Positions 1-64,000 of a stretch of 64,000 nucleotides of DNA are shown one piece after another (positions within the stretch are counted from its first letter, which is position 1; every line of letters starts with the position of its first letter). Below the pieces are notes generated by a model, which was given only the letters and a program-made list of their open reading frames with translations, made no database searches and was not told the DNA's origin. Origin of the DNA: Isurus oxyrinchus (taxonomy: Eukaryota); the NCBI GenBank assembly GCA_026770705.1, contig JANJGN010000012.1:38688001-38752000 (forward strand), written 5' to 3'. The position numbers and the translations under genes are program-made.

Positions 1-198
1 TCAATCAGCAAAATTAAAACAGATGATCTGGTCATTGGCTCTCACTGCTGTTTGTGGGGCCTTGTGTGTACCAATTAGCTGCCAAATATCCCTACAATAC
101 AACAGTAACTACATTTCATTACTACTTAATAAGCTGTAAAGTGCTTTGAGACCTCCTGAGGTTGCGAAAAGCGTTATATAAATGCAAATTCTTTCTTC
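1..198 (+). mobile_element. Deu-domain SINE (SacSINE1/AmnSINE-like), 3' part
   Basis: tgctgtttgtggg..ttgtgtgtaccaattagctgcc..acaacagtaactaca..ctgtaaagtgctttgagac..tatataaatgcaa resembles the DeuSINE central domain plus L2-type tail. Confidence 0.65.
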
Positions 199-1299
199 TA
201 TCTGTTTCTTCCCTGTGTTTGATGGCATCATCTAAAGAAAGTATCAGTAACTGGAAAATAACAGTCACTGCAAGATGATTAGATTCAAGAGTTTCAGGAA
301 GTATCATAAACCACAAGAATAAAGTTTGAGTGATTTGAAATTGTAATCTGACCCTGTTGACAGCACTGTATGGGAACATTGGATGACATAGTAGGTAACA
401 CACTGACCTGTTATCTCTGGGTTTGGTTTCAACTTGTCCCAGACTGATGGGATGAAAGTGATCTCTGTAAACCTGTAGGTGGAAAAGGTCTGGCTAATTT
501 TAATTCACTTCTTAATTGGTGTGATTCTAGAGAAAAATCTAACCGTAATTGTGCAGTAATCAGCATTATCACTCAGAGACCACAAGATAGCTGATTTTTG
601 AAAATGTCATTCAAGTTCGCTCCATAAGATTGGTGCTGAAATTTGTTGGACAGATGTGAGGTCCCCAGCATCTAATTGTGTTTTACCTGACCTGAAGGTT
701 TCGGATGCTGCCCCTGAATGCCAAAAGTGGAAGAAAAGCTTTGTTTATGAGCAGAAATATCCCTCACCTTAATGAGGACAAAACTCTTGTATTTCTTTAT
801 CTGCACTTTAATAATAACCGCTGTTCACTTTCTGAGCTGCCATTCACTGGCTTTGCATCTGTTGCATCAAGAGTAGCAGTCAGTCCAGATACTGACAGTC
901 TCATGTCCCTGACAGTCACAGTATTATTCATGTTTACCTCTCTGTTCCCTGGAGAGATGTTGGAGGGATCATAGGCTGTATTTCAATTCAGTACTGCACT
1001 TGCATTGACTGTTACCTAACGCTCCCCCACCCCACCCCTACCATTGGCTGGTCCTTTGTATATCTAGATATGTGTAAACAATTGTTAAGCTTACCTAGCT
1101 GCAATTCAACAATTCAAAATGTATTACTGTCACTGTATTGAGATATAATTTGTTGTTAATTATGGTCAATATGGATTATTTCTTTTTGAAATCTGGTTTT
1201 CTCCCCATCGCTCCTGTCCTTTACAGAAAATGTTAAAACATGTTGTTCTTCATGCCATAACACCAGAGAAGTTTACGTCCCAGAATCCAACCCTTTGCA

Positions 1300-1770
1300 T
1301 CTGTGTCAGCTCTCTATTAAAACAATCCAAAACTAATCCCACTGCCCCTACCTTCTCTCCCAAAACCTGCATCATCTGCTAGTTCAATGTTTAAGCACTT
1401 TTCTCTTAAAAGATGGAATGGTTTAACTTCCCTTTGTAGCAAAACACACCTTGCTCTGCAGAAAGACAATTCCTATAGTATAAATACTCAAAACCGATTC
1501 CCTAACTGGAAGAAATAATCATTCAAGCTATCAAACCATATGTAATTTTAAAAAGCTTTATGAAATCTTCCTTTTAGCCTTTCCTGTGGAAATGGCCCCT
1601 GAATCACTAGTCTTTCCTGGCAGCTATTTTTTTTTCATATCTGCTACCCTGCTAATAAATCTACACTGTATGTCCCCTACAGTGTTAATGTCCTTTCTAT
1701 TATTCAATGCCCCAAATTGCATACGAGACCCAACTGTAGCTTAATCATTGCATATACAATTTATCATAAT
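1300..1770 (-). mobile_element. Highly decayed CR1 LINE 3' fragment
   Basis: Degenerate similarity to the better preserved CR1 copies in this window (e.g. 23100-23700). Confidence 0.4.
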
Positions 1771-1811
1771 ATTTTTAATCTTACCTCTGCTGTCTCGAAA
1801 GCAAAGCGACA

Positions 1812-3427
1812 TTTTTTGTGTGTTTCTTTAAATCAAACTTTTGAAAACAATCAAGTAAAACAAGTATAATTACCTTTTGTTATGGGAATATGCAAATCCA
1901 GACATCTTTTGAAGATTAGTTTTCAACAATTCTCTATGAATTCAACATTTTAAAAAACTTGAAAAAATTGCATAGACATTGTCATTTACATGCAAATATT
2001 TATTCCACAACTTGCAGAAAAATAATTAAAATCCTGTTACATAATAATCATGAAAGCCTAAACTTGTAGCATGTTTCTTTTGATCAATCATTGAGAAAGA
2101 TAATTAATAATTGGTTTAAATAACTATGACACTTTAAGCATAATTTAATAAACTCAAAATGCCATTAGCCTTTTTAATGTATTAAATTAATTGCAATTGA
2201 ACTTTCAGGTCATTATGCATTTGACTAAGTCTTTCAGTTTATTCCTACCCTTCCCATTAAGCGTATACTACCCATCAAAATGTGAAAGCCCAGACAGTTG
2301 GCAAACAGCAAGGGCAACCTAACCATAGGTGTCATCACACCAAGCCAAACGTGGTAGATGAGTGACTGCTTTGGGGAACACCGCCATACAGCCCATAAGC
2401 ATGACCCCTAGTTTTCAGTGGTCTGGCATTTAAACTCTCCACCATGCTGTCACACTGACATCTCTGTTCTTGGCCCCCTGCTGTGTCTATCTGAAACACA
2501 GCACAAGCTCGAGGAACAGCATCTCATGTTTTGATTAGGTACTTTACAACCATCTGGGCTCAATATTGAGTTCAACAATTTCAGACTGCATTCCCTGCCA
2601 CCCACTCCCCCATCCACCCCCCCACCCACGCCCCCCACCCCCCGTCCTGCCCCCCCTCCCCCCGCCCTGCCCACACCAATTTGTTTCCTTTTCTTTGCAT
2701 GTTTCAGTATTAATCTTTTCTTTTCTCTTGTTGGATGGCTGATATTCATTATTCTGCCATTCACACCTCCTCTGGACACACCTTTTGTTCCATTACTATT
2801 CCCATTGATTCCGCTTATCAACTCTTTTATTATTTAATGTCTCCCGTCTTCCGCCCAATCACCTTCTCTTTGGTTCTCTTTCCACCCTCTCCCATTTGAC
2901 CTATTCAAAACCTATTACATTTCCAACTTTTTCCCAGTTCTAATGAAAGGTTATCGACCTGGAATGTTAACTTTGTTTCTCTCTCTACAGCTGCTGCCAG
3001 ATTTGTTGATGATTTCCAGCATTTTTTGTTTTTATTTCAGATTTTCAGCATCTGCAGTATTTGACTTTTGTGTTGATGGTTCTTACCAGACATACAAGCT
3101 TCACTTCCCAGTGTCATCTTTGTAGAAACAGGAACGCTAGCTGATTCTCCCCTTCTCTGACTGAATTCAGTTGTAGTGCCGCAACTCTGTATTATGTAAC
3201 AGGAAATTAATGATCTTTTCTGGGAGTTGGGAAATAAATTAAACCTCTGCAAGTAAATGGCAATGTCTATGCAAATTCTTCAAGAATTTTTAAAATTTTG
3301 ATTTCATAGAGAATTGTGGAAAACTAATCTTCAAAAGATGGCAGGATTTGCATAGTCCCTTGACAACGATAATTATACTTGTTTTACTTCATTTGTTTTT
3401 GCAAGTTTGATTTAAAAAAACACAAAA
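1812..3427. repeat. Old long inverted repeat, arms ~1812-2046 and ~3190-3427 (possible foldback/MITE TIRs)
   Basis: e.g. tcttttgaagattagttttc vs gaaaactaatcttcaaaaga; ttgcatagacattg vs caatgtctatgcaa; cctgttacataata vs tattatgtaacagg; blocks are colinear across ~235 bp. Confidence 0.85.
2405..3070 (+). mobile_element. Decayed Penelope-like element 3' end (GIY-YIG C-terminus + pLTR with degenerate hammerhead at 2936-2972)
   Basis: Translates to ..ISVLG..QHKLEEQHLMF*LGTLQPSGLNIEFNNFR, matching the end of the ORF at 48301; followed by agttctaatgaaaggttatcgacctggaatgttaact and the ctgctgccaga..ttccagcat tail. Confidence 0.85.
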
Positions 3428-4639
3428 GTATTGGCCTTGGTTTTGAGATAGTAGAGGCAGCATGTGTTCTCTTATTGTCCTCTTAGCAATGCTGCCCTTT
3501 CTCGCCCCTCCCCCGAAGATACTGACTCATGCTGTGGCTTGTTCCCACTGGTTTGATGCCCAATGTGTTGTGGTATTGGACTTCAGCGACCAGGTTTATT
3601 ATGTAGCCCTTTTGACTAGGAGGCAGCTACATCCACTGTGGATACACTCCCATTCCTGGTCTCCAATGCTGCATAAAACTCTCAGGTAATGCTTTTACTA
3701 GTCACCTGTACACAGTGACAGCTGTTGCCCGGGCAAATGTGCCAGCTTGCAGGGCTAAACAAGGTTGGGAGTAACTCTTGGGCAGATGTCCCTGAGCGAT
3801 TGAGAGGCACTCATATCCCTTCCTAGCATACATTTCCTACCATTCATTCAATGCTAACTTATCCAAATGAGAAGGCACCATGAAAAAGCTAGGTGGATAG
3901 CTAAATTCAGAGGTTACTGGAGCTAACTTCATTGCCAGCTATTTGTTGCCACTGAGTCTAGATGCAGGAAATTGAGAAAGTGAGGCAGACTCTGTGCAAA
4001 TCATCCTCACTATAAATGAACTCATTCACTGGTGCCACTTATATCCCTACAGCACTTCACTTAAGTGGCCATTTTGTAGGGTACATCTTTTTTATCATTT
4101 AGTTATTAAACTTTACCGGATCGAGTACTTGGGGGAACCTTGGCATGGAGGGTTACTTATCCATTATTTAATATTCATTATTATTTCACAGGATGCAGGC
4201 AACATCCCAGCATTTGTTGCCCATCCCTAATGCCCTTGAGAAGGTGGTGCTGAGTCTGAATGGTAACTATTTGTAGGTTGGTCGCTTATGAGGGACAACG
4301 CAGCTAAGTCTTTTGTCTTCACCAAATGTCCACTAATGAATCACTGAATATTGACCATAGTGGGAACATTGAATTTTTTTATACCTTAGCCTAATGGCGA
4401 TTATAGTACCTATACATCTGCATTGGTCAGGGATCAAAGCCATAATCTAGTTTGACAATATGGTTCAGTTTCATATTGCGAAGTGCACTTAACAGTCAAG
4501 CATAAGGAATGGTTAAAGTGATAACTCAGTATGTGAAGTAGAGTTTAAATCCCAGTTTTATGCCTTTTATACAAAGTATTTATGTGATTGCATTATAATA
4601 TTATAATGCATTATGGATCAATATTTCAACAATCAAAGT

Positions 4640-5060
4640 AACTGGGGCAGATACTGAGGGAAATCTACAAAGGCTCCGAAGCACAATGGTAACAAACAGT
4701 AACAGATGTAGATTATCACCAAACTGCAGCACAACAGTATGAATAGTAACGTCAAAGAAAAAGATTGCACATTGATGCAAAATAGCAGTGGAATAAAAAG
4801 AAGTAAAACAAGTAGAATCATTTTCTTATCTGGGTAGACAACAACCCAATAACATTTGATGGGAAAAGTGATCAAGTCACCAGGAAGTACGTAATACTTG
4901 CAAAACAAATCTTCACAAGACCTCTTTGGAGCATCTCGATGGAAAGCAGAATGAGATCACTAAAACACTACATCTGGTCAGCGTTACTATACGGGAGCGA
5001 AAGCTGGAATTAAGAAAGAAAATGGAAGATAATTTAAAGGCAATGGAGATGTGGGCCTGG
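4640..5060 (+). mobile_element. RTE-clade LINE RT fragment (decayed)
   Basis: Segments translate to VESFSYLG and YIWSALLYGSESW..KMEDNLKAMEMW, typical of the RTE C-terminal RT region. Confidence 0.7.
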
Positions 5061-6559
5061 ACTTTTGCTACTGAGGCAACTAGGTTGAGTCAGGAAATCT
5101 CCTGACTTGCTGATCATTTGTAATGCCTCAGTAGAAAGTCCCCTGAATGGCATAATCTTTGCTTCGGAGTGTGTTGTTGGTGGTGCAGGGTTGATGCAGG
5201 ATGGAGTCAGGACCACTGCCCACAGACACGGGGGCAGCCGAGTTATCTCAAAGTTGGTACAATGCAAGATAAAAGCGTACCTTTAATCAAAGACTGTCCC
5301 CTTCAAAGTGCTGTCTGCAGTGACGAACCAGCAACTAAAGGAATTCACAACTTCAACAGAGAATTACTGACGTCAGATCCAAACTGATCAGTGCTAGTGT
5401 ATTCCCTCCATGTAACTAAAGAAAACAGAGGAAAAAATGCCATGTGCTGAAGTCTCAAGCCACAGACTTAATCAGGGCAGCGGCTGGAAGGCCACAGGAC
5501 CCGCCATCATACCCCGAGTAAATGTCCCCTGCACTTAAAGCGCCACAAGAGAAAGCATTAACTTCTGTCCTTTACTATTTTTTCAAGCGGGAAATGCCTC
5601 ACAACCAATCAATAAAGACCACCTAAATGGACCCACATTTCTGCTGCAAATCATCAGCCGGCCAACACAGAACCTCTGGCCACTGTAGGAAATACTGAAA
5701 AGGAAATGAAGAGGTACCTAGGGCAAAATTGGCACTTATTCTGTCAGGCCTTCCCGAAACGAGATGACACAGGGCTCCTGCGGGCTCTCTAGTCGGTGGG
5801 CGAGTCCCCTGACACCTCCATTAAATACTGCCCCTATGGGTGCCAAAGTGGTCTTAACTGATAACAAGGTTGTTAGATAACAAGGTTGATTTGGGACAAG
5901 CAGGGAAGAAACATGCATCATGAAGGAGTAGCAATAGGGAGCCTTGAAAGTTCTGGGGGAGCTCAATGTCAGCATGTGACAATTGTTGAGTTTTGTTGCC
6001 AAAAGAGGTGCCTGACAGCAGGGCTTACTTGACTGTAGGTTTGGATCTAAGTCAGCTGAAAGTTTTCCTTATAGGTTGTTCTGCAACTGTTTGCAGTGGG
6101 AAAAATCCAGTTGCTGTTTTCCAATGAGAATAATGGTGTTGTGTATAGTTATAGACTTCTTCCAGCATTGTCTTTTATCTTGGCTCCTTGTATTTGAGGG
6201 TGACCTTAACAAACTTGTTTGAGAACGATGTGGATTTAGGATTCTGTCCATCTTCAGGATTAAAGTGCCTCACTGTTGACTCTGTGGTTTGCTGTTATGA
6301 GTCTTTAATGTTCATAACATGAATTATCAGTGCAGCATTCTCAAATATTGCTGAGGGATTAAGATGAAAAAGCTACTCCTGGATCTTCAAACAGGGAGGC
6401 GTGGGTATTGGATTAGGTGTAGAATCTGCCCACTGTACCTGGTAGCCCTCCAATTATCCTCCTGATACTTCTGTACTTTCTCCCAAAAGCAAAGGACCAG
6501 TAGGAGGCCTAATGAATTCCCCATTGATTTCAATCAAGCAAAAAAAAACACGTTTTTAA

Positions 6560-7664
6560 GGCTCAAATTTCTGCCAGGACAGAATTTGTGCCAAAAGTTC
6601 CAGAAATGGACGAAATTTCTAAGTTCCGCCTCGAAGCCAGCATTTCCCATCTGCATGGGGGCGGGACTGGAATCAGGCGGAATTCGTGCATGCAAGATTT
6701 GTGGATGTAGCTGGCCATTTCAATCTCCAGCTGCCTCCACTGAAGTGGGATTTTGGAAAAATAGGAATGTGGAATCCAGAGTGTGAAGATTAGAATAGGC
6801 AAGAGGAGATGTGAACTTGGTGGATTCATTTGGACAGCCAAGGGAGCCTCTTTGGAGACGTAAGGTACCCCTTTCAATAAGATCCTGGGACAACTTTGAG
6901 AGAGATAAGGCACCTATTGTGAAAGGTAAGGCGCCCTTTCGAAGAGGTAATGTACCCTTTGGGATTGAACATAAAGCACCCTTTGGCATTGAAATTCAAT
7001 ATAATTATGGACTTCTTCCACACAAACTCATTGGAACCTGTCAAGCTGTTAAAGAGCTGTCCAGCTGTCAAGGAACTGCTAAAGAGCTGTGTGTCTGTCA
7101 AAGACATCAGACCTGTCCAGGAAGTGTCCAAACAAGCAAGCCTGTCCAGGAAGTGTCAAAGCTATCAAGGAACTGTCCAAGGTTAGTTGGCATGGAGTGA
7201 CTGGATGGGGGGAATGGGTTGGCATGAGATAGCATTAAGTTGGCATAGGGGATATGGGAGCTGTTGGGGCCATTGGATTGGCATAGGTTAGCATGGATGG
7301 GGCATAGGGAATGTTGAGGGGGGAATGAGGGGGTAGAGGTTAGGGCTGGAGGGATTTTTTTGTCTTATTACTGTTTATTTATTTAAACATAGTGCTAGAG
7401 CACGAGGCAGGCCTTGCACCAAGCCCACTACTGCACCTGGCAGTCCTGCTTGATTCCTATTTCATTGACCCCACCCTCACCCCCCACCGCCCCCCCCCCC
7501 CCCCCTTCCCACCACCACCACCACCAACGCCCACCCCCCCCACCGCCCCCCTCCTTCCCTTGTCAAAAATCTGATCTGTGGGCAGCCATTTTTTAAAGTC
7601 GGGTTTGCTGAGCCAGGAAATTTCCCAACTCTGCAAACTCGACCTGGGCATGAAAATCTGGGCC
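6560..7664. mobile_element. Non-autonomous PIF/Harbinger element (family B)
   Basis: TAA on both sides; ends ggctcaaatttc..gaaaatctgggcc; internal low-complexity gtacccctt and ctgtca repeats that explain the overlapping spurious ORFs. Confidence 0.7.
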
Positions 7665-7756
7665 TAAAATTGCCAAAGTTCCTAAATGTTGTTAATCTTT
7701 AAAAAAAAAGATAAAGCAACTTCAATTTTTAAAAAAAACTCAAAAATCTTAACCAC

Positions 7757-7912
7757 TAATCAAAAATCATGGAAGCACTCAGCAAATTCAGCAGTATCTG
7801 TGGAGACAGTACGTCCGGCAATGTTTCAGGTGCACACTTCAGCTTACCTGTTCCTAGCACAAATGCTGCCTGACCTGCTGTGTGCTTCCAGCATTTTCTG
7901 TTTGTTTCAGAT
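7757..7912. mobile_element. Old PLE-pLTR-derived inverted remnant
   Basis: ggaagcactcagcaaattcagcagtatctgtg is inverted relative to cacaaatgctgcctgacctgctgtgtgcttcc; both match the PLE tail motif. Confidence 0.6.
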
Positions 7913-8531
7913 TTATATCCTCTGTAATTTGAAAAGACTCTCACTGACACATGGTGGGTTGTAGAGTTAAGACTTGTACATTTGTAATGTTTCATTTTGT
8001 GAATAAATTGAAAATGGAGTAAAGATTAATTTCTGGTTTCCTCCTTCACCAACTGGTTGTCAGAAGTTTTACACTGGCTACAGCTGAAAATCTGAAAATA
8101 AACAGAAAGAATCCAGGCCTGTTAGTCTACATCAGAAAGAATGTTGTGCAAAACAAGCAAAGCACTGTAATTTTTTTCACTATGCCCTAGTCTGATAATT
8201 AACGCTGATTGTAATGTGTTAAAATATACACAGGCCTATCGATGTACCACTTGCAAATTGCGATCTCCCTCAGAAATGCACAATTCTGGTAAATGCCAGC
8301 ATTCAATCTCTGAGAGAAATGGAGGCAGCGGTATCCCAGCATTCATGACACAAGACATGCTAGTAAAAGTATGGAGGGTTTTTGTCATTGCTGTGAACAT
8401 TTGGAGCTTCCATAATTTGTTTCCTCTTATCCTTGGGTGATGGAATGGAAGAGAAGCACAATTCTTGTAATGGGATGGGGAGAAAGGAGTTGTATGCTTA
8501 GAGGAAGGCAGAAAATGAAGAGCAAAATAGT

Positions 8532-10064
8532 GGGCTGAATTTTGCCGTCAGCGAGAAGGGGCCGGGGCCCACTCGCCGACATGAAAATAACACGGGATGA
8601 CATCAGGGGAAACCCCGGATGTCATCCCATGTCATTTAAATCTTCAGGAAGGCGGGGGCACAGCGAGATCAGCTATCCGCCCACCAACCTGTCAATGGCC
8701 AATTGAGGCCATTGACAGGATAATTAAAACAATTAAAGGGCCTGCCTGTTCAACCTTAATGTTGGTGGGCAGGCCAGGAGCCCCAGTGGGGAATAGAAAA
8801 AACATGAAACCTCATCCATCGGTGGGATGAGGTTTCATGTAGGGTTTTAAAATATTTATTAAAGTTTCAGTGAATTTAATTAACATGTCCCATCTCGTGT
8901 AACATTGTCACATGAGGGGGACATGATAAGGATTTTTTTATTTTTCTATTTTTAATGTTTATACAGCTGTCAGCGATCTCCCTGAGGCTGCACTTAGCCT
9001 CAGGGAGATGTGCACTCTTTCATGCGCGTGCGAGTACCAAGGTGAGCTTGTTAGAAGGTACACCTCACCTTAAGCCAGGCTGCCTCAGTTCTTTGAGATT
9101 TTGGCCTAGATTTATTAAAGGTTGTTAGGGCCTCTAGCCCTCTCCTGTCATTCCCTGCACAGCCCTCTTGCCCCTCTCCACATACCCCCATTAAACCTCC
9201 ATGCCACCTCATACTCCCACATCACCTCCATAGCAACTCACCTGGTATCCACTATGGTAGAACATAGGCGTATTGTGGAGATGAAAAAATTAAACATCTA
9301 ACAATCTAGTGGAGCTCTCACTCATATGCACTTGAAACAGAAAAAAGCCCTGTTTCATGAAACCCATTCAAAGATTTTAAATCCCTTCAATTGGCCAACC
9401 TGTTATATAAACAAAAAAGCTTCTGTTCAGTAACCACATCAAAGACATCTAATCCTTTAATAGCCTCTTAAAGCTATCAATCAAAATTTAAACTCAGACC
9501 TCCTGCTGAGGTAAGTGGTTCTGGGCCTTTTGAAACTCAGCAAAGCATTCATAATGGGCTCAGATAATATTAACCCTTGGTAAATGTCAACAATTAAGTC
9601 TATTGAAACCTACAGGAAAAAATGGGATTTTGTTTCTAATTTTCATTAGATGGCCTGTCAATCAATGCACTCCAACAGCATGTTTTTCTTACTCTAACTG
9701 ATAGCTGCAGCCTAGTTTTCGTTTTCAAAGAGCTACAGATTTAAATAACTTCAAATCATGGCACATAAACAGTCCATATCTAATATTCAAGAGCATTTAT
9801 GTCTCCTCCATAAATCCATGACTCCCACATTACAGATTAAGGCCCTTGTAATGGCAAAAATGGCATTTGTTTGAACAAATGTTTAGCAATCGTTTCAAAT
9901 GGCCCTGCTGAGTTTGGGTTTCCTGCTTGTGTGATTCATGCCCCACCCCTTCCCCGCCAGCAAAAATAGGCTCTGCTGGAATGGGGGCAGGACTTTGGCG
10001 TCCAGGTCCTGCCCACCACTTTTAAACACTCTAGAGTTGGCTCAACTCTGTGAAAATCCAATTC
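8532..10064. mobile_element. Composite of Harbinger MITE family A (8532-~9035) and an inverted family-B-like element
   Basis: 8532-9035 aligns with 24401-24890; the distal part ends in gtgaaaatccaattc and resembles the reverse complement of the 6560 and 17.0-18.5 kb elements. Confidence 0.6.
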
Positions 10065-10190
10065 TTATACATTATTACACCATATTAAGTCAGTTGATTA
10101 TACTAAATTAAAGATACTTTGTCTCATGCAATTTGTTACAATATTCCTGATATTTTAGGTAGATCGCATGCCTCATGGCACCCATATGTA

Positions 10191-10923
10191 GTACTGAATT
10201 TTACCAGGGGGATGGAGGAGGGGTGTATTTCTTGCCCCCTCCGGTAAAAAAATCGGGCCTTCCAACTTTATAAGAGGCTGCCCTGCTACGATGATAGGCT
10301 AGGAGCAGCTATAATGAGGCAATTGTGGAACTTCCACCCCTCAGGAAAAGGAAGTCCCGCCTTCAAGTGTTGTCAGCCAATCTGATTGGCTGGCAGCTGA
10401 GTAGTCCCAGCAGTGCCAGAACTCAGTAGTGGCGAGACTGAGGAGGAGATACCTGGTGACCTGGTTTAGAGGGTAAGCCTGGAATTCTTGGTTGGGGTGG
10501 GATCAGATACCCTCGGGAAAGATGATGGGGATGTGGGGGTCATGTTTTGGAGGTCACATGGGAAGTCACAAAGCAGGGGTAGCATTTTTGGGGAGTGCCT
10601 CCGAAGGGTACAGAGCAGTCCCCCAATGGAGGTACTTAATCCCTTCCTTCCCACCTTTTCATCTGCAATGGTGAAGTAGTGTGCTGTCCTCTATTCTGCC
10701 TTCCCCGGCCGCACGTATTATTGCAACAGGCGTATATATGGGCCTTTAACTGGCCATTTATTGGTCATTTAATGGTAGGCAGGCTGACTGATGCCTTACC
10801 TGCCCAAAGTATTATAGGGGAACAGCTCGGCATCAGTGGGAATGTGGCAAGCTAGCCACACAATCTATTTTATGTGCCCCCCCCACTTGCAAATAAGCCA
10901 GATGGGGGGCCATAAAACTCCCC
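10191..10923. mobile_element. Putative Harbinger-type MITE
   Basis: Degenerate ends gtactgaatttta..taaaactcccc; GC-rich interior with a short palindrome cagccaatctgattggctg. Confidence 0.4.
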
Positions 10924-11244
10924 TCATTGAGTATACATTTGGTGCATTGACTATAAATTGGAGAACTCCAGATACTGCAATCTTAATGATTGCAATAAGG
11001 CATCCAGAAGTTGGAGAATTTTCCAAGAATATAGCTTCAGCAGAGCAGACCCATTTGTAATGGTTTATTGCTCAGCTTGCTTCACAAAAATAATTTGAAA
11101 TTTTACCAAGATATGTGAGTTGCTTGCACTCAGTCTGATAATTACGATTTTCAATTTCTCTCCTAATATGAAGGTGGCATCCGCTCTCAGTGTAAGCCTA
11201 GATAGTGAATGTTGGCAAGTATTCAACCTTAAAGAACTTCGTAG

Positions 11245-11612
11245 TTAATTTTAAAATTCTTGTCCTTGTTTTCAAACACCTCCCTGGCCTCAGTGCTCTC
11301 TATCCCAGCAAACTCCCTGGCATATCTTAGCCTCTCCAATTCTGGCCTCTTTGAGAATACCCCATTTTAATTGGTGGTTGTACTTTCAGTTGCCTAGGAC
11401 AAAAGTGCTGGAATTCCTTCTATAAGCCTCTCAACCTCTCTTTCCTCCTTTAAGATGCTCCGTCAAAATCTACCTCTTTGTCCAAACATTTGGTCAGCTG
11501 TCTTAATACCTCCTTATGTGGCTCACTGTCATGTTCTGTTTTGTCATAGTCCTTGGAAGCACCTGGAGGCCTTTTAATGCATTAAAGGTGTTGAGTAAAT
11601 GCAAGTTGTTGG
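11245..11612 (+). mobile_element. L2 LINE 3' end
   Basis: Aligns with 58035-58445; tail ttaaaggtg..aaatgcaagttgttg. Confidence 0.75.
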
Positions 11613-14486
11613 TAAGCCTGACTCAGCCCTCATACATAAGTTTACAATGATAGGTGGGTCACTAGATCATAATCAAGTTTCCAAACACTGCTGCATATTT
11701 TTGTCTCTTTAGCTCAGTTACGTGGATGATAATTATAAACCTTCAACTTGCTCCATGTTTACACCCTGAAATGCAAAGGCGTACATCTAAAAGTTTGCAG
11801 AATTTTAGGCATAATTGAATTACATGCACATGTAGAGTACACCCATACTACTTTGATCCTTTATAACATCTATGAATCCGTCCACCTCGACACATAACCT
11901 CCCCCAAAACTTGTCCTGCCCTCAAGTTAGGGAGTCTCATATATTAGCTTCCTGTTGTTATTTATTTATTCAGAGTCTTTCTTTAATTTACTGCCAGGTT
12001 TTCAGGTGCAGCAGGGATCAAAATCATCCTTTTGGGAGGTTTTTTGCACATTAAAAAAAAATACATTTCATGCTTAGAGCTGCTCTATTTTTAGTGTTTT
12101 TTTTTATTGCGTTCGTGCAGTCACATTCAAAACTGGAAGTTTTCCCAATTTCAGGTCTTTAAGCGTGATGTGCTTGACATGCACAAATAATGGTCAAATG
12201 AGTTGACACTTGAAACTTCATACTTAAAAAAGAAATAAGTAGTATGAGTTTGGCATTTTCTTTGTGCCCAGATTGTTTACATTAATTTACACCCCTTTTA
12301 TCTTTCACCATATTCTAATAAAATTTGTAGGAAATTTAAACCTTATTTGACGTCATAAAATGACATAGAAAATACAGCACAGAATCCATTCAGCCCACTC
12401 AAGTGACGTCTCATCCTTCCTCATTGAACCCGATCAGCATGACCTACTTTTGTATTCTCCCTCAAATGCTTCTTTAGCATTGACATCGGCAGAATGGGTA
12501 CAGAAATGAACGCAGTTCCGAGTCTAACACCCACATTGTGCCTATGGAAGAAATTCAAGGCCATACTAGAGTCCAATGCTTGCAGTATAAAGGTCAACTG
12601 ACTCAACACAGAATGGAGATTGAGCTCAGAACATTACTGGTGCGTGTGGTGCTTTTAGCCCCTAAGTCATGGTCTTTTTCTTCCATTCCTCTGGTGAGCA
12701 ATGGTAATGGAGCAGGCACGGGTGGAAAGCTGGAAAGCACTTGATCGACGCCCTTTCTTCATCCATAGCAATCTTCCAGCCTCACTTCCACCAAATGCCA
12801 GAAGCACCTACCTACGTATGAGTGGGTGCATTCCAATAAGTGAGGAATAATGAGTTGACATCTTTCCCTCTCTTTTTTTTCTGCTCTGCACATGATTTAA
12901 ATCTAATTTATTCTCCCCTAGTTTATATACTGCATGTTGCTGTGAGGTTACTTCAATCTGATTAATTGAAAAGCCTTCCAGTTGCTTGAGCAGTTCAGAC
13001 CATAAATCCCTTCTAGAGGACACCATGCAGGATCAAGGGCCTGTTCACAATAGATTGCCAGAGAAAAGTCTGACAAAATCTCTGTGGACAGCTATCGGTG
13101 TAGAATAACTGCAACATTTATGCCATTGTGAACGCTGATAAGTTAGAGCAAAAATTGCCCAGATGGTGGAAGGGTGTAAATCGTGATGGAATGCAGGTCT
13201 CTCTCAATTGAATAAAAATCACAGGAATTGCGCTCTGGGAAGTCAGACAACTCTGCCACTAATCCCGACCCCCACCCCCAACTTCCATTATGTTACCCAA
13301 CAGACTAGGGCTGCAAATACTCACCTAAAGCATTCCAGTTAGACCCAGCGAAGGCCCAGCTGTTGAAAGATGGCATAGGTCCCATTATGAGCTGAAAATG
13401 CAGCCTGAAGTGGCAAAGGTGAATGGCAATCAAAGGGGCTACTCCTTGACAATTCTGGCCTGCTTGTCCTCACTCCCTTCTTTGGAAGTCACCTGAAGTT
13501 AAATTACACGAGCCCAAGTCGCTTTGTAAAAGGTGCTCAGGAACTGATCTGTGGAGTTTAATGGCCATACTGTTGTGAGCTCAATAAAATCTGAGCAGCT
13601 GACTATTTAGAGGCTGCCCATATTTCTTTTTTACTGAGAGATCTTGGTGAGGGGCCAAGGCCCACAGTACGAGATGCCACCAAGAGAACAGAAGACAAAT
13701 GTATAAAGCAGTAGAGGTTGTGTGACGCCAAGTGTGAATTTTGAAAGTCTAAACATCGTAGGAAGGCAAAACTGAGGGATGTGAGGTGTTTGACAGTTTT
13801 GAAATCCTGGGGAGAAAAAAGAATAAGTGAGAGTGGGTTTAATGTAAGTTGCTTTAATATATGAAGGAGAAAAAATGTTCAGAACTATGTATTTTGAACT
13901 TAGGTGGAGCTGGATAGAAAAGTTGAGAACATACACAGATTCAAAAAGACGATAGGAACTGCTGTGTTCAATCTGACAATTGTATTCAATAGCCCTCTTA
14001 AAAATGATTATGCGGCTTTATACAACAATGAATTTCTGTAGGTGTTCAACAGTTTTTCTGAGGCTGTAGACTAACTGCTGTGCATTTAAAAGCTCCGAGG
14101 AGACAGAAAATGTGGCCTGACTGTGTTAATACTACACTTTGATATTTAATAGTGTGCCAGGGGTCTGTAATGAGTTACATAGTGATACATTTATATGTGC
14201 TTAATAAAATCCTGAGATTTGGAACACAATGTTTCTGGTAAGGAATTATCACCTGAAAGAATAGAATAATTATACCTATTTCTTTGTTCTTATCTTTTGG
14301 CTTTAAGCCTCTGAGAGATACATATAACATTAAGCATAATGTGGTAAAGAGTATTTGTAATGTGTATTATTACAGAAATAAAAGCATTTCAACATTGCGA
14401 AACTAACAGACTATTATTTGAATGAAACTTCTTCAAATAAATATTACCATTCCCTAAAGGAACTAAAAATTTCAAGGCTACACAAA

Positions 14487-15153
14487 GACCAAAATTTTAT
14501 GTTCTTTGTGTGGGCGTGCGCCTGACCCAACAGCGCATGATATCGCGTGAGAAGAGGGGTGTGTGTCCCGATGTCATTGCGCACTTGCGTGATATTTCGC
14601 TTGATGGGTGTGCGCAGCAGCCAGAAGCGCGCCTGCTGACAACTAAACGGGCAATTAAGCCCATTAAGGAAGCAATTGAAATCAATTGTACATGGCCTGT
14701 CCACTTTTACACTGGGTGGAGGCCAATTGGCCAGGCAGCCTTTACATTTTAGCTGAATCCTTGATCCTGGGCAGAGTGAAATATCTGGGGTGAAATATAA
14801 TGCAAAAAAGATATCTGGGGACTGATGTTCTTTGAGTTCTGCTGTCAGGTGCTTGAATGTGCTGCATCGACGCAGTTTGGTGCATTTTTTTCTTGCCAGT
14901 TGCAATCCAGGTCTGCAGCTCCCTGAGGCAGCGCTGCAGCAGTTGTCTGCCTTCAGGGAGCTCGCCAGAAGTGCCCCCCTGCACCCTCACTTTTGTCAGC
15001 GGGCCCACCCTCTTCCCAACCTCTCCCCACCCCCCCTACTCCCGTTAATTGGCCAGTCAGCATGGAATTGCGTTGGGGTGGCCGATCGCAGGCAGAAGCG
15101 CATTTCGCATCCGCTTCCATCACACCGTGCCCACTGAATATAAGATTCAGGCC
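14487..15153. mobile_element. Harbinger-type MITE related to family A
   Basis: Ends gaccaaaatttta..taagattcaggcc; shares the ctccctgaggca..cttcagggag hairpin and ggccaattggcc motifs with family A. Confidence 0.55.
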
Positions 15154-15329
15154 TTGGGTTTAACAAATTATTCACCACAGTGAAAAGATCAAATGAAACA
15201 GAAAAGTTAAAAATTAAGAAACTAGGGCCCCAGATTTTCACCACAATGGAGAGCTACTCATCATGGCAAAAATAGTGGAAAGACCTGAAAATTGGAAGTT
15301 CCACCCCTGATCATGGCACTTGCCATTTA

Positions 15330-16852
15330 AAGAACATAAGAACATAAGAAATAGGAGCAGGAGTAGGCCATTCGGCTCCTCAAGCCTGCCCCACCATTCA
15401 ATAGGATCTTGGCTGATCTACCCCAGGCCTCAATCCCTGTTTCATGCCAGCTCCTCATAGCCCTCAACTCCCTGATATTTCAAAAATCTATCTACCTCCT
15501 CTTTAAGTACGTGCAGTGATCTAGCTTCCACAACTCTCTGGGGTAGAGAATTCCAGGCATTCACTACCCTCTGAGAAAAGAAATTCCTTCGCATCTCAAT
15601 TTGAAATGAGTGTCCTTTTATTCTGTAACTATGTCCCCTAGTTCAAGATCCCCCACTAGTGAAAACATCTTCTCAACATCTACCCTGTCAAGCCCCCTCA
15701 GAATCTTGTACGTTTCAGTAAGATCACCCTCATCCTTCTAAATTCTAGTGAATAAAGGCGTAAGATGTTTAGCCATTCTTGATGAATCAACCCCTTCATC
15801 CCAGGAATCAGCCTAGTGGGTAGAATCTTGCCCTTGGTGGGTGGGCAGCCAACACCCGCCACCGAAGCACCCGTCACCATTTTAAGTGGGCAGGCCAATT
15901 GAGGCCCACCCAGCGGGCCACCCGACAGGAAGCGCTATGTGTTTCCTGTGTGGTGGGGGGGGAGAGATTCCCCAACTGTCAAAGTGAGCACTGCTCCCTG
16001 AGACTAAGTGCTGCCTCAGGGAAATCACTGAAAGTTTTTTTAACATCAAGAATAGACAAATAAAAAATGTATTAACATGTCCCCCTCATGTGACGATGTC
16101 ACACGAGATGGGACATGTTAATAAAAAGGACATAAAGTTTATTAAACATTTTTAAAATGGACATGAAACCTCATCCCGCCAGTGGATGAGGTTTCATGTT
16201 TCTTCTATTCCCTGCTGGGGCTCCTGGCCTGCCCGTCAGCCTTAAGGTTGGATGGGAAGGGCATTTAATGAACTTAATTATCCTGTCAATGGCCTCAATT
16301 TCACTGTCCGTCTGCCTTCCTCAATATTTAAATGGGGTGGGATGATGCTGGGGGTTCCTCCCGATGTCATCCCATGTCATTTTCCCCTCGGCGAGCGGGC
16401 CCTGCCCCCAACTCGCTGATGGAAAAATACTGGCCAGTGAATCTCTTTTGAACTGCCTTCAATGCCAGTATATCCTTTCTTAAATACAGGGATCAAAACT
16501 TACACAGTACTCTAGGTGCGGCCTCACCAACACCATGTATAGTTTTAACAAGACTTCCCTATTTTTAAGTACCAAACCCCTATCAATACAGGCTGACATT
16601 CCATTTGCCTTCTTAATTACTTGCTGCACCTGCATGCTAACTTTCAGTGTTTCATGCACAAGAACACCCAGATCCCTCTGTGCTGCACTTGCCTGGAGTC
16701 TCTCTCCATTTAAATAATTGTCTGCCTTTTGATTCTTCCTACCAAAGTTCATGACCTCACACTTTCCAACATTAAACCCCACCTGCCAAGTTTTCACCCA
16801 CTCACTCAAACTGTCTATATCCCCTTTCAGGTTCCTTATGTCCTCATCACAA
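15330..16852 (-). mobile_element. CR1 (HER1-like) LINE 3' portion, split by a MITE
   Basis: (AGAACATA)n tail; ORFs WQVGFNVGKCEVMNFGRKN..LVRPHLEYC and IPGMKGL..LYSLEFRRMR. Confidence 0.9.
15818..16435 (-). mobile_element. Harbinger MITE family A inserted in CR1, TSD AGT
   Basis: gcct-AGT-gggtagaatctt..aaaatactggcc-AGT-gaatc; removal restores CR1 gcctagtgaatc; reverse complement of the 24401 copy. Confidence 0.85.
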
Positions 16853-18604
16853 TAATTTTCATCAACACATGACTGGGTCAGGGGACATTTTGTGCACGCG
16901 TGGTTTACAGAAGCAGCTGGTCATCAGTTACTTTCACTGAGGTGGAATCTTGGTAGGCTCGGAGTGTGAAATCCGACATGTGCATATTAGACCAGGTAAG
17001 AGCAGGACTGAACTTGTTGGATTAATTTGGATAGCAGGGGTGCCCCTTTGGAGAGTTAAGGTACCCCTTTGGACCTGGTCCTGGGACATCTTTTGGTTAG
17101 GTCAGGTGCCCCTTGGGTATGTCAGGTGCCTTTTGGAAATGTTAAAAGTAGGCATAAACATGCCTAAAAAGTATGTAAGCTGAGTACTGTCAAGCTCATT
17201 GGAATGGTCATCAGATTTATCGAAACCAACTGTCAAAACTGTCAGAAGTAAGTCAAAGGAACATTTCAAAGGGAGTGGTCAAGCTGTCAAGTCATTTAAA
17301 TGTCCACCCCTTTAAATCTTCGAGAAATGTGTCCAGAGTATTACAAAAAAGAAAATGGTTGCTTGCTATTTCACTCTGTCGACATAAGCGTGTTTCCATA
17401 ACTGGATTAGTGCTGCGTGACTGATTTCACAACCATCCATTATCACAATAGCACGCTTGCCATTTCACAGTTTGACTGACAACTACAAGTGATTATAGAC
17501 TCTTTGATGTGGCACCATGAATTCCAGTGCTTGTTATTATAAGGGATTGTGCATTCAAATGATTCTTTTTCTTAAAAGGCTTTATGCATTTGAAGGAATG
17601 TAAATATGGTAAATGGATTTTTATGAATGAGAGGGTTTTTTTCATTTCAGTGAAGTCTGCAATAGATTCTTTGAACTTTATTTTGTGGATTATTACAGAA
17701 CTAACAGGATTTCAGCATTGCAAAACAAAAGGGTATTATTTGAATGAATCTTCAAAAAATAAATATTTCTGTTCCCTACAGGAACCAGTTTTCAAGATTA
17801 CACAAGGATTTGACGAATTATTCACTTAAATGCAGTGAAAAGTTTGAAATCAATCAGGAAAATTAAAAATTACAAAGCTACAGCCCAGAATTTCACCATG
17901 ATGGAGAAGTTTTCCACTGTGGTAAAAATGGTGGAAATGCCGAAAAATCGGAAGTCCCAGTCCCAGTCACAGCACTTCCCATTTTCATCTCTGCACATGT
18001 CCTGAGGCCTGCACATGGTGGATACTGGATGAGGTGGCATGAGAGGTGTAAGGACCAAGTGTGGTGTATGGGGGCGTGGGTTGGCAAGAGTTGGCACTAA
18101 CTTGGCATTGTAGCTCTCAAGAGCCATGGGGGGGGGTGGGTGGAGGGGCAAAGGTTGGCATGGAGGACATGAGGGATGGTGGCAGTAGGGGAACAGGCCA
18201 TGTGGTGGCTTGGGTTGGTATATGGACATGGGCAGTGTGTCAGCGGATGAGGGAGTGTGAGGGGTGAGATCTGGAGGGATATTTTATGCTTTATTCTGGG
18301 CTCAATGCTGGGTCCCCAAGACAGGCCTCCCACCCAGTCCGTGTCATCACATGGCAGCTTCTTCACTTCTTCCCAGGCTGCCTGCCCCAACTCCTATTCT
18401 AACCTGCACCGCACTTCCCACCCCCATCCCCACTCCCAACCCCAACAAGAACCAAAACTTGGACGCCTGGACAGCCATTTTTAAAGGCCAGGTTTACAGC
18501 ACCGGGAATTCTCCAGCCTCTGTGCACCTGACCCGGGAGCAAAATTCTAGGCCCAGGCATAAGCCGGACAGGTCTTTTTCATCCAAAGGGTAATGGAATT
18601 GTGG

Positions 18605-18944
18605 AATGGCTTCAATTTCACTGTCCATCTGCCTTCTGCAATACTTAAACGGAGCGGGATGACGTTGGGGGTTCCTCCCAATGCCATCCCACGTCATTTT
18701 CCCATCAGCGAGCAGGCCCCGCCCGCTCACCAACGGAAAAATACTGGCCAGTGAATCTCTTTTGAACTGCCTTCAATGCCAGTATATCCTTTCTTAAATA
18801 CAGGGATCAAAACTTACACAGTACTCTAGGTGCAGCCTCACCAACACCATGTAAAGTTTTAACAAGACTTCCCTATTTTTAAGTACCAAACCCCTAGCAA
18901 TACAGGCTGACATTCCATTTGCCTTCTTAGTTACTTGCTGCACC
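18605..18944 (+). repeat. Local duplication of 16288-16630 (MITE/CR1 junction)
   Basis: Same junction aaaatactggccagtgaatctcttttgaactgcc and near-identical CR1 part. Confidence 0.9.
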
Positions 18945-18989
18945 CAAAAAAGAAACTGGATGTGTTTCTGCAGAGAAATGTTGCCATTT

Positions 18990-19226
18990 ATGACTGAGCT
19001 AAGGAGAAATTTCTTCACTCAAAGGGTTGTGAATCTTTTGAGTTCTCTACCCCAGTGAGTTATGGATAGTCCATGATTGAGATTAAGGGACCTCTAAGGG
19101 GATTAAGGGATATGGGGATCAGATGGTAAAATGGAGCTGTGATAAAAGATCAGTCATGATGTTATTGAATGGTGGAACAGGATTCATAAACCACATGACC
19201 TACTCCTGCTCATATTTATGTTCTTA
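18990..19226 (+). mobile_element. CR1 3' end / HE1-like tail
   Basis: aggagaaatttcttcactcaaagggttgtgaatc..cctactcctgctc..ttatgttctta. Confidence 0.75.
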
Positions 19227-19287
19227 AAAGGGGTTTAAGGACATAATGATATAATATGTTTCAGACCTACTTTAGGTGTTTTGTTTT

Positions 19288-20530
19288 TATTCTTTCATGG
19301 ACTGTCGGTGTTACTGGCAAGGCCAGCATTTATTGTCCATCCCAAACTCCCCTTGAGAAGATAGTGGTGAGCCACTTTCTTGAACCACCGCAATCCGTCC
19401 GTTGCAGATATTCCTACAGTGCTGTTAGGAAGGGAGTTACAGGATTTTGATCCAGCAACAGTGAAGAAACAGCTGAAGATAGTTGGGCTGAGGACACTAC
19501 CCTGAGGAACTCCTGCAGCGATGTTCTGGGACTGAGATGATTGACCTCCAACACAATCACAACCATGTTCCTTTGTGATAGGTATGACTCCAACCAGATA
19601 CAGTGATTGTGGTCATTCCCTGAGCAGGTCTGACCATCTTCTGTTCAGTTGTTTGCCCATTCTATCTGATTCTAGGCAGGATACTGTGTGACTCGGAGGG
19701 TAACTTGCAGGTGGTGGTGTTCCCATGCATCTGCTACCCTTGTTTTCCAGGTGTTAGAGGTCACATGTTAGGAAGGTGCGGTTGAAGGAGTCTTGGCAAG
19801 TTGCTGCAACTTGTATATGGTACACACTGGTGCCACTGCCATTTAGAAGTGGAGTGTTTAAGTTGGTGGATGGGGTGCCAATCAAGCAATGTGCTTAATT
19901 GTCCTGGACTGTGTTGAGCTTCTTGTGCTGTTGGAGCTGCAATCACCCAAGCAAGTGGAGAGTATTCCATCACACTCCTGACTTGTGCCTTGTAAATGGT
20001 GGACAGGCTTTGGGGAGTTGGAAGGTTACTCACTGAAGAATTGCAAACCTCTGATCTGCTCTTGTAGCCACAGTATTTCTTCAGCTGCTCCAGTTTAGGT
20101 TCTGGTCAATAGTAACCACTAGGATGTTGATAGTGGGGGATTCAGGGTAATGCCATCGAATGTCAAGGAGCAATGGTTGGATTCTCTCTTGTTGGAGGTG
20201 ATCATTACCTGGCACTTGTGTGGCACGAATGTCACTTGCTCCTTATCAGCCCAAGCCTGAATGCTGTCCAGGTTTTGCTGCACATGGGCACAAACTGCTT
20301 CTGTATCTGTGGAGTTGCAAATGGCATTGTACAGCGTGCAATCATCAGTGAACATTCCACTTTTCTGAACTTATGATGGAGGAAAGGTCATTGATGAAGC
20401 AGCTGAAGATAATTGGGCCAAAGACACTACCCTGAGGAACTCCTGCAGCGATGTCCTGGGACTGAGATGATTCACCTCCAACACAATCACAACCATCTTC
20501 CTTTGTGATAGGTATGACTCCAACCAGATA
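19288..20530 (-). mobile_element. Second CR1-group LINE family, 3' portion (decayed RT C-terminus + 3'UTR)
   Basis: ORFs FTDDCTLY..QQNLDSIQAWADK and LSTIYKAQVRSVMEYSPLAW; upstream GVPQGSVFGP motif. Confidence 0.85.
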
Positions 20531-22338
20531 TAGTGGTTGTGATCATTCCCTGAGCAGGTCTGACCATCTTCTGCTCAGTTGTTTGGCCATTCTATCTGAT
20601 AGTGTAACCTAAGGATATTGCAACATGGTCTTCCTGTGATTTGAAGTGGATATTTTGTCTGTTGCACATGCCATCATCTGCACTTCTCTAATCTTTTCAA
20701 AAGCGGGCCAAGAAACAGTTTAGTGTGACAAGACTAGTTTCAATCAACTTGTCTCTTTGAAATTGAAGTTAGATAACAAACCTGCTGGATAACTTAATTT
20801 TTCTTGCCATAACTTTCCTCTCCAGATAGCTAAATGCAGAGAATTAACTTCCTGAACTATAGCTTTCAGCCCCAGATTAATGGCGGTCTCTCGACCATTT
20901 TTTGTCGAAACCCAAATAACTCCTCAGCAAGGATGTTTTTCCTTTTTGTATATTTTAACTCCAAGAAACAGAGGGAGAAAATTTTTTCCACTTTCCCTGT
21001 GCAGGAATTCACCAGCAGGCCCGTAAAGCAAACCCATTCATCCCCCTCCCAAGAGGGTATCCTCCTCTGATATCTCATGCCTTGTCCATGTGAGTAAAAC
21101 CATCTTCACCACAGAGGATGTTGGCATTTGTTGGCCAGCTGAAAAGTGATGACAAATTGCTTAACAACCTCAGAAATTGTGGAAACTGCTCAAATGCCTG
21201 GCTCATTAACAATTCCAGAGCCCCCCCCCTGTTCAGATAGGCCTATGGCTTTTTAAACTTGTGCAAGCTCACTTTAACAAAAACACATTGAAAAATAACT
21301 GTCGAATTATGGCAATGAAGGAAGAAAAGGCTAAAACCTTTCAAATTATTCCAGGTGCAAAGACAGTAGGTGGAGTTGTGATCTATTTAGAAAGTATAAT
21401 GTTGAGCTATAATGATGTTTCTCTGCTCTTAACAATTCTCATGTTCTTAATGTAATAGTTGGTCTTCACTGGTTGTCTCAATGTTGATGAAATTATCATG
21501 AGCGTGTTACATTGAACAGCTGGATGGTTAGGTTTAATGTTTGAGCTTGGTTTGGGAAACTGTGACTTCATTTCCATTCATGAGATTTAAATTTAAACAT
21601 TAGATCCATCTTTATTTTATCAGTCCCCAAACTGTCAGAGATTGCTTTTAAAAAAAAAACACTTTTAATGCAAAGGAAACAAGTAGATTCCCAATGAAAT
21701 TATTGATTTTTCTTTTCCTCCTTTAAGTTTTCTTTTCCATTTCACTTTTCTTGCCTTGGGAAAGTTTTTTTTTTTGTTTGCTGGGTACTATTCTACAGAT
21801 GCCAGGGACTCTCCAGACCCTCAGAGAGGCTGCCATTTTCATATGTCAGCACGGATGATGAGGTTTCAATTTTAATCACCCCAAACCAGTGGGCAGGAGA
21901 GGGTCAATGTTGGTGGGTGGGGGGGGTGTTTGCTGGGGGGAAAAGGGAGGTAAAGTATCAGGATTGGGCAATCCAACCCCAAAAGTGCCTCTATTGCCAC
22001 CTTGCTACTAAGAATGATTTCAACTTGGTCAAGTTCTTCGTGTGATTTTGTCGGCCCATGGACCCTTCCGGCACGCCCTGCCCCCTCACCCACCCCCCAC
22101 TCGTATCAGGGTCTGAGTGTCAGTGCTAAAGAGAAAGGGGACAATTGGGACTGGTCTATGATTGTAATTGCTTCATTCCAGGAAGATCACTAAAAATATG
22201 ATTAAATAAAATACTATCAATATTAACATGAGCAAAAACAAAACAATTTCCATTTCAGGCACCCAACATCAGCATCAAGCACTTCGAGCTCAGGCACCGG
22301 GTATGTCCGATGAGTTTGGTTGCATTACCCTAAAACAG

Positions 22339-22483
22339 GGGGCGGATATTCTGGTCCCACCAGCAGCAAGCATCATCGTAGGAGGGACAGGAAAATTTGG
22401 AGGGTGGCCATTGACCACTCTCCAAATTTTCCTGTCCCACCCACGACAATTCCCACCCCTGGCGGGACCAGGAAATCCCGGCC
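22339..22483. mobile_element. Hairpin Harbinger-type MITE (family C-like)
   Basis: Core gggacaggaaaatttggagggtgg-ccattga-ccactctccaaattttcctgtccc; outer arms tctggtccc/gggaccagg. Confidence 0.75.
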
Positions 22484-23099
22484 AGTGTATCCCAGGCCCA
22501 ACGTCGGATCTGTAATCAGACTGCACCAGCCATACTATAGCTGCTTTGAGTGAGATTGTCTATTTATCCTTTGCTAATATCAAATTAAGGGCATTTTTTA
22601 TGTTAGCCCCAATCCCCTAGGAACTGGTTTGAGATATCCCTTCCCCCCCCCCCAGTTAATTCTACATACTGCACACACAGCTATCAGGCGGAAGAGATTC
22701 TTTATCTCATCAGTCTTGAAGATAGAGTCGAGGAGGTTGTGTGCTAAATTCTGACCAATAAATCCAGAATGTGGGCGGAAGATGGGCTGTCAGATGGAGT
22801 ATTTGGAGCTCTGGGAAAGTGGAAAGTTTGAAGAAGCAATGAGCATAATCTCATCAACAAATTGTGAGAGATAAGAATGGCTGCTTTAGTAATGACTGAA
22901 AGATACAAAGCTGTTGCCACGGTGACCGACTCAGTTTGGCACTATCCAAGCTTCCACCACCTAAAGTTAAATGCTATTTGTGAAGAATTTTAGCCATGGC
23001 AACATCTTGCAGGAGCTTCAGTGGAAAATGTGCACCTTTGAACTTTCTCAAGGGCAGAAAAGTTTTAAAGACTGAAACATTGGCAATATGCTGCTGTTA

Positions 23100-25330
23100 G
23101 GAAAAAGGAAGAGGAGCAGGTCATTCAGCCCCTTGAGCCTGTTCTGTCATTACAGTCAGATCATGGTTGATCTGTATCTTAACTCCATCTATCATAACTC
23201 ATAGCTCTTAAAGCGTTTGCCTATCTAAATTCTAACACTGTCTTGATATTTGTAATTGACATAACTAACAGTTTTTGAGAGAATTGAGAGTTCTAGACTT
23301 CCAATACCCTTTATGTGAAGAAATGCTTTCTGCAATTAACCTTGAAATGCTCGGATCTAATTTTAAGGTTTTGCCCTTTTGGACTCCCCCACCAGGGGAA
23401 ATCTACCCTATCAACTCCTTTGATGATCTTGAACATCTCAATAAGATCACCCTTTAACCTTCTAGATTCAAAGAACACAAACCTAGTCTACGGAACCTAT
23501 TCTCATAATTTAACCCTTTTAGCTTTGGTAATGTTCTGGGAATCTGCACTGCATGACCTTCCTGAGGTGTAATGTCCACAGCTGAATGTAGTAACAGAGC
23601 TCTATACAGCTGTAATGAACCTTTTGCATTCCAGCCCTATTGAGGTAAAAGACAATATTCCATTAGTCTTTTACATTACTTTTTGTACTTGTCCACTGAC
23701 TTTTTTTTAAAGCGATTTCTGTACTTGGGCCCCTAAATCACTGTATATACATATTTCTCATTGTTTAGAAAATACACAGATCGATCTCTTTTTAAGATCA
23801 AAGTGGGTGACCTCACACTTTCCTACACTGAATTCCATCTTCCATAGTTTTTCCCACTCAATCTATCAATGTCCCTTTGCAACATTCTACTCTCATCTGC
23901 TCTATTTACTGTGCCACCTAACTCTGTATTATCAGTTTCGATATACGGTTCCGTATTCCTTCATACAGGTCATTTATAAATATAGTGAAAAGCTGAGGCC
24001 TCAGTACAGATCCCTGGGGGACACCACTTGTCACACTTGCCAATTTGAGTCAGTACATTACCTTTACTCTCCGTTTCCTATCTCCGAACCAATTCCCTAA
24101 CTAGTTACTGCTTCCAATCCAAGCGCTCTGATTCTTGTTAACAATCTCTTACATGCAGTCTTGTCAAATGCCTTCTGGAAATCCATACAAATGACATCCA
24201 CATACTCCCTTATCTATGATACTCTTCAATAAATTCAACTAGGTTCATTAGACATGCTTTACTCTTTATAAATCCGTGCTGGTTCTCTCAAATCATATTA
24301 TATTTGTCCAAATGCTTAGTCACTCTGTCACTTAAAACAGATCCTAATAACTTCCACACAACTGGCATTTGACTAATATGCCTCCAATTTTCAAGTTTAT
24401 GGGCAGAATTTTCCCATCGGTGAGCGGGGGGGCTGCTCGCCAACGTGTAATATGATGCGCAGTGACGTCACTGCGCCCCATTTAAATTTTCTGGTAGGCA
24501 GGGGCGCAGCAAAATCAGCTGTGCGCCCGCCGACATGTCAATGGCCAACTGAGGCCATTGACAGAGTAATTAAGCTAATTAATGGACCTGCCCGTCCAAC
24601 CTTAAGTTTGGTGGGCAGGCCACGAGCCCCGGAGGGAATTAGAAAAAGCATGAAACCTCATCCACGGGCGGGATGAGGTTTCATGTAGGTTTTAAAAAAT
24701 GGAATTAAAGTTTTTGTAAAAATTATGGACATGTCCCAACTCATGTGACAATGTCACATGAGGGGACATGTCAGGGAATGTTTTTTTTCTATTTTTAATA
24801 TTTTTGACAGTACAGCTGATGTTCCTGAGGCAGCACTTAGCCTCAGGAAGATGAGTAAGATGAGTGCGCTCTTTCATGCATATGCACAAAACAGCACGCT
24901 CTTGATTTTGGGATTCCACCCCCCGCTCGCACAGGGAGCACATAGTCCATGCGGACGGCACGCTGGGCTGGCCTTAATTGGCCCACCCATGTAAAATGGC
25001 ACCGTGCCCCCAATTGGAGGCGCCAATCGGAAGCGCGCCTGTGCACACCCATCCTTCAACTTTGCCCTCAACGGGGGGAACATCCTGCACTATGTGTCCC
25101 ACCTTACCTAAATAATGGGGTAAATTTGAAAAACTTACAATCCAAGGGGATAATTCCAGAATCAAGGAAGTTTTGGAAGGTCGTGACTGGCGCACCAACA
25201 ATTTCCTCACCTATTTAATCATTTTAACACCCACAGGTGGGAACAATCAGGTCCAGCAGGTTTGACTGTTTAGTCTCATTAGTTTCTCCGTTAATTTTTC
25301 TTTACTTAATTGACTTTAGTTAGTCTTGCT
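23100..25330 (-). mobile_element. Decayed CR1 LINE (RT to 3' tail), split by a MITE
   Basis: Reverse strand contains [23 protein letters not shown] and CRKCEVTHF motifs; gaggagcaggtcattcagcccc tail. Confidence 0.8.
24401..25090 (+). mobile_element. Harbinger MITE family A, TSD TAT
   Basis: TAT-gggcagaattttccc..gggaacatcctgcac-TAT; internal hairpin catgaaacctcatcc..ggatgaggtttcatg. Confidence 0.85.
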
Positions 25331-26024
25331 CGATGCAAGAATACACAAACAATACCCTGCTCTGAAAGCCAAAATAAGAGACCGATATTGATTCTTTTTA
25401 GCACATGGCACAGCAATTCCCCTGCCTTTTCAGTAATATCTGAGGGAAGTCATCCTTCCGAGTGCTCAGATCTTTTGGATGATAAAGGATCCCGAAGCTT
25501 TTAAATGTTTTCTTTGTTAAAATACCATGCGTGGCCATGCAAATGATGTGCAGCAGGAAAAAGTTATTTTTAAAAAATTGTTGGCAATATACTAATGACA
25601 GGTAGCCAAGTTTTAGGCGTTCACCATGTGCGCCAGTCACAGGATTGGATGTCAATAAGCAAGAGATAGCAATGGGAGGGATTGCTTTCAAGGGAGAAGT
25701 TAATAAAGAGTTGCAACACTACCCCATTCTACCCCACTATTTTTTGTGCATATGTCTGGATAATCATAACTTTTAACTACAATGTTTATTTCTAAATTTT
25801 ACCTTTGTTCAATTCCTTTGCTTATCAAGCTGAGGCATGGAGCACTTCATTTTTCCATCCAATGCCACTGTTACATTTAGAACTTGCCTGCGTAGCTTGT
25901 ACTTAATTTATTTAATTTCTTAATTTATAATTATTGCAGCATTTGGCTCAATATTAAGACAGCGGGGAGAGAAGAAAACTGGTTGCCATGGTAATTTCAG
26001 CATTTAGTACATAAACTCAGCATT

Positions 26025-26712
26025 TCACATGACCCTGAACTGAGCTCTGAAATCCATATCCTCTCCATCACTAAGTCTGTCTACTTCTACAGCTATCACA
26101 TCCTCTGACTACCTCTACCCCAGCCAATCTTCCTCTAAAATCTTTATCTATGCCTCTGTCCACTCCAGACGCTGGTATCCAAATGGTCTTTTGGTCAACA
26201 TTACATTCCCAAAAACTTGAAGCCATCCAAACTCTCCATCCCAAATCCTATTCTGTTCACCCTATCCCCGTCCTTGCAAATCTACATTCCCTCTGACACT
26301 CTGACATGCCTCAGATTTAAAATCCTCATCCTTTTATTTAAATCTATCTATGACTTCACCCCTCCCTATCACTGAAACATTATATAGCATTACAACAACT
26401 CCCCACAACCCGTCCCAGAAAACTCAGGACCCTCTGAATCATTGTTTGCTGCCACCCCAACATTGGTGGCAGCGTACTTAACCACCTAAACCTACATTCA
26501 GAAATTATCCTCCCTAAACTACTGCACCCCTCCACATCAGTCTCCTCCTCAAGAAATTTCTTAAAACCATCTCTTCAACAAAACTTTTAGCCATCCCTTT
26601 TAATAATTCCTTCTTTGGTTCAACATCCATTTCTTTCCTTATACTTCTGGAGAACACTTTAGAACATTTTACTATGCTAAATGTGCTATTAAAATGCAAG
26701 TTGTTATTGTCG
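26025..26712 (+). mobile_element. L2 LINE 3' portion (decayed)
   Basis: Colinear with 57740-58445; tail aaatgcaagttgttattg. Confidence 0.7.
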
Positions 26713-27149
26713 TTAATGAGCTACTTGAATAGACAGTTGCCACTGAGACACATTGACATCGAAACTACTTATTTATATCTGGTTCAGTAGCTTTGAAGCA
26801 ATATAAAAACCCTAGGAGATGAGACAGTTTAAATGGCCAAACACATCTGATTTCATTCAATGGTGTTAGATAACTATTCTGCAATAATTAAACAATGAGG
26901 GAAATGTTGGTCAACATTCCTAAAATCACTCCTATCTGGAGCCACTATAACCAAAAAATCAGATCAAAGCTCTGCAATCCTGTGCCATTTGGTGGTGAAT
27001 GGTGGTGAGGATATACTTGATTGTTGGCCTACTCCCAGTCATGAGCAAAGTGATGGACAGAGTCATCAACACTGCTGCTACTCACCAATAATCTGTTTGC
27101 TAGCACTCATTTTGGGTTCCACCAAGACTACTGTATCCATATTTCATTT

Positions 27150-27348
27150 TAACCTACACCTCTCTGTCTCCCTACGTCATTTTCTTCCTTTAAGACACTC
27201 CTTAAAACCTACTTCTTTTGGTCATCTGACCTAATGCCTCCTTAAATGACTCAGTGTCATATTTTGTTCTATAATATCCCTGTGAAGCACTTGAAGCCGA
27301 GAATCATTATATCACTTTGAAGGCATTTTATAAATATAATTTGTTTTT
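27150..27348 (+). mobile_element. L2 3' tail
   Basis: cctttaagacactccttaaaacctac..ctgtgaagcac.. Confidence 0.6.
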
Positions 27349-27419
27349 GCCGCTGAGGCCAAACATATACCCAATTGAGCTGAATTTCAGTGGTGAGGTG
27401 AGATTGACTGCTCTTGACA

Positions 27420-27690
27420 TTAAGGAAACATCTTCCACCTGAAAGGACATGGGCAGTAGGCGCTTGGGAACATCATCACCTCCAAGTTCCCCTCCAACTC
27501 ACACACATTCCTGGATCTACATCTCCATTTCAAGATTGTCACTGGATCAAACCCCTGGAAGTCTCTACTGGAATTTGTTAACCAGATGGATAGTAGCAAT
27601 TCAAGAATCACCATCATCTTCTCGAGGGCAACCAGGAATGGGCAATAAATGTTCATCTTGCCAGTGACACCCACATGCTGAGAATGAACC
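27420..27690 (+). mobile_element. 3'UTR of the second CR1-group LINE family
   Basis: Reverse complement of 19290-19460 and 19690-19760 (gggcaataaatg..cttgccagtgacaccca). Confidence 0.7.
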
Positions 27691-28809
27691 TTTTAGCTGA
27701 CAATTTGGTAGATTGAGCTCCACCACACAGACTTTAGTAAGTGGTCAGCGTTGCCCCTCTTCCTATTCAAGACAAAGGATGTGAATAACCTTTAGTAAAC
27801 AATAACAGGAAGACAGGACATGTGAGATTTTGAATAGCCTAGCCTTAAAAGTGAAAGAATGCTTAAGGCATCACTAGCTTCCATCTTTGTTGATTTTCAT
27901 AAAATGCGGACATTGAGAAATTGATGGTTCTCACTGTGAAATCTATATTCTGTTTATTCATGTATTTTGATATAAATTAACCAATTTGTTCCTTTGCATT
28001 CATGCTTCATATCAGTGGAAACTTTCAGTCCATCAAACAAAGACGTGTGGCAGTACATTGGTATTATTCTAGCCAGTGCACATAGCAAGATTATGTTATG
28101 ATCCCTGGTCATGCTATTGAATAAGTAGATATTCCCAGTAAGAAGTACACTCTGATTATAGAGATCTTAAAATCTGTTCATGGGAGTGACAGCTGAAATT
28201 GAATCTGAAAGACTGGGGAAAAATTCAAAAATTGTGAATCACCATCAAGTACTTACAGATTAGATACTAACAAGTTTTAGATGAAAGCTCCTTTTACTCT
28301 TTGTCAACAGGGAAATCCTATATACTCCCACGTCTCTGGTCTATTCAGATGAACGTTAGTAACCAGCACTGGCCCTGACCACCAGTCTTTCTGTCAAACC
28401 TCCATGTTCACTGACCATTCCCCTGCCTGCAGTGGGCACCGATTGCAATGCTCACAGATTCAATAGTTCTGTGTTTGATTATGTGAGTCTGGTAACTATT
28501 CTATGCTACTGTGCTTGATTGGTTAAGCCTGGGTGTTGACTCAGAGCAAAGTAAACACTCACCACAGAAGTTTCTAGAAGCTGAGCTGTAAGCATGAATG
28601 CAGATGTTTTGTGATTTGAGAGATGTTTTAAAGCATTGTAAATAAAACCTGTTGCATACTTAGAAACTAATGTCATCTCTACATTGCTCTGAAGAAAAAT
28701 CAAATATATAAAATACACAACACAGATGATTTGAGCTTCTGTTAGGAAGATATTACTGAAGATGTTGCTGTAATGTATTGTAAAATAGTGCTATCTGTGT
28801 CTGTATGTG

Positions 28810-28813
<4 letters not shown>

Positions 28814-28841
<28 letters not shown>
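28814..28841. repeat. (GT)n microsatellite
   Basis: Direct reading. Confidence 0.9.
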
Positions 28842-28843
<2 letters not shown>

Positions 28844-29520
28844 ACTTAATTGGATTAAAGGTGGCTGGTCTGAAGGCTTTGATGCTTTAGGAGATGAGTT
28901 ACATTTGAAATGTTATGTGGGTAAACATTAGTGTAAAAGGACATTTGCATTTTTAAATAAACCATACTAGATTGTTTTCAAAGGAGAATGAAATGTGTCA
29001 TTTAGCCATGTGAAGTTCAGAAATGTGTTTATTTTTCCCAAAGATTACTGGAAAACTTAGTACTATGAAAGGTTTTTATCATTAAAAGATTAAGTCCAAA
29101 GACATAGTGAAACAATGGGAATTTGCATTCAAAGGGAAAAGATATACAAAGGAGCAAAGACTATGTGTAAGGGTAGGCATTTTAAGATCTAACAAGTGTG
29201 AAAAAGCCTTCAGCAACTATGCCTCAAGCAGCTGTCTACAAAAAACTGAAGTTAAGGAAACTCACGTTGAATTGGACTGTCAGGGTATCATCTTTCTTTG
29301 CCTGGGTGTTTTAAAATCTATGTGTGCCTTACTATTGCCTTAACAAAAGTGTAACTGGGAGTCAGATTAAGTAGGGGATTTAGAAGTCATTATATTAGTA
29401 ATTTGTAGACATATATTTGTGCTTTAAATCATTTCTCTTATTAATAAATGTTTAATCTAGTTTTGTAAAATCTTATAAGACTTGGCTTGTCTTATTACTA
29501 CTGAATTCAAGGCGCAGATC

Positions 29521-30006
29521 AGGCAGGATTTTCCCCCTGTTGGAGGCAAAATTGAATGGCGGGCGCACTTCTGATCAGCGCCATTTTATGTGGGCGGGCC
29601 AATTAAGGCCCGCCCAGCGCAACATCCACACGGAAGCACTATGTACTCCCTGTGCGGGCAGGGAGTATCCCAAAATTGAAACTCCACCCCCCCCCCCCCA
29701 CCCCACCCCACCTCCTGGAAGCCTGCAAGCGAGCAGGCCCAAGCTGTTTTTTAGGCTTCCCTCATAGCAAGTCCCCCAACCGCCTCTGGGTGAATCCCAG
29801 TAGCAGCAGCAAACCCTAAAATTCATTGAATATTTAAGGGTCTCAGTTCATGTCGGGATGGGAAGGCCATCCACAGGCTTTCCTGTCACGGGCTTAATAA
29901 GGGCACAGGCAGGAAGGCTGGGGGTTCCTCATCTACCATCCACCCACCTCATTAAATGCACCCCAGCCTCCAAACTCACCACAGGTAAGAGTATTAAATT
30001 CCACCC
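29521..30006. mobile_element. Harbinger-type MITE sharing the family A subterminal region
   Basis: Ends ggcaggattttc..aaattccaccc; gggccaattaaggcccgcccagc motif as in 15895 and 24965. Confidence 0.6.
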
Positions 30007-30118
30007 ATTGTTTCTGAAAAATTCCTGTGTATGGGAACATCAAGCAAGGGTAGGGCCAGACTTAGCTGCAATGCTCCATATTTGAAGAACCTGCAGATAC
30101 TTACTGACTAGATGCATA

Positions 30119-30246
30119 GGCCGGGATTTCCGGCCCTGTCATGGGCAGGACCTGCTGAGGGTGAGGTGGCGCACCAGCCAGACGCCCATTGACTTGTGGC
30201 GGGACCGGAAGATCCCAGCGGCGGGTGGGTGCAGAAAATCCTGCCC
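30119..30246. mobile_element. 128-bp Harbinger MITE (family C), TSD ATA
   Basis: ATA-ggccgggatttcc..gaaaatcctgccc-ATA; homologous to 52089-52217. Confidence 0.85.
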
Positions 30247-30479
30247 ATAGAAGGAGATTGGGTACTTGTGTAAAAGTAAGGTTGCTGTCAATCATGGAGT
30301 CAATGAATTTGAAATATGTCTTTGGTGACAAGGCAAAAAGTGAGGTTTCTCATGGGCCAACTATTATACGTCCCATCCAATATTCAGCTTCATTGAAGTC
30401 AAGGGAACATAACTGGCGGAGGATCCAATATCACCCGTTCACTGCTGCCTGAGATGAATTTCTACCCCAATGTCTGAGA

Positions 30480-30880
30480 TCATAGAATTTTAAAGCATCA
30501 CATCTATGCCTGAGAGAACTCCCCTCTTATTCCTATTCCCTTTCATTTTACCATTATTATTTTCATTTCTCTTTTACAAATAACCACTTTTCTTTAAAAA
30601 AGCAATGATGGATTCTACATTCACCTCTGATCCAGGTAGGGCTTACCATATCCTATCAATCTTCTGCATAAAAAGAGATCCTCCAACTTGTTTTATTGTT
30701 AGCTTTTCTTAAATTTATGCTCTCTAGCTGAATCACTGACCAGTGGAAATAGTGTTGCAAAACCTCTCATAACTCAGAGATCTCTATTAGTTCTCCTCTA
30801 AACTTCCTTTGTTCTATTGAAAAGAGCCACAGTTTCTCCAGCCTTTTCTCATATGTGAAACTCCTCATCCTTCATAATAT
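30480..30880 (-). mobile_element. Highly decayed CR1 3' fragment
   Basis: atcatagaa tail-like start and degenerate similarity to other CR1 copies. Confidence 0.4.
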
Positions 30881-31428
30881 GAGAGTCTAAAATTTCCATG
30901 GCCAAAATTGGGAAGGAGAATATGAAGAAAGAATCCTTAATATTTTGACTCAAAGGTGAGATTACTGAATCAAAAAAGAGGAAAGTGGCAAGAATATATA
31001 TACTGTATTAAAGAAACCTTCCCAAAAAGTTGTTTTCATTTCAAGTGAAATGTGTCTTTTTAACTCAAATATACATGTCCTTTCATACTTAATTCCTAAA
31101 AAAACCTCATAAAATATAATAAATACGCTTTTAATTTAGTTTTGAGTCAACTCACTTTATAACATCCCCACAATATTTATAATGGCATTATTAATTTATT
31201 CGCTGTACACATCACAATTATATAACTTTTTTCACCAAAATATAATTGACAAAAGAATATGAACAGTGCCTTTCAGCAAATGGAAGAAAAAAATCAAACA
31301 CAATGGTCAGGGATTTTATGACCAGCAGTTTATTTCTGTTCCATTTGAAATGTGTGTTTAATTATATTTGATTTTATACATTAATATATAAGTTTAATTA
31401 ATATGCACCACTGCTGAGACTCTCTAGT

Positions 31429-31443
31429 CCACTAGAGGGCACT
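31429..31443 (+). promoter_or_regulatory. Candidate CTCF site
   Basis: CCACTAGAGGGCACT closely matches the CTCF core consensus and lies in AT-rich sequence with no recognisable repeat. Confidence 0.5.
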
Positions 31444-33993
31444 GGCACCAATTCATGCACTATTATTAAAAGATATGGGGGGAAGAGATTGCTTCTGTAT
31501 GCCACATACATCAAAATCATAGAGAGATTTTTGCGCACAGCGCAATGGGTAAATCTTCCCTCATGATTTCTTGAGGACAGTTTGTCCCTCTGTTGACAGG
31601 CAGAAAAGTTCTGTTGTATTATGTTGAAGTTATTTTGTTTTCTTTACTGTTTTCTCTTTTCCTGAATGCATTTACTTTACCTTGGGCCTGATTTTACAGG
31701 TGCAGTCACTGTTCAGTACCCCATTCAACTGACCCATTGTTCACGTGAAAGACATGCGTAAATGTTGGCAGTATTTTTACATGGGGCGTCACAGCTTTCC
31801 TGACCCAATACTCGCTTGCATGGACTTTCTTCGCTCTGGGCAATAATCAGGGGTGTCCCTGGACAGCAGAGAATTTTGGAGCATTGCCTTTTTGTATTGA
31901 ATTATTCTGGAATACACGTTTACTAAAACAACCGAGCTAATAGAAACCAATTGGCTACAAGGTGATTTTAAACAGCTTTTGATGGTTCTAAATATATCAA
32001 TTCTACTAAAATATAATACACATTGGTTTCATTGTGTCATATATTTTCATCCTAGACACAACCAATTGATAAATATGGAACTATTTCCTTTCATTCAAAA
32101 ACATTGAGAAATTAGGAAATAAGGAGGATTGGACACTACCACTCAAATTCCAGGAAATAGGTTCAAAACCAGCTAAATTAGTGGGATGAAAATATGGCTG
32201 TGTAATGATGTTGGACAGTCTCTGTCTAATCTATAGCATGGTTTTCCCACAGCACAAAACTACCACTAAACTGATTTCAAATTGAGATGACAATGGAAAA
32301 TGCTTTGCTGGTGCAGGTTTTGGTGTTCTGGAGTTTGGCGCAGCATTGGGTTAGAGTAGAGGGAGCTTTACTCTACATCTGTCGGTGTTATCCAGGGTTA
32401 AAGTATTTGATGCTTATAAAAGGTAACAACTTCAAGCACAATTCCAGTAATACTTTAATGGATTTATTTGGGATTTTGCATTTAACTTTAAGCATCTTAG
32501 TTTAAATATTCATGATGTTTTAGATTTTGGATTAGAATCTGTCCAGAGACACTGCAGTTTACCAGATGGAAATCAGCATAATTAATTAGATTTGATTTTT
32601 TTTTTGAGGAAGAGTTGTTTCTCAAGAATGGGTCTGAAGTGTTGGATAATTTTCAAAACTAGTTTTGAATCTTTTTGATTAAAAGGTTGTTCATGACAGA
32701 TCAAGGATCTTTGTGGGCTTTTGAAGTTGAATCTCCAGGAATTTGCATGTAATTCAAATTTAGATATTTTCCACTGATTAAGAACGTCTGTCATGGGGAA
32801 TTGAACACTTTTCCCTTATTTTAATATGTCTCGATTGTTCTTGTCTCTATTGATTTTATCTACTCTGCTTTGCTTATTGCTCCTCTCAATTTTCCATTCT
32901 CTCTAAGCTTAAAACCTACTATCCTATACATTCCCCCATCTCTGAGTAGTTGAAATCAAGACTCATCTTAATTTCTGACTCATCCTTTATTAACTTGAAT
33001 ATGTGGAACTCCTCATTTCCCTCAATCTGCCTTTCCCCCTAAAATCCATAAGAGTTTACAAATCAAGCTTGGCATTGCCTAACTACAATTTATTGATCTA
33101 CTTTTGCCCTCTCCTATTGTTTTTAGCCTTCTTGGTGTTCTACTCCATGACCCTTGCACTTTATATAGGTCCATCAATATAAAACATCTGTTTAAACCGC
33201 TCCCACCTCAAGGCTAATAGGGACAGATGCAAAGCAAGCAGTTTCTCCACAATAAAATGCCAAAGACCAAACCGATAAGAATACTATCTTGCAGCACTAA
33301 TTCTCAGCTCACCATCTGAGCACAATTACAAACAAAATAGCGTCCAATTTTAGCTGTTTTATCCATTGATCCAAAAATTACTATTTAAAATAATGGCTAA
33401 TCCAGAATCTTTCTTTGATAAATGCTCATTTAGACTGGGCCATACATTGTTACAAATAAATTTTTTTTTAAACAAAAATCTATTATTTCAGCAGAGGGAG
33501 CTGCAAGGGGGAACAGGCTTGGGGTCCCCTCATGTTTCTGTGACCCATCATTTATCTGACAGCTCCATGAGCCCTAGCCCTCAGCATCAACAGGAATCAA
33601 GCAGCCAGCAAGTTGCTCCTAGAGACCAGGGATGAACCAGTAAACTGGAGACAGTTACCAGGCAGACATATTGTTGTTTATTATAGTTAGGATTTGATCT
33701 ATAGCCATGTTTTCTACTGTGACGGGGCTGTGGTTTTGAGCAGCATCAAAAGTCTGGATTAACGCAACCCAAGAAAAATATTCATACAGATCAAAACCAC
33801 TACTGTGACCATAACAAGGATCAAAGCAGTTGCGAGAACGAACATCAGGCCGGGAAATATTCTTTGGCCACAATTTTAGTTAGGCCCAAAAGTAATACCT
33901 AAACCAAGAAAAGGGGCTATTGTGAATTGTAGTGTGATTGCTTGAAAAATTGAGTTGTCGTAGGAACAAACTATTTAATTTCTGCAAGGGGAT

Positions 33994-35005
33994 TGTCATG
34001 GCCAGAATTTATATATTCCTTTTTACTGCCTGTGAACAATATGTTCATTTGTAAAAGGTGTGTGTTTTCTTATCCTCGAAGTGGTTGTCCTGATTAAATA
34101 ATTTACAGCAGCAAGCTTTTTGTGAGTTTAAAAACAAAGGAGGTTATTTATTATCACACATTTGCCCAAAATTTAAAATGCAGCATCTCACTCACTTGAC
34201 TCACACACACAAAGATTAGATACAAATGTAGGTAAAACTGTACAATTACAATTTATGATTGGCTCAGTCTCTCTCATGGCAGGCCTGTAGTTTGTTCGAT
34301 GAGTTGATGCTTTAGTTGAACTGAAGGTCTTGTAAAGTAGAGAATTTTCAGCAAGCTGCGAGGCTTATTGTAGTTGAATTTTCAGGAGGTTGGTCCTCAG
34401 TTTGGAACAAGCTGGAGGACGTCCTCCGAATTTCAGGATACTGCTGTTTATTGCTTTGGCTGCTTAGGTAACTTGTTGCTGGTTCAATGGCTTTCTGGTG
34501 GAACTCTGATCGTGAACAGCTTCTTTCTGTTATTTTAAAAGCAAAATGGCTACCTCACCATGTGACTTGTACAAGTTCAAAGTTTGTTTTTCCAAAAAGG
34601 GTGGTATGTTGATTATACATCCTGTGTTCTCATTGACTGCTTGAAATTCACCAAGTCTAGTTTGGATGAGGGACCATTGTAATACAATGGACGGTCGATT
34701 GGAATCCATTCACATTCATCTGATACACATTGAGTTTCAATGTTTCTTTTGTCCATTGTGAAACAGAAAGACTGTGATGGCTGGAATACTATAGCCTGAT
34801 GGTCCATCCTTAAACAAAAGGAATCATGAATTCCCTGGATGTTTATGAATGCCCATATCTAATTAGGTATTTGCTTGAGACTCAGGATTGTCTGGAGCTC
34901 AAATTGCCAATGGTCACATAATTTGCAGTGGCCATTTTAATAGTATGTTTGTGTTCAGAATGTTAAAGTATTGACTGAAAGTTCATATTATACTGGAGCA
35001 TGACA
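33994..35005. mobile_element. Solo LTR (~1012 bp), 4-bp TSD GGAT
   Basis: GGAT-TGTCATG...CATGACA-GGAT: TG..CA termini with 7-bp inverted ends and a perfect TSD; no coding interior. Confidence 0.75.
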
Positions 35006-35692
35006 GGATTTTTCACTCCTCTGGAATCTCGAGATATAGGTCTGAAAAACTGTAATATAGTAAAGGCTTTACACTAGTAAATAATCCCAGCAGTGACTCA
35101 GAGACACACAAAGTAGATGAAAGCTCAATCTACTGCTAAGCAAGGCCTATCTTTATACTGTGTTGATATCAGTTATGCACTGGCATGGAACCCAAAAGCA
35201 GGATGAGTTTATACTGGCATAATGTCAGGAGGAAGGATTTACAGTGACAAGTTTACTTCAGTGTAGTGTTTATATTGAATCAAGTCCAGTGACAATTTGG
35301 CATTGCAAATGAGGTATATTGAATATTACTATATTTGAAATTACTTATGTACCATGTGGAAGCTTTGTAGAGGATGCATAATGTATTGCAAATCTAGCAT
35401 AGACCAATGATAAGGCTGCTGCAGCTAACTGTGAATTCACTCTATCTTCATAGCGGAGCTAGATTCAGAGTGCCCACAGCAATATTAAAGAAAATGCACA
35501 TGTAATTGTTCAACAGTTTCTGACCATAAAGCTAAACACCTGGACTTCTGTTTGCAGCACTAAAGGAGCAGACCCAAAATAATAGATCTCTGTTCTCATT
35601 TACCTCGGTTTTGTCCCAGAGAAATTATTATATTCTGTACTCAAAGGAGAGGAAATCAGCTCTTAAACTTCACGTTTTGCATGATCCTTATA

Positions 35693-36215
35693 TTCCGTAT
35701 TTATTCAAATAATGGCCGATCTCATGTAAAAGTCAGCCCCCGACTTTTGGCCAAAAAATCATTCATTTTTCATAAATCTCATGCACAAGTCGACCTGCCA
35801 CATTTAGCCAAAACAGCCAACAGATTTGTACTTACCACCTGCTCACCAAATGGTAAATTTAAATGACTTTACGTGCTATGCTGTTCATCCCAATACCGTA
35901 ATGGTTCAATGTACTTGTATCCCTCTAAAGAGTGCACTCAGCTCATCTATGGTGCAAACCTACTCATTGATAGAATCATTGAAGACGGCTGTTCAGGTCC
36001 TCATGTTTGTGCACGCCAACACGTGATATCAAGGCTACTTTTGGGGGTGGGACTGACGGGAACAGTCTCTATCCTGGCAATTCTGCGATAGCAAGATGAT
36101 TGGGGAGGACGGATTTCCACCCCTTGAAACTATTATTCGTGTAAAAGTCAACCTCCTACTTTTTGCGCTAAACATTGAGTTTTAGAAACACGACTTTTGC
36201 ACAAATATATACAGT
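35693..36215. mobile_element. Tc1/mariner (pogo-like) MITE
   Basis: Degenerate TIRs ccgtatttattc..aatatatacagta and repeated subterminal tgtaaaagtc/gactttt motifs. Confidence 0.55.
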
Positions 36216-36989
36216 AGCTTCTTAATTTATTTCATTTCTTCCTCCTACTCACTTCAGGCTGTGTGGTTTCAGGAGTTGACCTTTTGTTGAAGTTTCTCAA
36301 AAGAAAACTAGCACTTTAATGAGCTCTGAAGAATCTAAACAATGGCATACAACCTACATAGAGCTCAGTTAAATCTCAAGGAGATGTAACCATCAAAAAT
36401 AACTTGACTATCTGAGAATTCTACCAGTATTATTTACATAAGCATAATTTAAAAATAGATGCAGCATCTGAACACTTCCAGTAGCACAATGGGAGCAAAA
36501 GAAAATTCAAATAGGATATTTACCCAAAATGTTAGGCTGATTGGTTTTACGTTCATTTTAAAATCCTGTTGCAATGTTACCATAGGCGAGGGGCACTGTG
36601 TCACTGCTAACACTTAGCATTTCTTTAATGCTTTAGTAATCTACATTCATTTGTTTGACACCACCTAGGACAAAGAAGTCTGCCTGACCAGAACCTCATC
36701 CAGCTAAAACATTCACTCCCTCTACCACCTTAATTTTTATCATTGACCATTTTTATGTTAATGGTGTTTCAGGCCATCAGAGGTGGCTCTTTACTTATGC
36801 GTAGGTCAGACATTGAGGATGTGTAGCATCACTAGTGATTTCTAATAAAGGTAGGATTTGGGGTACATTGCAGTCTAGTCTTACCCGCCATACAATAGTC
36901 ATGGGCTCGAACCTGTGAAAACCCCTCGAGTGATATTGACCAGAGAATGTTTGACATGAAATGTGAAGGATATTGTAATTGTAATCATT

Positions 36990-38284
36990 GGCTGGAATTT
37001 TCCATCCCTGTTGGTGGGTGCGAGTGGTCAATATGGCAGGGAGGCCAAAAATCAGTTTCATGACATTGTGAAATCATTTGCGATCATTTGCTCCACCCAT
37101 CAATGGCAGGCCACATTTCCTGTTGCTGGATGTTGGGAACATCATTTTAATACATCTACATCTAATTATAAGCCCTGCTCGTTGGAATCATACCCCCACG
37201 GTGGATCATCCAGGCATGTCGGCCTGATTGCACAACGACGTGTTTCACAACTGTGCATAAGCAATGTGCACCTGGCGACCTGCACTTCACTCGGGACTTC
37301 GAGGTTTATTTGCCTACTATTTTTGGGCAGCACTCATGGACATTAGCACCAGGCTTCGCAGACAGCACCATGTCACTTTTAGGTGGGCTCATGGGTAGGT
37401 CTCTACCAACCAGACTATCCCTAAGGAGGGGATGAATTTTCAACGGCTGCAGGGCAAGGTCTTGCTTGGGGAATGGGGAGAAGTGGCCTCAGGTGACGGA
37501 ACAGGCTGCAGGGTGAGGGCTGTACTGGGGAAGGTGGGTATTCCAGGGTGTGTGTGGGAGCCTCAAGATGGTGTGGGCTGAGGAGCCAGTCTCCAGAGGA
37601 GATGAGGCCAGATGGGGATGTGAGGGTGTGTGTGAGAGAGTGAGTGGTGATGTCCCTTGAGCTGGCAGTGAGTGAGATGCCAGTGAGTGTGATGGCCTTG
37701 TGAATGTGAAAGTTTAGAGCCATAGGATGTTTGCCTTAACCTAGTGGCACGGATGAGTTCACTTATCTAGTTTCTGTACTGGATGGCCAACCGCTTGTAT
37801 GCAGCATTGGCACTGACCACCACTGCCAGTGCCTCCCAAGCCAGAGTGGTGAGACTGATGGGATCCCTGTGGCCAGCACAGGGGTAGAGGACATTGCAAT
37901 GGGCCTCCATGGCATCCAGAAAGCATCCTAGAGATGTGTTACTGAATCGGGGGGGGGGGGGGGGGGGGGGTGGTGGTGGGCTGCGCTCTTCTTGACATTT
38001 GGGGCCATGTCTTCACCGGTGCCCTCCTGGGCTGCAAGCATTGAGAAGTGTGCCATGGCTGCAGTTTAAATATGGCACCCTGTATGAGGAAGCGGTGAGG
38101 TAACGGTGTGGCGGGCAAATCAGAGGCCACCAGCCAACGAGACAGCACATTTCCTGTGGCTGCATAATTAATGAGCCGCGAATGGGATGATACGGGGCAA
38201 AAACCCGCCATTGTGTCCAGTGGGGAAAATGTACTTTTTCCCGCCCACTATTGCACTTTATGCAAATCTAGGACAATTTTGCCG
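36990..38284 (-). mobile_element. Harbinger deletion derivative retaining a decayed Myb/SANT-like exon, TSD ATT
   Basis: ATT-ggctggaattttc..gacaattttgccg-ATT; colinear with 40479-41718 and with both ends of 43051-46084. Confidence 0.85.
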
Positions 38285-39744
38285 ATTGTATTTGTAAATG
38301 TGAGCCACCACAGAATACCACGTACTGGACTGAAAGAAATTGAACTGCATTGCACTTTATGTAATGGCATATTTGAATTGTTGTGTGGTGTACTTTTACA
38401 AATTTTATGAATAAAGTATACTTTTTGAATTACAAAAGGTGGGATTTGACTAATCTGGTCACTTTGGGTGCCTCAGCAGCCCTGAAGTTATGCCCAATTT
38501 GACACAACACCTTAAATGTCATAAGACAGCATCACTTTTGACTCAGCATGAATAATATCAGGGAAGAATGACTAATTTGTTAATAAGATCAAATGCATGG
38601 ACACGAAATGGCTCTGTACTTCATTGCCATGACTATATTAATATCCACAAAATGTAACAAAAATGTTATTACAACATCTGACCTGTGTTGAGTGAAGTGC
38701 CACATCTGATGACATGAGATCTCTTTCTCTATATTAGCAGTTTGGCTAAAAATCAATTCCAAAACTCTGACTTTGGACAATGCTGTCAATGTTCTGAAAC
38801 CTGTGTTGCAAATTCCTCAGTGCCAGCTATCTCAACGCAATGCAGAAAGACTTCACGTAGAAGTGGTTCTGTAGATACAAGGGGTATAACAAGTTGGCAA
38901 CTCAGTGCTCAGGAGTGGAAATTCAACACTCCCTTTGGTTTGTTGATTCTGGGGTTGTCCAGTATCAGCAACATGTAACCAGAGAGCTGCAGACACTCTG
39001 ACGACCCTGGCTCATAATCTGGCTCATATTCCAGGCGACACAAATACCAACAGGTTGATGTATTTGACTGATAATGTCAAAGCTCCTTCCCTGGCACTAA
39101 ACCCCACCCCCACCTCCAACATTTAGCCTCCACCAGGAAACCTACGGTCTGAAGCCCTGAACCCATCTCATATAAACGAGGGCAAATATAATCTGGGAGA
39201 GCATTTTCCAACAAATATGAATGACATATGCTGACATCTCCAGTGGTGAGAAACCAGGTGAAAATTAGAATGCAGAATCCAGCAGGTTTAAAGAGTTTGA
39301 GACGCTCCCCTGATAGTTGTAGTTAAATGTAATAAATAGTCTTGTACACAGCCACATAGATAAGAAGCCCCCAGGCCTTCTGTGCAATGTAGAGAACTAA
39401 CTAATTTCAGCCGAGTCAGCTACTGAGAAATCACAATTGACTTTAGTGCTCCTGTTGCTAGGGAGGTGGAAAGATCAGACAGGGGGTCCTGTTCAACAGT
39501 GACTACCCATGTTGCTATATCATGTGAATCTGAACTCCTTTTTTGAGGGTCTGGAGGCAGCAACAATGAAGGCCACCCCCTCAGAGGTAGGCTTCAATTG
39601 TGCTGATATCATGCAAGATTACTCCATTGGAAGAAGAATCCTCCATATTTATAACCATGGTAATGAAATCTCTTGTAGGGACTGCTGATATCTCTTAAAC
39701 CTGTTTATATGAGGCTAACAGTTTTCTTCTCATTGCTGGGCTCT

Positions 39745-40478
39745 TTGATGTAATAAAACATCCCTAGGTGCATTAGGGGAGTGAAAACAAACAAAATTGG
39801 ACACTGATCCACAAAAGGAGATATTAAGACAGATGACCAAAACCTTTGTCAGAGAGATAGGTTTTAAGGTGTGACTTAAAGAAGGAAAGAGGTAGACAGG
39901 CAGAGCGAGTTAGGGAAGGAATTCCACAGATTGGGGCCCTGGCAGCCAAATGATGAAACAATTAAAATTGGGAATGCTCAAGATGCCAGAATTATCAGTG
40001 CAGAGACCTCAGGAAGTTGTAAGGCTGGAGGAGATTACAGAAGTAGGGAGGGGTTTGCTTAACTGGAAGCCACAGTTGCTCAGTGAGCAAAGGGAAGATG
40101 GATGAGTGAGACTTGGTGTGAGTTAGGAAATAGACAACAAAGTTCAGATCACCCCAAGTTTTTGGAGAGTAGATGAGGCGATCCAGGAGTGTATTGGAAT
40201 AGTCAAGTCCAGAGGTAACAGAGGCATGATGAGGATTTCAAAGGTAGATAAGTTGAGGTAAGGATGTAGTCGGGCAATGTCATTGGGGTGGAAATGGGAA
40301 GTCTTAATGATGGTGTGGATATGTGGTAGGAAGCTCATCTCAGGGTCAAATATAACAAATATATATTTACAAATAAAACACCAGGTTTACAGATAGTCAG
40401 GTTCAGCCTCAGACAACTGCCAGGGTAGGGATGAAGTCAATGCCAAGGGAATGGAGCTAGTGACGGTATGAAGACAAT
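39745..40478 (-). mobile_element. L2 LINE 3' portion; resumes briefly after 41718
   Basis: ORF SFLPHIHTIIKTSHFHPNDIARLHPYL..; reverse complement of 57630-58400. Confidence 0.8.
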
Positions 40479-41718
40479 TGCTGGAATTTTTTGGCCCTGT
40501 TGGCATCAGGAGTCATGGCGGGCAGGGGAGGACAGTATGGTGAGAGGACCAAAAATCAGTTTCATGCCATTGTGAAATCAGTTTGCAATTGTTCGCTCCA
40601 CCCATCGATGGCGGGACACATTTCCCACCGCACACGTCAGGAACCTAATTTCAATACTTTAGCACCTCATTATAAGTCCTGCTCCCCGGAATCATCCCCC
40701 AAGCTGGATCATCTGGGCACGTTGGCATGATTGCATGCCGGCGTGTTTCACAATTGTACATAAGCAGTGTGCACCTGGTGAGCTGCACCTTTGCTCGGGA
40801 CCTCAAAGTTTGCCTACCTTGCTTCGGTCAGCAGCTGCAGTCATCAGCACCAGGCTTCACAGGCAGCACCACATCACTTTTAGGGGGGCTCACAGGCAGG
40901 TCTCTACCTATCAGATCAGCCATAAGGCGGGGGTAGCTTTTCAATGGCTGCAATGTAAGGGTTGTATTGGGGAAGAGGGGTATCCAAGGGTGTGTGGGGG
41001 CACATGTTGGCAACTGGTCTCAAGGTGGTGAGGGCTGAGGAGGCAGTCTCCAGAGGAGAGGAGGCCAGATGGAGGTGTGAAAGTGTTTGTGAGAGAGTGG
41101 GTGAGTGATGTCCCTTGAGCTGGCAGTGAGTGAGATGCCAGTGAATGTGTGATGACCTTGTGAGTGTGTGAGTTTAGAGTGATAAGACTATTGCCTTACC
41201 CTGGTGGCACGGATGAGATAATTTATCAGTTTTCTGTACTGGATGGCTGGCCTCTTGTGTGCAGCATTGGCACTGACCACCTCTGCCACAGCCTCCCAAG
41301 CAGGAGTGGTGAGATTGATGGGCCTCTTGCGGCCAGAGTTGGGGCCGAGGACATCGTGGTGGGCCACCATAGCATCCAGAAAGTGTCCTAGAGATGTGTC
41401 ACCAAATTGGGGGGCTGCGCTCTTCTTGGCTTTTGGGGCCATGTCTTCACCAGAGCAGTACTGGGCTGCAAGCATGGAGAAGTGTGCGCGCAACTGCAGT
41501 TTAAATATGGCGCCCTGCATAAGGAAGTGGTGAGGTAACAATGTGGCAGGCAAATCAGAGCTGCCCACCAGCAAGACAGAGTTTTTCCTGTGGCTGCATA
41601 ATTACTGAGGTGGGAATGGGGCCATACAGCACAAAAACCCACCATTGCAGCTGGTGGGTGAAGCGACTTTTTACCTGTCTGCTACTGCGCTTAGTGCAAA
41701 CCTGGGACAATCCTGTCC
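40479..41718 (-). mobile_element. Harbinger deletion derivative inserted in L2, TSD AAT
   Basis: aagac-AAT-tgctggaatttt..acaatcctgtcc-AAT-ggcttt; removal restores L2 aagacaatggct. Confidence 0.88.
41200..41442 (-). CDS. Open first exon of the Harbinger Myb/SANT-like (trihelix) DNA-binding protein (81 codons)
   Basis: ATG..MAPKAKKSAAPQFGDTSLGHFLDAMVAHHDVL..PAWEAVAEVVSANAAHKRPAIQYRKLINYLIRATR, followed by donor AGG|GTAAGG. Confidence 0.65.
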
Positions 41719-41769
41719 AATGGCTTTTGTCTTCTCAATATTTATCCAGAGGGAATTTTGGCTCATCCA

Positions 41770-42238
41770 TTATTGGATGTTCAGCACCATTCACAATTCC
41801 TCAGATACTGAAGCAGCCCATGTCAATATGCAGCAAGACCTAGACAACATTCAGGCTTGGGATGATATGTGCAAGTAACAATTGCGCCATACAAGTGCCA
41901 GGCAAATACCATCTCCGATAAGAGAGAATTAACCATCTCCCCCTGACAGTTATCATCACTGAATCTCTCACTATCAACATCCTGGGGGTTACCATTGACT
42001 AGAGACTGAACTGGACCAACCATATAAATAGTGTGGCCAGCGGGATCGAGGCTGGAGTTTTGTGATGAGTAACTCACTTCCTGACACCCCAAAGTCTGTC
42101 CACCATCTATAAGGCACAAGCCAGGAGTGTGGTGAAATACTTTCCACTTGCCTGGATGAGTGCAGCTCCCATAACACTCAAGAAGCTTGACACAATTCAC
42201 AACAAAGCAGCCCACTTGATCAGCACACCATGCACCAC
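41770..42238 (+). mobile_element. Second CR1-group LINE family, RT C-terminal fragment
   Basis: MQQDLDNIQAW; TIYKAQARSVVKYFPLAWMSAAPITLKKLDTIHNKAAHLI. Confidence 0.85.
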
Positions 42239-43341
42239 CCTAACCATTGCGGTCGGTTTCATATCCTCACTCCCTCCCCACGGCTGTAACACTTTTAAGT
42301 CTTGTGCTCCGTGCCTGAAGTTGAAATTATGAGCTTGCTGGCATCTTTGTTGCTCCTTATGCTTTTTAACTTTCCAATGATCATCTGAGGTAATATTAGG
42401 TTGCAGCATTTGTTGTAGAGATGGAAGTTGTGTTCGCAGCCTCTTGCAAAAAACAATTCTGGTGATGAGAACCCATTTTTTAGCAGTGAGGTTCTGTAGC
42501 TAGGATGGGCTAAGTTCATATATTTGTTCTTTTTCATCAATTCTTTGATTATCTGAACTCTTCTTTCTGCTTCTCCATTCAACAGAGGATATCTAGGTGA
42601 GCTAGTCAGATGCATGAAAGCATATTCCTGTGCGAAGTTGTGAAATAATTTGTTAGCAAACTAAGGCCCATTGTCTGATACTACAAGGTCTTGGATGCCA
42701 TGTGTCACGAGGATTCTCTTCAGTGACTGAATGCCTGCCTCCGCCACGATGCTGTGCAATCTGTTCACTTCAATCCATCTGGAGTAGTAATCAGTGACCA
42801 TGATAAATGCTTTGCCTTTAAACTCAAGTATATCCATTCCCAGGTGCTCCCCATGGCCTCAACGGAAAAATGGAGGGTGCCAGTGTTTCACTCTGCAGTT
42901 GGCTAATTTGCACACGTAAGACAATTTGAGATTAGCTCTTCAACAGATGACAAATGCCTGGCCACCAGACTGACTGCTGGGCTCTTGCTTGACACTTCGT
43001 TATCCCCAAGAGACCTTGATGTATTTTTTTTTAGAGAATTCCAAATCAAAGGGTGGAAAAATCCCAGATCAGCACTAAATGCGGCAGCGGGTGTGGTGGG
43101 GTGGGGGGGGTGGAAGAAAGCTTTTCCCATCGGCTGCAATGGCTGCTTTTCAAGCCATTTCATCCCAATCCTGCCTTATTAATTATGCATTCCAGGGAAA
43201 CACACCATTTGGATGGTGGGTGGACTCTCATTCGCACACCGTGCTGTAACCTCTCCGCTTCCTCACGCCGGTGCCATATATATAGTGCAGTCGCGCACAC
43301 ACCTCTCAGTACTTCCAGCCCAGGACTGCTGCACAAAAAAC

Positions 43342-44080
43342 ATGGCCCCAAAAGGCAAGAAGACTGGAGCCTCCCCCCACCCAGTTTAGTGACACATCCC
43401 TTGGGGACCTTTTGGATGCCATGGAGGCCTGCCATGATGTCCTGTACCCACCGCTCTGGCCGCAGGATGGGCAGCAACATCACCAATCTGGCTTGGGAGA
43501 CGGTGGCAGCAGTGGTCACTCTCTCCATCTGTATTCATGCAGGACAAGCTGGCACACAGCAAGAGGGAGAGATCGCAGACCAGTGGAGGAATGCCCGACA
43601 TCAAGGTTCTTACAGGCTTTGAAAATCAAATTATCCAGCTGGCCGGTGAGGATCTGGTGATGAAGTCGGCAGTGCTCTACCAAGTGAAGATCCAGCAGGG
43701 AAACATCCATCAGACAACCATGCTGTGAGTGATGTGTCCTCCATGCACTAATTATCTCCGCTTGCTTTCGTAGGCACATCTGGGAAACAGCGGAGGGAGT
43801 CCACGGCCCAGGGCCTCCAATCAAGCCCCAAGGACAGCGCAGAAGAAGAATCTGATGGCACCCTCCTTGAAATCCCATCACAGTGCTCACCTACACCCTG
43901 TAGCAGTGCAGAGTCACAAACCTCGGTGGGACCTAGTTCTAGAGTAGCCTCTGGAGATAATCTGGTGAGCACATCACACTGTCTGATACACAGCAGATGG
44001 AGGCAGGGACTTCCCAGGTTTCCGGCACTTGGAGGACTTCTGGAGTCTAGAAATTTGCTGAATCTGAGTCAGATAATGAG
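43342..44080 (+). pseudogene. Harbinger Myb/SANT-like accessory protein (frameshifted)
   Basis: MAPKGKK..DAMEACHDVLYP..RRMGSNITNLAWETVAAVV; second exon DKLAHSKRERSQTSGGMPDIKVLT. Confidence 0.75.
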
Positions 44081-44089
44081 CTGCCATGT

Positions 44090-44950
44090 GGGTGTCATCA
44101 GCCATGTCCTTTGCAGTAGCCCTTGTCCCCGAGGAGCAATCCCTGCAGTCTCTGTGTACTTTGAAGATGTCAGGGATCTGTGACCCACTGAGAATGTAGG
44201 AGTTGTGGACACTGCCTGGGAACCATGCGCAGAGCTGCAGGATTCGTTTGTGGTGGTCGCACACCAGCCAAACATTCAGCGAGTGGAAGCCCTTGGGGTT
44301 GACCTAGTTGACCGCTTGTTGCCATGGAGATCTAAGTGCCATGTGATCGATGGCACCCTGCATCTGTGGGAAACCTGAGATCTGGGCAAATCCTAGCATA
44401 CTTGCATCCTGACTTTCCTGATCCCAGGCGAAATGCATAAAGTTATGTGCCTTCACGAAGCTGGCATCCGTGACCTCATGGATTCATTTTTGGGTGGAGG
44501 CTTGTGAAATCCCACAGAGCTCACCCATGGATCCCTGAAAGGAGCCATTGACATAAAAATTGAGCACCACAGTCACTTTCACGGCCATGACAGTGGATGT
44601 CTTCCATGTCCCCTTGGCACCAAATCCTGCAACAGGTGGCAGTTATAACCGGCCAGTTCCCTGGACATGTGCAGTCTTTGGTGACACTGGTTCTTGGTCA
44701 TCTGCAGGAATAAAAGGCGGCGTCTATAGACCCTGGGCCTAGCTAGGCGCCGACCAGCAATGACTCGCTGTGGCTCTTCAGCGATATGTGCGGGAGGCCC
44801 AGCCACCCCTTCTTCCTGAGAGTTCTGCTCCTCCCCCTGCACAGCCAGGTCCCCCTGTCGCTCTCTTCCCCTTTGTCTCCCTCTCTGTACGCCAAGAGGC
44901 ATGCAGCTAGCTCACCAGACTCCATGCTCCTGATGTACTCCTCCTGTAGG
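44090..44950 (-). pseudogene. HARBI1-like DDE transposase (disrupted, C-terminus deleted)
   Basis: RVYRRR..RLHMSRE; LNFYVNGSFQ..CGISQAS; GFPQMQGAID; KGFHSLNV..VCDH..FPGSVHNSYIL. Confidence 0.88.
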
Positions 44951-47313
44951 ATAAAAGCGAGAGATGCGTGGGTTAGCATGAGTGCTCTAAGAACCGCTCT
45001 TTTTTAAGTCTGAATGCCCCTTATCACATCTCAGAAAGTGCTGGCCACCAATGGATGACCAGAGTTTAGTGCTCTGCATCACTGCGCAAGACTCCGCCCA
45101 ACTCCACCCGACTCTACCTGACTGATTGGCAGCAGCTCTGCCCATTGGACTGCATGCTGTGCTCTCAGCTCAGGTGCAGGCATTCACCTATCTCATGCTA
45201 CAAGGCTGCTCTGTTAGATTAAAACATGGGGGAGACTGTTCCAAACCTGAATGATGATATTGCAAGGGGCTGTGAGCACCTCCACCAGTGATGACTCCAT
45301 GGCCAGCTTTAGCAATGAGATTGTACAATGTGCGCAGGCATCCAACTGTTCCCCCCTAAAATGCTCATTATTTTGCAGTCTGCGCCCAGGGTGAAGAACT
45401 TTGGAGCATTTGGTGGCATTTTCAGGCCTCTGTGTTGCTTGAGTGGGCAGGTAAGCTACAGGCCCAACTCCAAGCATGACCATATGGCTGCATCTGAACT
45501 GTCTCAGCTGCGGAGGAATGGTCACTTTATACAAGGTTTCCTTTATACATGGCCACTTCCCTCCCCTCCCCCGGAGGTGCTTATGCACTACCGTCAACTG
45601 CTGGGTAGTCCTTGCCCCGACACCGCACTGTGAGCCAGCCGGGAAAAAGCGACTTGTCTGTGGCCTCACCTGAATGCATGGCACCTCAACCTTAAAGTCC
45701 AACAGGCGACCCTCATGAGCGCTGCATAGCGTTACTGTGCATTCCCCTCCGAGTTCCCCTCCGAGTTCCCCTCGAAGTGCAGCTCGCCAGGTATATACGC
45801 TGTTGTGAAACACGTGAGCATGCAATCATGCCAATGTGCTCGGGTGATCCAGCATGGGGGGATGATTCTGGCGAGCTGCACTCATAATGATATGCAGGTA
45901 TTACAATGAAGTTCCCGATGTCTGACAATGTGAAACACGGCCCGCCATTGACAGGCAGAGCAGATAATTGCAAACTGGTTTCATGATGTTGTGAAACCAA
46001 TTTTTGGCCATCCTGCCATATTTTCCCCACACGCCCGCCATGATGCTATGACACCCGACTCCAGCAGGCATAGAAAATTCCGCCTAAAGTGTTTAAGGGG
46101 TGACGAGTCTGTTGTTAAAAATTAAGAAATCATCAATGATTATGAGATGCTTTCTCTGTTCAAAGTAATGGAGTAGTACTGGGTTGCTTGGAGAATAATC
46201 TGGTCATCCTCTCTGGCAATACTCTTTTATTTGGATTCTTTCATCATCCTGCTGTTGTACTTGCTTAATCTCATATAGTCTCTTCTCAGTGGCCAGTAAG
46301 TGTTTGGTTATGAGTGAACGACATGCTTTCTCTTCCTCCATGAAATTCAAATCTTCTAGTTTGACGCCTTCCACTGGTATTCTTGATAGTGCATTTGCTG
46401 TCGCCTGGTACATTCCTTGAACGCACTCAATCGCTGTATTGTATCACATTAGTCTGAGTCTGAAGTGTTGAATTCTTGTTGATATTTTTTGGGCAATCTC
46501 TTTTAGGTTAAGAACAATAACCAAAGGCTTGTGGTCAGTTTCAATTTTAAAGCTTAATCCCATCACATAATCAGAGAACTTCTCATATGGCCTTGTGGCT
46601 GCCAGTGCTTCTTTCTCAATTATTTGCATGCCTTTTCTCAGTGTCTGAGTGATCCTGAGGCATAATAAACTAGTTTTCTTTTTCCATGTTTTTGAAACAA
46701 AACTACAATCAAGCCTCTAGATGATGCATCTGCTGCTACTATGATCGGCAGTTCTGGATCATAGTGTGCTAGGATTTCAGGTGAAATTAGAACATTTTTG
46801 ATCCTGTCAAAAGCACTTTGCTGCTTCACATTCCAGCACCACTGTTGAATTTTTCTCAACAGTTGTTTTAACAGCTCATTGATTTCTGCCGAGTTTGATA
46901 GGAACTTGCCTATTTGGTTGACCAGCGCAAGGAATCATTGCAACTCTGTGATGTTCCTATGCTGTGGGGACTCTCTAATCACCTAGGTTTTCTGAGGGTC
47001 AGCTGTTACTCCTGAAGCTTGCACGATGTGCCCTAGGAATTAAATCATTGACTTTGGAAATTCACATTTCTCGTTCACTGTCAAACCTGCTTCTTGTCAA
47101 ACTTTAAGGACTGTTCTCACTACGGTCATGTTCTTTTCCTGATGAACCATGTACGACCATGTCATCCATATGGCATATTACTCCCTTGATGCCTTCCAGG
47201 GTCTGAGACATTGTTCTTTGGAATATCGCTGGTGCAGAAGCAATTCCGAATGGTAACCTGTGAAAACAATAATGGCTGAATGGCATTACACAAGTCTGGA
47301 TTCTTTGTCCTGT

Positions 47314-47540
47314 GAACATATGAATTAGGAGCAAGAGTAGGCCACTCGAGCCCTTCCAGCCTGCTTAGCCATTTAATAGAGTTATGGCTGATCTGATTTT
47401 AACCTCAATTTCACCTCCCTGCCTACCTCACTCCCTTGCTTTATCAAGAAACTATCTACTCTGCCTTAAAGGTATTCAAGGACTCTGCCTCGACTACCTT
47501 TTGGGAAAGAGAATTCAAAAGTCTCGCAGCCCTCTGAGAC
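47314..47540 (-). mobile_element. CR1 3' end / HE1-like fragment inserted in the Gypsy RT
   Basis: gaacatatgaattaggagcaagagtaggccactcgagccc..; homologous to 58705 and 63555. Confidence 0.8.
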
Positions 47541-47883
47541 AACTGCCAGTTATCTCAGAGGCAACAGCCAAAAGCTACTACTTACTTCTAATTTGGTGAA
47601 TAGGGCATATTTTGCTAATTGGCAAGACTTTCAGCCACTGATGCCATCAGATGGATCTCATGTTCCATTGGCTTGTTTAGTTGAGTCAAGTCCACACAGA
47701 TTCTAACTGAGCCATTAGGCTTTGGTACTGTGACCGTCCCAGAACACCCCTTTGTCGGAATGGTTACTGGAGAGATAAAAACAAAAAAACAAAAAAAAAA
47801 CTGCGGATGCTGGAAATCCAAAACAAAAACAGAATTACCTGGAAAAACTCAGCAGGTCTGGCAGCATCGGCGGAGAAGAAAAG

Positions 47884-47922
47884 AGTTGACGTTTCGAGTC
47901 CTCATGACCCTTCGACAGAACT
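47884..47922 (-). ncRNA. Minimal type-I hammerhead ribozyme motif (variant core CUGUCGA)
   Basis: AGUU-CUGUCGA-A-GGGUC-AUGAG-GACUC-GAAACGUC-AACU: stem I, stem II, palindromic ACGU stem III, GUC site. Confidence 0.8.
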
Positions 47923-48300
47923 TGATTTCGAGTCCAAGAAAGAGTTGAAATATAAGCTGGTTTAAGGTGTGTGTGTGGGGGGCGGAGAGATAGAGAGAGA
48001 GAGGTGGTTGTGTGGATAAACAAGCAGTGATAGAAGCAGTTCATCAAAAGATGTCAGCGACAATGGTACAATAGAACACATAGGTGTTAAAGTTAAAGTT
48101 GGTGATATTATCTAAACGAATGTGCTAATTAAGAATGGATGGTAGGGCACTCAAGTACAGCTCTAGTGGGGGTGGAGGGAGCATAAAAGATTTTAAAATA
48201 TTTAAAAATAATGGAAATAGGTGGGAAAAGAAAAATCTATATAATTTATTGGGGAAAAAAAAGGGGGAAACAGAAAGGGGGTGGGGATGGGGGAGGGAGC

Positions 48301-51059
48301 TCACGACCTAAAGTTGTTGAATTCAATATTCAGACCGGAAGGCTGTAAGGTGCCTAGTCGGAAGATGAGGTGTTGTTCCTCCAGTTTGCGTTGGGCTTCA
48401 CTGGAACAATGCAGCAAGCCAAGGACAGACATGTGGGCAAGAGAGCAGGGTGGAGTGTTAAAATGGCAAGCGACAGGGAGGTTTGGGTCATTCTTGCGGA
48501 CAGACCGCAGGTGTTCTGCAAAGCGGTTGCCCAGTTTACGTTTGGTCTCTCCAATGTAGAGGAGACCACATTGGGAGCAACGAATGCAGTAGACTAAGTT
48601 GCGGGAAATGCAAGTGAAATGCTGCTTCACTTGAAAGGAGTGTTTGGGCCCTTGGACGGTGAGGAGAGAGGAAGTGAAGGGGCAGGTGTTACATCTTTTG
48701 CGTGGGCATGGGGTGGTGCCATAGGAGGGGGTTGAGGAGTACGGGGTGATGGAGGAGTGGACCAGGGTGTCCCGGAGGGAGCGATCCCTATGGAATGCCG
48801 ATAAGGGGGGTGAAGGGAAGATGTGTTTGGTGGTGGCATCATGCTGGAGTTGGCGGAAATGGCGGAGCGTGATCCTTTGAATGCGGAGGCTGGTGGGGTG
48901 ATAAGTGAAGACAAGGGGGACCCTATCATGTTTCTGGGAGGGAGGAGAAGGCGTGAGGGCAGATGCGCGGGAGATGGGCCGGACACGGTTGAGGGCCCTG
49001 TCAACGACCGTGGGTGGAAAACCTCGGTTAAGGAAGAAGGAGGACATGTCAGAGGAACCGTTTTTGAAGGTAGCATCATCGGAACAGATGCGACGAAGGC
49101 GAAGGAACTGGGAGAATGGGATGGAGTCCTTACAGGAGGCGGGGTGTGAGGAGTTGTAGTCGAGGTAGCTGTGGGAGTCGTTGGGTTTGTAATGGATATT
49201 GGTGGACAGTCTATCACCAGAGATTGAGACAGAGAGGTCAAGGAAGGGAAGGGAAGTGTCAGAGATGGACCACGTAAAAATGATGGAGGGGTGGAGATTG
49301 GAAGCAAAATTAATAAATTTTTCCAAGTCCCGACGAGAGCATGAAGCGGCACCGAAGTAATCATCGATGTACCGGAGAAAAAGTTGTGGAAGGGGGCCGG
49401 AGTAGGACTGCAACAAGGAATGTTCCACATACCCCATAAAGAGACAGGCATAGCTGGGGCCCATGCGGGTACCCATAGCCACACCTTTTATTTGGAGGAA
49501 GTGAGAGGAGTTGAAGGAGAAATTGTTCAACGTGAGAACAAGTTCAGCCAGATGGAGGAGAGTAGTGGTGGATGGGGATTGTTCGGGCCTCTGTTCGAGG
49601 AAGAAGCTAAGGGCCCTCAGACCATCCTGGTGGGGGATGGAGGTGTAGAGGGATTGGACGTCCATGGTAAAGAGGAAGAGGTTGGGGCCAGGGAACTGGA
49701 AATTGTTGATGTGACGTAAGGTGTCAGAGGAATCACGGATGTAGGTGGGAAGGATCTGGACAAGGGGAGAGAGAAGGGAGTCAAGATAACGAGAAATGAG
49801 TTCTGTGGGGCAAGAGCAAGCTGAGACGATCGGTCTACCGGGGCAGTTCTGTTTGTGGATTTTGGGTAGGAGATAGAAGCGGGCCGTCCGAGGTTGGGCG
49901 ACTATCAGGTTGGAAGCTGTGGGAGGGAGATCCCCAGAGGAGATGAGGTCAGTGACAGTCCTGGAAACAATGGCTTGATGTTCAGTGGTGGGGTCATGGT
50001 CCAGGGAGAGGTAGGAGGAAGTGTCTGCGAGTTGACGCTCAGCCTCCGCGAGGTAGAGGTCAATGCGCCAGACAACAACAGCACCACCCTTGTCAGCGGG
50101 TTTGATGACAATGTCAGGGTTGGACCTGAGAGAATGGAGTGCAGTAAGTTCCGAGAGAGACAGGTTAGAATGGGTGAGAGGAGCAGAGAAATTGAGACGA
50201 CTAATGTCGCGCCGACAGTTCTCAATGAAAAGATCAAGAGAAGGTAAGAATCCAGAGGGAGGGGTCCAGGTGGAGGGAGAATATTGGAGATGGGTAACAG
50301 GATCCGTTGAACTGGGAGAGGACTCCTGCCCAAAGAAGTGAGTCCGGAGACGAAGACGGCGAAAGAAGAGTTCAGTATCATGCCGAGCCCGAAATTCATT
50401 GAGGTGAGGGCGTAAGGGTATGAAACTAAGTCCTTTGCTGAGCACTGAACGTTAAGCATCGGAGAGGGGAAGGTCAGGGGGTATAGTGAATACACGGCTG
50501 GGGTTGGGGTTGGAAGAAAGGGTGGGGACGGAGGGACAGGCAGGGGTGGAGGGTCCTAGATGGGTGTTGGTGTCGATGAGTTGTTGGAGCTTGTGTTCCT
50601 TAGCAGTTGAGAGAAAGAGAAAAAGTTTCTTGTTGAGGCGTCGGATGAGCTGAAGGATAAAATGAAACTGGGGGCACGCGCAGCTTTGAAAAAGGGTACG
50701 GCGGTGCTGCTGGAGGGAGAGGTCGAGTGTGTTCATATGGCGGCGCATGGCACTGAGTGTGGATTTCAGAATGTGACGGGAACAGCAGTCTGAGAAACGT
50801 TTTATGTCCCGGAGATACCGGTAATCCTGGGTGGGTTCGAAAGATGAGGGATGGAATTTCAGTTGAAATCCACGTGGGGTAAGTCGGAGACGGAGACAGT
50901 CACTGAGAAAGGAGATATGGCTGTGAAAACGGGTTTTAGTAAACACCTTGTCAAACACCAGGAGGGAAATGGAAAGCAAAGAAGGTGAACAAGGCAACAG
51001 AGAGATACGGAAATCTTGTCGCAGAGAGGAACAGAACTTCTTCAAGGAGGTAGGCATTT
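48301..51059 (-). pseudogene. PLE polyprotein (N-terminal domain, RT, Cys linker, GIY-YIG endonuclease) with one in-frame TAA at 50452-50454
   Basis: ORFs 50452-51081 and 48301-50445 are in the same frame (..LSDA*RSVLSKGL); motifs PADKGG, LPKIHK, GRPIVS, MDVQSLYTSIP, GVAMG, RYIDD, CPRKRCNTC, LVYCIRC..LYIGET..RFAEH. Confidence 0.93.
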
Positions 51060-51089
51060 CTTGAAGAGCAGTGGCAGTCAATTAAACAC

Positions 51090-52037
51090 AGAGATAAAAA
51101 CAAAAAAAACTGCGGATGCTGGAAATCCAAAACAAAAACAGAATTACCTGGAAAAACTCAGCAGGTCTGGCAGCATCGGCGGAGAAGAAAAGAGTTGACG
51201 TTTCGAGTCCTCATGACCCTTCGACAGAACTTGATTTCGAGTCCAAGAAAGAGTTGAAATATAAGCTGGTTTAAGGTGTGTGTGTGGGGGGCGGAGAGAT
51301 AGAGAGAGAGAGGTGGTTGTGTGGATAAACAAGCAGTGATAGAAGCAGATCATCAAAAGATGTCAGCGACAATGGTACAATAGAACACATAGGTGTTAAA
51401 GTTAAAGTTGGTGATATTATCTAAACGAATGTGCTAATTAAGAATGGATGGTAGGGCACTCAAGTACAGCTCTAGTGGGGGTGGAGGGAGCATAAAAGAT
51501 TTTAAAATATTTAAAAATAATGGAAATAGGTGGGAAAAGAAAAATCTATATAATTTATTGGGGAAAAAAAAAGGGGGAAACAGAAAGGGGGTGGGGATGG
51601 GGGAGGGAGCTCACGACCTAAAGTTGTTGAATTCAATATTCAGACCGGAAGGCTGTAAGGTGCCTAGTCGGAAGATGAGGTGTTGTTCCTCCAGTTTGCG
51701 TTGGGCTTCACTGGAACAATGCAGCAAGCCAAGGACAGACATGTGGGCAAGAGAGCAGGGTGGAGTGTTAAAATGGCAAGCGACAGGGAGGTTTGGGTCA
51801 TTCTTGCGGACAGACCGCAGGTGTTCTGCAAAGCGGTTGCCCAGTTTACGTTTGGTCTCTCCAATGTAGAGGAGACCACATTGGGAGCAACGAATGCAGT
51901 AGACTAAGTTGGGGGAAATGCAAGTGAAATGCTGCTTCACTTGAAAGGAGTGTTTGGGCCCTTGGACGGTGAGGAGAGAGGAAGTGAAGGGGCAGGTGTT
52001 ACATCTTTTGCGTGGGCATGGGGTGGTGCCATAGGAG
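51090..52037 (-). repeat. Upstream pLTR (5'-truncated tandem copy including the GIY-YIG coding end)
   Basis: Near-identical to 47771-48727; by eye 2 substitutions and 2 A-run length differences. Confidence 0.95.
51193..51231 (-). ncRNA. Minimal type-I hammerhead ribozyme motif (variant core)
   Basis: Identical to 47884-47922. Confidence 0.8.
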
Positions 52038-52088
52038 AGATAACCCCTGCTGTAACGTTTGCTTAATCTCGCTCTTGACTTTGTCTAA

Positions 52089-52217
52089 GGCTGGGATTTT
52101 CCAGCCCTGTCGCGGGCTGGACCCATCGTGGGCGAGGCGGCGCCCCAGCCACAAGCCCATTGACTTGTGGCGGGACCAGAAGATCCTGGCAGCGGGCGGG
52201 TATGAAAAATCCCGCCC
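52089..52217. mobile_element. 129-bp Harbinger MITE (family C), TSD TAA, inside the Gypsy
   Basis: TAA-ggctgggattttcc..gaaaaatcccgccc-TAA; CpG-rich, consistent with a young copy. Confidence 0.88.
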
Positions 52218-52689
52218 TAATAGTGGGTGAGGGATTTTCCTTGATATAAAGAGGCAAATTTGGCTTAGCATCAGTTCTTAGCGTTACATGATATTCTGTT
52301 TTCAGCTCCCCTAAGCCTGAAAATAATGTTGGGAATTCATTCCAGAGTATGTTATTGTACTGCTCATTAGCAATTTCATCAACCTTGTAGATTAGCCTCA
52401 TTTGTATGCATTTTTTCCAGCTTAATAATGATGACTTTTAGGGAAAAGAAAAAAAAAATGATGACCTTGGTTCTATATGCATATAAAGATTCAATGATCT
52501 TTTTATCCTTGTATTTTAATCTTGCCAAGTGTTGACCTGTGATTTCAGCTCTATAACATTTCAGTAACTCTACAAAGGTTGGACTTCTTCTTCCCTCCAG
52601 ATCGCTGTTACTTGGTCATATGACATTGCATCAGAGTTACATCAGCATCAGGTGATTCTGATGTTAACTCTTGACAGGCCAGTTGGCTT

Positions 52690-55300
52690 CACAGCCTTTG
52701 ATTAGACTGAATTAGTCCATCCTGGGCATCTCTGGCAGCTAACTGAGCAGCAATAGGTGGTTTTGCCACATCAGACTCCTTCTCCTCCCCCTGTTGTTCC
52801 TCCTCTTGCTCCTCCTCCTCTGAAGATGCAGAGCGCTCATTACTTTCCTCCTTCTGGAGGTCCAGTCCTCTCTGCAGTATAATGTTGCACAAAATGCTGG
52901 AGACGACAGCCACTCTCGAAACCCTGAATGGTCCAAACTATCATGCAACCCCAGGTCTGTCTGGGTACCTGAATCGCATCTTCAGCATTCTCATTGCTTG
53001 CTCAATTACAACTCTGATGTTCATGTGGATCCTGCTTTACCTTCCCTGGGTGTCAGTGCTAGGGCTCTTTACAGGGATCATTGGCCACAGCTTTACAGGG
53101 AGCTCTTGTTTTCACGAAGCCATCCATTGACTCTGCTTTGAGGTGTTAATATTGGTGGCAAACATGAATGACATAGGATTGGCGCATCATGACAGCTCCC
53201 TGGAAAATCTTGCACTGATATTCACGATGGTCTCTAGGTTGCAGACCAACTAAAATATGTGGAACAAGTGGAATCTGTTTTCTGCTGGCTGATCTAGGGG
53301 CTGCTTTGATTGCCATAGGTGTGTAATGTATGACTTCCTAAAGCTGTGGGAGTTAGCTCGAGTTGCAAATCCACACACCCTCTCGTTTCATTGCAAACCT
53401 CATTCATTGCAAACTGGATATAAATCTACCACAAGTATGCATGGAAGCAGATTGTGAGATTCTACAAATATCACCTGCAGATTCCTGGAATGAGCTAGAG
53501 GCAAAGAAACCAAGAGCTATGGTGCCACTGACAATGCTCACCAGGGCTACTTGGAAGGAGGTCTTGTTCCATCAAGCTGCAAATGTCAGTGATCACCTAA
53601 CAGGAAGAGTCGATTATTAAGGATGAGATTTCAGAATACTTGGAAGTGCATGGTAAAATAGAGCAAAGTCAGTATGGTTTCATCAAGGGGAGGTCACGCC
53701 TGACAAATCTGTTAGAATTCTTTGAGGAGGTAACGAGTAGGTTAGACAAAGGAGAGCCAATGGATGTTATCTACTTGGACTTCCAGAAGGCCTTTGACAA
53801 GGTGCCGCACAGGAGGCTGCTCAGTAAGATAAGAGTCCTTGGTGTTAGAGGCAAGGTACTAGCATGGATAGAAGATTGGCTGTCTGGCAGGAGGCAGAGA
53901 GTGGGGATAAGGGGGTCCTTCTCAGGATGGCGGCCGGTGACTAGTGGAGTTCCGCAGGGGTCAGTTTTGGAATCACAACTTTTCACTTTATATATACATT
54001 AATGATCTAGATGAAGGAACTGAGGGCATCCTGGCTAAGTTTGCAGATGATACAAAGATAGGTGGAGGGACAGATAGTATTGAGGAGGCAGGGAGGCTGC
54101 AGAAGGATTTGGACAGGCTAGGAGAATGGGCAAAGAAGTGGCAGATGGAATACAACGTGGGGAAGTGTGAGGTCATGCACTTTGGTAGGAAGAATAGAGG
54201 CAGAGACTATTTTCTAAATGGGGAGAGAATTCAGAAATCTGGAGTGCAAAGGGACTTGGGAGTCCTAGTCCAGGATTCTCTTAAGGTTGAGTTGGTAGTT
54301 ATGAAGGCAAATGCAATGTTGGCATTTATTTTGAGAGGACTAGAATATAAAAGCAGGGATGTGCTGCTGAGGTTTTATAAAGCTCTGGTCAGACCACATT
54401 TAGAATATTGTGAGCAATTTTGGGCCCCGTATCTCAGGAAGGATGTTCTGGCCCTGGAGAGCGTCCAGAGGAGGTTCACGAGAATGATCCCAGGAATGAA
54501 AGGCTTAACATATGAGGAACGTTTGAGGACTCTGGGTCTCTACTCGATGGAGTTTAGAAGGATGAGGGGGGATCTGATTGAAACTTACAGAATACTGAAA
54601 GGCCTGGATAGAGTGGACGTGGGGAAGATGTTTCCATTAGTAGGAGAGACTAGGACCCGAGGGCACAGCCTCAGAGTAAAGGGAAGACCTTTTAGAACAG
54701 AGATGAGGAGAAACTTCTTTAGCCAGAGAGTGGTGAATCTATGGAATTCATTGCCACAGAAGGCTGTGGAGGCCAGGTCATTGAGTGTATTTAAGACTGA
54801 GATAGATAGGTTCTTGATTGGTAAGGGGATCAAAGGTTACAGGGAGAAGACGGGAGAATGGGGTTGAGAAACTTATCAGCCATGATTGAATAGCAGAGCA
54901 GACTCGATGGGCCGAATGGCTCCTTTGTCTTATGGTCTTATGATCTTATGGAAAGCCTAAGCCTCCTGAGACCCCAGTGTAGTCATGACAGCTTATCCTC
55001 TGCCTGTACACTGTGTACTAGAGCTGTTGTCTCCTCTGAAGTTGATCTGTGTACCTATCCCCTCTGTCCTGTGGACCAACAAGTGGCTGCGGAGGATACT
55101 GCTCCATCTGTTGGTACTGCTGTTGCTCTTCTTCTTCCTTATCTGCCATCCAAAGTGGCTCCCATGCCGCTGTGAAGGCTAACAGATGGGAAGTGCAGAT
55201 CAAAAGCAAGAAACCCCAAGTCATTAAACATGATCGGCAAATTATTGCAAACCACATCCAAAGCAGTGAAAACACACTTTCAGAACTAGTCCTGTGAGAA
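52690..55300 (-). pseudogene. Second decayed Harbinger transposase, split by CR1
   Basis: N-part VYRQRIS..RRLRLS (~54950-55180); C-part RVVIEQAMRMLKMRFRY..SSILCNIILQRG + acidic tail ..AARDAQDGLIQ (52690-53100). Confidence 0.75.
53610..54950 (+). mobile_element. 5'-truncated CR1 (HER1-like) LINE, well preserved RT with one frameshift near 53990
   Basis: SQYGFIKGRS..LDFQKAFDKVPH..GVPQGSV / INDL..KFADDTK..LVRPHLEYC..RNFFSQRVVNLWNSLP; tail tcttatggtcttatgatcttatg. Confidence 0.95.
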
Positions 55301-55559
55301 AAAAACTTTCATTTAGGCAAGGAAGCAGGTGACACATCTCAATATTTAAAGCTTTGCGTGCCCATTAGTTTCTCAGCCCCATCGACGTTGACTATCTCCT
55401 CAGCTTGTTTTCCCTGAAGCCCGGAAAACCCTTGCACTCTGTGTTAGAGTCAGAATGCTGGGTTGACACAGAAGCTAATGATCGTTCTATAAATTTAAAA
55501 AGCAGATCCCTCTGTTTCACAGAGATTTCCCACAGGCTGAAGAATGCATTCGAGTTAAT

Positions 55560-55866
55560 ATGAAACATTTAAGATTCCTAGGGGGTTTGACAGGGTAGAT
55601 GCTGACAGGATGCTTCCTCTTATGGGGGAATCTAGAAATGGGGGCATGGTTTAAAAATAAGGGGTCTCCCAATTAAGACAGAGACGAGGGGGAATTTCTT
55701 CTCTACATCAAGCAGTGGAGGCTGGGTCAATGAATACATTCAAGGCTGAATTGGACAGATTTTTGATTGCCAATTAAGGGAGTCAAGCATTGTGGAGGGC
55801 AGGCAGGAAAATGGAGTTAAGGCCACAATCAGATCAGCTATGATCTTATTTCTTATATTCATATGT
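55560..55866 (+). mobile_element. CR1 3' fragment
   Basis: Aligns with 54580-54890 with internal deletions. Confidence 0.75.
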
Positions 55867-57554
55867 TAAAGGTGTAGGTCAGCAGGTTCCCGTGACTTCC
55901 CGACACATCTGTATTTTCATCTGCTTTAACCTGCCTCCTGCACAGAAGGTCACCCCCTCCCCCCCTTGACAGGTTAAATTTCACCCCCCCCCCTTTCTTC
56001 CATATATAGTAGTAGCAAAGATTGACATCGACTCGAGGGTAGATGAAAGTTATAAACTTTTATTTTCCCTTGAAGTTCAAGCAAATTCTTTGAAGCAGTC
56101 AGGCAACTAAAATGCTAATAGTCTTCACACCTTGATAGGTATTCGCCCGCAACTGTCAGTTTCCCATCATAGGAGTCTGCTTGTTTTAACAGCCAACTCT
56201 AATTGGAAATGGCATTTTAGTATGAAAAAATGCTGTACTCATTAACATTTTAAATGTGCTTCCAAACATCAAAGCACCCTAATCATGACTGATTCCTGAT
56301 CAAAATGAATTTCTCTGTTCTCACTGTCACCTGTCTTACTTTTGTATCTACTGAGGAAAGTAGCTCCATTTTCAGCCTCCGTTGTTTCAACTGATGTAAA
56401 ATGAAAGGCAAATATTTCAATTCTTGTCCTTCCACAATTATGAGATCGAGGGAAAGCATAAAGTTGGACAGGAGTTGGCATATTGACACCCCAGCCACTG
56501 CCAACATATTATAACACAAAGGAAGTGGATTTTATGCCATTGATTCATGTCCAGAACCTGATTTTTCCAGTCATCTCAATGTGTTAATTGGATGCACATT
56601 AAAGACAAACTGTTTCTGTTAGATCTCCCACAAGTGCTGAAAGCGTATAACTCTGGTAGAAAGGAGATAGCTACATTTACCTGGTATTTCCATAGAGGTT
56701 TCTTTCGGTAAGAAACTATTCACTGCAACAGAGGGAAAGAGCATATCTGAGACCATTTAAATGATTGAGACATTAAAGGGTGTGCAGAGTTTTCAAGGGT
56801 GCTGCAGCAGTTTAATTATTTGCTGTCTGAATAGCCAAATACGTCCACTCCGTAACCGTGTTTTGTGGCTGAAGTAACTGGGACAAACTTGCACAAACAT
56901 TTGAAGAAAAGTTACAATTCTTTTGTCAGTTTCCTTGAAGCAGGTTTGTGATGTGTCAAGGCTTCCGGTCCTCTGGACCATACTCTGGAACATAGCTGCG
57001 GGTATACTCTGGGACCAGAGGAAGCAATTGAATGTACACAGTCACTGAACAAATGATATGCTGACTGCCCATTTTTCAGAGCAAAAAGTGTACAGGAAAG
57101 CACTGCAATAAAATATATTTCTGATCTGCACAGGTGGACTGAGCACTCAGCCAGAGAATTTGCTGCATGTGGTGTTTGGTGCTGGCAGCAGAACCCATTT
57201 ATTTTTGCATAAGTTCCACTGACAGCATGGGGAGCAATCTCTCCTGGGGTGGTACCTTTTTCCACCACAATTAGTACCACCTGGCAGATTTAGTGCCAGT
57301 CGTTCATCCAGTAGTCGTCTGCAGCACACATTTCTTGAAACAAGCCATGAAATCAAAGTTTGTGATCGAAAGGCTGAGAAATCAGGTTATTCAAGAAAAC
57401 CAAGCTATTATCATTGGAAGGAGGGGAAGGCATCATACCAATTGTACAGACCTAATTTTACTTGTCTGACATGCAGTGTAGTATGGACTGTCTACTATTG
57501 TAGTATACTCTCGGCACCTACCCCACCAACAGCCCCCACCCCGTGCCCCACAAT

Positions 57555-58446
57555 ATCTATCAGGCTGCTTGTCTGACATCCAGTACATTCTTGAGCAGAA
57601 ATTTCTCAAATTAAACATGAGAAAGGCCGAAGCCATTGTCTTTGGTCCCCGCTACAAACTCCGCTGTCTAACTATGGACTCCATTCCTCTCCCTGGCGAC
57701 GCTCTGAGGCTGGACGAGACTCTTTGCAACCTTTGTGTCATATTTGACCCAAAATGAGATAGCTAACAAATGTCCATGCCATCACTAAGACCGCCTATTT
57801 CTATCTCTGTAACATTGCCCAGTTCTGCTTCAGCCTCAGCTCCTGTGCTGTCTTATTCATGCCTTTGCTACCAGCAGACTATTGCAACACATCCCTGGCT
57901 GACCTCCCACATTCCTCCCTCCTTAAATTTGAGGGTCGTCCAGAATGCTGTTGTCAGTGTCTTTACGCACAGCAAGGCCTATTCACCCATCATCCCAGTG
58001 CTCGTTGACCTACATTGGTTGGTTAAGCAATGGCTTGATTTTAAGATTCTCTATCTTGCTCTCAAATCCCTTAATAGTTTGGTCCCTCCCAAGCTCTGCA
58101 ATCTCCTTTAGCTCCACACTGACCCAAAATATCTGTGCTCCTCTAATTCTGACCTCTTGTGCATCCCCAATTATAACTGTCCCACCATTGGTAACCATGC
58201 CTTCAGCTGCTAGGCCTTTAAGATCTGTAATTCCCCTCATAAACCTCTCTGAATTTCTACCTCTCTTTTCTCCTTCAAGACTCTCCTTAAAACCTACCTC
58301 CTCAATCAAACTTTTGATTGTTTACCCTAATATCTCCTTATGTGTCTTGGTGTCAAATTTTGCTTTATAACGCTCCTGTGAAACACTTTGGGATACTTTG
58401 TTACATTAAGGGTGCTATATAAATACAAGTTGTTGCTGTTGTTGTA
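57555..58446 (+). mobile_element. L2 LINE 3' portion
   Basis: LSDIQY..FLKLNMRKAEAIVFGP; VQNAV..SPIIPVLVDLHWL..FKIL; tail ggtgctatataaatacaagttgttg. Confidence 0.88.
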
Positions 58447-58704
58447 GTGTGCATGTGTGGAGATTAAGTGAGAACAGGACCAGGTTCATCTATGATCTAT
58501 TGAAAGTGATCAAATTGGCTGCTTATTCTTACTGTTTAGGTGCACCTATGGGTTATGGCCACTTAGTTGAGATACTGGAGGTTGTTCAGGATCCATGGAT
58601 CCATACCAAGTTAGCAGAGGAGCATTCTGCATTTTAACACAGAGCACATTGCAAACCTGATACTTTAAATACAAATCAGTTTATCCACATGTGCTTCTTT
58701 TACA

Positions 58705-59090
58705 TACGAACTTACAAATTAGGAGCAAGAGTAGGCCACTCTGCCCCTTGAGCCTGCTCTGCCATTCAATGAGATCATGGCTGATCTGACTGTAACTTCA
58801 ACTCCACATTCCCATCTACCCTCGATAACCCTTCGCTCCCTTGCTTATCAAAAATCTAATTAGGTCTGCCTTAAAACTATTCAAAGACTCTGCTTCTGCT
58901 GCCTTTTGAGGAAGAGAGTTCCAAAGACTCACAACCCTCTGAGAGAGAAAAAAATCTCCTCATCTCTGTCTTAAATGAGCGACTCCTTATTTTTAAACAG
59001 TAACTCCTGGTTTTAGATTCTCCCACAAGAGGAAACTTTCTCTCCACATCCAGCCTATCAAGATCCCTCAGGATCTTAAAGCTTTCAATC
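58705..59090 (-). mobile_element. CR1 3' end
   Basis: Homologous to 15330-15720 and 63555-63920. Confidence 0.85.
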
Positions 59091-59374
59091 TTTTCTTTTG
59101 ATGTCCTTTTGATGAGTTGTTCTCAAGCTATGGGTGATGTTGGCAAGGTCACCATTATTGTCCATCCAATTTGGTTTGAGAGGGTGGTGGTGGGTCTGCT
59201 TGAACCATCATAGTCCTTGTGGTACTGGTGGTCCCATAATAGTATAACGTGGGGAATTTCTGAATATTGAGCATGCATCAGTGAAGAGTAATATAAATCC
59301 AAATCAGGTTCGTATGACAGCTGGATGAGAACTGGGGCAAATGGTATCCCAATGGTACTCTATTAAGTCATCAT

Positions 59375-59488
59375 ACCTAATATCTCCTTATGTGGCTCGG
59401 TGTCATACTTTGTTTCATGATGCTCCTGTGAAGTGAATTAGGACCTTTCATTACATTAACGGCACTATATAAATATAAGTTGTTATTG
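59375..59488 (+). mobile_element. L2 tail
   Basis: cctaatatctccttatgtggctcggtgtca..ctatataaatataagttgtt. Confidence 0.7.
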
Positions 59489-60002
59489 ATGCTCTTGCCC
59501 TTTTTCATAGTAAAGGCCACAGGGGATGCTGTTGAAATATTGCAATGCATTCTTTGGAGAATACATTTTGCAGCTGCGTTTTACTGATGTTGGAGGCAGT
59601 TGATACTGACTCGAATGGCAGGGACACTAATCAAGTGAACTGCTCACTTAGCCTGACAGCAGGTTTAGGAAAACTGGTTCCTTTGAACTAACAGCTTTAT
59701 TTCCATTATGTCACTGAATCAAGCTAAGTAATAGTTGTACACACAAAGCAGCAGATATATTTTTATTACAGTTAAAAATAGTTACCCAATACAAAAAGGA
59801 TCAAGAACAAAACCTTACACTAAAGTGTTCCGTACTCTTGACTCACACTTCCCCATGATCTGAAAACGCCTTCCCTGCTTCAGTTGTCCCATTCTACAGT
59901 CTACAGGTTTTTAAACTCTACATTTGGCACCATCTACAAAAAACTCTGATTTATCTCACCTACTTACCAGTCCTATTTAAATATTGGTGCTGTTTTGCTT
60001 TA

Positions 60003-61085
60003 TATTCATTCCTGGCATGTGGGTGTTGCTGGCAGAGCCAGTATTGATTGCCCGCCCTGAACTGCCCTTAAGAAGATGGTGGTGAGCTGTCTTCTTCATG
60101 AACTACTGTAGTTAAGTTGGAGAAGGTACACCCACAGTAATTGGCTCAAGGCACTTAGGATGAAGAAAAATCTGAATCACGTAACACAGAAGGAGGCCAT
60201 TCAGCCTATTACATCTGTGCTGATTCCTTGAAGCATTGTGTAAGTAATCCTAAAACCTGTTCTTTCCCAATAGTCCAGCTACTTCTCCTCTTCAAGTAAA
60301 TGTCCAATTCACTTTTGAACTCAAAATTGAATCTGTTTCCATGTCAGACATTGTATTCCAGACTATCATAATTCACTGTGTCAAAAGAATTGCCATCTTT
60401 CCTCTGGATTTTTATGCCAATTAACTTAAATCTTTTCCTTTGGTTATTGACCCTCCTAACAGTGTGAAAAATTTCTCCCTATCTACTGTATAAAAACCCT
60501 TCATAATTTTGTTCACCATTTTTATTAATTACCCATCAACCTTCTCTGCTCTAAGGAGAACATGCTTAGCTTCATTATTCTGAAGTCCCTTACCCCTGTA
60601 TTACTGAGGAAAATTCCCTTTTCAAGGTCTGTTACATAAAGAGTTCCAGGATTTTGACCTGTCAATGGTGAAAAAAACAGCAATTTGTGTGAAAATCAGA
60701 ATGATGTGTGATTGGGAGGTGGTGGTGTTCACATACCCCTGTCTTACTAGGTGGTGGGGATCTTGGGTTTGGGAAGTGTTATCAAAGAAATTTTAGTGCA
60801 TTACTGCCATACATACTGCAGACACAGTGGCCAATGGAGTGGATGTTTAAGCTGGTGGGTGGGCTGCCAGTCAAGCAGTTTGCTTTGTCCTAGCTGGCAT
60901 TGAGCTTCCTTGAGTATTTTTGCATCTGCATCAGTTTAGGCCAATGGGAAATATTTCATAACATTCATGGTTATGCCATGGGTCTTGGAAAGCTTTGACG
61001 AGTCAAGAAGTGAGTTACTTGTTGCAGAATACCCAGCCTCTGATCTGCTCTAGTAGCCAAGGCATTTATGCAACTTGACCAGCCC
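60003..61085 (-). mobile_element. Second CR1-group LINE 3' portion, interrupted by an old CR1 fragment (~60180-60610)
   Basis: 60003-60140 and 60640-61085 align with 19288-20100; INALATRADQRLGILQQVTHFLT. Confidence 0.7.
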
Positions 61086-61587
61086 AGTATCTGACTAATG
61101 TTCAGTCTAAGTGGTATGGGCACATAGCTGCACAAAAGCCTGGACAATACCAGGCAGGACTGGTTCCGAGATAAATACCATGTGTGTGAATTTTTAGACT
61201 GCACATTGATAAACCTGCCTGTACATAACAACTGAATATTAAAGGAACATCAATGGTGAGCCCTAAGATATTGCTGGTTTCTTCACTACAGTCCTTACTT
61301 AGTATTCTCAACAGAAAATAACTGTATCAAACTCTTGTCCGGCATAGTACTCAATGTAGCAAACCATTTTCCATCGAATTCAATTTGTGATCTGTATTTA
61401 ACAGTTAAATATAGACCTGACTCAAGCAAAACTGCCCCGGATTTGTTGTTTTGCCATTTCTCAGCACATTGCATTGTGTCAAATCAGTGCATGTCAGTCA
61501 TCTTTCAGGAACCAACAGCTTCTCGTCAAACATTATGTTGTCGAAAATAAAGTAGGCTCATTTAGACTCACACATTAAAAGTGTACA

Positions 61588-61663
61588 ATACTGCGGATAC
61601 TGAAAATTTGAAATAAAAATAGAAGATATAGGAAATGTTCAGCAGGTCAGACAGTATCTATGG
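61588..61663 (-). mobile_element. Old PLE-pLTR tail remnant (resumes at 62516-62537)
   Basis: tactgcggatactgaaaatttgaaataaaaa..cagcaggtcagacagtatctatgg | agagaaaaacagagctaacg matches the reverse complement of the tail at 2965-3060. Confidence 0.7.
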
Positions 61664-61728
61664 CAAAATAAAAACAGAATTACCTGGAAAAACTCAGCAG
61701 GTCTGGCAGCATCGGCGGAGAAGAAAAG

Positions 61729-61767
61729 AGTTGACGTTTCGAGTCCTCATGACCCTTCGACAGAACT
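61729..61767 (-). ncRNA. Hammerhead motif, left arm
   Basis: Identical to 47884-47922. Confidence 0.75.
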
Positions 61768-61920
61768 TGATTTCGAGTCCAAGAAAGAGTTGAAATATAA
61801 GCTGGTTTAAGGTGTGTGTGTGGGGGGGGAAGGAGAGAGTCTCTCTCTCTCTCTCCTTCCCCCCCCACACACACACCTTAAACCAGCTTATATTTCAACT
61901 CTTTCTTGGACTCGAAATCA

Positions 61921-61959
61921 AGTTCTGTCGAAGGGTCATGAGGACTCGAAACGTCAACT
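61921..61959 (+). ncRNA. Hammerhead motif, right arm
   Basis: agttctgtcgaagggtcatgaggactcgaaacgtcaact. Confidence 0.75.
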
Positions 61960-62072
61960 CTTTTCTTCTCCGCCGATGCTGCCAGACCTGCTGAGTTTTT
62001 CCAGGTAATTCTGTTTTTATTTTGGATTTCCAGCATCCGCAGTTTTCTCTGTTTTCATATCAGTATCTATGG

Positions 62073-62507
62073 CAATGCTTCTCAAATGTTTTCCTAATGC
62101 GAACCCATTTTAATGCCTTAGACTTTGACGTGGGAGGGTTAGAGAGTTTTTGAATGTGGAGGGAGGGGGGAGAAGAGTTGTTGATGGTGGGGGATGGGGA
62201 TGGGGGTGGATGGTGGTGAGGTGAGTGGTTGACCAGGAAGGGGAGTTTAAAACCACTGGGTTTGCCTGACAAAAAAACAAAGAGCTACCTTTTTATAGGC
62301 GGTGGCTGTAGCAGCATTTCAGGCCTCAGGGAACAGGTGATTAAGCCATGCACCTGATAGAAAAGAATATGAACATTTAAAGGGACCTCGCAGCTGTCTA
62401 AACACAATCTGAGCTCCATGGCTGCTCATGCTGCCTCGGGGCTCATGAACACAAGTTCTCATCCCATGAGTCCAATGGGGGTCACGACCCAGAATTTAGA
62501 ACCCCTG
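62073..62507. mobile_element. hAT (Charlie-like) MITE, 8-bp TSD ATCTATGG
   Basis: ATCTATGG-caatgcttctcaaa...tttagaacccctg-ATCTATGG; subterminal gggtcacgaccc. Confidence 0.8.
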
Positions 62508-63554
62508 ATCTATGGAGAGAAAAACAGAGCTAACGACTGTCTCATTTTGACTTTTTGTCAGAACTGCCATCATTTAGATCCACGTTCAGCATGAACAATT
62601 AATTTGAAGTATCACAAAAACTGCATCACGAACCAATCATCTATTTTTCTCACCAAATTTTCCCATTCCCATCCCTAAAGTACTGAGTAATATTTTCAGC
62701 TACCTTTTAGCTCCTTGCTCAAAATATCGATCTCCATTTTTGAGCCAAAACAGCAAGGACAATACAACCAAGCCTGATTCTCCTTTTACTCAATGTTTTC
62801 CTGCATGTATCCTCTGAATGAGATCACTGGACAGCAATCAGGAATGGGAACTATGGCTGCTTCCTTTGCTCCCAGCCTAGAAGCACTGAGGCCAAATATA
62901 ATACCTGTTCCAGCATCCTGGAGGAGAGCTGCTAACACAGCACAGATTGAGAGTGGAATCTGGGACCTTTGGCACAGTACGAAGAGGTAATGCATTTATG
63001 TAGGACATTGGAGGGTTTAGTTAATCAAATAAACACACTGTGCATATCGTACACAAGCATAGCATGTCCTGATAAACTGGTTATTAATTTATAATATTTG
63101 ATTTACAGCAGTCTGTATGCAGTGCTAAATGCTTTTATACACTAGAGAATGATTTGTTAGGAATATCAAAGCTATAGGGAAGAGTTCTGTTCTTTGGGCT
63201 GCATCGCAGTGCCTACAGGCACTGTTTCACCCATTCTGATTAAATATTCACTATGCAGATTTAAATTTACTATTTCCATATTGAAGCTCTGCGTGTTCAC
63301 CAGGGAAATGGCTATGCATGGAGCTGCAGGATGAAGCCTGCAACTATCTTTTTCTAGGAGTCCAAAACCAGACATGGAAATTATAATGAATTTCCTTGTT
63401 TCAAGGAAGTCAGAAGTATCTGTTACTTCCTACTCTTCTTCCTCTCCTGAAAATGGTGCCTCATACTGAGGTACAAGAAAGTTACAGATAAAAAGGCCAC
63501 TTAGTCTAATTCTCTCATGATAAAATTCAGTTCTATTTTGAACATCAACGAGCA

Positions 63555-64000
63555 TATGAACAATAAAATTAGGAGCAAGAGTAGGCTATTCAACCCCTCG
63601 AGCCTGCTCTGCCATTCAATAATATCATGGCTGATCTGATTGTGGCTCAATTTCACCTACCCTCTATAACCTTTGATTCCCTTGTTAGTCAAGAATCTAT
63701 CTACCTCTGCCTTAAAAAAATATTCATTGACCCTGCCTCCACAACTCTCTCTTCAGAGAGTTCCAAAGATTCATGACCGTTTGAGAGAAAAAAATTCTTC
63801 TCATCTCTGTCTTAAATGGGAGACCCCTTATTTTCAAACAGTGTCCCTAGTCTCTCCCACAAGGGGAAACATCCTATCGGCATCCACGCTGTCAAGTCCC
63901 CTCAGGATCTTATGTTTCAGTAAGATCACTTCTCATTCTTCTAAAATTGAATGGACACAGGCACAGCCTGTCCAGCCTTTCCTAGTAAGATAACCACCCT
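63555..64000 (-). mobile_element. CR1 3' end running off the window
   Basis: Homologous to 58705-59090 and the reverse complement of 54500-54900. Confidence 0.85.

Follow-up and report, generated by a model that had tools for sequence, protein, structure and literature searches.

Tandem hammerhead motifs in Penelope-like elements (PLEs), their cleavage as dimers and a circular template have already been published (PMC4209133; reviewed in PMC6765202). The metazoan PLE pseudo-LTR hammerheads of Cervera and de la Pena 2014 (PMC4209133) resemble the locus studied here in having two motifs about 3 kb apart around an ORF, a stem I of 4 bp, an unpaired letter after A9, a G10.1-C11.1 pair and a palindrome at 15.1-16.1. 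The available rows of their Fig. S3 all carry A6, but the search behind them demanded A6, and U6 is found here. Partial tandems with pseudo-LTRs are a known PLE layout (available parts of PMC8557442 and PMC3846280). The EN+ Neptune/Nematis PLEs share with our locus partial tandems, inverted 5' copies, an optional tail of 30-40 bp, the CX2-5CxxC linker and GIY-YIG (PMC8557442, in part), and the pLTR layout and TATA/Inr of EN+ PLEs are described in PMC3846280; the sharp accumulation of 5' ends at stem I that is reported below was not found for EN+ PLEs in the accessible text of either source. The role of the PLE hammerhead and the rebuilding of pseudo-LTRs are given as open questions in the accessible parts of PMC8557442 and PMC2377424.

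In the Poseidon PLE of the green anole, PAc (Frangieh et al. 2024, PMC11167929), two internal start sites downstream of the hammerhead make the tail, as is likely here, and uncut RNA is the main template, to which the route proposed below is likened; hammerhead mutants leave in vitro insertion unaffected and no RNA reads end at the cut. PAc belongs to the Poseidon clade and its motif lies over the start codon (PMC11167929), whereas the present element has its ATG 140 nt behind the cut, a Neptune/Nematis-type linker and an altered core. A natural change at position 6 that leaves the remaining core intact is also described for the A6C hammerhead of phage Bcep176 (available parts of PMC3088659 and PMC7151607), and a C6 minority occurs here too. 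The Bcep176 hammerhead occupies one phage locus, folds fully as a monomer and has been tested for activity, whereas this family has U6, a minimal motif, tens of thousands of copies and a predicted ribozyme. A6C lowers cleavage and is slow in Mg2+ (PMC3088659 and PMC7151607, in part), and activity is low in single mutants of the CUGA turn (PMC9901934, in part). By analogy with these two observations, U6 is likely damaging. The literature search found no measurement of A6U itself, no PLE core with fixed U6 and no 5'-end pile-up at stem I; Lunse et al. 2017, which reportedly deals with PLE hammerhead variants, may list position-6 variants and may cover such cases.

The window (the whole stretch of 64,000 nt that was analysed) gave 5 matches in a relaxed hammerhead-core scan of both strands, and 4 of these were the motif with U6, with core coordinates from 47918 to 47888, 51227 to 51197 and 61763 to 61733 on the minus strand and from 61925 to 61955 on the plus strand. 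The minus-strand motifs running from 47922 to 47884 and from 51231 to 51193 were spaced by exactly 3309 nt. The sequence-only reading had placed two identical motifs 3309 nt apart on the sense strand of the ORF, and the core scan together with the 39-nt identity confirmed it. Both motifs lie in one insertion (47779..52033, minus strand), a partial tandem of a PLE made up of a 5'-truncated copy, one full unit and a tail. Target-site duplications of 10 bp flank it at the element 3' end (47769..47778, 8 nt of which also match the tail) and at the element 5' end (52034..52043). The upstream direct repeat or pseudo-LTR (51096..52037, minus strand) contains the ORF 3' part, the 3' UTR, the hammerhead and the tail and is 99.5% like 47785-48727; over 944 nt the two direct repeats showed 2 mismatches and 2 small gaps. 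The motifs had been described as bracketing the unit; they are indeed identical, but what is repeated is the 944 nt and thus more than the motifs. Partial tandem, pseudo-LTRs, tail and short target-site duplication were all present and assign the element to the EN+ PLEs, and the insertion is a young partial-tandem copy.

A second insertion of the same family (61652..62075) is a head-to-head pair of element ends with motifs at 61729-61767 on the minus strand and 61921-61959 on the plus strand and a target-site duplication of 15 bp; one arm carries a short tail and the other a long tail. The two insertions differ from each other upstream and in the tail, so the four motif copies come from two source sequences, as had been proposed. 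Sequence 3' of the predicted cut (65-100 nt) was retained in all four copies, again as stated before. Elsewhere in the window, a frame of 308 aa at 53941-54867 on the plus strand had a weak RVT_1 match, which we take to be probably the 3' end of a CR1-type LINE.

The PLE ORF (48301..51057, minus strand) has 918 codons and encodes a reverse transcriptase, a CX4CX2C linker and, at its C terminus, a GIY-YIG endonuclease. Pfam search gave RVT_1 with an E value of 1e-6 and GIY-YIG with an E value of 3e-4, both just under the curated cut-offs. The protein had 2,525 homologues at E ≤1e-30, with the best named ones in Chiloscyllium, Rhincodon and Mobula, so a cartilaginous fish is the probable host. 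The linker was present in the window protein and in 5 of 6 aligned relatives and conforms to the CX2-5CxxC of Neptune/Nematis-type elements as given in the accessible part of PMC8557442. An in-frame stop was located at codon 202 (50452-50454), where 14 other copies examined read sense; the motifs flank the ORF, as had been claimed, but the ORF of this copy is not intact. The start codon ATG lies 140 nt behind the cut. Comparison of older with the youngest U6/C6 copies showed changes at 13 of 181 fourfold sites and at 1 of 352 second-codon sites, and the PLE ORF has been under purifying selection through the U6 period. In addition, a 5' UTR intron of ~90 nt could be defined by a splice-donor-like site within the tail and an acceptor-like one directly ahead of the ATG (~51058-51147, minus strand); the donor-like site of the tail was absent in the oldest subfamilies.

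The 3' motif (47884..47922, minus strand) has C3 at 47918, U6 at 47915 and its predicted cut after C17 at 47888, and the 5' motif (51193..51231, minus strand) has U6 at 51224 and its predicted cut after 51197. Position labels (A6, 10.1, 15.1, 17 and so on) follow the general hammerhead numbering. Over 39 nt, from one arm of stem I to the other, all four window motifs were identical. Stem I measures 4 bp and is followed by CUGUCGA and an unpaired A after A9; stem II, 5 bp long, is closed by G10.1-C11.1 and leads on to GAAACGUC. The earlier observations that stem III is the palindrome ACGU, located at 15.1-16.1, and that U stands in place of A6 held in four of four copies. The features of a minimal type-I PLE hammerhead (stems I and II, G10.1-C11.1, the letter after A9, palindromic stem III and NUH) were found with all pairs valid, while the CUGANGA core was absent from the U6 copies (all four in the window) and present in older subfamilies.

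A covariance-model search of Rfam returned 35 matches at E ≤10, none of them to a hammerhead family. Energy folding of the monomer was no better than that of shuffles (z 0.06), its minimum-energy fold having stem II without stems I and III, and the predicted dimer minimum differed from the hammerhead dimer, with only -3.1 kcal/mol for the ACGU duplex. Monomer and dimer folding were counted neither way, lack of support being expected for so small a motif. Since neither Rfam nor folding lends support, the case for a hammerhead is built on the anatomy of the motif and its homology to the canonical A6 subfamilies, and on this basis the assignment to the minimal type-I PLE hammerheads stood. The motif was absent from the viral contigs searched. 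In the predicted monomer fold (47884-47922, minus strand), core letters pair with the stem III strand and so lengthen stem II; in this inactive extended hairpin A6 would pair with U16.1, a pair that U6 breaks. A recurrent deletion of 6 nt between two AAC words, which removes stem III and the cleavage triplet, was also observed in independent copies (L100, L172, L175-L178, L180, L183, L185 and L187-L189).

Exact 31-nt patterns with the stem II of the window gave a total of 78,939 matches in the 4.98-Gb genome. U6C7 accounted for 60,876 matches and U6 with other letters at position 7 for 16,174, while 1,751 had C6 or G6 and 138 (0.17%) had A6. U6 therefore made up 77,050 of 78,939 matches (97.6%), and it is not the minority allele genome-wide that the sequence-only reading had thought might overturn its proposal. 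The A6 matches were sporadic, as none of 13 same-insertion partners had A6 (12 had U and 1 had C). A loose pattern for canonical A6 cores, however, matched 10,924 times in the genome against 110 for the reversed control. These belong to A6 subfamilies that are older, more diverged and earlier-branching, with stem II and tail nearly as in the U6 copies. Trees built from the element end (178 copies) and from the 3' ORF (27 copies) showed a ladder from A6 through U6 with the old stem II and U6U7 to U6C7, the deepest nodes being weakly supported. U6 with the ancestral stem II was common among copies selected by the tail only. Since the older subfamilies carry canonical A6, U6 is the derived state; it is fixed in the lineage and passed through several amplification waves.

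Of 22 distinct motifs located next to related PLE ORFs in metagenome contigs (best 80 of 458), 21 had A6. The exception was a distant PLE copy (L274, 2790-2830) with U6, a U3-A8 pair and a frameshifted ORF. In a second organism no difference was found at position 6 (47915) among the 40 differences listed out of 56, which makes U6 likely in a second species as well. A single C6 subfamily was also considered and rejected, as C6 copies were spread over the tree and 3 of 9 same-insertion partners shared C6. C6U7 was ~10 times commoner, relative to its U6 parent, than C6C7 (L158, L161, L163, L168 and L169; G000 C1), and it is probably a small C6 sub-lineage plus sporadic changes.

Constraint on the rest of the motif was assessed in 104 copies not selected by the core, A6 copies included. 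Within the core and stems II and III, shared variation was confined to positions 6, 7, 10.2 (A-U to G.U) and 17 (U or C) and two loop-II letters, plus CpG decay, and the CpGs within the motif were retained in source elements. The 5' arm of stem I was more mixed in this set, with many copies truncated there. The upstream spacer had changed far more than the motif, and the tail just downstream was about as conserved as the motif. The stems of the 104 copies showed no two-sided compensatory change. About five changes followed A6U, all of them tolerated by a hammerhead. Selection on the remaining motif is thus suggestive only, because the changes are few, the tail is conserved too and two-sided compensation is lacking.

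Genomic 5' ends were counted with patterns requiring three non-matching letters before the fixed start. Starts at the predicted cut gave 231 matches, compared to 82 and 184 for controls at -4 nt and +3 nt, and 7 of 30 inspected cut-site loci were merely small internal deletions; there was no excess of 5' ends at the predicted cut in the genome. If cut RNA were the common template, tail-primed copies would begin at the cut, and the proposal that double cleavage releases a unit RNA or circle was not upheld by these counts. With the start set at the first stem I letter, 5,229 matches were obtained, and 21 of 30 inspected loci truly begin there. Among 79 copies selected by the core pattern, 27 start 0-6 nt before C3 (95% CI 24-46%), 2 start 10-11 nt before it and 50 retain the upstream region. 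About one third of copies were hence made through an uncut 5' hammerhead, in keeping with the earlier conclusion that uncleaved or re-ligated RNA was copied; the fixed start itself, at the first letters of stem I, had been missed. The canonical A6 subfamilies showed 306 starts at stem I versus 34 at the cut, with unmatched denominators and a tail common to early U6 copies. As A6 subfamilies behave alike, the scarcity of ends at the cut does not tell U6 and A6 apart.

In 114 of 115 copies that fit a box-plus-core pattern, a TATA-like box preceded the A of stem I by 28-33 nt. In the window it lies at 51257..51263 (minus strand) in the upstream repeat, 32 nt before the A of stem I, where it is the likely promoter, and at 47948..47954 (minus strand) in the downstream repeat. 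The position of the stem I start ~30 nt behind this box was read through the general TATA/initiator spacing. The fixed start at stem I, and with it the first letters of the 5' motif, is likely the transcription start. Of 24 listed sequencing runs, 20 contained part of the window, none of them as raw RNA reads. The 3' ends of the 79 copies fell at two sites, ~62-66 nt (39 copies) and ~100 nt (31 copies) behind the cut, while 5 read on and 4 were shorter. These two sites match the two internal start sites of the anole PLE, in which internal starting of reverse transcription gives rise to the tail, and the long form of the tail in the window (~100 nt; 47779..47887, minus strand) likely holds such start sites (PMC11167929).

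Repeats within one insertion were far more alike than copies of the family. One insertion (L261, G000:C1:460000-469999) has at least 2.7 tandem units (a trimer), with 2 mismatches over 5,672 nt. Five tandem pairs showed 6 mismatches in 623 nt within the segment from stem I to the tail and 27 in 3,754 nt upstream of it, which fits a circle or a template jump alike. A circle explains near-identical tandem units equally well; circle and tandem look alike in DNA and in contigs. If protein-assisted cleavage were slow and ligation quick, a circle would leave DNA no different from that of the route proposed below. An array of 3433 nt (L265-L267, G000:C5:21080000-21110000) was rejected as a PLE multimer, being a genomic DNA duplication that holds short old PLE ends. 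A retrozyme was likewise rejected, as the unit is 3.3 kb long and coding and not small and non-coding.

Taken together, the sequence evidence tips slightly towards a lineage-fixed A6U that makes self-cleavage slow or negligible, in an element that transposes from uncut RNA. The TATA-like box of the upstream repeat would drive an RNA beginning at the first letters of stem I, and the PLE protein would bind the hammerhead-tail region and, as happens with the anole element, prime reverse transcription within the tail. When priming takes place in the 5' tail, synthesis would run through the uncut hammerhead to the RNA 5' end and give the short fixed-start and fold-back copies, while multi-unit transcripts, or a cDNA that on reaching the RNA 5' end jumps to the repeated hammerhead-tail segment, may account for longer-than-unit copies with matching repeats. 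Selection may still act on the remainder of the motif, either for a weak ribozyme or for a fold that the protein reads. A rather speculative version would have U6 as a tuned, protein-gated variant at the transcript 5' end, with the hammerhead-tail segment acting like the R region of retroviruses and the tandem rebuilt without a circle; reverse transcription would start in the tail, reach the cap and jump to the other copy, rebuilding the upstream promoter.

U6 could instead be a working variant, with (protein-assisted) dimer cleavage, circularisation of the 3309-nt RNA and reverse transcription around the circle to give tandems. All other core letters were kept through several U6 subfamilies and the repeats of one insertion are closely alike, as this would predict; the natural A6C still cleaves, well in Mn2+ (PMC7151607, in part), the anole PLE hammerhead cleaves only with protein (PMC11167929), and the distant metagenome copy combines U6 with U3-A8 covariation. 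That copy is, however, single and has a frameshifted ORF, 5' ends show no excess at the cut, about a third of copies were made through the uncut 5' hammerhead, and neither the dimer minimum nor the weak ACGU duplex favours a hammerhead dimer, which leaves a working U6 doubtful. It is somewhat harder to accept that the ribozyme is dead and its fold irrelevant, with the letters kept as core-promoter DNA (+1 to +35), as a linear protein-binding site or for too little time to change. The motif does lie exactly over the likely start region, the tail is about as conserved, the monomer folds no better than shuffles and Naiad PLEs thrive without canonical hammerheads (accessible part of PMC8557442). 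Against this, motif CpGs are kept in source elements and the changes after A6U (7, 17 still NUH, loop II and pair-keeping stem II) form a hammerhead pattern, suggestive only as they number about five. Equally improbable is that the fixed 5' start marks a 3' splice site or other processing site and not a transcription start. Under the general splice consensus, the pyrimidine run and AG before the core in older subfamilies would suit a 3' splice site. The D. virilis intron also ends at the 5' end of helix I (PMC4209133, in part), but truncated copies showed no shared upstream exon, AG was kept in 19 of 29 of them (a count inflated by matching against many references) and in the earliest-branching subfamily a better TATA box stands at this spacing.

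For the family, the lineage provides a natural experiment, with canonical A6 and derived U6 subfamilies in one genome. As the U6 subfamilies left at least 77,000 copies, full-speed cleavage was probably not required. Searches demanding CUGANGA would miss the entire young family. The fixed 5' start offers a precise and testable transcription start, and the reading of the hammerhead-tail segment as resembling an R region would, if true, answer how PLE pseudo-LTRs regenerate.

Follow-up and report, generated by a model that had tools for sequence, protein, structure and literature searches.

A likely young palindrome of Penelope-like element 3' ends in the Isurus oxyrinchus genome, one of thousands of mirror-image stubs

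Background

A perfect palindrome lies within a target site duplication (TSD) at positions 61652-62075 of a 64,000-nt stretch of the Isurus oxyrinchus genome (assembly GCA_026770705.1, contig JANJGN010000012.1, positions 38,688,001 to 38,752,000); this whole stretch is referred to below as the window. The locus raises the question of how two mirror-image copies of one sequence came to share a single insertion site, and of whether they form an element that spreads on its own. The layout itself is already published: inverted pLTRs together with a tail are a typical structure of Penelope-like elements (PLEs) according to the available text of PMC3846280, PMC8557442, and PMC8969392. In the available parts of PMC8557442 and PMC11167929, the PLE tail is given as 30-40 bp, and the origin of inverted copies and of one-sided tails is called unresolved.

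Structure and setting of the palindrome

The left arm (61664-61839) and the right arm (61849-62024) are 176 nt each and 100% complementary, and they are separated by a spacer of 9 nt (61840-61848). A tail of 36 nt (62025-62060) is present on the right-arm side only, and copies of a 15-bp TSD enclose the whole at 61652-61666 and 62061-62075; the duplicated sequence occurs at these two places only within the window and cannot be extended. The first 3 nt of the left arm double as the end of the TSD, so that the insert proper comprises 61667-62060. These values were re-measured and agreed with the preliminary description, as did the lack of any ORF in the palindrome. The spacer had also been placed inside a (GA)/(TC) tract; its location in a microsatellite holds, but there is no separate tract, as comparison by eye with subfamily copies showed the spacer to be parental (CT)n sequence belonging to the right arm, reaching 9-10 nt beyond the left arm. 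The same comparison gave 1 nt of microhomology at the inversion junction (approximately 61839/61840). Folded as RNA, the palindrome reached -357.6 kcal/mol (z = -47), and 0 of 100 shuffles folded equally well. The features at and around the insertion are as follows.

61652..61666, no strand: left TSD copy, the last 3 nt being the start of the left arm and a putative priming microhomology; single copy at the empty site
61664..61839, sense on minus: tail-less arm, PLE 3' end (pLTR), with 5' truncation inside an (AG)n tract
61840..61848, plus strand: 9-nt spacer, extra parental (CT)n of the right arm; junction unique in the genome
61849..62024, sense on plus: tailed arm, PLE 3' end (pLTR)
62025..62060, plus strand: one-sided PLE tail, 36 nt
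62061..62075, no strand: right TSD copy, 15 bp
61587..61663, minus strand: old pLTR remnant in the left flank, about 74% identical, resuming at 62508
62076..62507, no strand: older DNA-transposon-like insert with an 8-bp TSD at 61656-61663 and 62508-62515

The region 61587-62535 is a triple nesting, in which the old pLTR remnant is split by the insert at 62076-62507, which we take to be hAT/MITE-like, and the palindrome sits at the left end of that insert. A Pfam search covered 67 of the 78 open frames with 95 aa or more, omitting the 11 that belong to the PLE described below, and returned transposon domains only, at a frame length that misses short exons. A DDE_Tnp_4 nuclease fragment, an RT-RNase H fragment, and a LINE-type RT were seen at 43977-44303, 46641-46934, and 53601-54864.

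The parent element

The window also holds a larger relative of the palindrome.

47785..52037, minus strand: autonomous-type PLE relative, a partial tandem with an RT and GIY-YIG ORF; not the direct source of the palindrome

This copy is near-intact, and its 944-bp repeat is 99.5% identical. The ORF at 48301-51081 (minus strand) contains RT and GIY-YIG domains (RVT_1, E = 1e-6; GIY-YIG, E = 3e-4; each just under the curated Pfam cut-off) and one in-frame stop at 50452-50454, and a tblastn comparison of it with phage records gave no match. Between the RT and the endonuclease lies a CX4CxxC linker. The available text of PMC8557442 uses a CX2-5CxxC linker to separate Neptune/Nematis from Penelope/Poseidon, and by this criterion the parent PLE is placed with Neptune/Nematis. 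Identity between the palindrome's arms and the ends of the 47.8/51.1-kb element is 95-97%, with 97% for the tail-less arm against the 47.8-kb and 51.1-kb copies, and the palindrome is read as the 3' end of a Neptune/Nematis-type PLE, the class being taken from the linker motif.

Two variants, aaaaT and ggggAAgg, had been reported as shared by the arms; both were found in both arms and are absent from the 47.8-kb and 51.1-kb copies. The earlier proposals of a PLE origin, a single insertion event, and a template for both arms other than the 47.8-kb element are supported. The variants are not private to the locus but mark a source lineage. The microsatellite variant has 10 genome matches, of which two fall at this locus, two at one other palindrome, and six elsewhere, and the tail variant and T variant combined have 3, including this locus, all of them palindromic. 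Both haplotype siblings carry T on both arms and have their own centres and their own TSDs, so the variants mark a source lineage behind several independent palindromes. The search for tail variant plus T variant found no full-length source with this haplotype in the genome.

Empty site and age

In both of the 2 runs compared for organism B, the contigs placed 61651 next to 62061 with nothing between. Sample S1 of organism A, which is same-species-like, has both flanks identical to the window, and in 2 of its 4 runs the letters of the left flank stood directly before a single TSD. The empty-site check proposed earlier was thus positive in both organisms, and the insertion is therefore likely to be young and polymorphic. 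The filled junction was bridged, and the centre covered, by no contig of organisms A or B, in which minor alleles are dropped and the repeat is skipped, and the filled allele is carried by the assembly alone. An assembly or long-read fold-back artefact would agree with the flank-identical S1 contigs, in which the empty allele is seen but the filled junction is not; against it stand the loss of minor alleles from contigs and the chance that S1 is another individual, and above all the exact 15-bp TSD between non-palindromic flanks, the one-sided tail found in all mapped sister palindromes (see below), and a haplotype common to two other TSD-flanked insertions, which make an artefact highly improbable. 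The palindrome is a real, single-copy, and likely young insertion, and it could serve as a presence/absence marker. We put the probability that it is a one-off insertion of two head-to-head PLE 3' ends within a 15-bp TSD at approximately 0.9.

Sister palindromes

The 4.98-Gb genome contains 32,794 exact matches to a 74-nt stretch of the pLTR. Sister palindromes number at least 3,126, with 277 loci centred in the same microsatellite stretch and 2,849 loci centred immediately 5' of the hammerhead motif; the latter position is a junction hot spot, beside which the microsatellite is only a minor zone, and the palindrome is an ordinary single-copy example of mirror-image stubs present at thousands of sites. 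Among 100 listed matches of the 74-mer, 14 head-to-head pairs lie less than 5 kb apart, with a spacing that differed in all of them by eye. All 40 palindromes mapped carry the tail on a single arm, and in each of them the second, tail-less arm ends at the same inner site. TSDs of 10-16 bp were found in 29 of 31 scored loci (34 were examined, 3 being without an anchor pair). Different microsatellite alleles occur on the two arms at L066, L069/L071, and L073. Perfect centres with zero loop occur at L047 and at 13 of the first 50 listed hot-spot loci, and one haplotype sibling, L078, has about 67 nt of filler between its arms (L078:1640-1706, minus-strand reading). Separately, the PLE palindromes at L049, L058, and L075 are nested in or adjoin other family members, which fits insertion of the family into its own sequence.

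The hot spot coincides with a pair of motifs in the tailed arm.

61889..61924, plus strand: TATA-like motif at 61889 and Inr-like motif at 61918-61924, 31 nt apart; the junction hot spot lies here

Both labels are our assumption from motif consensus, and the pair likely represents the pLTR promoter and RNA 5' end. Several hot-spot junctions contain extra C or G bases, as run-off of cDNAs at a capped RNA 5' end would predict. Run-off at a common RNA 5' end is the likelier cause of the recurring centres, and a common centre alone is for this reason no proof of self-propagation.

Search for a self-propagating family

The preliminary description had raised the possibility of a self-propagating, non-autonomous palindromic ribozyme element, and had held that the idea would fall if every copy had its own inversion point. 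Patterns of 37 nt and 21 nt across the centre each gave 1 genome match, namely the locus itself, so that the genome holds no copy with the same centre and another TSD, and these whole-genome centre searches detected no offspring of the palindrome. The siblings differ from it in both centre and TSD. Within the first 50 listed microsatellite-centred palindromes, 48 had no twin in that list when compared by eye. At the hot spot, groups of 8, 7, and 5 among the first 50 loci listed do have identical centres, which would speak for such an element, but such groups are to be expected there when cDNAs end by run-off at one RNA 5' end, and the ribozyme would have an altered core and be buried in the hairpin. 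The idea is refuted in this assembly and keeps next to no probability.

A further point in its favour comes from two other palindromes, L069 (G000:C1:160763174) and L071 (G000:C1:165437914), located 4.7 Mb apart on one contig. They share a centre, with 5 differences in 360 nt and exactly 2 genome matches, at sites with different flanks and TSDs. Their tails are on opposite arms; in each the two arms are unlike, and a C>T change confined to one arm is common to both palindromes. Ectopic gene conversion most simply accounts for the discordant tails; movement of a finished palindrome as a unit is possible.

Formation of the inverted copies

The inversion had been attributed to the reverse transcriptase folding back at the microsatellite. 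If a single tailed cDNA had folded back, the tail-less arm should never extend further inward than the tailed one. Among 16 palindromes not chosen by their centre, a sample in which the 74-mer had to be intact and very short palindromes are under-sampled, the tail-less arm reached more than 10 nt further in 9, ended within 10 nt in 5, and was shorter in 2. Each arm of those 9 contains sequence absent from the other, and fold-back of one cDNA is impossible there. Microsatellite-centred palindromes (n = 16) gave both signs, the tailed arm being longer in 7, the tail-less arm in 6, and neither in 3, with imprecise ends: at this locus, BLAST against a diverged reference placed the arm ends 21 nt apart in the microsatellite, versus 9-10 nt by eye against the locus's own subfamily. 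This small palindrome sample favours two-sided priming.

The available text of PMC11167929 reports that the Poseidon PAc protein cuts and extends both strands in vitro, and that reverse transcription starts at two sites separated by the tail. Taken together with the arm offsets, with the sisters whose arms differ in microsatellite allele, with the zero-loop centres, and with the filler in L078, these results lead us to infer priming from both nicks; PAc belongs to another clade than the palindrome's PLE, and the derivation of inverted insertions from two-sided priming is ours. No statement of two-sided priming for PLEs was found in the open-access literature searched, which also contained no relevant paper on an inverted tail in shark Neptune or on hairpin palindromes in Adineta. 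For the present copy, it is probable that both cut target strands primed reverse transcription and that the two truncated cDNAs were joined. The GIY-YIG endonuclease would nick both target strands 15 nt apart; one 3'-OH would prime at the outer start site and give the tailed arm, while the other would prime at the inner site, 36 nt further in and helped by 3 nt of microhomology, and give the tail-less arm. Both primings would use RNA of one source lineage, both cDNAs would stop inside the (AG)n tract, 9-10 nt apart, and end-joining with 1 nt of microhomology followed by fill-in would produce the palindrome and its TSD.

A one-off insertion could also have formed from a single tailed cDNA that stalled after the (AG)n tract, looped, copied itself as far as the inner site, and was joined through the 3 nt of microhomology. 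The geometry of this copy fits fold-back with a 9-nt loop, as the tailed arm is longer by 9-10 nt, enough for the loop, and the arms are identical, including the rare haplotype. Self-priming has been proposed for PLE inverted junctions in the available text of PMC3846280, though on an antisense template, and near-equal ends are in excess among the sisters: three of the 16 palindromes (L042, L045, and L055) have them away from the hot spot, and the excess over independent truncation may reflect a second route or coordinated stalling. Pairing at the junction, however, is limited to 1 nt, and the parent tract, with one strand made up of purines only, cannot prime itself by Watson-Crick pairing. 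Fold-back does not apply to the 9 sisters above or agree with the two offset signs of the microsatellite class, the microsatellite is the minor junction zone, and fold-back alone leaves the constant inner end of the second arm unexplained. The earlier proposal is thus weakened, failing for those sisters and workable but unlikely for this copy. It is far less probable still that two slightly different templates gave rise to the arms and that gene conversion or hairpin repair later made them identical; the common centre of L069 and L071 indicates that palindrome cores may copy between loci, but the insertion is likely young, with its empty allele still seen, and both siblings carry the rare T on both arms, for which a common source is the simple explanation. 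Priming from both nicks therefore remains the preferred account.

Arms of a palindrome differ at 0-4 recurrent non-CpG sites. The T variant was tried as a test of one versus two templates at 30 loci fetched of 639 matches, of which 11 had an inverted partner (T on both arms in 1, on one arm in 9, and uncovered in 1), and was rejected because later mutation or target-derived bases explain the pattern.

The hammerhead motif and RNA

A hammerhead had been described on each strand. The motifs were read by eye.

61921..61959, plus strand: minimal type I hammerhead-like motif, with features as in the available text of PMC4209133
61729..61767, minus strand: mirror hammerhead-like motif at the mirror coordinates, without an Rfam match

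The plus-strand motif has a 4-bp stem I, the core CUGUCGA, a bulged A, a 5-bp stem II, GAAA, and a palindromic minimal helix III, with a putative cut after 61955. The hammerhead core consensus is CUGANGA...GAAA...NUH, and the core at 61925-61931 departs from the conserved CUGANGA in having U at position 6. This U is family-wide: of 119 motif counts, in which overlapping loci recur, CTGTCGA accounts for 103, and the remaining 16 have the U as well. An Rfam scan of the whole window at gathering scores gave 0 matches, and the ribozyme stretch folded alone showed no hammerhead fold and was not better than shuffles (z = 0.84). A transcript would contain a single sense motif, all of it paired within the predicted hairpin. 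The altered core, the lack of an Rfam match and of a fold alone, the need for a second same-sense copy, and the full pairing indicate that the motif is probably inactive in the palindrome; the earlier claim holds for a minimal type I-like motif on both strands but not for an intact, Rfam-recognised hammerhead. Retention of U at this position in tens of thousands of copies suggests that self-cleavage is dispensable or altered, and in the available text of PMC11167929 ribozyme mutants still insert in vitro, the ribozyme being dispensable there.

A read-through transcript would be expected to form a 176-bp hairpin hiding the ribozyme motif. The double-stranded RNA and endo-siRNA suggested earlier would, if real, be a property of the whole palindrome population. 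Runs of RNA type contained 0.05-0.16 of the sampled words, a small share that does not amount to evidence of transcription, and nothing on siRNA from PLE hairpins was found by title in the literature searched. The palindrome is most likely without function.

Comparison with known systems

As far as the available literature describes them, EN+ PLE insertions (Penelope/Poseidon, Neptune, Nematis, Naiad) have the same head-to-head inverted and 5'-truncated copy, variable TSD, one-end tail of 30-40 bp, pLTR hammerhead, and parent with RT and C-terminal GIY-YIG. The present locus likewise has the 3' end of an RT/GIY-YIG element, head-to-head truncation, a tail at one end, and a TSD with an empty site; it differs in that its halves are so short that only the pLTR remains, are near-perfect, and have no ORF. 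The stub number here is far above the low copy numbers described for Adineta in the text available.

The available text of PMC4209133 describes paired minimal hammerheads in metazoan PLEs, lying 100-700 bp from each other on opposite strands; these share type I topology, a short helix I, a bulged base between positions 9 and 10.1, the G10.1-C11.1 pair, and a palindromic minimal helix III with the present motif, in contrast to which the palindrome's family has U at core position 6. Non-LTR retrozymes, in the available text of 10.64898/2026.07.22.740005, are equally non-coding and PLE-derived with a type I hammerhead motif, but are arranged as head-to-tail tandems with two same-sense ribozymes and many copies, whereas the palindrome is inverted and single-copy.

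Twin priming of L1 shares with the present case the extension of both target ends by reverse transcriptase, ligation, and inversion in one TSD, as far as the sources available describe it; L1 inversions join non-overlapping parts of one RNA, whereas both arms here copy the same 3' segment. Extension of the two L1 ends from different RNAs is reported in the available text of 10.1101/2024.12.14.628481.

Conclusions

The locus itself is minor, one stub among thousands, and its value is that of a data point on how PLE inverted copies form. A wider reading, which we regard as doubtful, is that the more than 3,000 PLE hairpin loci record, in vivo, priming from both nicks at the two RT start sites and run-off at capped RNA 5' ends, that some finished palindromes, such as L069/L071, were re-mobilised as a unit, and that a palindromic non-autonomous class is nascent which could feed double-stranded RNA against its parent family. 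Each of the genome's thousands of young palindromes preserves a pair of cDNA ends, and counts of these allow fold-back to be weighed against two-sided priming.
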